A stretch of DNA of 34,962 nucleotides from Bdellovibrionales bacterium (GTDB lineage: Bacteria; Patescibacteriota; Patescibacteriia; UBA9570; XYC2-FULL-38-9): NCBI GenBank assembly GCA_044233365.1, contig JBIIKE010000002.1, positions 1 to 34,962 on the forward strand, given 5' to 3'. Of the stretch, positions 1 through 34,962 are shown one piece after another. How positions within the stretch are numbered: the first letter of the stretch is position 1; each line of letters opens with the position of its first letter. The notes under the pieces are model-generated. The model did not search any database and was not told where the DNA came from. It was given only the letters and a program-made list of their open reading frames with translations. The translations under genes were made by a program, and so were the position numbers.

Positions 1-2
1 AT

Positions 3-1100
3 GCGGATCCTATGCTGCTGACCATTCTCGCCATTTTGATTGTTTTTGGCTTGGTCATGCTCAGTTCAGCTGGTGCAGTTAAGTCATATCAGGATTTTGA
101 TGATGCGTATTATTTGGTGAAGCATCAATTGCTCAATGGGGTGCTCATCGGTGGTATCGCATTTTACATCATGAGTCATATTGATTATCACTACTGGCGC
201 AAATATGCTTTTCCGATTGCAGTTGGGACGTTGTTATTATTGTTCGCAGTTTTTTTGCCTGGCTTAGGTGAAGCGCGGCTTGGTGCTAAACGCTGGATTG
301 AAATTGGCGGCTTTGATTTTCAGCCGTCTGAAATTGTGAAGCTGACTTTTTTGATTTATTTGTCCGCGTGGCTGGAAAAACATAATAAACGGATTCATGA
401 TCCGGCGTATGGACTTGCATCATTTGTTTTTATGTTGCTGGGATTAGTTTTGTTGATTGCTGTTGGACAAAAAGATTTAGGAACCATGATTGTTATTGGT
501 GTGATTGCCGTCGTTGTGTATTTTGTTGGTGGCGCGCCAATGAAACATTTAGCATTGATTGCAGCTGGCGCGGTTGGTGGATTTTTATTTTTAGTATTGA
601 TTCCGGCATTCCGCTATCGCTTGAATCGCATTCTCGTATTTTTGAATCCAGACACGGTTGATAAAATGGGCGTTGGTCATCATGTGCATCAAGCGCTCAT
701 TGCAATTGGATCAGGCGGGATTTTTGGACTCGGCTTTGGCCACTCGCGCCAGAAATATAATTATTTACCAGAAGTCCATACCGATTCGATTTACGCGATC
801 ATTTCTGAAGAACTTGGTTTCTTTTTTGCAATCGGAATTATTTTTCTGTTCACGATTTTTACGATTCGCGCCTTGAAAATTGCATCGAAAGCGCCGGACC
901 AGTTTGGTAAATTATTGGCGGTTGGGATCGCAACCTGGATCGGTTTCCAGGCTGTAGTGAATATTGCTGCGATGTTGTCGCTCTTGCCACTGACCGGTAT
1001 TCCATTGCCATTTATTAGTTATGGCAGCTCATCGATGATCATGTTACTTGCATCTGTGGGAATTCTTGTTAATATATCGCGTCAGACGAAATTGAAATAA
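3..1100 (+). CDS. ftsW: FtsW/RodA/SpoVE (SEDS) family cell-division protein, 5-prime partial (frame is open to the window edge)
   Basis: The product is a multi-pass membrane protein. The DPMLLTILAILIVFGLVMLSSAG start matches the conserved SEDS N-terminal TM1 region, so the true start is probably upstream of the window. The C-terminal LPLTGIPLPFISYGSSS motif is typical of SEDS proteins. It lies directly upstream of murG. Confidence 0.85.
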   Translation, partial: ADPMLLTILAILIVFGLVMLSSAGAVKSYQDFDDAYYLVKHQLLNGVLIGGIAFYIMSHIDYHYWRKYAFPIAVGTLLLLFAVFLPGLGEARLGAKRWIEIGGFDFQPSEIVKLTFLIYLSAWLEKHNKRIHDPAYGLASFVFMLLGLVLLIAVGQKDLGTMIVIGVIAVVVYFVGGAPMKHLALIAAGAVGGFLFLVLIPAFRYRLNRILVFLNPDTVDKMGVGHHVHQALIAIGSGGIFGLGFGHSRQKYNYLPEVHTDSIYAIISEELGFFFAIGIIFLFTIFTIRALKIASKAPDQFGKLLAVGIATWIGFQAVVNIAAMLSLLPLTGIPLPFISYGSSSMIMLLASVGILVNISRQTKLK

Positions 1101-1102
1101 TT

Positions 1103-2146
1103 ATGAAAGTATTACTCGCCGGTGGAGGGACAATGGGATCAGTCGCGCCGTTACTGGCCGTGGTTCCGGAATTACAAAAGCGGGGACAGACGGTTGTATT
1201 TGTTGGGACGGTTGGTGGTCCGGAAAAAGAGGTTGTTGAAGCCATGGGCATTCAGTTTTTTGCGCTGCGCGCGGCGAAGTTGCGACGGTATTTCACTGCA
1301 CGACATCTGTTGGTGCCGTTTGAGTTTGTGTTTTCGTTATGGCAGGCGCTGCGCGTGCTCAAAGCAGAAAAACCAGACGTGATTGTCAGTGCTGGCGGCT
1401 TTATTGCTGTGCCAGTGATTTTGGTTGGACGTTTGCTTGGGATTCCGAGTGTGATTCATCAGCAAGATGTTCGGCCGACGCTGAGCAATGTGGTGTGCGC
1501 GCGCTGGGCGAAAGTGATTACCACGACCTTTGAAGAATCAGTGTCGCACTTTGAAAAATTTGCGTCTGCACGGTGCACTGTTGAATGGATTGGTAATCCG
1601 GTGCGTGACTTGAGCGTCACGACCCAAACGATTGAAAAAAATCTTGACGCGTCTGTACCAACGGTGCTTCTGATGGGCGGTGGAACCGGTGCAACGGGGA
1701 TCAATGAACTCGTTGACCAATCATTGTGCGATATTGCAAATGTCATTCATGTGACAGGCAAAGGCAAGCGCAGTGAAGTGGTCAATCATCCACGCTACCA
1801 TGCATATGAATTCTTGAATGCGGAATTATTTGAAGCGCTCGCTCTCGCGACCGTCGTTGTGTCACGTTGCGGACTGTCGTCGCTTACAGAATTGGCAGCT
1901 TTGCGCAAGCCGGCGATTTTTATTCCAATGCCAGACAGCCACCAAAATGATAATGCAGCCCTGATTCAAAAATACAATGCAGGGATTGTGTTACCGCAGT
2001 CGTCATTGACACCAGCGTCATTAACATCGCAAGTTAAAATATTGTTAGATGATGCAGATTTTTGTGAAGCTATCGGCAGTCATTTGCATCAGCTGATGAA
2101 GTTACATGCAAACAAAAAATTTGTAGAATTGATTGAAAGCGTATAA
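1103..2146 (+). CDS. murG: Undecaprenyldiphospho-muramoylpentapeptide beta-N-acetylglucosaminyltransferase MurG
   Basis: It has the N-terminal G-loop MKVLLAGGGTMGSVAPLLAV, 347 aa of GT28-like length, and sits in ftsW-murG-murC synteny. The ATG is 2 nt after the ftsW stop. Confidence 0.9.
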   Translation: MKVLLAGGGTMGSVAPLLAVVPELQKRGQTVVFVGTVGGPEKEVVEAMGIQFFALRAAKLRRYFTARHLLVPFEFVFSLWQALRVLKAEKPDVIVSAGGFIAVPVILVGRLLGIPSVIHQQDVRPTLSNVVCARWAKVITTTFEESVSHFEKFASARCTVEWIGNPVRDLSVTTQTIEKNLDASVPTVLLMGGGTGATGINELVDQSLCDIANVIHVTGKGKRSEVVNHPRYHAYEFLNAELFEALALATVVVSRCGLSSLTELAALRKPAIFIPMPDSHQNDNAALIQKYNAGIVLPQSSLTPASLTSQVKILLDDADFCEAIGSHLHQLMKLHANKKFVELIESV

Positions 2147-2150
2147 GAGT

Positions 2151-3551
2151 ATGACAAAAAATATTTTAGATAGCGCACAAAAAATCTATTGTATCGGCAT
2201 CGGTGGCATTGGCGTATCAGCGCTTGCGCAATTGTTGCAGGCAGATGGCAAGCAAGTCAGCGGTGAGGATTTGACGGCGAGTAGTGTCACTGAGATGTTG
2301 CAAACAAAGGGGATTGCGGTTGCAATTGATTCGCGGGGTGAGGCTTTGGAATCCGCTGATTGCATTGTCTATAGTAGCGCTGTTCCAGAAAATCATCCGG
2401 CGCGGTCGATTGCTCGTGAAAAAGGAATTCTTGAGCTGCAATATTTTGATGCGTTAGGGCAGTACATGCAGCAATTTGAAACTGCGATTGCGGTCAGCGG
2501 AACACATGGAAAAACCACAACCACGGCGCTGATTGCGAATCTGCTTGTCGATGCTGGTTTTGATCCAACCGCAGTTGTGGGAAGTATCGTCAAAGAATTT
2601 GGTGACACCAATGCGCGCGCGGGTGGAGCAGACAAAAAATATATTGTTGTCGAAGCCTGCGAACATGAAGCGCACATGCTGAAACTGCACCCGACAATGA
2701 TCGTCGTGACAAACATCGAGGCCGACCATTTGGATTACTATCGTGACCTTCAGCACATCACCGACACCTTTCAAGAATTTGTGAATCAGTTGCAGTCGCG
2801 GCCAGCGCAGGCGGTGGAACCGACTCTTATTGTGAATGCTGACGACCCGCGCGCCAAAGACTTAGAATTCGAAGGCAAGCGTATCTCTTTCGGAATTGAA
2901 GCAGTCGCAGATCTTCAGGCACTGAATATTGGTGTTGAAGCGGGTAGACAGTTTTTTACTGTGCATAATCATGACTATCTCCTGCATATTCCGGGCCAGT
3001 TTAATATTAATAATAGCCTCGCTGCAATTGCAGTAGGTAGGCAGCTTGGGATTTCTGAGGCGACAATTGCGGCGTCGCTCAAAAAATTTCATGGCACCTG
3101 GCGTCGCTTTCAAAAACTCGGTGAATTTCAGGGCGCGACTGTGATTTCAGATTACGCGCATCATCCAACTGCTGTTCGTGCAACAATTCGTGCAGCCAAA
3201 GAATTTTTTCCAAAGCGACGGATTGTTGCCGTCTTTCAACCACATCAACGTGCGCGCACCAAAGAGCTATTCAGCGATTTTTTAAATGCCTTTGTTGAAG
3301 CGGGCGTTGTGATTGTCCAAGAAATTTATGATGTGGCTGGTCGGGAAGAATCTGAATATGCGAATGTATCTTCGCAGCACATTGTTGATGCGCTCAAAGA
3401 TATTGAGGGACAAGTTGCGGTGTTCACGCTGACCGCTGCTAAAACCCGCATGACGCTCGAAGAAATTGTTCAAGATGGCGACGTCGTGTTGGTGATGGGC
3501 GCTGGTGATATTTATCGGCTTGCCGAAGAGCTTGCTCAGAAAGAGTCTTGA
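2151..3551 (+). CDS. murC: UDP-N-acetylmuramate--L-alanine ligase MurC
   Basis: It has the Rossmann-like IYCIGIGGIGVSALAQLL segment, the Mur ligase P-loop GTHGKTTTT and DYAHHP near the C-domain. I prefer ATG 2151 (4 nt after the murG stop) over the TTG at 2133 used by the track. Confidence 0.9.
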   Translation: MTKNILDSAQKIYCIGIGGIGVSALAQLLQADGKQVSGEDLTASSVTEMLQTKGIAVAIDSRGEALESADCIVYSSAVPENHPARSIAREKGILELQYFDALGQYMQQFETAIAVSGTHGKTTTTALIANLLVDAGFDPTAVVGSIVKEFGDTNARAGGADKKYIVVEACEHEAHMLKLHPTMIVVTNIEADHLDYYRDLQHITDTFQEFVNQLQSRPAQAVEPTLIVNADDPRAKDLEFEGKRISFGIEAVADLQALNIGVEAGRQFFTVHNHDYLLHIPGQFNINNSLAAIAVGRQLGISEATIAASLKKFHGTWRRFQKLGEFQGATVISDYAHHPTAVRATIRAAKEFFPKRRIVAVFQPHQRARTKELFSDFLNAFVEAGVVIVQEIYDVAGREESEYANVSSQHIVDALKDIEGQVAVFTLTAAKTRMTLEEIVQDGDVVLVMGAGDIYRLAEELAQKES

Positions 3552-3582
3552 TGTTAGAGTGTTCGCTTCAATAATAATTGTT

Positions 3583-4464
3583 ATGAATATCCCAAATTTG
3601 CAAGAAAACGTTCCGCTCGCACCATACACCACCTTTAAAATCGGTGGCCCAGCAAAATATTTTATTGTTGCAAAAACTTCTGATGAAATGGTGCAGGCAG
3701 TGAAAGAAGCGACAACTGCAAATATTCAGTGGATTGTGCTGGGCGGCGGATCTGACGTGTTAGTGTCTGACAAGGGATTTGATGGTCTCGTTATTAAATC
3801 TGAATTGCGTGAGGTTGTGATGAATGAAGAAACCGCCGAAGTGAGGGTCGGCAGTGGCGTTTTGCTTTCTGCCTTGATTCCTAAAACCATGAATGCAGGA
3901 TTCGCGGGATTGGAGTATGCGATTGGTGTGCCAGCGACAGTCGGTGGTGCGGTCTGGGCAAATCTTGGTGCGCGTGGGTCTGATATTGCGCAGTGGCTGA
4001 CAAATGTGACAGTGCTCACTCCAGAGGGTGAGAAAAAAAATCTGACCAACGAAGATTGTGCATTTGCCTATCGCGATTCAATTTTCAAACACGAAAAATT
4101 TATTATTGTCGACGCGACGTTCCAATTAACAAAAACTGACAAAAAAGTCACGTTCGCAAAAATGAAAGAACTGGCAGATCTGCGCAAAGACACGCAAGAC
4201 GTTGGGGCAAAATGTGTTGGTTGTGTGTTTCAAAACCCGACTGATCAAACAACTGAAGCAGCAGCAAAACTGATTGACGATCTTGGGCTGAAAGGCAAGC
4301 AAATCGGTGGCGCCAAGGTTTCAGACATTCACGCAAATTTTATTATCAACACCGGCGACGCGACTGCCGATGATGTTGTGCAATTGATTTCATATATCAA
4401 ACAACAGGTCCGTGATAAAAATGGTATTCAACTCCATGAGGAAATTGAGTATATTGGGTTTTAA
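3583..4464 (+). CDS. murB: UDP-N-acetylenolpyruvoylglucosamine reductase MurB
   Basis: It has the N-terminal LAPYTTFKIGGPAKYF FAD-binding signature, GGGSDVLV, and the C-terminal GGAKVSDIHANFIIN motif. ATG 3583 is chosen because the track start at 3505 overlaps murC and adds non-homologous residues. Confidence 0.9.
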   Translation: MNIPNLQENVPLAPYTTFKIGGPAKYFIVAKTSDEMVQAVKEATTANIQWIVLGGGSDVLVSDKGFDGLVIKSELREVVMNEETAEVRVGSGVLLSALIPKTMNAGFAGLEYAIGVPATVGGAVWANLGARGSDIAQWLTNVTVLTPEGEKKNLTNEDCAFAYRDSIFKHEKFIIVDATFQLTKTDKKVTFAKMKELADLRKDTQDVGAKCVGCVFQNPTDQTTEAAAKLIDDLGLKGKQIGGAKVSDIHANFIINTGDATADDVVQLISYIKQQVRDKNGIQLHEEIEYIGF

Positions 4465-4504
4465 AATTCCACTTCTTCTGCGTACCAACCACAGCGGTTG
4501 ATAT

Positions 4505-4558
4505 CCAAAAGAGGGGGGTTGGGACGGTGAACTCGCGAATGTGCAAGCCTACCGCCCC
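4505..4558 (-). terminator. Candidate intrinsic terminator of the minus-strand small ORF
   Basis: On the minus strand, GGGGCGGT (4558..4551) pairs with ACCGTCCC (4528..4521), including one G-U pair. An inner hairpin CTTGC-ACATTC-GCGAG sits inside that stem. The structure is followed by AACCCCCCTCTTTTGG and begins 6 nt after the TGA stop. The T-run is short. Confidence 0.3.
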
Positions 4559-4564
4559 GGATGA

Positions 4565-4792
4565 TCACGCGGCGACGGCCTCGGGGGCCATTCTGCCGAC
4601 GACCTCAACCATCGGGTTGTCGTGACAGAACGAGGCCCTGATCAAGGGCTCGAACTGCTTGTGAGAACCGTCTGGTTGACGGATAACTCGCAGTGCCGTC
4701 ATCTGGAGATCAACACAGGTCCAAAGGCAGCCGTCATTGGCCCCCTGAACCTGAAATACCTCGCCTGCCGTTATGAAGCCAAAACGCTTCAT
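4565..4792 (-). CDS. Hypothetical 75-aa protein encoded in a GC-rich island (no family recognised)
   Basis: GGAGGA precedes the ATG (GGAGGATCCATG). By hand count 52 of 75 codons end in G/C, unlike the A/T-ending preference of neighbouring genes. The amino-acid composition is protein-like. A host-type promoter lies upstream and a stem-loop lies downstream. Confidence 0.45.
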   Translation of the reverse strand: MKRFGFITAGEVFQVQGANDGCLWTCVDLQMTALRVIRQPDGSHKQFEPLIRASFCHDNPMVEVVGRMAPEAVAA

Positions 4793-4843
4793 GGATCCTC
4801 CAATCGAAAATCGGACAGCATGATTGCCGCCGAAAGTGGCGAC

Positions 4844-4872
4844 TTTTTACCATAAAAAAGCGGTTTTGTCAA
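4844..4872 (-). promoter_or_regulatory. Candidate sigma70-type promoter with extended -10 driving the small minus-strand ORF
   Basis: The minus strand reads TTGACA-aaaccgcttttttaTGg-TAAAAA with a 17-nt spacer. The same architecture (TTGACAAA..ATGGTAAAAA) recurs at 28971-28999. Confidence 0.4.
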
Positions 4873-4894
4873 ACACAGCGCGTTGCGGTATACT
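4866..4894 (+). promoter_or_regulatory. Candidate sigma70 promoter of hpf
   Basis: TTGTCA (4866-4871), a 17-nt spacer, then TATACT (4889-4894), about 34 nt upstream of the hpf ATG. Confidence 0.55.
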
Positions 4895-4927
4895 GAACAC
4901 ATCCTCTAACAAATACACATAAATGAT

Positions 4928-5287
4928 ATGAACATCACAGCAAAGAATTTTGAACCGACAGACGCGATCAAACAATACATCGAAAAAAAATTCACCACCG
5001 CGCTTGAAGATCTGAATGGTGATGCGACGCATATCGATATTGAAGTCGACCGCCAAACGAAACACCAAAAAGGTGACGTCTTTCATGTGCGCGGTCATGT
5101 CCAAGTGACGCACGGTGATCTCTATGCCGAAGAAACGCAGGCTGATCTCTACGCCGCGATTGATATTTGCTGCGATGAATTACAACGACAAGTGCGAGAT
5201 CGTAAAGGCAAGCGTCAAGCTAAAGAGCGCAAAGGTCGTAAAACTCGCCGCGCGCTTAAATCATTTTTTGGTTTTGGAAAAGATTAA
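4928..5287 (+). CDS. hpf: Ribosome hibernation promoting factor / RaiA (sigma-54 modulation protein family), short form
   Basis: MNITAKNFEPTDAIKQYIEKKF and LYAAIDICCDELQRQVRDRKGK are typical of the HPF/YfiA fold. It is 119 aa with a basic tail and sits in the classical position upstream of secA. Confidence 0.85.
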   Translation: MNITAKNFEPTDAIKQYIEKKFTTALEDLNGDATHIDIEVDRQTKHQKGDVFHVRGHVQVTHGDLYAEETQADLYAAIDICCDELQRQVRDRKGKRQAKERKGRKTRRALKSFFGFGKD

Positions 5288-5297
5288 TTTTGTGAAC

Positions 5298-6341
5298 ATG
5301 AAAGAGGAGTGTCAATTAACCGCTGACGATTGCAATCGAATCAAAGTTGAATTGATGTCGGCGCTGTCAGGCCTTTTTGTCTATGCTGATACCGTGTCAC
5401 TGACCGCGGCCAACCAACTCTTGCGCACAAACGTTGATCCAAAGATCTACAACACTGTCGCGCGCCTTAATCGTTATATTGATAAAAATCCAAAACGGAT
5501 TCGTTTGCTCGCCGAAAAATTGGGCTATAGCGATTGGTTTTCTGAAGAAGCGCAATCAATTGTCGCGCCGGTTATCGACATCTATCAACATAGTTCGCAC
5601 TACAATTTTGATACTGCTGATATTACTCGACATGATCTCGCGCAGTGTTATCTTGAGCTTCTGTCCATTGCCGCGCTCTATGATGATCAACTCCTTAAAG
5701 ATTTTGCTACTGCGGTTTTTTCAATCCTGACACACGAATATATTCATTCCAACACGCAAGCCTTTCATCATCATCTCGGCGCGGAACAGCGCACGATACA
5801 ACAATTACAAGAAGCTGTGCATCGTTTAGCGCGGCATGATGCTCGGTTACAGTATTCGCCACACATTCGAGGACATGAGCATGACGACATTATTGAACCA
5901 ATTCATGCGCACATTCACCATAATAATGCACTCGCAGCATTGCGTATCCCACTCGCCATCACGCTGCACGACGCACTGATAGATTCCTATTCCATCGCGT
6001 ATGGCGATCCGCAGTTCGTGCAACGTCACACGATTCATGATCGCGTGCATTTGCCACTTGAGCAAATACGCGGTACTGGTCTGGCTATGCACGTCCTTTT
6101 TGACCCCGAAACCAGCAGCGACCCTCTGCAATTTTTTCTCAACACTGACCTCCTCGACGCAATTCGCGACAATGGCTCAGCTGTCGGCGCGGTGATTGGA
6201 GTGCATGGTGACATTCAACTCCATCCAGAATACCTGAATGAACGTCACCACGAGCAGCCCATTGCACGCGTGCGTGTCAACCATGCTATTTTAGAGATTC
6301 AAAAACTACATCCTGACAGTGAGTTGACGCTTTTCGTCTGA
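5298..6341 (+). CDS. Hypothetical His-rich protein with an HEXXH motif (possible zinc metallohydrolase)
   Basis: This is a long uninterrupted ORF. I prefer ATG 5298 (10 nt after the hpf stop) over the track start at 5115, which overlaps hpf out of frame. It contains ILTHEYIHS (HEXXH) and many His clusters (FHHHLG, HEHDDIIEPIHAHIHHNN). I recognise no family. Confidence 0.7.
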   Translation: MKEECQLTADDCNRIKVELMSALSGLFVYADTVSLTAANQLLRTNVDPKIYNTVARLNRYIDKNPKRIRLLAEKLGYSDWFSEEAQSIVAPVIDIYQHSSHYNFDTADITRHDLAQCYLELLSIAALYDDQLLKDFATAVFSILTHEYIHSNTQAFHHHLGAEQRTIQQLQEAVHRLARHDARLQYSPHIRGHEHDDIIEPIHAHIHHNNALAALRIPLAITLHDALIDSYSIAYGDPQFVQRHTIHDRVHLPLEQIRGTGLAMHVLFDPETSSDPLQFFLNTDLLDAIRDNGSAVGAVIGVHGDIQLHPEYLNERHHEQPIARVRVNHAILEIQKLHPDSELTLFV

Positions 6342-6352
6342 CAACATAGAGT
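6324..6352 (+). promoter_or_regulatory. Candidate promoter of secA
   Basis: TTGACG (6324-6329), a 17-nt spacer, then TAGAGT (6347-6352). The -10 ends 9 nt before the secA ATG, which implies a very short leader. Confidence 0.35.
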
Positions 6353-6361
6353 ATTGAGACT

Positions 6362-9160
6362 ATGGCAACATTTCTTGAATCAATTTTTGGCGACGGCAAT
6401 AAACAGGCAATTAAAAGCTATCGAAAAGACGTTGAAAAAATTAACAGCCTAGAATCAACGATTCAGGCATTATCCGACGACCAACTCCGAGCGAAAACGG
6501 CAGAATTTCAGGAGCGGTTAAAAGATGGCGAAGCGCTCGATAACGTGAAGCACGAAGCTTTTGCAGTTGTTCGTGAAGCAGCGTTTCGAACCCTTGGGCA
6601 ACGGCATTATGATGTCCAGTTGATCGGTGGTTTAGTACTCCATTCTGGAGCAGTCGCTGAAATGCGGACTGGCGAGGGGAAGACCTTAACCGCAACAACA
6701 GCAGCCTATTTAAATGCGCTCACTGGGAACTCAGTGCACTTGGTCACAGTGAATGATTATTTGGCACGACGTGACAGTGACTGGATGGGTCAGGTGTATG
6801 GATTCTTAGGTCTGACAGTTTCTTGTATTCAAGCGAACAATAACGCGTTCATGTATGAGGCGGATATTGAAGCGGTGCGGCGTCAAAATGAAGAACGGCA
6901 AGCAGCGTTATCTGAGGCAGCTGAAGAGAATGGTACTGAAGGTTCTGGTTATGAAGCGTTGATTGTGGCTGATATGGATCATTTGCGCGTGGTGACGCGG
7001 CGTGAAGCCTATAGCGCTGATATTATTTTTGGGACCAACAACGAATTTGGTTTTGATTATTTGCGCGATAACATGGTGTTGAAACCAGAGGATCGTTCGC
7101 AAGGTGAATTAGCATTTGCCATCATTGATGAAGTTGATTCGATTTTAATTGATGAAGCGCGAACTCCGTTGATTATTTCTGCGCCAGCTCAAGACGCGAC
7201 GCAACAATACTATGAATTTAGTCAGCTTGTTGCTGGACTCACACCAGAAGAAGATTTTGTAGTCAACGAAAAAGAACGTGCTGCGACGCTCACAGAAACT
7301 GGTATCACTAAAGTTGAAAAATTATTGGGCGTGGAAAATCTCTATGTCCAAGCCGGCATCAGAACAGTGCATCATATTGAACAGGCCTTAAAGGCCCGCG
7401 CGTTATTTTTGAAAGATAAAGAATATGTCGTGCAAGATGGTCAGGTGATTATTGTTGATGAATTTACAGGCCGGATGATGCATGGCCGGCGCTATTCAGA
7501 AGGCTTGCATCAAGCAATTGAAGCCAAAGAAGGACTTGCAATTCAACAAGAGTCCCAAACGCTCGCGACAATCACGTTGCAAAATTATTTTCGGTTATAT
7601 GGAAAACTGTCCGGTATGACCGGAACAGCTATGACCGAAAAAGAAGAATTTTTCAAAATTTATTCGTTAAATGTGGTGGCGATTCCGACGCATCGCGAAA
7701 ATATTCGTACAGATTTTTCTGATCGGGTGTATAAAGACCAATCTGCGAAATACAAGGCCGTGATTGAACGTGTGAAGGAATTGCATGAGACTGGTCAGCC
7801 AATTTTACTTGGAACAGCAGCAATTGATCAAAATGAATTAATGGATCAGTTGTTAACTAAGGCTGGTATTCCGCATGAGATTTTGAATGCGAAAAACCAT
7901 GAACGAGAAGCTGAGATTATTGCACAAGCTGGAAAATTGGGCGCGGTAACAGTTGCGACGAATATGGCAGGCCGTGGTGTTGATATTATTTTGGGTGGGA
8001 ATCCAGTAAATATTGATGAGCAGCGAAAAGTACGAGAGCTGGGTGGCCTCGCTGTAATTGGAACCGAGCGACATGAAGCACGTCGAATTGACAATCAGCT
8101 ACGTGGTCGCGCTGGTCGCCAAGGTGATCCAGGTTCGTCTCAGTTTTATGTCTCGATGGAAGATGGATTGATGCGCATGTTTGGTTCAGAGCGGATGCAA
8201 AGTTTAATGGACCGAATGGGCGTTCCAGATGATATGCCGATTGAAAATAAAATGGTGACCCGATCCCTGGAGACGGCGCAGAAAAAAGTCGAGTCGCGCA
8301 ATTTTGATATCCGCAAACATTTGGTTGAGTATGATGATGTTGTCAACAAACAACGCACGACAGTCTATCGCCGCCGCAATGAATTGCTTGATGCAGAAAG
8401 TCCAGCAGTGATTGAATTGGTGCGCGAGATTTTAAAAAGTGAGATGGAATATATTGTCTCGATGCACACGAACCGTGAAGACGTCGATGCCAGTGGATGG
8501 GATTTTGCAGCACTTGCAAAAGAAGCGAGTGGTGTATTACACATACCTGAAGATGTCGTGAAGTCGACTCTCGAAAAAATTGTTGCAGACTCAGGTGATA
8601 AGTTGGGTGAAGCCCAAACACGGACAACGTTGATTGAGCATTTAGAAGCGATGGCGAATGACGCGCTATCAAAAGCGGCGGAAGCTGTTGACTCAATAGT
8701 GCTTGGAAATGCGCTTCGTCAAATGTATTTACGGGTGATTGATGTGTTGTGGATTCAGCATCTCGACGAAATTGAATTCTTGCGTGATTCGATTAACCTT
8801 CGTGGGTATGGTCAGCGCGATCCGCTTGTGGAATATAAACGTGAATCATTTGAGTTGTTTGAAAATTTATTAGCCAGTATTCAAAAGCAAGTTGTTGCAC
8901 AATGTTTTCCAGTTGCGGCACAAGCTCAACATTTTGTTGATGCGCATGTGCATGAAGAAACCGAACTTCCAGCCAACGCTCAATACTCCGCACCAGATAA
9001 AGAAATGCAATCGAGCAGTGATGTTGCAGCAGAAGCGCCAAAAGGGAAGACTGTCGTGTCACATGAGCCAACCAATGACGAAGGTGAGAAAATTGGGCGC
9101 AATGATCCGTGTTATTGTGGATCAGGCAAGAAATATAAAAAGTGTCACGGCGCCGCGTAA
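6362..9160 (+). CDS. secA: Preprotein translocase ATPase SecA
   Basis: It has the Walker A MRTGEGKTLT, the DEAD-like IIDEVDSILIDEARTPLIIS, TNMAGRGVDI, and the C-terminal zinc finger CYCGSGKKYKKCHG. Length is 932 aa. Confidence 0.97.
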   Translation: MATFLESIFGDGNKQAIKSYRKDVEKINSLESTIQALSDDQLRAKTAEFQERLKDGEALDNVKHEAFAVVREAAFRTLGQRHYDVQLIGGLVLHSGAVAEMRTGEGKTLTATTAAYLNALTGNSVHLVTVNDYLARRDSDWMGQVYGFLGLTVSCIQANNNAFMYEADIEAVRRQNEERQAALSEAAEENGTEGSGYEALIVADMDHLRVVTRREAYSADIIFGTNNEFGFDYLRDNMVLKPEDRSQGELAFAIIDEVDSILIDEARTPLIISAPAQDATQQYYEFSQLVAGLTPEEDFVVNEKERAATLTETGITKVEKLLGVENLYVQAGIRTVHHIEQALKARALFLKDKEYVVQDGQVIIVDEFTGRMMHGRRYSEGLHQAIEAKEGLAIQQESQTLATITLQNYFRLYGKLSGMTGTAMTEKEEFFKIYSLNVVAIPTHRENIRTDFSDRVYKDQSAKYKAVIERVKELHETGQPILLGTAAIDQNELMDQLLTKAGIPHEILNAKNHEREAEIIAQAGKLGAVTVATNMAGRGVDIILGGNPVNIDEQRKVRELGGLAVIGTERHEARRIDNQLRGRAGRQGDPGSSQFYVSMEDGLMRMFGSERMQSLMDRMGVPDDMPIENKMVTRSLETAQKKVESRNFDIRKHLVEYDDVVNKQRTTVYRRRNELLDAESPAVIELVREILKSEMEYIVSMHTNREDVDASGWDFAALAKEASGVLHIPEDVVKSTLEKIVADSGDKLGEAQTRTTLIEHLEAMANDALSKAAEAVDSIVLGNALRQMYLRVIDVLWIQHLDEIEFLRDSINLRGYGQRDPLVEYKRESFELFENLLASIQKQVVAQCFPVAAQAQHFVDAHVHEETELPANAQYSAPDKEMQSSSDVAAEAPKGKTVVSHEPTNDEGEKIGRNDPCYCGSGKKYKKCHGAA

Positions 9161-9172
9161 TCGCATTGAGTG

Positions 9173-10114
9173 TTACGCGAGAAAAATTCGTTGAGTCGTT
9201 ATTTTTATAAACCCGTCTTTTTCGAGTGCAGTGATCACAGTTTTTAGCCAGGGAAGGCGAGTCGAATCAAAATCCGGTTGAATGGCTTTTCCAATTTGAT
9301 TGAGCGTTGCGCCATTTGGTGTTGTGTGGAGAAATTTCAATATTTTGCCACGCCAAATGCGACGCGGCTGTCCAAAATACTGCTTCTCTTTGACGACGGT
9401 TTTATATTTCAACAATTCTTTCGGCGCAGTTTGAATCTCTGGAAATGATGTGCAGATCTTTTGCATTGGGCAGCTGTCACATTTTGGTTGACTGGCAGTG
9501 CACACCAGCGCACCAAACTCCATAATCGCCTGATTAAAAATCCAGATCCGATCTTTGCGCGGCAACAATGCTGTCATTAAATCCCAAAATTCTTTTTGGG
9601 TTGTTTCAGGCAATTCACGAAACCCTAAAAAAATCCGACCAATGACGCGCTCAACATTTGTATCGACCAGTGGCGTCTTCAGCTCAAAGGCAAAACTTGC
9701 AATCGCGCCAGCAGTGTATGGCCCGATTCCTGGAAGTTTCTGCAGACCTTCAATTGTTTGGGGAAATTTGCCGCCCAACTCATGTGTCACCACCTGACAC
9801 GCTTTTTGTAGATACAGTGCGCGGCGGTTATATCCAAGTCCTTGCCACAGCGCAACCACATCGGCTTGTTTTGCTGTCGCCAAATCAGCAGCTGTCGGAA
9901 ACCGTTTCAAAAATGCATGATATTTTGGAATGACTCGATCCACTTGCGTTTGCTGCAGCATCATTTCTGAAACGAGAATTGCGTACGGATCACGCGTTTG
10001 TCGCCACGGCAAATCTCGTGAGGCTTGCTTGAACCAGCTGATCAGTTGTTTTTGAAAAAATTGACGATCTCTGGAAGAGGGTGACTTCATAAGGATTGAG
10101 AATAGTGCTATCAT
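9173..10114 (-). CDS. mutY: MutY-family A/G-specific adenine DNA glycosylase with an atypical C-terminal domain
   Basis: It has LPWRQTRDPYAILVSEMMLQQTQV, the HhH-GPD segment LPGIGPYTAGAI, the catalytic VDTNVERV, and a 4Fe-4S loop C-x6-C-x2-C-x5-C (CTASQPKCDSCPMQKIC). The start could instead be the second ATG at 10090. Confidence 0.85.
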   Translation of the reverse strand: MIALFSILMKSPSSRDRQFFQKQLISWFKQASRDLPWRQTRDPYAILVSEMMLQQTQVDRVIPKYHAFLKRFPTAADLATAKQADVVALWQGLGYNRRALYLQKACQVVTHELGGKFPQTIEGLQKLPGIGPYTAGAIASFAFELKTPLVDTNVERVIGRIFLGFRELPETTQKEFWDLMTALLPRKDRIWIFNQAIMEFGALVCTASQPKCDSCPMQKICTSFPEIQTAPKELLKYKTVVKEKQYFGQPRRIWRGKILKFLHTTPNGATLNQIGKAIQPDFDSTRLPWLKTVITALEKDGFIKITTQRIFLA

Positions 10115-10144
10115 ACAGACAATAGAATAAATAACAAATACCCT

Positions 10145-11110
10145 ATGTCATCAATTCCAATGCAACGTAAAAAACGCTGGTATAAACGACCAAGCGTCAT
10201 CATGCTCGTACTTTTACTTATTTTTGCTTTTGGTGGAGGCGGCTTATACGCTTCTGGCGCATTCAAGCCATCTCTCACGCAATACGACTACCTCAAAGAA
10301 ACAGTGAAAGTTGAAAAACGAACCGTGAGTAAAACTATTACAACCAGCGGTACAATTGTTCCAGATTATTCTGAAAAAATTCTCGCAACCGGAACAGTAG
10401 AAGATCTTCCAGTGAGTGTTGGCGACGATGTGAACACAGACGACACATTGCTCGAAACAAATGCACAAACAGTGAAGGCGCCGTTTGATGGTCGTGTGAC
10501 TGCGATTAATACAGCAGAAGGTGCAACAGTCTCAGCGGTCGCTCCAGCGATGGAATTTTCCTATCGCTCGAACCACATTGAGTTTTTTGCCTCAGAAAAT
10601 GAAGTGATTGATTTGAAAAAAGATCAAAAAGTCACATTCACCATTCCGTCGTACAATAACGGGAAGGATGAATTTGAAGGCGTAGTATCATTTGTTGATA
10701 TCAAAAAACAAGAAGCGGCAGCAGCAAGTGTCGGTGGTTCAGCAGAAACAGGATATTTGGTGAAAGTATCAATGAATGAATTACCAGAAGCGTTGCGAAA
10801 AGTATTTGGACTGACCGTTGATATGACAATTAAAGTTGGCAGTATTGATAATGTTGCGGCAGTGGAAGCTGGTGCGATTCAATACACAGAAGACAATAAA
10901 GCGTTTGTGTATCTTCCACCGACAATTGATGATGCATTTGCAGCATCAGCGACAGCCGCATCAGACATCACAACTCTGTTGAAAAAACAAACAGTGACTG
11001 TTGGTTTCCGTGGAGATAGTTATGTCGAAATTACTGATGGATTAGATATCGGCGACAGTGCGTTGTTGTATGTTCCGCAAGTAAAAAGTAGTTCACCATT
11101 CGGTAACTAG
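10145..11110 (+). CDS. HlyD/MacA-family efflux periplasmic adaptor (membrane fusion protein) lacking the alpha-hairpin
   Basis: It has an N-terminal TM anchor. The split lipoyl halves GTVEDLPVSVGDDVNTDDTLLE and VKAPFDGRVTAINTAEGATV are separated by only about 5 residues. It lies upstream of a MacB-type ATPase and permease. Confidence 0.75.
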   Translation: MSSIPMQRKKRWYKRPSVIMLVLLLIFAFGGGGLYASGAFKPSLTQYDYLKETVKVEKRTVSKTITTSGTIVPDYSEKILATGTVEDLPVSVGDDVNTDDTLLETNAQTVKAPFDGRVTAINTAEGATVSAVAPAMEFSYRSNHIEFFASENEVIDLKKDQKVTFTIPSYNNGKDEFEGVVSFVDIKKQEAAAASVGGSAETGYLVKVSMNELPEALRKVFGLTVDMTIKVGSIDNVAAVEAGAIQYTEDNKAFVYLPPTIDDAFAASATAASDITTLLKKQTVTVGFRGDSYVEITDGLDIGDSALLYVPQVKSSSPFGN

Positions 11111-11116
11111 ACGACC

Positions 11117-11842
11117 ATGGCAAAAAAAACAATGCATCGCGGAAAAGCGCACAAAGAGCGCGTTTCTGAAGCCTCAGTGCCAATTATTGAGGTGCGAAAT
11201 TTAAAAAAAACCTATTGGAATGGGGACGTGGAAATTCCTGCTGTTCGCAGTGTTGATTTAACAGTAGAAAAAGGAGATTTTCTTGCAATCATGGGGCATT
11301 CTGGTTCTGGAAAATCCACGCTCATGAATCTTCTTGCGTTTTTAGATGTTCCAACATCCGGGACATATGAATTCGGTGGGGAGAGTATTGAAAATTTTGA
11401 TGAGGATTATTTAGCTGATTTGCGAAATGCAACGATTGGATTTGTTTTTCAACAATTTCATTTATTGCCTCGAACCTCTGCGCTCGACAATGTCCGTTTA
11501 CCATTGCAATACGCCGGCGTGTCAAAGCAAGAGCAAATTGAGCGGGCAGTCGAAGCTCTGAAAGTTGTGGGTCTAGCGGATCGAATGGATCACAAGCCGA
11601 ATGAATTGTCTGGTGGACAACAACAGCGTGTGTCTATTGCGCGCGCGTTGGTGAATAATCCGATGCTCATTTTTTGTGACGAACCAACGGGCAACTTAGA
11701 TTCAACAACATCGCATGAGATTATGGAAATGCTGACAGCGCTGCATGAAGAAGGTAAGACGATTATTATGGTGACACATGAAGACGATGTTGCGGCATAC
11801 GCGCAAAAAATAATTCGCATGAAAGATGGGGTAATGGTATGA
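11117..11842 (+). CDS. ABC transporter ATP-binding protein (MacB/LolD-like)
   Basis: It has the Walker A GHSGSGKSTLMN, the signature LSGGQQQRVSIARAL, the Walker B LIFCDEPTGNLD and the H-loop VTHE. Confidence 0.9.
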   Translation: MAKKTMHRGKAHKERVSEASVPIIEVRNLKKTYWNGDVEIPAVRSVDLTVEKGDFLAIMGHSGSGKSTLMNLLAFLDVPTSGTYEFGGESIENFDEDYLADLRNATIGFVFQQFHLLPRTSALDNVRLPLQYAGVSKQEQIERAVEALKVVGLADRMDHKPNELSGGQQQRVSIARALVNNPMLIFCDEPTGNLDSTTSHEIMEMLTALHEEGKTIIMVTHEDDVAAYAQKIIRMKDGVMV

Positions 11843-13089
11843 CAATGATTTTCGTATACATTCAAACAGCGCTCAAGCAGCTGCTCAAAAACAAAGGTCG
11901 TTCTGTGTTGACCATGCTTGGTATTATTATCGGTATCGGTTCAGTCATTTTTATTTTGACGATCGGACAAGCCGCGAAAGGATTTTTGCTCGGACAAATT
12001 ACAAAGTTTGGCACCAACGTGATTGAAGTTGCGCCTTCAGGTAGCTTCGGTCCATTTGGTGGTTCAGATGATGCGGTCTTGACCGATGATGACGTTAAAG
12101 CCGTAGAGACATCAAGTCTTCTGCCAGAAATTACAGGTATTTCCGCTGGCGACTCGAGTGTAAGTCGTGAGCTCACGTATCAAAATGAATCCGCGCAAGT
12201 CTCTATTTTTGCGGATCGCCCAGAAGTTTTCTCGGTTAATAATTATAAAAATGTCGCTGGTCGATTTTTTAACACATCTGACATGCAAAATAACGCGCGT
12301 GTTGTTGTGGTTGGCGAAGGGCTTGCAGAAGAGTTATTTGACTCAGTCCAAAATGCTGTTGGAAAAGAAGTGAAAATTGGTGATGCGTTATTTACGGTTA
12401 TTGGTGTTTCAGAAGACGCGGCTCTCGGGCCCGGCAGCTTTGGCACAGAAGTAGTGTACGCACCTCTGACAACAATCCGTCAGCTATTCGTTGAGCAGGA
12501 TAAACAAAAAGAAGTCACTTTCATGTTGGTGCAATTTGAACAGGGAACAAACGTTGAATCATTTAAAAATCGACTCAACTACGTTATCACAGAAAACCAT
12601 GCCTATTTCAAAGAAAATCCAGATCAATTAACAGTTGTGTCGCGTGAGCAGGCCCTCGGTATTTTCACAACCATTCTCGTCGGTATTCAAGCCTTTATTT
12701 CTGCAGTTGCTGCTATTTCTTTGATGGTTGGTGGTATTGGAATTATGAATATCATGCTGGTGACAGTCAAAGAGCGCACGAAAGAAATTGGGTTGCGTAA
12801 AGCCATTGGCGCGAAAAATGCTTCAATCCTCATTCAGTTTTTGGTGGAAAGTGTTGTGCTAACAACGATTGGCGGATTGATTGGTGTGGCACTTGGATTG
12901 TCATTGTCTGGCCTTGCAGTCCTTGCGGCAAATATTTTGCAGCCAGATTGGGGAGTGCAGTTTGTTGTTGTGCCAAGCGCGATTCTCTTGGCGTGTGGGA
13001 CAGCGGCGATTGTTGGGTTGATTTTTGGAATTTATCCAGCATATAAAGCATCAAAATTGCATCCAATTGAAGCACTTCGATATGAATAA
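11839..13089 (+). CDS. ABC transporter permease, MacB-type (periplasmic core domain plus FtsX domain)
   Basis: Its start overlaps the ATPase stop in an ATGA overlap. It has an N-terminal TM, a large extracytoplasmic domain, and a C-terminal FtsX-like 3-TM bundle with KERTKEIGLRKAIGA. Confidence 0.85.
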   Translation: MTMIFVYIQTALKQLLKNKGRSVLTMLGIIIGIGSVIFILTIGQAAKGFLLGQITKFGTNVIEVAPSGSFGPFGGSDDAVLTDDDVKAVETSSLLPEITGISAGDSSVSRELTYQNESAQVSIFADRPEVFSVNNYKNVAGRFFNTSDMQNNARVVVVGEGLAEELFDSVQNAVGKEVKIGDALFTVIGVSEDAALGPGSFGTEVVYAPLTTIRQLFVEQDKQKEVTFMLVQFEQGTNVESFKNRLNYVITENHAYFKENPDQLTVVSREQALGIFTTILVGIQAFISAVAAISLMVGGIGIMNIMLVTVKERTKEIGLRKAIGAKNASILIQFLVESVVLTTIGGLIGVALGLSLSGLAVLAANILQPDWGVQFVVVPSAILLACGTAAIVGLIFGIYPAYKASKLHPIEALRYE

Positions 13090-14083
13090 TAGACCGCATT
13101 CAAGAATGGCTTTCGTTCAGTTCTTTTCAACGACCGCGCTGCGCTGGACGGCAAGTCTGCCGTCGTCACGCAGCAAACGTCGCTTCAAAGACTCAACTCC
13201 ACCATTCTATGGTCTTGTAGCAGTGTTATTCATTGCTTTGTTGCTTTTTCCAACAAGCGCATTTGCAAAAACAGATGATGTTACGAAGCCAATAAAGAAA
13301 GCTAGGTATTCCGATTTTGCAGAGGTGTTGTATTCGCCAAGCGCGACAGTGCAAGATGTTCCAAGCGGAAAATTTTTGTATCGCCGTAATCCAAATACCC
13401 AGCGCCCAATTGCATCGATTTCAAAGGTGATGACAGCGCTCGTTTTTTTAGAGTCAAAACCGAAGATGAGTGATCGCGTGTTGTATCAACAGGTGAGTGA
13501 TCGAATTGGGGCGACAGTCCCGGTGCGTAGTGGTGAGTCGCTGACAAAAAAACAGGTGCTAATGGGAACACTCATGCCATCAGCAAATAATATGGCAGTA
13601 ACACTTTCTAAAAGCACGAAGATGTCGGAGAAAAAGTTTATTGCAGAAATGAATGAACGCGCACAAGAAATTGGCCTGACAAAAACACAGTTTGTAGAAC
13701 CAACGGGCTTGAGCACACGGAACGTTTCAACAGCGGATAATGTGTCGAAGCTCGCGCGTTATGCCTTTGCAAAATATCCAAAACGCTTTCAGGAAGCAGC
13801 TCATTCACAAGTGTATTCATACACTATTGCGAACTCTGGGCGGCGAATGAATTTGTATTCAACAAATAAATTTGATGGTCACGGAACGTTAGAGCTCGTC
13901 GCTTTTAAAACTGGATACTTACCAGGAACCGCCAATCGAACCTTGGTCGCGCAAATAAAACAAAAATCAACCGGCAATGAAGTTATTGTCACACTGCTCG
14001 GTAATGCATATTACGGCACGATTTTTGATGAAGCCGAGCGCCTCGCGAATTGGTCGTTTGCGAATTATAATTTTCCGGAATAA
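13082..14083 (+). CDS. D-alanyl-D-alanine carboxypeptidase (peptidase S11, PBP5-like)
   Basis: It has the SxxK motif ASISKVMT, the SxN motif PSANN, the KTG motif FKTGYL, and a signal/anchor segment LVAVLFIALLLFPTSAFA. ATG 13082 overlaps the permease stop. ATG 13106 is an alternative start. Confidence 0.85.
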   Translation: MNNRPHSRMAFVQFFSTTALRWTASLPSSRSKRRFKDSTPPFYGLVAVLFIALLLFPTSAFAKTDDVTKPIKKARYSDFAEVLYSPSATVQDVPSGKFLYRRNPNTQRPIASISKVMTALVFLESKPKMSDRVLYQQVSDRIGATVPVRSGESLTKKQVLMGTLMPSANNMAVTLSKSTKMSEKKFIAEMNERAQEIGLTKTQFVEPTGLSTRNVSTADNVSKLARYAFAKYPKRFQEAAHSQVYSYTIANSGRRMNLYSTNKFDGHGTLELVAFKTGYLPGTANRTLVAQIKQKSTGNEVIVTLLGNAYYGTIFDEAERLANWSFANYNFPE

Positions 14084-14146
14084 TCAATGACAGTGCTTTA
14101 CAGGCAGTCTCTCTCAAAACCCGACGCTCGCGGAGCTCGCTTACGG

Positions 14147-14174
14147 GAAGATCTGCGATCTTCTTATTGTTTTG
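14147..14174 (+). terminator. Rho-independent terminator candidate after the DD-carboxypeptidase gene
   Basis: A perfect 7-bp stem GAAGATC-tgc-GATCTTC is followed by TTATTGTTTT. Confidence 0.5.
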
Positions 14175-14210
14175 AATAGAGACTATCCTGTTCGCACCTA
14201 CCTCTAAATT

Positions 14211-14663
14211 ATGAAACAAGTTATTGTTCTGTTGCCAAATATTCATTCAACGCATAATGTTGGGTCGTTTTTTCGGACTGCTGATGGAGCGGGTGTTAGC
14301 AAAATCGTATTATCAGGCTTTACCGCGCGACCAGATCAAAATGAAAAAATTGGAAAAGTCGCACTGGGAGCAGAGCAAACAGTTGATTGGGAGTATATTG
14401 AATCACCACTGGATGCGATTGAAAAATATCGCGCTGAGGGGTTTCAGATTATTGCGGTTGAACAAACCGCAGAGAGTGCTGATTATCGGGAAGCAAAATA
14501 CGCAGAAAAAGTTCTATTGATTTTTGGAAACGAACGCACGGGTGTGCCAAAAGAAGAATCAGAAGCAGCTGATTTTGCGGTTCATATTCCGATGCACGGG
14601 CAAAAAGAATCACTCAATGTCTCAATTGCGGGCGGCGTGATGTTATATCACGTGTGTGATTAG
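14211..14663 (+). CDS. SpoU/TrmH-family RNA 2-prime-O-methyltransferase
   Basis: It is 150 aa with the SPOUT motifs HNVGSFFRTADGAG, LIFGNERTGV and HIPMHGQKESLNVSIAGGVMLY. Confidence 0.8.
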   Translation: MKQVIVLLPNIHSTHNVGSFFRTADGAGVSKIVLSGFTARPDQNEKIGKVALGAEQTVDWEYIESPLDAIEKYRAEGFQIIAVEQTAESADYREAKYAEKVLLIFGNERTGVPKEESEAADFAVHIPMHGQKESLNVSIAGGVMLYHVCD

Positions 14664-14671
14664 AAGAAGTT

Positions 14672-14680
14672 TGCTATACT
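14672..14680 (+). promoter_or_regulatory. Extended -10 element (TGcTATACT) positioned for a leaderless transcript
   Basis: TGCTATACT is followed by exactly 6 nt (ttttgt) and then ATG 14687. Confidence 0.4.
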
Positions 14681-14686
14681 TTTTGT

Positions 14687-15613
14687 ATGAATTGGCTCGC
14701 TGCAGTGATTATTGGACATTTGCTGAATGCGCTCGGGTTTGTGCTCAACAAAGCCGCGCTGACAGTGTCGATTAAAAATCCGAAGACGTTTACGTTTTAT
14801 ATCGGATTTCTAGGTGCCGTCTCGGCAGTGTTTTTGTTTTTAGCGCCCGGCTTTCCACAAGTAGGGATTATTTCAGAATTGCTGATTGGCGGCGTTTTTT
14901 TCATGCTCGCGCTCTATTGTTTTTTAGTCGCGCTGTCTGGGTCTGATACTTCTCGTGTCGCACCGTTTATTGGCGCACTGGTCCCAATTTTCACATTCGT
15001 CTTTGAATATTTTTGGATTGGAAATTCGTTATCGCGTGAATTACTTATCGCATTCGTCGTGCTCATCATCGGAACGATTATCGTCACTATCGACATTGAT
15101 GCAGAAAAAAATCGCAAAGGAACATCAGTCAACTCGAAAGTGAATACACAGGCATGGATATACGGAACCATTGCAGCAGCCTCGTTTGGCCTATCATTTG
15201 TCGCCAGCAAATTAGCATATGACGCGCTGCCGTTTTGGAACGCATTTGCCTGGATGCGCATTATTTCTTTTGTCGCCGTTCTCGCATTTTTACTATTTCC
15301 TGGGATTGCGAAAGATGTCTGGAATTCTCGAAAAATATTCACTTCAAAAGCCGGCGGAATTTATCTTGGCTCGCAAGCCGTTGGTGCCGTCTCATTTATC
15401 TTTATTAACTACGCGATTTCAAAAGCGTCAGTGTCATTGGTGAATGCGATGCAAGGAATTCAATATGCGCTTCTGATCGTGCTTGTGCTCGTCGGTCATG
15501 TTGTCGCTCCAAAATTGGTGCAAGAAGCGATGAGTAAAAAATCACTTGCCCTCAGAAGTGTCGGAGTTGTCGTGATTTGTGTTGGTATCGCACTGGTGTC
15601 GCTCAATCAATAA
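14687..15613 (+). CDS. EamA/DMT-superfamily-like integral membrane transporter
   Basis: It is 308 aa with about 10 predicted hydrophobic helices arranged as two similar halves. There are no catalytic motifs. The family call rests on topology and length only. Confidence 0.55.
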   Translation: MNWLAAVIIGHLLNALGFVLNKAALTVSIKNPKTFTFYIGFLGAVSAVFLFLAPGFPQVGIISELLIGGVFFMLALYCFLVALSGSDTSRVAPFIGALVPIFTFVFEYFWIGNSLSRELLIAFVVLIIGTIIVTIDIDAEKNRKGTSVNSKVNTQAWIYGTIAAASFGLSFVASKLAYDALPFWNAFAWMRIISFVAVLAFLLFPGIAKDVWNSRKIFTSKAGGIYLGSQAVGAVSFIFINYAISKASVSLVNAMQGIQYALLIVLVLVGHVVAPKLVQEAMSKKSLALRSVGVVVICVGIALVSLNQ

Positions 15614-15614
15614 T

Positions 15615-16886
15615 ATGGACAAGCAGTTTCCGGATGATTTTTTGTGGGGAGCAGCCACGAGTGCGCATCAAGTGGAAGGTGGAAATATTCATAATCAGTG
15701 GTGGGCCTGGGAACAACAAAAAAACCATGTCAAAAATGATGAGCAATCGGGAAAGGCAACAGATCATTACAATCGCTACGCAGAAGATTTTTCTCTGGTT
15801 GAAAAAATGGGTCACAACGCGCATCGACTGTCTATTGAATGGAGTCGGATTGAACCAGTCGAAGGGGAATGGAATGACGAGGCGCTCGCACATTACGGTG
15901 AAGTTTTAGAGGATTTGCGCAAAAGACATATGCAAACAATGGTGACGTTGTTTCATTTTACACTCCCGAATTGGGTCGCGCAGCAAGGCGGGTTTGAAAA
16001 TAAAAAAACCATCGAGGATTTCACGCGCTTTGCAGAAAAAGTCGCGCACGAAATCGGAAGTCTTGTCGACATCTGGTGCACCATTAATGAGCCAAGTGTT
16101 TATACGTCAATGTCATATATCTATGGGATTTGGCCACCGCAGCAATATCTACAGGTCTATACTGGTTGGCGTGTGCTGAATAATCTCGCACATGCGCATA
16201 ATCAAATCTATGCTCGACTTCACGATATTCTTGATACACCAGAACAACGCATTACAGTTGGTATTGCAAAAAACATGATTGATTATGAACTTGCACCAGA
16301 GCACAATACGCGCAAAAATCGCCTCGCTATGAAAATTCGCGATTATATCTGGAATGATTATTTTTTTGCGCTCACAAAAAAACACCACGACTATATTGGA
16401 ATCAATTATTATTTTCATCAGCGCTTGAGACCAAAAAATTTTTGGCAACTTGAACCAACGCCGACCAATGAACTGGATGTTGAAACCAGTGATCTTGGCT
16501 GGGAGCTCTATCCGCAAGGGCTGTATAATCTTCTGATGCGACTCAAAAAATACAACCTCCCGATCTACATCACCGAACATGGTCTAGCTGACGCGACTGA
16601 TTCACACCGACCGCACTATCTCATCCAATCGCTCGTCAAAATGCACCAAGCCATTGAAGACGGTGCTGACGTTCGCGGCTATTTCCATTGGTCATTGCTC
16701 GACAATTTTGAATGGCACGAAGGATTCACTCCGCAATTCGGCCTCATTCACATTGATTACGACACATTCAAGCGTACATCACGGAAATCCAGCAAGCTCT
16801 ACGCAGATGTGATATACTCAAATAGAATTTCACAAACACTTCTTGATCAGTATGGCTCGAAAAAAATCGAAACAAAAACCTCTTAA
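15615..16886 (+). CDS. Glycoside hydrolase family 1 beta-glucosidase
   Basis: It has FPDDFLWGAATSAHQVEGG, the acid/base TINEP, the nucleophile region YITEHG (canonical is ITENG), and FHWSLLDNFEW. ATG 15615 follows the EamA stop by 1 nt. Confidence 0.9.
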   Translation: MDKQFPDDFLWGAATSAHQVEGGNIHNQWWAWEQQKNHVKNDEQSGKATDHYNRYAEDFSLVEKMGHNAHRLSIEWSRIEPVEGEWNDEALAHYGEVLEDLRKRHMQTMVTLFHFTLPNWVAQQGGFENKKTIEDFTRFAEKVAHEIGSLVDIWCTINEPSVYTSMSYIYGIWPPQQYLQVYTGWRVLNNLAHAHNQIYARLHDILDTPEQRITVGIAKNMIDYELAPEHNTRKNRLAMKIRDYIWNDYFFALTKKHHDYIGINYYFHQRLRPKNFWQLEPTPTNELDVETSDLGWELYPQGLYNLLMRLKKYNLPIYITEHGLADATDSHRPHYLIQSLVKMHQAIEDGADVRGYFHWSLLDNFEWHEGFTPQFGLIHIDYDTFKRTSRKSSKLYADVIYSNRISQTLLDQYGSKKIETKTS

Positions 16887-17910
16887 TCAATCTTGCTGGG
16901 CAATTGCACGTCGTCACGTGCTGAGAACAGAGTTGATTATCCTTTATATCATTCTTATTTTGATTGGTGGGTACATTGCATTGGCTAACCGCGAGCATCG
17001 TGACGATTCGCAAATTACCTATGGCATTACCTTTAGCACAAAATATAGTAAAGAACTCGGAATTGATTGGCGTGAAGCCTATCTCGCGTTGCTGCAAGAC
17101 ATGAATATTGATCATCTTCGTATTCCGGTGTATTGGGACGAAATCGAGCCAGAGCCAAACGGTGAACTCCAGCTTGATGACGTGCAATGGATGCTCGACC
17201 GTGCCAAAGAAAATGATGCCAAGATCATTCTTGCAATTGGTGAACGGGTTCCGCGGTGGCCAGAGTGCCATCCGCCAGAGTGGGCAAAACAACAATGGCC
17301 TGCTGATCGAGAAGCAGCTGAGCTTTCGATGCTTGAGCGACTCGTTGATCGTTTTCGAACAAATAGCGCTATCGTGGTCTGGCAAGTTCAAAATGAACCG
17401 CTACTCTCTACATTTGGTGAATGTCCACTCAGATCAACTGAACACATTGCTCGTACTGTCCAAGTTGTTCGCAGTATTGATGATACTCGGCCAATCATGA
17501 TGACTGACAGTGGTGAGCTTTCCACGTGGGTTGGTTTGACTGATATCACTGATGTACTCGGTGTGAGTATGTATCGTGTTACGTGGAATCGTTTTCTGGG
17601 ATATTTTTATTACACCCTCCCGCCAGAATATTATTCAATCAAAGCCCGTGCAATTCGCCCGTTTGTTGATGATATTATTATTAGCGAACTCCAAGCTGAA
17701 CCATGGCCACCTGGCAAGTCAATTACGGAAACTTCACTGGCTGAACAATACACATCAATGAATCCAAAACGTTTTCAACGCAATGTTGATTATGCACAAC
17801 GAACTGGATTTACTCAGATCTATTTGTGGGGCCCTGAATGGTGGTATTATTTAAAAACGAAACATAATGATCCAGCAATGTGGGATACGGCCACTCAGTA
17901 TTTTCAATGA
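16852..17910 (+). CDS. Membrane-anchored clan GH-A (GH5/GH42-like) glycoside hydrolase, putative
   Basis: It has a basic N-terminus plus one TM (LIILYIILILIGGYIAL), LRIPVYWDEIEP, an NEP acid/base-like motif VWQVQNEP, and a later ISELQAEPW. It overlaps the GH1 gene by 35 nt. Confidence 0.6.
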   Translation: MARKKSKQKPLNQSCWAIARRHVLRTELIILYIILILIGGYIALANREHRDDSQITYGITFSTKYSKELGIDWREAYLALLQDMNIDHLRIPVYWDEIEPEPNGELQLDDVQWMLDRAKENDAKIILAIGERVPRWPECHPPEWAKQQWPADREAAELSMLERLVDRFRTNSAIVVWQVQNEPLLSTFGECPLRSTEHIARTVQVVRSIDDTRPIMMTDSGELSTWVGLTDITDVLGVSMYRVTWNRFLGYFYYTLPPEYYSIKARAIRPFVDDIIISELQAEPWPPGKSITETSLAEQYTSMNPKRFQRNVDYAQRTGFTQIYLWGPEWWYYLKTKHNDPAMWDTATQYFQ

Positions 17911-17913
17911 CCT

Positions 17914-19608
17914 ATGAATGAGATTTTTTTTAATGTCAGCATCATGTTGATTGCCGGCACAATCGCCGCAACAATTGCCAAGGCCCTGAAGCAGCCAATG
18001 ATTCCAGCGTATATTTTATCGGGTGTTATTATTGGCCCGCCCGTGCTCGGCTTGTTTCATAATGACGAGATGCTTCATACACTCTCAACATTTGGTATCG
18101 CATTTCTGCTGTTCTTAGTTGGCATTGAGCTTGATTTACGCGTTTTTCGGAAAGTTGGTAAAGTTGCAGTGATTGTGTGCTTGATTCAAATGACTGCCGC
18201 AGTCGGGATTGGGTATGTGTTTATTCGTTTCTTGGATTTTGATGTAGTCACATCATTGTTTATTGCTCTGGCACTTGCATTTAGTAGTACTATTCTGGGA
18301 GTGAAAATGATGGCAGAGCGGAAAGAGTTGGATACGTTGTATGGGCAACTTGTGATCGGTATCTTGTTAACACAAGATATTCTTGCGATGCTGACACTGA
18401 TTTTTATTCCATTGTTATTAGCAGGGAACCTTCAGGGCAGCGATGCTTTTGGTGCAGTTGCAGCAATTATCGGTAAAGCAATTGCGTTAACAGTTTTTGC
18501 AGTCGCGGTCTCACAGTTTATTTTACGATACCTTTTCCGATTTTTTGCGCATACATCAGAATTATTATTTCTCGGTTCAATTTGCTGGTGTTTGTTTGTT
18601 AGCATGCTGTCAATTCTCCTTGGATTTTCAGTGGAGGTTGGTGCGCTCATTGCAGGTGTGAGCTTGTCCTTTATTCCATACAGCATTGAGATCGGGAATC
18701 GCATTAGCTCATTGAGAGATTTTTTCTTACCATTATTTTTTGCAACTCTTGGTGGACAACTGCTCTTTGATTCATTCGTAGAATATATTATCCCAACCAT
18801 TGTGATGGTGTTGATTGTATTATTTGTTACACCAATTGTTGTTACATGTACATGGTTGATTTTTGGGTATCGTACGCGCACTAGTTTCATGGCTGGTATG
18901 GCGCTGGGTCAAATTAGTGAATTTTCTTTTGTCTTAATGGCTGTTGGTTTTACGAATGGAGCAATTTCACGTGATGTCATTGCGTTGATTGCATTAGTTG
19001 GTCTGATTAGTATGACAGTCTCTACGTATATGATGGAATATTCAGACACGCTCTATACAAAATTTCGTCCGTTGCTGAAAAAATTTGAACGCAAAAAATA
19101 TGCGAATAGTTTAGAAAATATTAGTCAAGAAATGAAAAACCATGTTGTCATTTTTGGATTTCATACCATGGGACAACGGATCGCGCGATTGATCACAGAT
19201 GTCAATGATCAGTCATTGTTAATTATCGATCACAATCCTGATGTTATTCGAGCATTGACCAGTACGTCATATAATTATTTATATGGCACCATGAGTGATC
19301 ATGAATTATTACAGCATGCACATCTTTCTGAGGCTGATTCTATTATTTCAACTGTTCCAGATCGTCGCTCAAATTTAGCATTACTGAATTACGTCCACGA
19401 TAATAAAATTAAAGCGACTGTTATTGTTACTGCGTTTCATGTCAATGAAGCGCTTGAATATTATGAGCTTGGTGCACATTTTGTGATTTATCCAACTTTA
19501 ATTGCAGTTGATGCAGTTGCTGATGTTTTGCAAAATCGTCATCATGCGCAACGGAAAACGCACATTAAAGAACTGCGGAATATTTTAAAAGAATCTCACG
19601 CTCTATGA
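17914..19608 (+). CDS. Kef-type (CPA2) monovalent cation:proton antiporter with C-terminal RCK/TrkA-N domain
   Basis: It has about 12 TM helices of a Na+/H+ exchanger-like core, then VVIFGFHTMGQRIARLI, a Rossmann-like RCK N-lobe. Confidence 0.85.
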   Translation: MNEIFFNVSIMLIAGTIAATIAKALKQPMIPAYILSGVIIGPPVLGLFHNDEMLHTLSTFGIAFLLFLVGIELDLRVFRKVGKVAVIVCLIQMTAAVGIGYVFIRFLDFDVVTSLFIALALAFSSTILGVKMMAERKELDTLYGQLVIGILLTQDILAMLTLIFIPLLLAGNLQGSDAFGAVAAIIGKAIALTVFAVAVSQFILRYLFRFFAHTSELLFLGSICWCLFVSMLSILLGFSVEVGALIAGVSLSFIPYSIEIGNRISSLRDFFLPLFFATLGGQLLFDSFVEYIIPTIVMVLIVLFVTPIVVTCTWLIFGYRTRTSFMAGMALGQISEFSFVLMAVGFTNGAISRDVIALIALVGLISMTVSTYMMEYSDTLYTKFRPLLKKFERKKYANSLENISQEMKNHVVIFGFHTMGQRIARLITDVNDQSLLIIDHNPDVIRALTSTSYNYLYGTMSDHELLQHAHLSEADSIISTVPDRRSNLALLNYVHDNKIKATVIVTAFHVNEALEYYELGAHFVIYPTLIAVDAVADVLQNRHHAQRKTHIKELRNILKESHAL

Positions 19609-20366
19609 GGTCTATCCTCCTCCTTTTGGGATTTTTTGCTGGCGTCGCTGTTCCAGCTGGATTGTTTTTGTATCACTTTGTTCCCAGCTCAATGAACAAT
19701 GAGCAGGTTCAGTGGTTAATTGGTGGTTTGGTCATCGTTCCTGTGCTGGTGGCATTTATTGGTGGTGTGGCATTGTTTTTTCAAACACAAACCTATCACT
19801 ATATACCGTTGCCTGGAGAAGATGATGAGAGAGACGATGAAGAGAATATGCACCTTCCTTCTTCAACAAAACAATCAGTTGTGCGGGAGCATTCACCACT
19901 TGAGTCATTTATCCGCGCGCGAGTTTTGGCTGTGTGTGAAGACGTCGAGGCCGCAGTTATTCATCAACCGTTGATTTATCAAACGACTGTGTATACGCAA
20001 TTTTCCGCCTATTTGCAACAGCAACAAGAATTTTTGCGGGCGGGATGGACAATGCAATTCGGCTTACGTATTACCGAACCGCATCAATTACGGTTGGTGT
20101 ATGAATTTTCTGATGATGAATTTTTAGCCGAGTGTGAAGGTATATTTGATTGCGTTGCGTCATATGGCGCAGTTCAACATTCCGTGCCACTGACAACTGA
20201 AGAAATGGGTCAGGCAGCAGTTGAACCGCATTTGGCACCGCCACTGATCGGGATGCCTGGCGTGATGCGTTTGCGATTGAAGCGCTTTGAGGCTGGTGGG
20301 CCATGGCTGATTACAGGGCTCTATGATACTGTCCGCGGTTTACAGATGGGCGAACCCGTTGTATAG
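19605..20366 (+). CDS. Hypothetical membrane protein (two N-terminal TM helices, acidic linker, soluble C-domain)
   Basis: An ATGA overlap with the antiporter stop suggests translational coupling. I recognise no motifs. Confidence 0.6.
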   Translation: MRSILLLLGFFAGVAVPAGLFLYHFVPSSMNNEQVQWLIGGLVIVPVLVAFIGGVALFFQTQTYHYIPLPGEDDERDDEENMHLPSSTKQSVVREHSPLESFIRARVLAVCEDVEAAVIHQPLIYQTTVYTQFSAYLQQQQEFLRAGWTMQFGLRITEPHQLRLVYEFSDDEFLAECEGIFDCVASYGAVQHSVPLTTEEMGQAAVEPHLAPPLIGMPGVMRLRLKRFEAGGPWLITGLYDTVRGLQMGEPVV

Positions 20367-20367
20367 T
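20339..20367 (+). promoter_or_regulatory. Candidate promoter of glyQS
   Basis: TTTACA (20339-20344), a 17-nt spacer, then TATAGT (20362-20367), about 35 nt upstream of ATG 20402. Confidence 0.4.
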
Positions 20368-20401
20368 AGACCCATATTTATTGAGTATTTTTGGCTTTTT
20401 T

Positions 20402-21784
20402 ATGAGTGCAGAATTTGATATTGACGACATTATTTCATTGTCAAAACGGCGTGGCTTTGTGTATCCGTCTTCAGAAATTTATGGTGGCTTTGCAGCAGTG
20501 TATGATTACGGTCCATATGGCGTTGAGCTCGCCAATAACATTAAAGCAGCGTGGTGGAAAGCAATGGTGCAAATGCGCGATGATATTGTTGGATTGGATT
20601 CATCGATTTTTATGTCCCCAAAAATTTGGGAAGCCAGTGGACATGTCAGTGGTTTTTCTGACCCAATGATTGAATGCCGTGAATGTCAAACACGGTCTCG
20701 TGTCGATCATCTTCTTGAAGATATTGGCGTCGTTGCAGATGAAAAAATGTCAGCCGAAGAAATTACGGAGTTGGTTCGCGCGAATGAGTCAAAAATCAAA
20801 TGCCCGAAATGCGGTGAGCAAAATTTTACTGATGTGAAAAAATTCAATTTGCTTGTTGAAAGTAATCTTGGAGACTTTAGCGGAGAAGGGAAAGATCCGG
20901 TGTATTTGCGTGGTGAAACGTGTCAGGGAATTTATGTGAACTATAAAAATGTTCTCGATTCTTCACGTGTGAAAGTTCCATTTGGTATCGCGCAAATTGG
21001 AAAAGCCTTTCGAAATGAAATCACAGCGCGACAATTTATTTTCCGCACTCGTGAATTTGAACAGATGGAGATGCAATATTTCACAACGCCAGATCAAGAA
21101 ATGGTGGAATATGAAAAATTACGGCAGGCACGATGGCAGTATTATTTGGATTTAGGAATTACGCCCGAGAAGCTGAAATGGCATAAGCATGAAAATTTAG
21201 TGTTCTACGCGAAAGAAGCCTATGACATTGAATATGAATTTCCATTTGGGTGGAAAGAGCTAGAAGGAGTTCATGCGCGTGGGAACTATGATTTAACACA
21301 ACACTCTCAGCATTCAGGACAAGATTTACAATACATGGATCCACAAACGAATGAGAAATATTTGCCACACATTGTAGAAAGCTCAGTTGGTGTTGGTCGT
21401 ACGATGCTTATGGTGTTGTCCGATGCCTATACAGTTGAAAAAACAGATGGTGGAGAACGAACCGTGATGAAATTTAGTCCAAAACTTGCGCCAGTGAAAG
21501 CTGCGGTATTCCCGTTAATGCGCAATAAGCCGGAGTTAGTGAGCAAAGCGCGTGAAGTGTATGACATGCTCAAGCCGCATATGATGACTGAGTTTGATGA
21601 CAACGGAAACGTCGGTAAGCGCTATCGTCGTCAAGATGAAATCGGAACTCCATATTGCGTGACGATTGATTTTGATACGCTCGAAACTGGCAACGTGACG
21701 GTGCGTGATCGCGATACAATGGAACAACAGTCGATTGCTATCAACGAACTGACAGCGTGGTTGCAAGAAAAGATAAATGGTTAA
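20402..21784 (+). CDS. glyQS: Glycine--tRNA ligase, dimeric class II (GlyQS type)
   Basis: It has RRGFVYPSSEIYGG, the motif 2 region FRNEITARQFIFRTREFEQMEMQYF, and the anticodon-binding tail GKRYRRQDEIGTPYCVTID. I prefer ATG 20402 over the TTG at 20381. Confidence 0.93.
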   Translation: MSAEFDIDDIISLSKRRGFVYPSSEIYGGFAAVYDYGPYGVELANNIKAAWWKAMVQMRDDIVGLDSSIFMSPKIWEASGHVSGFSDPMIECRECQTRSRVDHLLEDIGVVADEKMSAEEITELVRANESKIKCPKCGEQNFTDVKKFNLLVESNLGDFSGEGKDPVYLRGETCQGIYVNYKNVLDSSRVKVPFGIAQIGKAFRNEITARQFIFRTREFEQMEMQYFTTPDQEMVEYEKLRQARWQYYLDLGITPEKLKWHKHENLVFYAKEAYDIEYEFPFGWKELEGVHARGNYDLTQHSQHSGQDLQYMDPQTNEKYLPHIVESSVGVGRTMLMVLSDAYTVEKTDGGERTVMKFSPKLAPVKAAVFPLMRNKPELVSKAREVYDMLKPHMMTEFDDNGNVGKRYRRQDEIGTPYCVTIDFDTLETGNVTVRDRDTMEQQSIAINELTAWLQEKING

Positions 21785-21785
21785 T

Positions 21786-21794
21786 TGATATAAT
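21786..21794 (+). promoter_or_regulatory. Extended -10 element (TGaTATAAT) positioned for a leaderless transcript
   Basis: TGATATAAT is followed by exactly 6 nt (ctgcat) and then ATG 21801. Confidence 0.45.
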
Positions 21795-21800
21795 CTGCAT

Positions 21801-23081
21801 ATGATGAAACAGGCAAAATTGAAAAATGGTATTCCGGTGATTATTGATCGGATGGAAGGCACAAAAGTCGTGACTGCGTATGTCTTGTTTTCTGTCGGCA
21901 GCCGCCATGAAACAAAGCGTACTAACGGCATTTCACATTTTCTTGAACACTTGTTTTTTAAAGGCACAGAAAAGCGACCGTCGACATTGATTCTCAGTCG
22001 CGAATTGGATGGTGTTGGCGCTGACTTTAATGCGTTCACGGGTAAAGATTACACTGGCTATTATGTGAAATTGGATTCGCGTCACACAACACTCGCGCTT
22101 GATATTCTTGAAGACCTCTTGTTTCATCCATTGTTCGAGGCAGAAGAAATTGAACGTGAGCGGGGAGTGATTATCGAAGAGATTAATATGTACGAGGATA
22201 ATCCAATGTCGATTGCTGATGAGCTTTCAGAACAGCTGTTATTTGGAGCGGACCACCCACTTGGATACCGTATTGCAGGGCCAATTGAAAATATCAAACG
22301 AGTGACGCGCAAAGAAATTTTGGATTATCGCACAGAGCATTATCACCCTGGTTCAATGGTGATTGTGTTGACGGGTGACGTGCCGAACAATGCTCTGGCG
22401 CAACTCAATACATTATTTGGCAGCACAACACACGCCAAAAAGAAATTACGCTCACCAAAAAAATTCGTCTTTACACAAAAACAACCCCGGATTCAGATTG
22501 AAAAAAAATCGACAGCCCAAGCGCATCTGTCACTGGCTTTTCCTGGCCCGGCGCATCGTGCCAAAGATGAATTGCCAGCGAAACTTCTTTCAACGATTCT
22601 CGGTGGGAGTATGAGTTCGCGTTTGTTCATTAATATTCGTGAGCGGATGGGTTTGTGTTATTACATTGGTAGCAATGTTTCGCCATATGCTGATCAAGGT
22701 GCATTTGCGATTTTTGCTGGCTTTGATCGAACGCGTATTAACGATGCGATCACCGCAATTGTGAATGAGGTGCGTTCTATTCGTGACAATGGTGTAACCG
22801 AAGAAGAGCTTGCACAAGCCAAAGAATATATTCGAGGGAAGATGAGTATTCGAATGGAAGATTCAGAAAATGTTGCGGGATTTTGGGGGCAACAATTTTT
22901 GCACGCACGCAATTTACGTTCACAAGAAGAGTTTAGTCGCGCACTGGAAAAAATCACCGCGAAAGATTTGAAAAAATTTGCCCAAAAATATCTCAAACAA
23001 GAATTTGCCAACCTCGTTGTTGTTGGTAATTACTCAGTGAAACAAAAAACTGCCTTTCTCAAAATCATCAAACAATTATAA
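21801..23081 (+). CDS. M16-family (pitrilysin/insulinase-like) zinc peptidase
   Basis: It has the inverted zinc motif HxxEH in GISHFLEHLFFKGT, a downstream E in REL/EEI, and a two-domain length of 426 aa. Confidence 0.88.
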   Translation: MMKQAKLKNGIPVIIDRMEGTKVVTAYVLFSVGSRHETKRTNGISHFLEHLFFKGTEKRPSTLILSRELDGVGADFNAFTGKDYTGYYVKLDSRHTTLALDILEDLLFHPLFEAEEIERERGVIIEEINMYEDNPMSIADELSEQLLFGADHPLGYRIAGPIENIKRVTRKEILDYRTEHYHPGSMVIVLTGDVPNNALAQLNTLFGSTTHAKKKLRSPKKFVFTQKQPRIQIEKKSTAQAHLSLAFPGPAHRAKDELPAKLLSTILGGSMSSRLFINIRERMGLCYYIGSNVSPYADQGAFAIFAGFDRTRINDAITAIVNEVRSIRDNGVTEEELAQAKEYIRGKMSIRMEDSENVAGFWGQQFLHARNLRSQEEFSRALEKITAKDLKKFAQKYLKQEFANLVVVGNYSVKQKTAFLKIIKQL

Positions 23082-23090
23082 ACGAGGAAT

Positions 23091-24161
23091 ATGAATGAAA
23101 ATAAAAAAAAATTCACAGATAAAATTGATTATCGAATCACATTTAGCACGCTTGGGATTTTAAAAGTTCTTGGCATTCTCGCTGTTGTTTTTCTCGTATT
23201 TTATCTTCGTCAAGTCTTTGGCTTGTTGTTTATTGCGCTCGTGTTGGCATCTGCTGTTGATCCACTCATTGATCGTTTGCAGCGGTATCATATCCCACGT
23301 GGTGTCAGTATTTTGGTGATTTACGCACTAGCCGCTGTTGCGATTTTCGTCGTTGTCGCTGTCTTGATTCCGCCACTACTCCTCCAAATAGCACAGCTTG
23401 GCAGTACGCTTACGAATTACACGCCAGGAATTGATCATCTCTATCAATATATTACGCAGAATCCAGACGCAACGGTCGTTGATGCAGTGCGTAATAACCT
23501 CAGTGCACTGAATGCATCTATCACCTCACTCACGAGCAGCTTTTTTGCAACGATCAGCAACGCCCTGTCTGTTGTAGCAAGTATTATTTTTGTGTTGGTG
23601 ATTACGTTCTATATCACCATTGAAGAAGATGGTCTCAAAAAATTCATCCGATCTGTTGCGCCAATTCAGTTTCAGCCGTATCTTGTGCAAAAAACCAATC
23701 GGATTCAGGATCGGCTCGGTGTCTGGCTGTCTGGCCAATTGGGCTTGATGGTGATTATTGGTGTCCTGACATTTATCGGCTTGTCATTAATTGGTGTGCC
23801 ATATCCATTAGTACTGGCGCTACTGGCTGGTTTATTTGAGTTTATTCCGTTTATTGGTCCGTTTATCGCAGCTGTTCCAGCGGTGTTTTTTGCCTTTACA
23901 GATTCACCGTGGAAGGCGCTCGCGGTTGTTGTCTTCTATTTGATTCTTCAACAACTTGAAAATCAGGTGTTGGTTCCAAAAATTATGCAACGTGCACTCG
24001 GATTATCACCAATTGTGATTTTAACGGCTGTGCTTATTGGCGCAAGGATCGCCGGGCTCCCAGGAATTTTACTCGCGGTTCCAGCAGTGACTATTTTGTG
24101 GATTTTTGTCGAAGATGTTGTGCGACAAAAAATGGAAGCTGATAATTCATTAGAAGACTAA
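23091..24161 (+). CDS. AI-2E family transporter (PerM/UPF0118-like permease)
   Basis: It has about 8 TM helices and the characteristic LILQQLENQVLVPKIM segment. Confidence 0.8.
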   Translation: MNENKKKFTDKIDYRITFSTLGILKVLGILAVVFLVFYLRQVFGLLFIALVLASAVDPLIDRLQRYHIPRGVSILVIYALAAVAIFVVVAVLIPPLLLQIAQLGSTLTNYTPGIDHLYQYITQNPDATVVDAVRNNLSALNASITSLTSSFFATISNALSVVASIIFVLVITFYITIEEDGLKKFIRSVAPIQFQPYLVQKTNRIQDRLGVWLSGQLGLMVIIGVLTFIGLSLIGVPYPLVLALLAGLFEFIPFIGPFIAAVPAVFFAFTDSPWKALAVVVFYLILQQLENQVLVPKIMQRALGLSPIVILTAVLIGARIAGLPGILLAVPAVTILWIFVEDVVRQKMEADNSLED

Positions 24162-24179
24162 CTTTTTTTCTGAGCTCAC

Positions 24180-25712
24180 ATGCCTGATTCAAAAAAACAA
24201 TTCACGATTGCGACAGCGATTCCGTATTTGAATGCAAAAGCGCACATTGGCCATGCATTAGAATATGTATTTTCAGATGTGATTGCGCGTTATCACAAGC
24301 AGCAGGGTGAGGATGTTGTTGCGATTATGGGCGCGGATGAGCACGGGCAAAAAATTGCTCGGAGTGCTGAAGATTCTGACGTGACTCCGCAAGCGTATGT
24401 TGATTCGCTCGTTCCACAATTTCTTGAGTTGCATACCGCGCTTGGTGTTTCATATGACAGATTTGTCCGAACAACTGACGCAGATCATGCGCGTATTGCG
24501 CAAGAGCTCTGGAAAAAAGTGCAGGCAGCAGGCTTTATTGATGAGCGTGAATATGAAGGGTTGTATTGTGTTGGTTGTGAAGCGTTTAAAACTGAAGCAG
24601 AATTAGTGGATGGAAAATGCCCTGATCATTTGAAAGAGCCAGAAATGATTCGGGAGAAGAATTACTTTTTTCAGTTATCAAAACTTCAGCAGCCGCTGCT
24701 TGAATGGTACGACGCGCATCCGGAATGGATTGTGCCACAATCAAAGATGAATGAAATGCGTGCGTTTATTGAGCGTGGTCTCGATGATATTTCGATTAGT
24801 CGTGATGTGTCAAAAATGTCATGGGGCGTTCCGGTTCCAGATGATGATTCGCAGGTGATGTACGTGTGGTTTGACGCGCTGCCGAATTATCTGACAGGCG
24901 CAGGTGTGACTCCGGAAATGATTGCGAGCGGCGACGTGTCTGGTTCTCGTTGGCCAGTTGACCTGATTAACCTTGGAAAAGATATTAATCGTTTTCATGC
25001 TATTTTGTTTGCCGCGATGTTGATTGCAGCAGATCTGCCGCTGCCAAAGCAGCTTGGTGTGCATGGATTTATTTCTGTGAATGGACAAAAAATGAGTAAA
25101 TCTATCGGGAATGTTATTGACCCAATGGATTTGATTGCGACATTTGGAGCGGAAGCGACTCGCTATTTGTTGATGGCTGAAATTTCATTCCAATCTGATG
25201 GTGATATTTCGATGGAGAAGTTGCATGATCGCTACACCGCAGACCTGAGTAATGGTATTGGAAACTTATTATCACGAACGACAACAATGGTTGAAAAGTT
25301 TTGTACACAAGCAGATGAATGTACATGTCATATAGACGAACAAACAACACATATGTTTAATAAGCTTGTTTTCACTGAAGCAGTGGAAGGATCAATCATG
25401 TGTATGGAGCAATTTGATTTTCATTTAGCCATTCAAAAAATACAACATATTATTAAAATATGTAATGAAACACTTGAACGAGAAAAACCATGGGAAGTGA
25501 TTAAATTGCAAGACTCTGCATTTGAAGCTCGAATTGGAGCCGCACTTTCAGCATTACGTTTTTCATTAGTTGGATTAGAAGCTTGCGCCCCGCTTTTACA
25601 ACCATTCATGCCAGAAACAGCTCAAAAAATCATTGATACTGTACACATTTCTGATATTCAGCACATCACAAAAGCCGCTCCGCTTTTTCCACGCATTGAA
25701 TTAAACAAATAA
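24180..25712 (+). CDS. metG: Methionine--tRNA ligase (short form, no C-terminal tRNA-binding appendage)
   Basis: It has the HIGH motif AHIGHALEY, the KMSKS motif KMSKSIGN, and a single zinc knuckle CVGCEAF...CPDH. Confidence 0.93.
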   Translation: MPDSKKQFTIATAIPYLNAKAHIGHALEYVFSDVIARYHKQQGEDVVAIMGADEHGQKIARSAEDSDVTPQAYVDSLVPQFLELHTALGVSYDRFVRTTDADHARIAQELWKKVQAAGFIDEREYEGLYCVGCEAFKTEAELVDGKCPDHLKEPEMIREKNYFFQLSKLQQPLLEWYDAHPEWIVPQSKMNEMRAFIERGLDDISISRDVSKMSWGVPVPDDDSQVMYVWFDALPNYLTGAGVTPEMIASGDVSGSRWPVDLINLGKDINRFHAILFAAMLIAADLPLPKQLGVHGFISVNGQKMSKSIGNVIDPMDLIATFGAEATRYLLMAEISFQSDGDISMEKLHDRYTADLSNGIGNLLSRTTTMVEKFCTQADECTCHIDEQTTHMFNKLVFTEAVEGSIMCMEQFDFHLAIQKIQHIIKICNETLEREKPWEVIKLQDSAFEARIGAALSALRFSLVGLEACAPLLQPFMPETAQKIIDTVHISDIQHITKAAPLFPRIELNK

Positions 25713-25714
25713 CT

Positions 25715-26224
25715 ATGTTTTGGCTCGACATCATTTTCCTTCTCTGGCTCGCAAGCTCCGCGCTCGGTGGATTTAAAATGGGCTTTGTCTATAAGCTTGG
25801 TTCGTTTATTGGATTAGTTTTTAGTATCTATTTAGCAGTTCGTTGGACTCCAGGAGTGATTGAATATTTTGAGTGGGGCGTGTTTGCGACGATTACTGTT
25901 TTTTTGATCTTACTTTCACTGCTTTCAAAGCTATTTGGGATTGTGGCGTGGGGGATCGACAAGGTTTTTCACATTGTCTACATTATTCCATTTGTTAAAA
26001 CCTTCAACCGATTGCTTGGTGCGGCACTTGGGGTTGTCGTGACTATTGTAATTATCAGCGCTGGCATCGCTCTTACCAATGTGTTTGATTTTTATCAACC
26101 ACTCCAAAATGCACTCAGCAACTCTTTTGTCGTGCCATACATCCAGCAAGCCACAAATTTCTTATTGCCATACCTTCAAGAGCCATTCGAACAAGTAGTT
26201 ACTTTTGTAAAGAGTCGCTCATAG
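25715..26224 (+). CDS. cvpA: CvpA-family membrane protein
   Basis: It is 169 aa with four TM helices. The N-terminal FWLDIIFLLWLASSALGGFKMGF matches the CvpA pattern. Confidence 0.65.
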   Translation: MFWLDIIFLLWLASSALGGFKMGFVYKLGSFIGLVFSIYLAVRWTPGVIEYFEWGVFATITVFLILLSLLSKLFGIVAWGIDKVFHIVYIIPFVKTFNRLLGAALGVVVTIVIISAGIALTNVFDFYQPLQNALSNSFVVPYIQQATNFLLPYLQEPFEQVVTFVKSRS

Positions 26225-26227
26225 CAT

Positions 26228-27145
26228 ATGTCATCACACATTTCTCCAAATACGCCCTTGCCAGTACTTGTTGACACTCACTGTCATGTGAATTTTGAAG
26301 CGTACACCGATGACGACCGTACAGTGATTGATCGCGCGTTGAATTCTGGCGTGCGAATGATTAATGTCGGTACAAATTATAAAACCTCAAAAAAAGCTGT
26401 TCACATCGCAGAGCAGATTGGAGACGGCATGGTTGCAGCCATTGGCGTACATCCAATTCATCTTGCAAAAAATATTACAGAGACAGCAAATTTCAACGGC
26501 GAAACATACGAGTTCACAACCAAGTCTGAGCAGTTTGACAAGCGTCTCTATTTTCAACTTGCGCAATCGGACAAAGTGGTCGCAGTCGGGGAGTCGGGTT
26601 TGGATTATTTTCACTTGGATGATTTCAAAGCGCCGGACATGACTGTTAAAGAATATGTTGAGCTGCAAAAAGAAACGCTCTATGAAATTCTCGGGTTTGC
26701 TCGCGAAATTGGCAAGCCGCATATTTTCCATTGTCGTGATGCCTATGATGACTTCATTGAAATGGTACGACAGTTTAATGACAATTCAGATGGTGGGAGC
26801 GGTCCTGGAGGCGAAGTGCGCGGCACAGTGCATTGTTTCACCGGCACAGTTGCACAAGCGGAAAAGATTTTGGAACTTGGATTATATATCGGCTTTACCG
26901 GTATTGTGACATTCCCGAACGCAGAAACTTTGCGAGATGTCGCGCGGATGGTGCCGCTTGATCGGATGTTGCTCGAAACAGATGCGCCGTATCTTGCGCC
27001 ACAAGCAGTGCGTGGTCAGCGAAATGAACCAGCGCATGTTCGCTATGTTGCAGAATTTTTAGCCGAACTCAAAGGCGTGTCAATTGAAGAATTTGCCGCT
27101 CAAACAACACGGAATGCCAACGCACTCTTCGGTACACAATTTTAA
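26228..27145 (+). CDS. TatD-family metal-dependent hydrolase/DNase
   Basis: It has VDTHCHV, AVGESGLDY, IFHCRDA and ETDAPYLAP. It also carries two insertions relative to the ~260-aa canonical length. Confidence 0.88.
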   Translation: MSSHISPNTPLPVLVDTHCHVNFEAYTDDDRTVIDRALNSGVRMINVGTNYKTSKKAVHIAEQIGDGMVAAIGVHPIHLAKNITETANFNGETYEFTTKSEQFDKRLYFQLAQSDKVVAVGESGLDYFHLDDFKAPDMTVKEYVELQKETLYEILGFAREIGKPHIFHCRDAYDDFIEMVRQFNDNSDGGSGPGGEVRGTVHCFTGTVAQAEKILELGLYIGFTGIVTFPNAETLRDVARMVPLDRMLLETDAPYLAPQAVRGQRNEPAHVRYVAEFLAELKGVSIEEFAAQTTRNANALFGTQF

Positions 27146-27161
27146 TTTTACGATGACAACT

Positions 27162-27262
27162 TACGGCTGCGTCGAGTATTTTCCGGCGACGGGGCGTGTG
27201 CTCGCGGCAGGTATGCCGCTCCGCTACGCTTATTGTCGCCTAAAAATCTCGACTCCGCCGTA
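27162..27262. other. GC-rich ~100-nt extended imperfect hairpin (candidate structured RNA or unusual terminator); strand undetermined
   Basis: There are six nested helices. TACGGC 27162-27167 pairs with GCCGTA 27257-27262. GTCGAG 27171-27176 pairs with CTCGAC 27248-27253. ATTTT 27178-27182 pairs with AAAAT 27243-27247. GGCGAC 27185-27190 pairs with GTCGCC 27235-27240. GCGT 27194-27197 pairs with ACGC 27226-27229. GCGGC 27204-27208 pairs with GCCGC 27215-27219. Confidence 0.4.
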
Positions 27263-27306
27263 CGCAAACCACCAGCAATTCCCAAATACCAAAACTAAGC
27301 CGAATA

Positions 27307-27315
27307 TGGTAGAAT
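27307..27315 (+). promoter_or_regulatory. Extended -10 element (TGgTAGAAT) upstream of rmuC
   Basis: TGGTAGAAT ends 9 nt before ATG 27325, which implies a near-leaderless transcript. The -35 (TACCAA) is weak. Confidence 0.4.
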
Positions 27316-27324
27316 AGTCTTCAT

Positions 27325-28314
27325 ATGAACACACCAATCCTCATCATTCTATTGATTGCAGCAGTGGCAATTATTGCTTTGTTAATCGCGATTCTCCAAA
27401 ACCAAAAGAAACAACAACTTGCCAAACCGGAAGATTCGGCTGGTCTGCAAATGCTGAATCAAAACATGCAAGGCGTGCAGCAGCGTCTTGATAATGTGAC
27501 AAACGGTATTTCGAGCCGACTTGATACGGTTGCAACTGGAATGAACGAACGACTCGACAAAGCCGCGCATGTGATCTCACAAGTCACGCGCGAGCTTGGG
27601 AGCATGCAAGAAATTGGCCGGAACATGCAAGGCCTCCAAGAATTTCTTCGTTCACCGAAACTTCGCGGGAACATCGGCGAAAAAGTGCTTGATCAAATGC
27701 TCGAACAATATTTTCCAAAAGGGATGTATCAAATGCAATACCGGTTCCGTGACGGCCAGATTGTCGACGCAATGCTCCAAACCGACAAAGGTATCATCCC
27801 AATCGATTCAAAATTTCCGCTCGAAAATTACCAACGGCTGGCAGCTGCTGAAACGGATAACGACCGCACGCTTTACACCAACGAATTTGTCAAAGACGTG
27901 AAAAAACATGTCAATGATATTTCGAAAAAATATATTCTCCCGCAAGAGGGGACAGTCGACTTCGCGCTCATGTATGTCCCGTCCGAATCCGTCTATTACG
28001 AAATTGTTCGTAATGATGGAACTTTGCAGTCACACGCTTTTGAAAAAAAAGTCATGTTTGTTTCGCCAAATTCATTTTACTATTTTCTCCAAGTGATGCT
28101 CACCGCATTGCGTGAAAAACAAGTTGCGGAAGCCGCGCAAGAAATTATTCAGTCCGTCAAAGCCATTCAAAAAGATGTGTTAAAGTTTGGTGATGAAATG
28201 AATGTCGTTGAAAAACACGTCGTCAATGCTGCAGGAGCCATGACCCGCGCCAAAACACAGTTTGAAAAACTGTCAGATAAGATTGAGCGAGTGGATGATA
28301 TTGTGTTAGAATAA
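27325..28314 (+). CDS. rmuC: DNA recombination protein RmuC
   Basis: It has an N-terminal TM, a coiled-coil segment, then IPIDSKFPLENY, KKHVNDISKKYI and DFALMYVPSESVYYE, which are typical of RmuC. Confidence 0.85.
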   Translation: MNTPILIILLIAAVAIIALLIAILQNQKKQQLAKPEDSAGLQMLNQNMQGVQQRLDNVTNGISSRLDTVATGMNERLDKAAHVISQVTRELGSMQEIGRNMQGLQEFLRSPKLRGNIGEKVLDQMLEQYFPKGMYQMQYRFRDGQIVDAMLQTDKGIIPIDSKFPLENYQRLAAAETDNDRTLYTNEFVKDVKKHVNDISKKYILPQEGTVDFALMYVPSESVYYEIVRNDGTLQSHAFEKKVMFVSPNSFYYFLQVMLTALREKQVAEAAQEIIQSVKAIQKDVLKFGDEMNVVEKHVVNAAGAMTRAKTQFEKLSDKIERVDDIVLE

Positions 28315-28318
28315 TGAG

Positions 28319-28969
28319 ATGAAACCAACGATCCAAGAGCTCTACGACCTCACTGCATTTGCCCACGCCGCGATTTTTGATGGCGTGACCTATCCATGGG
28401 AAGTGCTGCCAAAAATCAACGATTACATCCTTGCGCACACAACTGACCAAGAAAAAAATATCCTCATCGGCAACAACGTCGTCATCGAGCCAGGAGTTCA
28501 TATTATCGGACCAGCGATTATTGGTGATAATGTGACCCTCCGTTCCGGGGCGTATATCAGAGAAAACGTTATCATCGGTGCAAATACAATCATTGGCAAC
28601 TCCTGTGAAATCAAAAATTCCATCATTATGAATGATGCGCAAGTTCCGCATTTTAATTATGTCGGTGATTCAATTCTCGGTAATCACACTCATCTGAGCG
28701 GTGGTGCGATTCTCAGCAACACTACCATGTTTGGTAAAACCGTTACCATAACAGATACCACTGGAACGCAATATGACACGAGCCTTCAAAAATGCGGCTC
28801 GATGCTTGGTGACTACGCAGAAGTTGGTTCCAATGCAGTTCTCTCTCCAGGAACGGTTATCGGAAAACGCTCCCTTATCTACCCACTGGCATTTATTCGT
28901 GATATGATTCCAGCAGATAGGATTGTGAAGATTCGCCAGCAGCAAGAGCAGGTTGAGCGAAGAAGTTGA
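28319..28969 (+). CDS. Left-handed beta-helix (hexapeptide-repeat) protein resembling the C-terminal LbH domain of sugar-1-phosphate nucleotidyltransferases/GlmU; no nucleotidyltransferase domain
   Basis: It has repeated [LIV]-G-x4 hexapeptides (IGNNVVIEPGVHIIGPAIIGDNVTLRSGAYIRENVIIGANTIIGNSCEIKNSII) and is 216 aa. Confidence 0.75.
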   Translation: MKPTIQELYDLTAFAHAAIFDGVTYPWEVLPKINDYILAHTTDQEKNILIGNNVVIEPGVHIIGPAIIGDNVTLRSGAYIRENVIIGANTIIGNSCEIKNSIIMNDAQVPHFNYVGDSILGNHTHLSGGAILSNTTMFGKTVTITDTTGTQYDTSLQKCGSMLGDYAEVGSNAVLSPGTVIGKRSLIYPLAFIRDMIPADRIVKIRQQQEQVERRS

Positions 28970-28970
28970 C

Positions 28971-28999
28971 TTGACAAAATCAAAAAAAAATGGTAAAAA
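28971..28999 (+). promoter_or_regulatory. Candidate sigma70 promoter with extended -10 and an A9 tract in the spacer
   Basis: TTGACA (28971-28976), then the 17-nt spacer aaatcAAAAAAAAAtgg, then TAAAAA (28994-28999), with TG at 28991-28992. It lies 2 nt after the LbH gene stop and about 35 nt upstream of ATG 29034. Confidence 0.5.
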
Positions 29000-29033
29000 T
29001 AATTAGAGTAACTTTTCAATAATATATAATCAT

Positions 29034-29345
29034 ATGGCAAATCAACAAACACAATACATCCCAGAAAATGTATTTGTTCAACTCGGTTTATCAAATCTTT
29101 CTCTTGAAGAACAAGAGGCTTTTTTGGAAAAAATGAATGAATTGGTTCAAAAACGATTACTCGTGAGAATTCTTGAAACTGTTCCTGAAGCTGTGCAGCA
29201 AGAAGTCGCTGCAATGCAATTCACCACTCCAGAAGAAAGCATGCAAGAACTCATCAAGCATGTGCCATATTTTGGTGATATGCTGGAAGAAGAAGTGGAA
29301 AATGTGAAAAATGAACTGCGTGCAAGCATGCAGACTGCTGCATAA
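29034..29345 (+). CDS. Hypothetical small acidic helical protein (103 aa)
   Basis: It is the first ORF after the promoter. The LGLSNLSLEEQEAFLEKMNELVQKRLLVRILE segment reminds me of small DUF-type proteins common in CPR bacteria, which I cannot verify here. Confidence 0.6.
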   Translation: MANQQTQYIPENVFVQLGLSNLSLEEQEAFLEKMNELVQKRLLVRILETVPEAVQQEVAAMQFTTPEESMQELIKHVPYFGDMLEEEVENVKNELRASMQTAA

Positions 29346-29360
29346 CCACTCCTATTCTTC

Positions 29361-29567
29361 ATGAACGCTCGTATGCCTGCTGACACCCCAACGCCTGAGA
29401 CACCACAAAATCTTGACCTCATTGAATTGGTTCGTGTCTTTGAGAATTTTCATGGAGTGATTACGCGTATGGAACGTGAACAGGCAGAGGTGTTACAAGA
29501 CTTGCGCAAACATGTCGACGAAGAAAAGATTGCAAAAATTCATCAATTACTAGAAGACAATTCATAA
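29361..29567 (+). CDS. Hypothetical small protein (68 aa, predicted coiled-coil C-half)
   Basis: It is tightly packed between neighbours, with gaps of 15 nt and 9 nt. The sequence is charged and helical (REQAEVLQDLRKHVDEEKIAKIHQLLED). Confidence 0.5.
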   Translation: MNARMPADTPTPETPQNLDLIELVRVFENFHGVITRMEREQAEVLQDLRKHVDEEKIAKIHQLLEDNS

Positions 29568-29576
29568 CTATATTCT

Positions 29577-32480
29577 ATGGCTGAAAATCCTAAAGGCACT
29601 ACTACTATTGGAGTAGAAAAACCTGAAGCTGATGTTGTGGTGGAAACCACGCTTGATAACGCGAGAACAACAACCTTTGATTCACCAAAAACAGCGGCGG
29701 AGCACTGTGGTTTGATTTTAGGTGACATTAAATCTGTTGGTGAACGTGCACGCGCGGCAATGAATACTGGGTATGCTGAAGCACAGGCTCAAAAAATTGA
29801 TTTGGCTGTCTATACAACTAAAATGCAGCGGATTTACGACGAAGCAAAGAATAATATTGATGCCATTATTGCACAATTAGCAGCCATTCAAGGTGCTATT
29901 ACCAGTCCAGAAAATACTTTGCCAGATAGTGACAAGGCGTCGATTGTACGGGTTATTGAGCGGGGCGTTGAGCAAGCTCGTCGGTCCAAAGCAGAGATTG
30001 TTGATCAGTTAGAACAACAACGAGTTCGTCGTCCATTGGCAGAAGAGGTTTTACATAATTTAGATCAAGCGCGTGAAGCGTATGGCATTGCGGCAGCTGC
30101 AGGAACGTTAGATGTTGGTGAAACAAATCCTCGAGACATAGCGCAGTCAGCACAATTTGCGACTCGCTCAGTTCGAGAAAATACGCGTCCTGTACCACTT
30201 GCTGAAGGTATTGATAATCGAGCTGTTCAATATGAAGACGCAGAATTACGCGCTCGTGCGTTAGGATTAACACAATTATTAGATGAGCGTTTGGCGAAAG
30301 TTGATGAAACCTTAGCAGCTCAGGCTGGAATGCACGGACTTGGTTTAGAAACCATGGCACAAATGCGCAAAGCGTATGCATCACTGGAGGCTTATAAATT
30401 GACTAGTAATGATTGGCGCGATCCAGCAAAATCTGGCCTCGCTGCTCGATTTTTAGGGAATGCGGATGGTCGTATGGCTGTGAAAGTTTTACTTGCTGCA
30501 GGCTCATTTGCAGCGTTCGCTTCTGGCTTTGCAGCACTTGGAACCGGAATCGCCTTGACTCGTACAGTTGCCGGTGGTGTGATGGGCTATTTTGCTGGTG
30601 AAAAAGTTGGTCGCGCTCGTGCAGAAAAACAAGCGATTGCAGCTGGTAGCGCAGAGGTTCGTGTGCCGGACAAGCTTGATTCAAAATCCGTGAGTGATGA
30701 TCAGTTAATGGATTTGATTGCTCGTATGGAATACAAAGCGTTGATTGCTGGTAAATCACTCACTCAAGCGAACGATGCTGATCCAACAGCGATGACTGTT
30801 GATCCAGACTATAAACGGTTAATTGAAGAATTGCAGAAACGGTCAGTAATGGATAAAGAAGGCGCTCGATCTTATTCAACGTCATTAGAAACAAAATTAC
30901 GTCAAGCCGATGCTCGGTTGCGTGAATTATTAAAAGATCGTGAGGCAGTCGAACGAGCCGCTTTAATTGGTGGCGTTGTTGGTGGTTCAATAGCCGCATT
31001 TTTGCCATCTGTATTGCGCGGTGGTTATGAAGGCCTGATGGATGCTATGGGATATGATGGATACAGTATGTTACATGGAGCTGCTGCGCCAATTATTGGT
31101 AATGCAAATGCGGAATATATTTCAGGAACCGGCGCGTATTCTCCAGACGCTTTGGCGGCTGCTGCTGCAGCAAACGCACCAACTCCAAGTGTGGCTCCAG
31201 CTTCTGTTCTGTCAGGGCCACCGCCTGCTCCAGTATATGCGAATACGATGGGACAAGGCTCAATGCCAAATCCTAGTCCCGGTTGGAGAAATCCTCTCAT
31301 AGCAGGAAATAGTCCTGAATTAAACACGGACGTCACCGCCCAAGCTGTTGTTGCCGCAGAAGTTCCAACGCCAGATGCTGGGTCATTTGTTCCAGATAAA
31401 ACAGAATTCGCGCAGTATATTGTTGGCAAAGGTGAAGGCGTTTCTTGGCCACTCAAAGCTCAGTTGATTGAACACGCTGATAAATATGGTTGGGATGGAA
31501 CTGGTGATAAAACAAAGTGGGCAACCAAAAAAATGTTTGAGTTGATGAAGAGTGAAGAATTTACCATTGATGGAAAATCAATGGCAATTTATAACGCTGA
31601 CATTGATAAGCAGTTATGGGTTGATGAGCCAGATCGTTACTCTTTTATTTTGAAATATGATGGCAAGGGTGGATATTCAATGGATGTCTATGATATGAAA
31701 GCGCCAGGTGGCCCAGCGCTACTCAGTGGAAATTACGATCAGGCATTATCTGAACACACTATTTCTGAGCCGCAAGGTGCAGGTGGAGGTTCTGCTGCAC
31801 AGGGCGCAGGACAGGGTCGTCCAGGTCAGTATGCTCCTGGTACACCAACTGCTCCAGAACCAGCGCCTATTGCTCCAGAACCAGGTGCTACTATTGATGA
31901 AAATGGCAAGGTTGTTTCTGGGCCAGGCAAATCAGCTGATTTAGCGCCAAACGCAAATAATAAAGTGCAATGGTATGACCAAGCTGGCTTTAAATCCGAA
32001 GGAAAATATAAAGATGCTATTTTTGGACAAATTTATGGAAAAGCTGGTGTTGCTGAAACTTGGAGCTTTGGTGCGAGTGATCCATCATCAGATATTTCAC
32101 AGAATCTAGTTGTGAATAATACACTACCACTTGATAAAGCTGGTTCCACAGGATTGAAATTTTCAGACAACTTTACATCTATCAAAGATTTCACTGGTTC
32201 AGTGCCAACTGCGACAAAAGAAGCGTTGTTTAATGATAGCCACCCACCATTCACTGGTAAATTTGGGAAACTCGCTGATGAATATGCGCAGTTACGCCAA
32301 GCCCAACATGTCTTAGACCATTCCACCTCATTAAATACAGCGGTGATTAGTCCGAGTGAAATTGCGGCAATGAAAAAAGCGATTGCTCGAGAATTAGCAG
32401 AACGTGTTCGAAAATTATTGGAATTTGAAGGTGCGTTAAATGAAGACATTCGACCAGCTCGAGTCTTTGGTAAAAATTAG
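29577..32480 (+). CDS. Large hypothetical membrane protein (967 aa) with Ala/Pro/Gly-rich linkers
   Basis: This is an uninterrupted 2.9-kb ORF. It has a helical N-terminal region of about 300 aa, a TM hairpin (VKVLLAAGSFAAFASGFAALGTGIALTRTVAGGVMGYFAG) and a third TM (ALIGGVVGGSIAAFLPSVL). Low-complexity linkers (AAAAAANAPTPSVAPASVLSGPPPAP; GAGGGSAAQGAGQGRPGQYAPGTPTAPEPAPIAPEPGA) separate two globular C-terminal regions. Confidence 0.8.
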   Translation: MAENPKGTTTIGVEKPEADVVVETTLDNARTTTFDSPKTAAEHCGLILGDIKSVGERARAAMNTGYAEAQAQKIDLAVYTTKMQRIYDEAKNNIDAIIAQLAAIQGAITSPENTLPDSDKASIVRVIERGVEQARRSKAEIVDQLEQQRVRRPLAEEVLHNLDQAREAYGIAAAAGTLDVGETNPRDIAQSAQFATRSVRENTRPVPLAEGIDNRAVQYEDAELRARALGLTQLLDERLAKVDETLAAQAGMHGLGLETMAQMRKAYASLEAYKLTSNDWRDPAKSGLAARFLGNADGRMAVKVLLAAGSFAAFASGFAALGTGIALTRTVAGGVMGYFAGEKVGRARAEKQAIAAGSAEVRVPDKLDSKSVSDDQLMDLIARMEYKALIAGKSLTQANDADPTAMTVDPDYKRLIEELQKRSVMDKEGARSYSTSLETKLRQADARLRELLKDREAVERAALIGGVVGGSIAAFLPSVLRGGYEGLMDAMGYDGYSMLHGAAAPIIGNANAEYISGTGAYSPDALAAAAAANAPTPSVAPASVLSGPPPAPVYANTMGQGSMPNPSPGWRNPLIAGNSPELNTDVTAQAVVAAEVPTPDAGSFVPDKTEFAQYIVGKGEGVSWPLKAQLIEHADKYGWDGTGDKTKWATKKMFELMKSEEFTIDGKSMAIYNADIDKQLWVDEPDRYSFILKYDGKGGYSMDVYDMKAPGGPALLSGNYDQALSEHTISEPQGAGGGSAAQGAGQGRPGQYAPGTPTAPEPAPIAPEPGATIDENGKVVSGPGKSADLAPNANNKVQWYDQAGFKSEGKYKDAIFGQIYGKAGVAETWSFGASDPSSDISQNLVVNNTLPLDKAGSTGLKFSDNFTSIKDFTGSVPTATKEALFNDSHPPFTGKFGKLADEYAQLRQAQHVLDHSTSLNTAVISPSEIAAMKKAIARELAERVRKLLEFEGALNEDIRPARVFGKN

Positions 32481-32495
32481 TGAGGGCGTATTGCC

Positions 32496-34962
32496 ATGCA
32501 GTCAGTTGATTTATTTTCTGGTTTGAATGATGCGCAAAAGACAGCGGTTTCAGCTGGTGCTGAGCCGCTGTTGATTATTGCTGGCGCCGGGACTGGAAAG
32601 ACAACGGTGATTACGCGACGCATTGCGCATTTGATTTTGGAAGAAACCATTCGACCAGAAGAAATTTTGGCACTGACATTTACAGATAAAGCCGCCGGTG
32701 AAATGCAGGACCGGGTTGAGCAGCTGTTGCCGATTGGGTATGTTGATTTATGGATTTCGACCTTCCATGCATTTTGTGAACGGGTCTTGCGCGAACATGC
32801 ATTGGATATTGGTTTGCCGCATGATTTTCGATTGCTGTCTGAAAATGAACAGTCGATTTTGCTCAGGAATAATATCGACAAATTAGACTTAGAGTATTAT
32901 CGCCCAAAAGGCAATCCAACGAAATTTGTTGGTGCACTGATTTCTCATTTTAGTCGATTGAAAGATGAAGACATTACGCCTGAGCAGTATTTGGCGTATG
33001 CTGAAGACTTGCAGCTGCTCACAGATGAAGAAGTGGGGAGTGCTCCTGGAAAAAGTCCAAGGAAAGCAGCGGAAAAAAAACCACAGCGCAAGCAACTCAC
33101 GCTTGGTGTGCCGAAAACCGAAGACGAAAAAGAGGCATTGCGGCAAGAAGCACAAAGAGTTTCTGAAGTTGCGCGAGCGTATCATTTGTATCAGCAACTC
33201 TTGCGTGATGCGGGTGCATTAGATTTTGGTGATTTAATTGTTGAAACGATTCATTTATTTCAGCAGCGCCCAGCAATTTTGCAGAAATATCAAGAGCAGT
33301 TTAAATACGTTGTTGTAGACGAATTTCAAGACACGAATATCGCGCAATATGATTTGGTAAAACTTCTTGCTGCCCCAACAAATTGCATCACAGTTGTGGC
33401 AGACGATGACCAATCGATTTATAGTTTTCGCGGCGCAAGCATGAGTAATATTCTCATGTTTAAAAAAGAATTTCCGACGGCGCGCGAAGTGTCACTAACA
33501 GAAAATTATCGCTCGCGTCAGGAAATTTTGGATTTGGCCCACAACTTCATCAAACACAACGATCCGAATCGACTTGAAGCAACACTCAAAATTGATAAAA
33601 AATTGCATAGCAACACAGACGGCAAAGCCGTGATTGAACATTTGCATAGTGAATCCTTGGAAGGTGAGGCACATTTGGTGATGCAAAAGATTGTAGATTT
33701 GAAAAAAGCTGACCCTGATTTACCGTGGAGCGAGATTGCAATTTTGGTTCGTGCGAATGACCATGCCGAAGTGTTTATCCCATATTTAGAGCGAGTAGAT
33801 ATTCCATATCAGTTCCTCGCGTTTCAAGGTTTATTTGTAAAACCGCTGATTCTCGATATCATCGCGACGCTCAAGTTGGTAGATAATTATCATGAATCAC
33901 GAGCGTTTTATCGGTATCTGAATATTCCGGTGTGGCAGATTTCACACGACGATATTATGCTGCTGCTTGAGCATACAAAAAAACAAACAGTGTCATTGTA
34001 TCAGGCGTGTCGAAATAGCGCGGCCATTTCAGGCCTGTCGCCAACTGGTGTTGAGCAGATTGGGAAAGCGCTGAGTTTGCTCGATTCGCTTGCACTAAAG
34101 TCAAAGACTGCGACCGTTGGTGAAGTGTTGCTCGAATTTCTTGAGCAGTCACAGTATTTGAAATACATCACTGCACATGATCGCGCCGATGCTGAAGAGC
34201 TAACGATGTATTTGAAGCAGTTTTATGACTATGTGTTGCAGTTTGAAAAAGGCGCGCTTGAAAAATCGGTTCGCAATTTCATGTTAGAATTTCAGATGAT
34301 TATTGATTCAGGTGATTTTGGTCGACTGCAATCTAGTGGTATTGATGCAGAAAGTGGTCCAGATACGGTGAAAATTATGACAGTGCATGCGAGTAAGGGG
34401 TTAGAATTTGAACATGTGTTTATTGTGAATTTGGTTGATAAACGGTTTCCATCGATTGGTCGCCGTGATCCAATTGCAGTTCCGGATGCGCTGATTCGTG
34501 ACATTGTTCCAGAAGGGAATCATCATATTGAAGAAGAGCGCCGACTGTTTTATGTCGCGCTGACTCGCGCGAAGCAAGGTCTGTATTTAACCAGTGGCGA
34601 AAATTATGGTGGCGCACGCAAGAAAAAGCCTTCTCAATTTTTAGTTGAGTGTGGATTTACTGAAACCAAGCCGCAACCAACAGGCGATGTGTTGTTTGGC
34701 GTCGAGCAGGCGCCGTTTCAAAGCAGCTCAACTGAATTGCAACGGCTGCTTCCGCATACGTTCAGCTTTAGTCAGCTGCAAGCGTATGAAACCTGCCCGT
34801 GGCAATATCGGTTTGCGTTTTTACTCGGTGTGCCAGTGCCCGGGAAACCAAGTGCGTCGTTTGGTCGATCAATGCATTCAGCGCTCTACGAATTTTTCCG
34901 TCGCGGCCGTGAGCGCACAGAAAATCCGCAAGGCGATTTGTTTGGTGCAGAGCAAGCAAGTG
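32496..34962 (+). CDS. UvrD/PcrA/AddA-type superfamily 1 helicase fused to a C-terminal PD-(D/E)XK (RecB/Cas4-like) nuclease region; 3-prime partial
   Basis: This gene is not in the supplied ORF track because it lacks a stop inside the window. I translated it by hand from ATG 32496 (GAGGG sits 9 nt upstream) and found no in-frame stop to 34962. The helicase motifs are AGAGTGKTTV (I), VVVDEFQDTN (II), VADDDQSIYSFRGA (III), LTENYRS (IV), TVHASKGLEFEHVFIV (V) and RRLFYVALTRAK (VI). They are followed by FSFSQLQAYETCPWQYRF, which is typical of the start of a RecB-family nuclease domain. Confidence 0.9.
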   Translation, partial: MQSVDLFSGLNDAQKTAVSAGAEPLLIIAGAGTGKTTVITRRIAHLILEETIRPEEILALTFTDKAAGEMQDRVEQLLPIGYVDLWISTFHAFCERVLREHALDIGLPHDFRLLSENEQSILLRNNIDKLDLEYYRPKGNPTKFVGALISHFSRLKDEDITPEQYLAYAEDLQLLTDEEVGSAPGKSPRKAAEKKPQRKQLTLGVPKTEDEKEALRQEAQRVSEVARAYHLYQQLLRDAGALDFGDLIVETIHLFQQRPAILQKYQEQFKYVVVDEFQDTNIAQYDLVKLLAAPTNCITVVADDDQSIYSFRGASMSNILMFKKEFPTAREVSLTENYRSRQEILDLAHNFIKHNDPNRLEATLKIDKKLHSNTDGKAVIEHLHSESLEGEAHLVMQKIVDLKKADPDLPWSEIAILVRANDHAEVFIPYLERVDIPYQFLAFQGLFVKPLILDIIATLKLVDNYHESRAFYRYLNIPVWQISHDDIMLLLEHTKKQTVSLYQACRNSAAISGLSPTGVEQIGKALSLLDSLALKSKTATVGEVLLEFLEQSQYLKYITAHDRADAEELTMYLKQFYDYVLQFEKGALEKSVRNFMLEFQMIIDSGDFGRLQSSGIDAESGPDTVKIMTVHASKGLEFEHVFIVNLVDKRFPSIGRRDPIAVPDALIRDIVPEGNHHIEEERRLFYVALTRAKQGLYLTSGENYGGARKKKPSQFLVECGFTETKPQPTGDVLFGVEQAPFQSSSTELQRLLPHTFSFSQLQAYETCPWQYRFAFLLGVPVPGKPSASFGRSMHSALYEFFRRGRERTENPQGDLFGAEQAS

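Follow-up and report, generated by a model that had tools for sequence, protein, structure and literature searches.

A small orphan gene, probably acquired horizontally, in the murB-hpf spacer of an uncultivated Candidatus Kerfeldbacteria bacterium

The spacer between murB and hpf in an uncultivated member of Candidatus Kerfeldbacteria (Patescibacteria/CPR) harbours a GC-rich insert of 350 bases, which is probably a small accessory gene acquired horizontally, at a site of which the content turns over between strains and species. The insert is real sequence. It spans positions 4466-4813 of the window, as the complete stretch of DNA analyzed here (34,962 nucleotides) is called, and forms the GC maximum of this 35-kb contig. 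It represents an insertion with a foreign composition and foreign signals, its allele has been replaced beyond the divergence of the flanks, and its architecture is repeated in three lineages. That this mini-gene is transcribed and translated, and that it has any function, we infer from its sequence. CPR/Patescibacteria have tiny streamlined genomes and are dependent on other cells, and non-core DNA in these genomes is therefore informative.

Composition, limits and flanks of the insert

The GC content of the island is 0.58-0.59 versus a contig mean of 0.44 (sd 0.037), and no other 300-nt interval exceeds 0.54. The G+C counts made by hand for an initial annotation of this DNA (174 of 300 nucleotides in 4501-4800, versus 20 of 60 in 4381-4440 and 21 of 60 in 4921-4980) were reproduced exactly by a recount, and all sequence features listed in that annotation were found at their positions. 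Its description of the island as compositionally alien agrees with the GC peak and with a third-codon-position GC content (GC3) outside the range of host genes. The limits of 4465-4865 had to be revised, as comparison with the closest relative L001 (separate assembly GCA_964608475.1) places the variable part at 4466-4813. Positions 4814-4865, which contain the promoter-like site described below, are a flank conserved with L001 and lie outside the variable part; this right-hand segment (no strand assigned) gives a 52-nt blastn alignment with L001 at 92% identity. The left tail of the insert (4466..4505, no strand assigned) is AT-richer and can be aligned (~68%) with the sequence that borders the GC-rich cassette of L001 on its left.

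The left conserved flank is murB (3583..4464, plus strand; Pfam MurB_C and FAD_binding_4), the last gene of an ftsW-murG-murC-murB run. Blastn alignments with L001-L006 and the junction sequences revealed that homology with all relatives ends exactly at its stop codon. The right conserved flank is hpf, encoding the ribosome hibernation factor (4928..5287, plus strand; Pfam Ribosomal_S30AE). A break in the dcw cluster had been proposed at this position, but murB-hpf-uncharacterised protein (~340 aa)-secA is the usual gene order and normal synteny of the lineage. Comparison of the murB-hpf loci of relatives, suggested earlier as a check for an insertion, showed spacers of 62 and 47 bp in the outgroup Kerfeldbacteria L007 and L120, respectively. 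The island is therefore an insertion into a normally short spacer and not a dcw break. Searches with MurB in the genome contig collection and with HPF in the metagenome contig collection yielded no relatives.

The abrupt shift in composition is the sole evidence for an assembly chimera, in which Kerfeldbacteria DNA would have been joined to a fragment from a high-GC organism, an alternative already raised in the initial annotation. However, the same order of murB, an identical 75-aa gene and hpf was found on a separate contig of 1712 bp. Independent assemblies also carry islands at the same site: L001 has a GC-rich ORF in the same place and shares the right junction from 4814, and a more distant species (L122 type) has a similar island, of which the copies in five assemblies, obtained from different samples, are 100% identical. 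A chimera is extremely improbable.

The minus-strand reading frame and its predicted signals

The minus strand of the insert contains a 75-codon ORF (4565..4792, TGA stop included), which translates to the 75-aa peptide given in the initial annotation. Its GC1/2/3 values are 0.62/0.43/0.68, and the GC3 of 0.68 versus 0.28-0.48 in 19 host genes bears out the earlier observation that its codons, compared to those of the host, tend to end in G or C. The ORF was rightly counted as one of only two minus-strand genes in the window, the other real one being endonuclease III (9173..10114). If nothing but an ATG start and a length of 75 codons or more is required, such an ORF arises in 27% of dinucleotide shuffles of the island, and ORF length alone thus proves nothing. 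A GGAGG-led minus-strand ORF of at least 75 codons arises in 0.8% of the shuffles. The properties by which a coding gene is recognized, i.e. an open frame, an ATG start, GGAGGA and codon-position bias, are all present. The predicted product is a soluble protein of 8.3 kDa with a pI of 6.0, which is probably beta-rich.

The initial annotation regarded the region as a self-contained expression unit; because the promoter sits in the conserved flank, the unit is not fully self-contained. The Shine-Dalgarno (SD) sequence GGAGGA (4796..4801, minus strand) was found as annotated, 3 nt before the ATG at 4792. GGAGG is missing upstream of all 23 host genes inspected in the window, and GGAGGA reads as a translation signal of foreign type. 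As the host barely uses Shine-Dalgarno sites, it may be a relic of the donor rather than a working signal. The promoter-like sequence TTGACA-N17-TAAAAA (4844..4872, minus strand), also present as annotated, is preceded by TGG (extended -10) and ends 51 nt upstream of the ATG; it fails the stricter rule of the promoter scan. It adjoins the hpf promoter back to back, with overlap. The latter was found by the promoter scan as the promoter-like site TTGTCA-N17-TATACT (4866..4894, plus strand). Both minus-strand hexamers can be explained otherwise: the -35 is complementary to that of hpf, and the -10 to the T tract that belongs to a plus-strand terminator.

Directly after the stop of the ORF lies a GC-rich hairpin (4521..4558, minus strand), a putative intrinsic terminator convergent with murB. 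The earlier report of this hairpin was confirmed; its fold energy is -26.9 kcal/mol (z -4.4), and CCCCCCUCUUUU comes directly after it. The sequence CAAAAGAGGGGG (4506..4517, minus strand) is the complement of the CCCCCUCUUUUG tract after the terminator hairpin. It occurs once in the window, and in L001 solely at the equivalent place. A search for the terminator-tail motif in the genome contig collection gave 84 hits in unrelated taxa, which is at chance level, and none of these encodes a relative. Comparable hairpins follow the ORFs of L001 (folded) and L122 (read from sequence). At the other end, the segment 4814..4865 on the minus strand is a 5' leader with a hairpin (4842..4825), while on the plus strand this same hairpin, together with TTTTT (4824-4850), has the appearance of a terminator for the murB operon. 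No plus-strand terminator was found between the murB stop and 4824-4850.

These signals suggest how the mini-gene might be expressed. Transcription would start from TTGACA-N17-TAAAAA (4872..4844) on the minus strand, divergent from hpf, and the short leader of the transcript would carry the 5' hairpin. Translation from GGAGGA-N3-ATG would yield the soluble 75-residue protein, and transcription, directed towards murB, would end at the hairpin 4558..4521 with CCCCCCUCUUUU behind it. With no plus-strand terminator before 4824-4850, transcripts that run on past the end of the cell-wall operon would cover the entire mini-gene in antisense and might lower its expression.

As stated in the initial annotation, the peptide belongs to no recognised family. 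The 75-aa ORF, a 77-aa ORF on the plus strand and the cargo proteins of L001 and L002 all lack matches in Pfam, NCBIfam, PHROGs and PADLOC. No homologue of the 75-aa protein was found among 5.8 billion clustered proteins, using single-sequence and two-sequence-profile queries. An exhaustive phmmer search of 1.84 billion representative proteins returned the protein itself and two repeat-driven borderline hits, to repeats interpreted as discoidin/F5_F8-type-C-like and to tandem repeats of a large surface-type protein, which were judged spurious. Phage and plasmid tblastn searches, phage records and viral contigs contained no match to the island protein and revealed no donor, and a degenerate N-terminal motif gave 27 chance hits in metagenome contigs. 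Sequence and profile searches of the PDB gave marginal matches only, such as the C-terminal domain of lambda gpV (E 0.045), and none of these was accepted. The AlphaFold single-sequence model is poor (pLDDT 47) and provides no usable fold.

Cold-shock domains are characterized by the motifs KGFGFI (RNP1) and VFVHF (RNP2). The N-terminus of the 75-aa protein, with KRFGFIT followed by VFQV, recalls RNP1/RNP2 of the CspA cold-shock domain, but the first beta-strand of that domain is missing, and the L001 allele has lost the resemblance to the motif. A cold-shock protein was rejected: BLASTP gave no alignment, the Pfam cold-shock domain (PF00313) gave no match, and hhalign aligned 7 residues only with a probability of 1%. 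The initial annotation had also pointed to a CxxxC motif and a CH pair. Only Cys22 is common to the L001 allele; C26, C56 and H57 are not kept, and the putative metal ligands of a small zinc-binding protein are thus not conserved in the single homologue.

The murB-hpf spacer in related genomes

Ordered by MurB identity, the relatives are L001 (96%), L002-L004 (86-94%) and L121-L125 (66%). L001 and the window are 93-96% identical as far as the stop codon of murB and from position 4814 onward, and unalignable in between. Its site holds a 95-aa gene and an 81-aa ORF, an 81-codon allele barely alignable to the ORF of the window. L002-L004 have an unrelated AT-rich gene of 211 aa at the site, L121-L125 a GC-rich ORF of 138 aa and L008 an apparent remnant, whereas the site is empty in L007 and L120. 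No relationship was found among the cargo proteins (75/81, 95, 138 and 211 aa).

Between the window and L001, dS/dN amounts to 0.30/0.023 for murB, 0.19/0.004 for hpf and 1.37/0.87 for the small ORF. This difference between ORF and flanks indicates replacement rather than vertical descent. The 75-aa and 81-aa proteins share 25% identity and align better than shuffled sequences (global z 4.3, p ~0.0015), with substitutions saturated and dN/dS uninformative. BLASTP aligned them weakly (25 residues, E 0.004). Among 18 same-strand frame pairs theirs scores highest, with a margin of 37 versus 31 only.

The three GC-rich ORFs of the window, L001 and L122 are all located on the minus strand and GGAGG-led, with GC3 values of 0.68, 0.79 and 0.78, respectively. 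The codon-position order GC3 > GC1 > GC2 is found in the minus frame of each, and a GGAGG-led minus-strand ORF of at least the observed length arises in 0.8%, 0.5% and 0.07% of the respective shuffles. In all three cases TTGAC[AC]-N17-TAAAA[AC] lies 44-51 nt upstream of the ATG; the site of the window is identical in L001, and L122 has an independent TTGACC-N17-TAAAAC at the same distance. Thus a promoter-like site, GGAGG, an ATG ORF and a hairpin, all on the minus strand, make up the architecture shared by the three islands, and the early reading of the island as a minus-strand gene is strengthened by its recurrence in two other Kerfeldbacteria islands. The small protein predicted for such a unit is acidic (pI 5.2-6.0).

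This recurrence bears on a doubtful but serious alternative, according to which the insert is inert debris: a fragment of a high-GC, SD-using donor, captured for instance by DNA uptake, that has retained the appearance of a gene without being expressed or under selection in this host. The sparse use of Shine-Dalgarno sites by the host and the orphan nature of the protein are consistent with debris, as are the frequent ORFs of 75-codon length in GC-rich sequence (27% of shuffles), the mere remnant that L008 appears to retain and the empty site in several lineages, which makes the content dispensable. In addition, the NCBI (PGAP) annotation of GCA_002790455.1 contains no gene call in the L122 island. 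However, in each of three independent islands an ATG ORF led by GGAGG has remained intact, always on the same strand, equally far from a promoter-like site and with a hairpin behind its stop codon, and the identity of the L122-type island across its five assemblies also argues against debris. Furthermore, if the alleles had decayed neutrally as fast as the flanks diverged (dS 0.2-0.3), this alone would not have erased the similarity between window and L001 and left both ORFs open.

GC-rich intergenic segments in AT-rich genomes often are structured RNAs, and the initial annotation had suggested a structured non-coding RNA; the ORF would then be incidental. Indeed, the 401-nt island folds more stably than its shuffles (minus strand, z -6.2; plus strand, z -3.1), and so does the ORF body alone (z -3.4 and -3.95). 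The two terminal hairpins account for a large part of the full-length signal, however, and the excess folding is not shared by the L001 ORF body (z -0.8) or the L122 island (z -1.7 and -1.2). No Rfam family (Rfam 15) reached its gathering score in the whole window; at E<=10 the region 4380-4960 gave one chance hit, to ASpks (14 bits versus the 52 needed), and at E<=1 the islands of L001, L122 and L008 gave no Rfam match. No tRNA or tmRNA was found either. An RNA gene inherited together with flanks of 93-96% identity should be alignable, which the island is not, and the GC3 periodicity and GGAGG-ATG would be left unexplained. An RNA gene is quite unlikely on these grounds.

A real gene on the plus strand, or a 3' extension of the murB transcript, is more improbable still. 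A 77-aa GTG ORF is present on this strand (4622..4855), a plus-strand terminator lies downstream of the island, and the gene caller picked a plus-strand ORF of 83 aa in L001. However, the plus-strand ORFs of the window and L001 show no mutual similarity, neither is preceded by a ribosome site and neither matches Pfam, NCBIfam, PHROGs or PADLOC. Moreover, the GC1/2/3 values of the 83-aa ORF of L001 (0.83/0.48/0.57) follow the pattern of an antisense shadow. Such islands thus pose an annotation problem, with gene callers picking different strands, or no gene at all.

A G-rich box, GGGGTGGGAG, is common to L122 and L008; in the window and L001 its position with respect to the hairpins is different. 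A role of GGGGTGGGAG as recombination site was considered and rejected; the box is treated as part of the GC-rich terminator stems.

Known mobile systems and the meaning of the locus

Horizontal transfer and genomic islands have been documented in Patescibacteria (PMC12455944). The murB-hpf insert resembles genomic islets and integration hotspots with strain-specific ORFans in its foreign GC content, GC3 and translation signal, in its sharp conserved flanks, and in a cargo that has no known homologues, differs in close relatives and is lacking in outgroups. Deviant composition, absence at the same site between conserved flanks and a cargo divergence out of step with these flanks were all found; searches of protein, phage, plasmid and viral sequences yielded no donor. 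The insert differs from such islets in being very small (one gene, ~350 bp) and in lying in 35 kb of sequence devoid of an integrase, transposase, recombinase, tRNA target, direct-repeat scar or phage gene. Also unlike islets, GC-rich GGAGG-led cargo recurs here on the same strand in lineages down to 66% MurB identity.

Several specific mechanisms were considered and rejected. The only direct repeats flanking the island are of 11 nt, at 4486 and 4870 (10/11 match), which is at chance level, and a target-site duplication was discarded accordingly. The ends of the island are not inverted repeats and it has no internal repeat, as opposed to a MITE/TIR element. No part of the island recurs elsewhere in the window and there is no reverse transcriptase, which argues against a target of a diversity-generating retroelement. 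In integrons, an IntI integrase is encoded with attI nearby and attC core sites (GTTRRRY / RYYYAAC) follow the ORF. The exchangeable small ORFs at one site, the promoter in a conserved platform and the imperfect hairpin after the ORF recall integron cassettes, but the murB-hpf site holds a single cassette rather than an array and there are no attC cores at the cassette ends. An integron cassette was rejected, with no integrase in the window and with GTTRRRY / RYYYAAC absent from the tail 4466-4520, of which the sequence was read directly.

Phage morons and Acr-like anti-defence genes are small, orphan and independently expressed, with their own promoter and terminator. The unit in the window is similarly compact, with a promoter, a ribosome site, a small acidic protein and a terminator, all predicted from sequence, and its gene likewise has no homologues and turns over fast between near-identical backgrounds. 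In contrast to these genes, it is located outside a prophage and has no adjacent regulator. The mini-gene could tentatively be guessed to encode a dispensable conflict or interaction protein (immunity, anti-defence or phage-moron-like). The guess draws only on the small size of the gene, its orphan status, its variability among strains and its extreme divergence in backgrounds that are otherwise nearly identical.

A broader and rather unlikely possibility is that the murB-hpf spacer serves as a lineage-wide capture site, where complete expression cassettes of high-GC, SD-using donors, possibly the bacteria that these episymbionts live on, are taken up repeatedly and retained, and that the encoded proteins diversify much faster than the surrounding genome because they mediate symbiont-host or symbiont-phage interactions. 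In a variant of the capture-site reading, the high GC content and GGAGG would be actively maintained in an AT-rich, SD-free genome; if so, a special expression mode for the mini-genes would be implied.

The favoured reading remains that of a small accessory gene acquired horizontally, and what has been documented well is an orphan accessory gene rather than a novel type of system. The locus illustrates, with clear boundaries and on a minimal scale, how genes are gained and replaced in a streamlined genome: depending on the strain or species, one and the same site 3' of the cell-wall operon is empty or is occupied by an AT-rich orphan or by one of three GC-rich orphans with translation signals of foreign type. 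If expressed, the mini-genes would be candidates for strain-specific interaction or conflict functions, and they would offer a natural test of whether an SD-less host can use an SD-led gene.

The murB-hpf site in Kerfeldbacteria

The contig (34,962 bp, 44% G+C) carries housekeeping genes, nearly all encoded on the plus strand. Among these are a run of cell-wall genes (ftsW, murG, murC and murB), hpf, a gene for a conserved unknown protein and secA, as well as genes for an ABC/MacB exporter, a PBP5-type carboxypeptidase, glycosidases, ProS-type and MetG tRNA synthetases, TatD, RmuC and a UvrD-like helicase. Two large orphans of host composition are also encoded, a 967-aa protein (29577-32480, plus strand, GC3 0.28) and a 253-aa protein (19605-20366, plus strand), neither with a Pfam match at E ≤ 1e-5. 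The nearest named relatives of MurB belong to Candidatus Kerfeldbacteria (Patescibacteria/CPR), and the murB-hpf site was compared among contigs encoding the closest MurB proteins (L001-L008 and L120-L125, with MurB identity to the window in brackets below). The order murB, hpf, a gene for a conserved protein of ~340 aa and secA was found to be the normal synteny in Kerfeldbacteria (L003, L007, L008, L120 and L121-L125). The GC-rich island between murB and hpf is therefore no mark of a disrupted dcw cluster, and the break that the initial annotation had placed here was not borne out. In all Kerfeldbacteria loci examined, the gene for the conserved protein (~340-350 aa, without Pfam domain) stands between hpf and secA. 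Its longest ORF in the window (5115-6341, plus strand) overlaps hpf (4928-5287); the start at 5115 is therefore probably over-extended, and the real one probably lies near 5290.

The gap between murB and hpf measures 62 bp in L007 (73%) and 47 bp in L120 (68%), so the 463-bp spacer of the window holds an insertion. The site is highly variable among relatives. L001 (96%) has a 953-bp spacer in which an AT-rich ORF of 95 aa, on the minus strand, accompanies a GC-rich segment (61% GC). The 95-aa ORF (2249-2536) is an orphan with host-like GC3 (0.29); it separates murB from the GC-rich cassette and is without counterpart in the window. In L002 (94%) and L003/L004 (86%) an unrelated AT-rich 211-aa orphan ORF on the minus strand takes the place of the island (L002 2837-3472, L003 4879-5514, L004 3479-4114). 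Its stop codon and that of murB overlap, and it matched nothing in Pfam, PADLOC or PHROGs and has no relative among viral sequences. In L005 (74%) hpf is absent; murB is followed by 59 bp (4877-4935), the gene for the conserved protein (~344 aa) and secA. The 186-bp spacer of L008 (67%; 3886-4071) is remnant-like and possibly derives from a deleted cassette. It contains a long-range inverted repeat, CCCCACACGCTG ... CAGCGTGTGGGG, ~85 nt apart, and shares the 11-mer GGGGTGGGAGA with the island of L122, the representative of L121-L125. These last contigs (66%), including L122 (GCA_002790455.1, PFVE01000020.1), have a spacer of 609 bp with up to 72% GC.

Composition and coding signals of the island

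All counts and coordinates of the initial annotation were reproduced, among which the 174 G+C in 300 nt for 4501-4800 and, for the flanks, 20/60 and 21/60. Measured in 300-nt windows, GC of the island is 0.59, the highest in the contig (mean 0.44 ± 0.037), and no other stretch exceeds 0.54. The minus-strand ORF 4565..4792, hereafter the mini-gene, indeed encodes the 75-residue peptide, with GGAGGA 3 nt upstream of the ATG, the promoter-like site TTGACA-N17-TAAAAA at 4872..4844 and, after the stop, a hairpin (4558..4521, -26.9 kcal/mol) followed by CCCCCCUCUUUU. The main reading, a foreign-looking island with a reverse-strand mini-gene, was thus largely right and the feature is real. An assembly chimera, also considered at first, is contradicted by an identical 75-aa protein on a separate 1712-bp contig (JGI sample 3300059473), where the gene lies in the same orientation between a murB fragment and an identical hpf. 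The same sample also holds a contig with an 81%-identical MurB (P0006), and therefore at least two related Kerfeldbacteria populations co-occur in it.

The length of the ORF is by itself not significant, since an ATG ORF of 75 codons or more turns up in 27% of the island's dinucleotide shuffles. A minus-strand GGAGG-led ORF of this length occurs in only 0.8% of shuffles. Codon-position GC of the mini-gene is 0.62/0.43/0.68, host-gene GC3 being 0.28-0.48. When host gene starts were scored for a Shine-Dalgarno sequence (23 genes, e.g. 1103, 3583, 4928, 6362, 10145 ... 29577), GGAGG within 25 nt before the start was found in 0/23 and GAGG in 1/23, leaving the island ORF as the only GGAGG-led one in the contig. 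The same picture came from five host genes checked in L122, and no ribosome site was read ahead of the AT-rich genes for the 95-aa and 211-aa cargo proteins. Base composition, third-position bias and a strong Shine-Dalgarno thus independently set the GC-rich ORFs apart from the host, as would be expected after recent import from a donor that is richer in GC and uses such sequences.

The predicted product is soluble, slightly acidic and 8.3 kDa. No match to Pfam, NCBIfam, PHROGs or PADLOC was found for the 75-aa ORF or an overlapping plus-strand 77-aa ORF. A word-indexed search of 5.8 billion proteins with the 75-aa protein returned only itself. Exhaustive phmmer against 1.84 billion representatives added two borderline matches, judged spurious because they are short motifs repeated within large repeat-containing proteins. 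A PDB sequence search was empty, and the single-sequence AlphaFold model is beta-rich and unreliable (pLDDT 47). The peptide contains KRFGFIT, which recalls the cold-shock proteins, yet it failed the comparison with them and this assignment was rejected. No donor of the island emerged from protein, phage, plasmid or viral searches.

Divergent alleles of the cassette

By blastn, window 3400-5400 aligns with L001 at 93.4% identity as far as the murB stop (4465) and at 95.9% beyond it from 4814, with no alignment in between. The variable segment is therefore 4466-4813; the island originally drawn at 4465-4865 stands, with a smaller extent. Its replacement in L001 includes a minus-strand ORF of 81 codons (2813-3058), counted from the ATG after GGGAGG. 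This ORF was missed by the gene caller, so the allele is missing from protein databases, and a plus-strand 83-aa ORF (2789-3040) was called instead. Codon-position GC is 0.54/0.45/0.79 for the 81-codon ORF and 0.83/0.48/0.57 for the plus-strand call, a signature that identifies the latter as an antisense shadow. The plus-strand ORFs of window and L001 have nothing in common.

Both cassettes end, on the minus strand, in a GC hairpin and CCCCCUCUUUUG, a 12-mer absent from the rest of the window and from the other loci, and the ~45 nt past it are ~68% alignable. The peptides have in common M-[KR]-R-x-x-F ... G-E-x-F ... G-C, R-V-I and an Ala-Ala at the C-terminus. BLASTP aligns 25 of their residues at E 0.004, and their global alignment scores above shuffles (z 4.3, p about 0.0015). 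This pairing was the top of 18 same-strand frame pairs, by a margin of only 37 vs 31. The CxxxC and CH motifs pointed out earlier are not conserved, with only Cys22 common to the L001 allele, and a zinc site is therefore unlikely. Divergence of the small ORF (dS 1.37, dN 0.87) is far out of step with that of murB (dS 0.30, dN 0.023) and hpf (dS 0.19, dN 0.004), so the cassette was not simply inherited with its flanks. Its alleles were either swapped by recombination from a divergent pool or acquired separately.

The minus-strand architecture recurs in the L121-L125 spacer (3383-3991; 609 bp, 59% GC overall), which is 100% identical in five assemblies (JGI, NCBI, ENA). It harbours a 138-codon minus-strand ORF led by GGAGG-N5-ATG, with codon-position GC of 0.65/0.56/0.78, a C-terminal CxxC...CxxC and a hairpin with T-run after the stop. 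Annotations of this ORF conflict (138 aa, 150 aa or no gene). The 138-aa protein has no sequence relationship to the 75-aa and 81-aa proteins, no significant Pfam match and no match in phage records, plasmids or viral contigs. When the hypothesis taken from the window was tested on the two other islands, a GGAGG-led ATG ORF on the minus strand, no shorter than the observed one, occurred in 0.5% (L001) and 0.07% (L122) of shuffles. The main rival reading takes the segment as debris of imported DNA that is not expressed, and is considered rather unlikely.

A structured RNA, the other early alternative, would fit the folding of the 401-nt island (against shuffles, minus strand z -6.2, plus strand z -3.1) and of the window ORF body alone (z -3.4 and -3.95). 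However, the island signal comes partly from two terminal hairpins, and the excess is not conserved in the equivalent L001 ORF body (z -0.8) or the L122 island (z -1.7 and -1.2). As there is also no Rfam match at any of the loci, this reading is ranked low. Rfam gave no match at gathering score over the entire window and a single chance match at E ≤ 10 over 4380-4960, so any Rfam RNA was rejected; ARAGORN found no tRNA or tmRNA.

Predicted expression and probable origin of the mini-gene

All three islands carry TTGAC[AC]-N17-TAAAA[AC]. Its end lies 44-51 nt ahead of the ATG, and between the two come a short hairpin and then the ribosome site. In the window the divergent promoter-like sites share a -35 region, since TTGTCAA (4866-4872) provides TTGTCA for hpf (4866-4871) and TTGACA for the mini-gene on the minus strand. 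Read on the opposite strand, the T tract of a plus-strand terminator (4824-4850) gives the minus-strand -10 TAAAAA. The L122 element does not overlap such a terminator, which gives the proposed promoter some independent support. In the window the promoter-like site, initially described as part of a self-contained unit, lies in the conserved flank.

As read from these signals, the mini-gene would be transcribed divergently from hpf from 4872..4844, translated from the GGAGGA-led ATG and terminated at the hairpin 4558..4521, facing murB. A plus-strand terminator scan found none from the murB stop to the hairpin and T-run at 4824-4850. Transcripts reading through from the cell-wall operon would therefore run wholly antisense to the mini-gene, and may allow transcriptional interference with it. 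As a small, dispensable and hyper-divergent orphan, the mini-gene has traits typical of genes for conflict or interaction (e.g. immunity, anti-defence or phage-moron-like); membership of this class is a tentative and rather doubtful guess.

An integron cassette was rejected, the island having neither IntI nor attC core sites, as was a DGR target, with neither template repeat nor reverse transcriptase found in the window. No integrase, transposase or phage gene occurs across the 34,962 bp, and neither mobility machinery nor a target-site duplication was found at the island within the window; a direct repeat of 10/11 nt (4486 and 4870) is at chance expectation. Among known systems the island is best matched by a minimal genomic islet, acquired horizontally at an insertion hotspot, and horizontal transfer and islands have been documented in Patescibacteria (PMC12455944). 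The mini-gene belongs to a kind already known, the orphan accessory genes of variable hotspots. Mildly unusual is that in distant Kerfeldbacteria, whose own genes are without Shine-Dalgarno sequences, the same spacer holds GC-rich orphans led by one.
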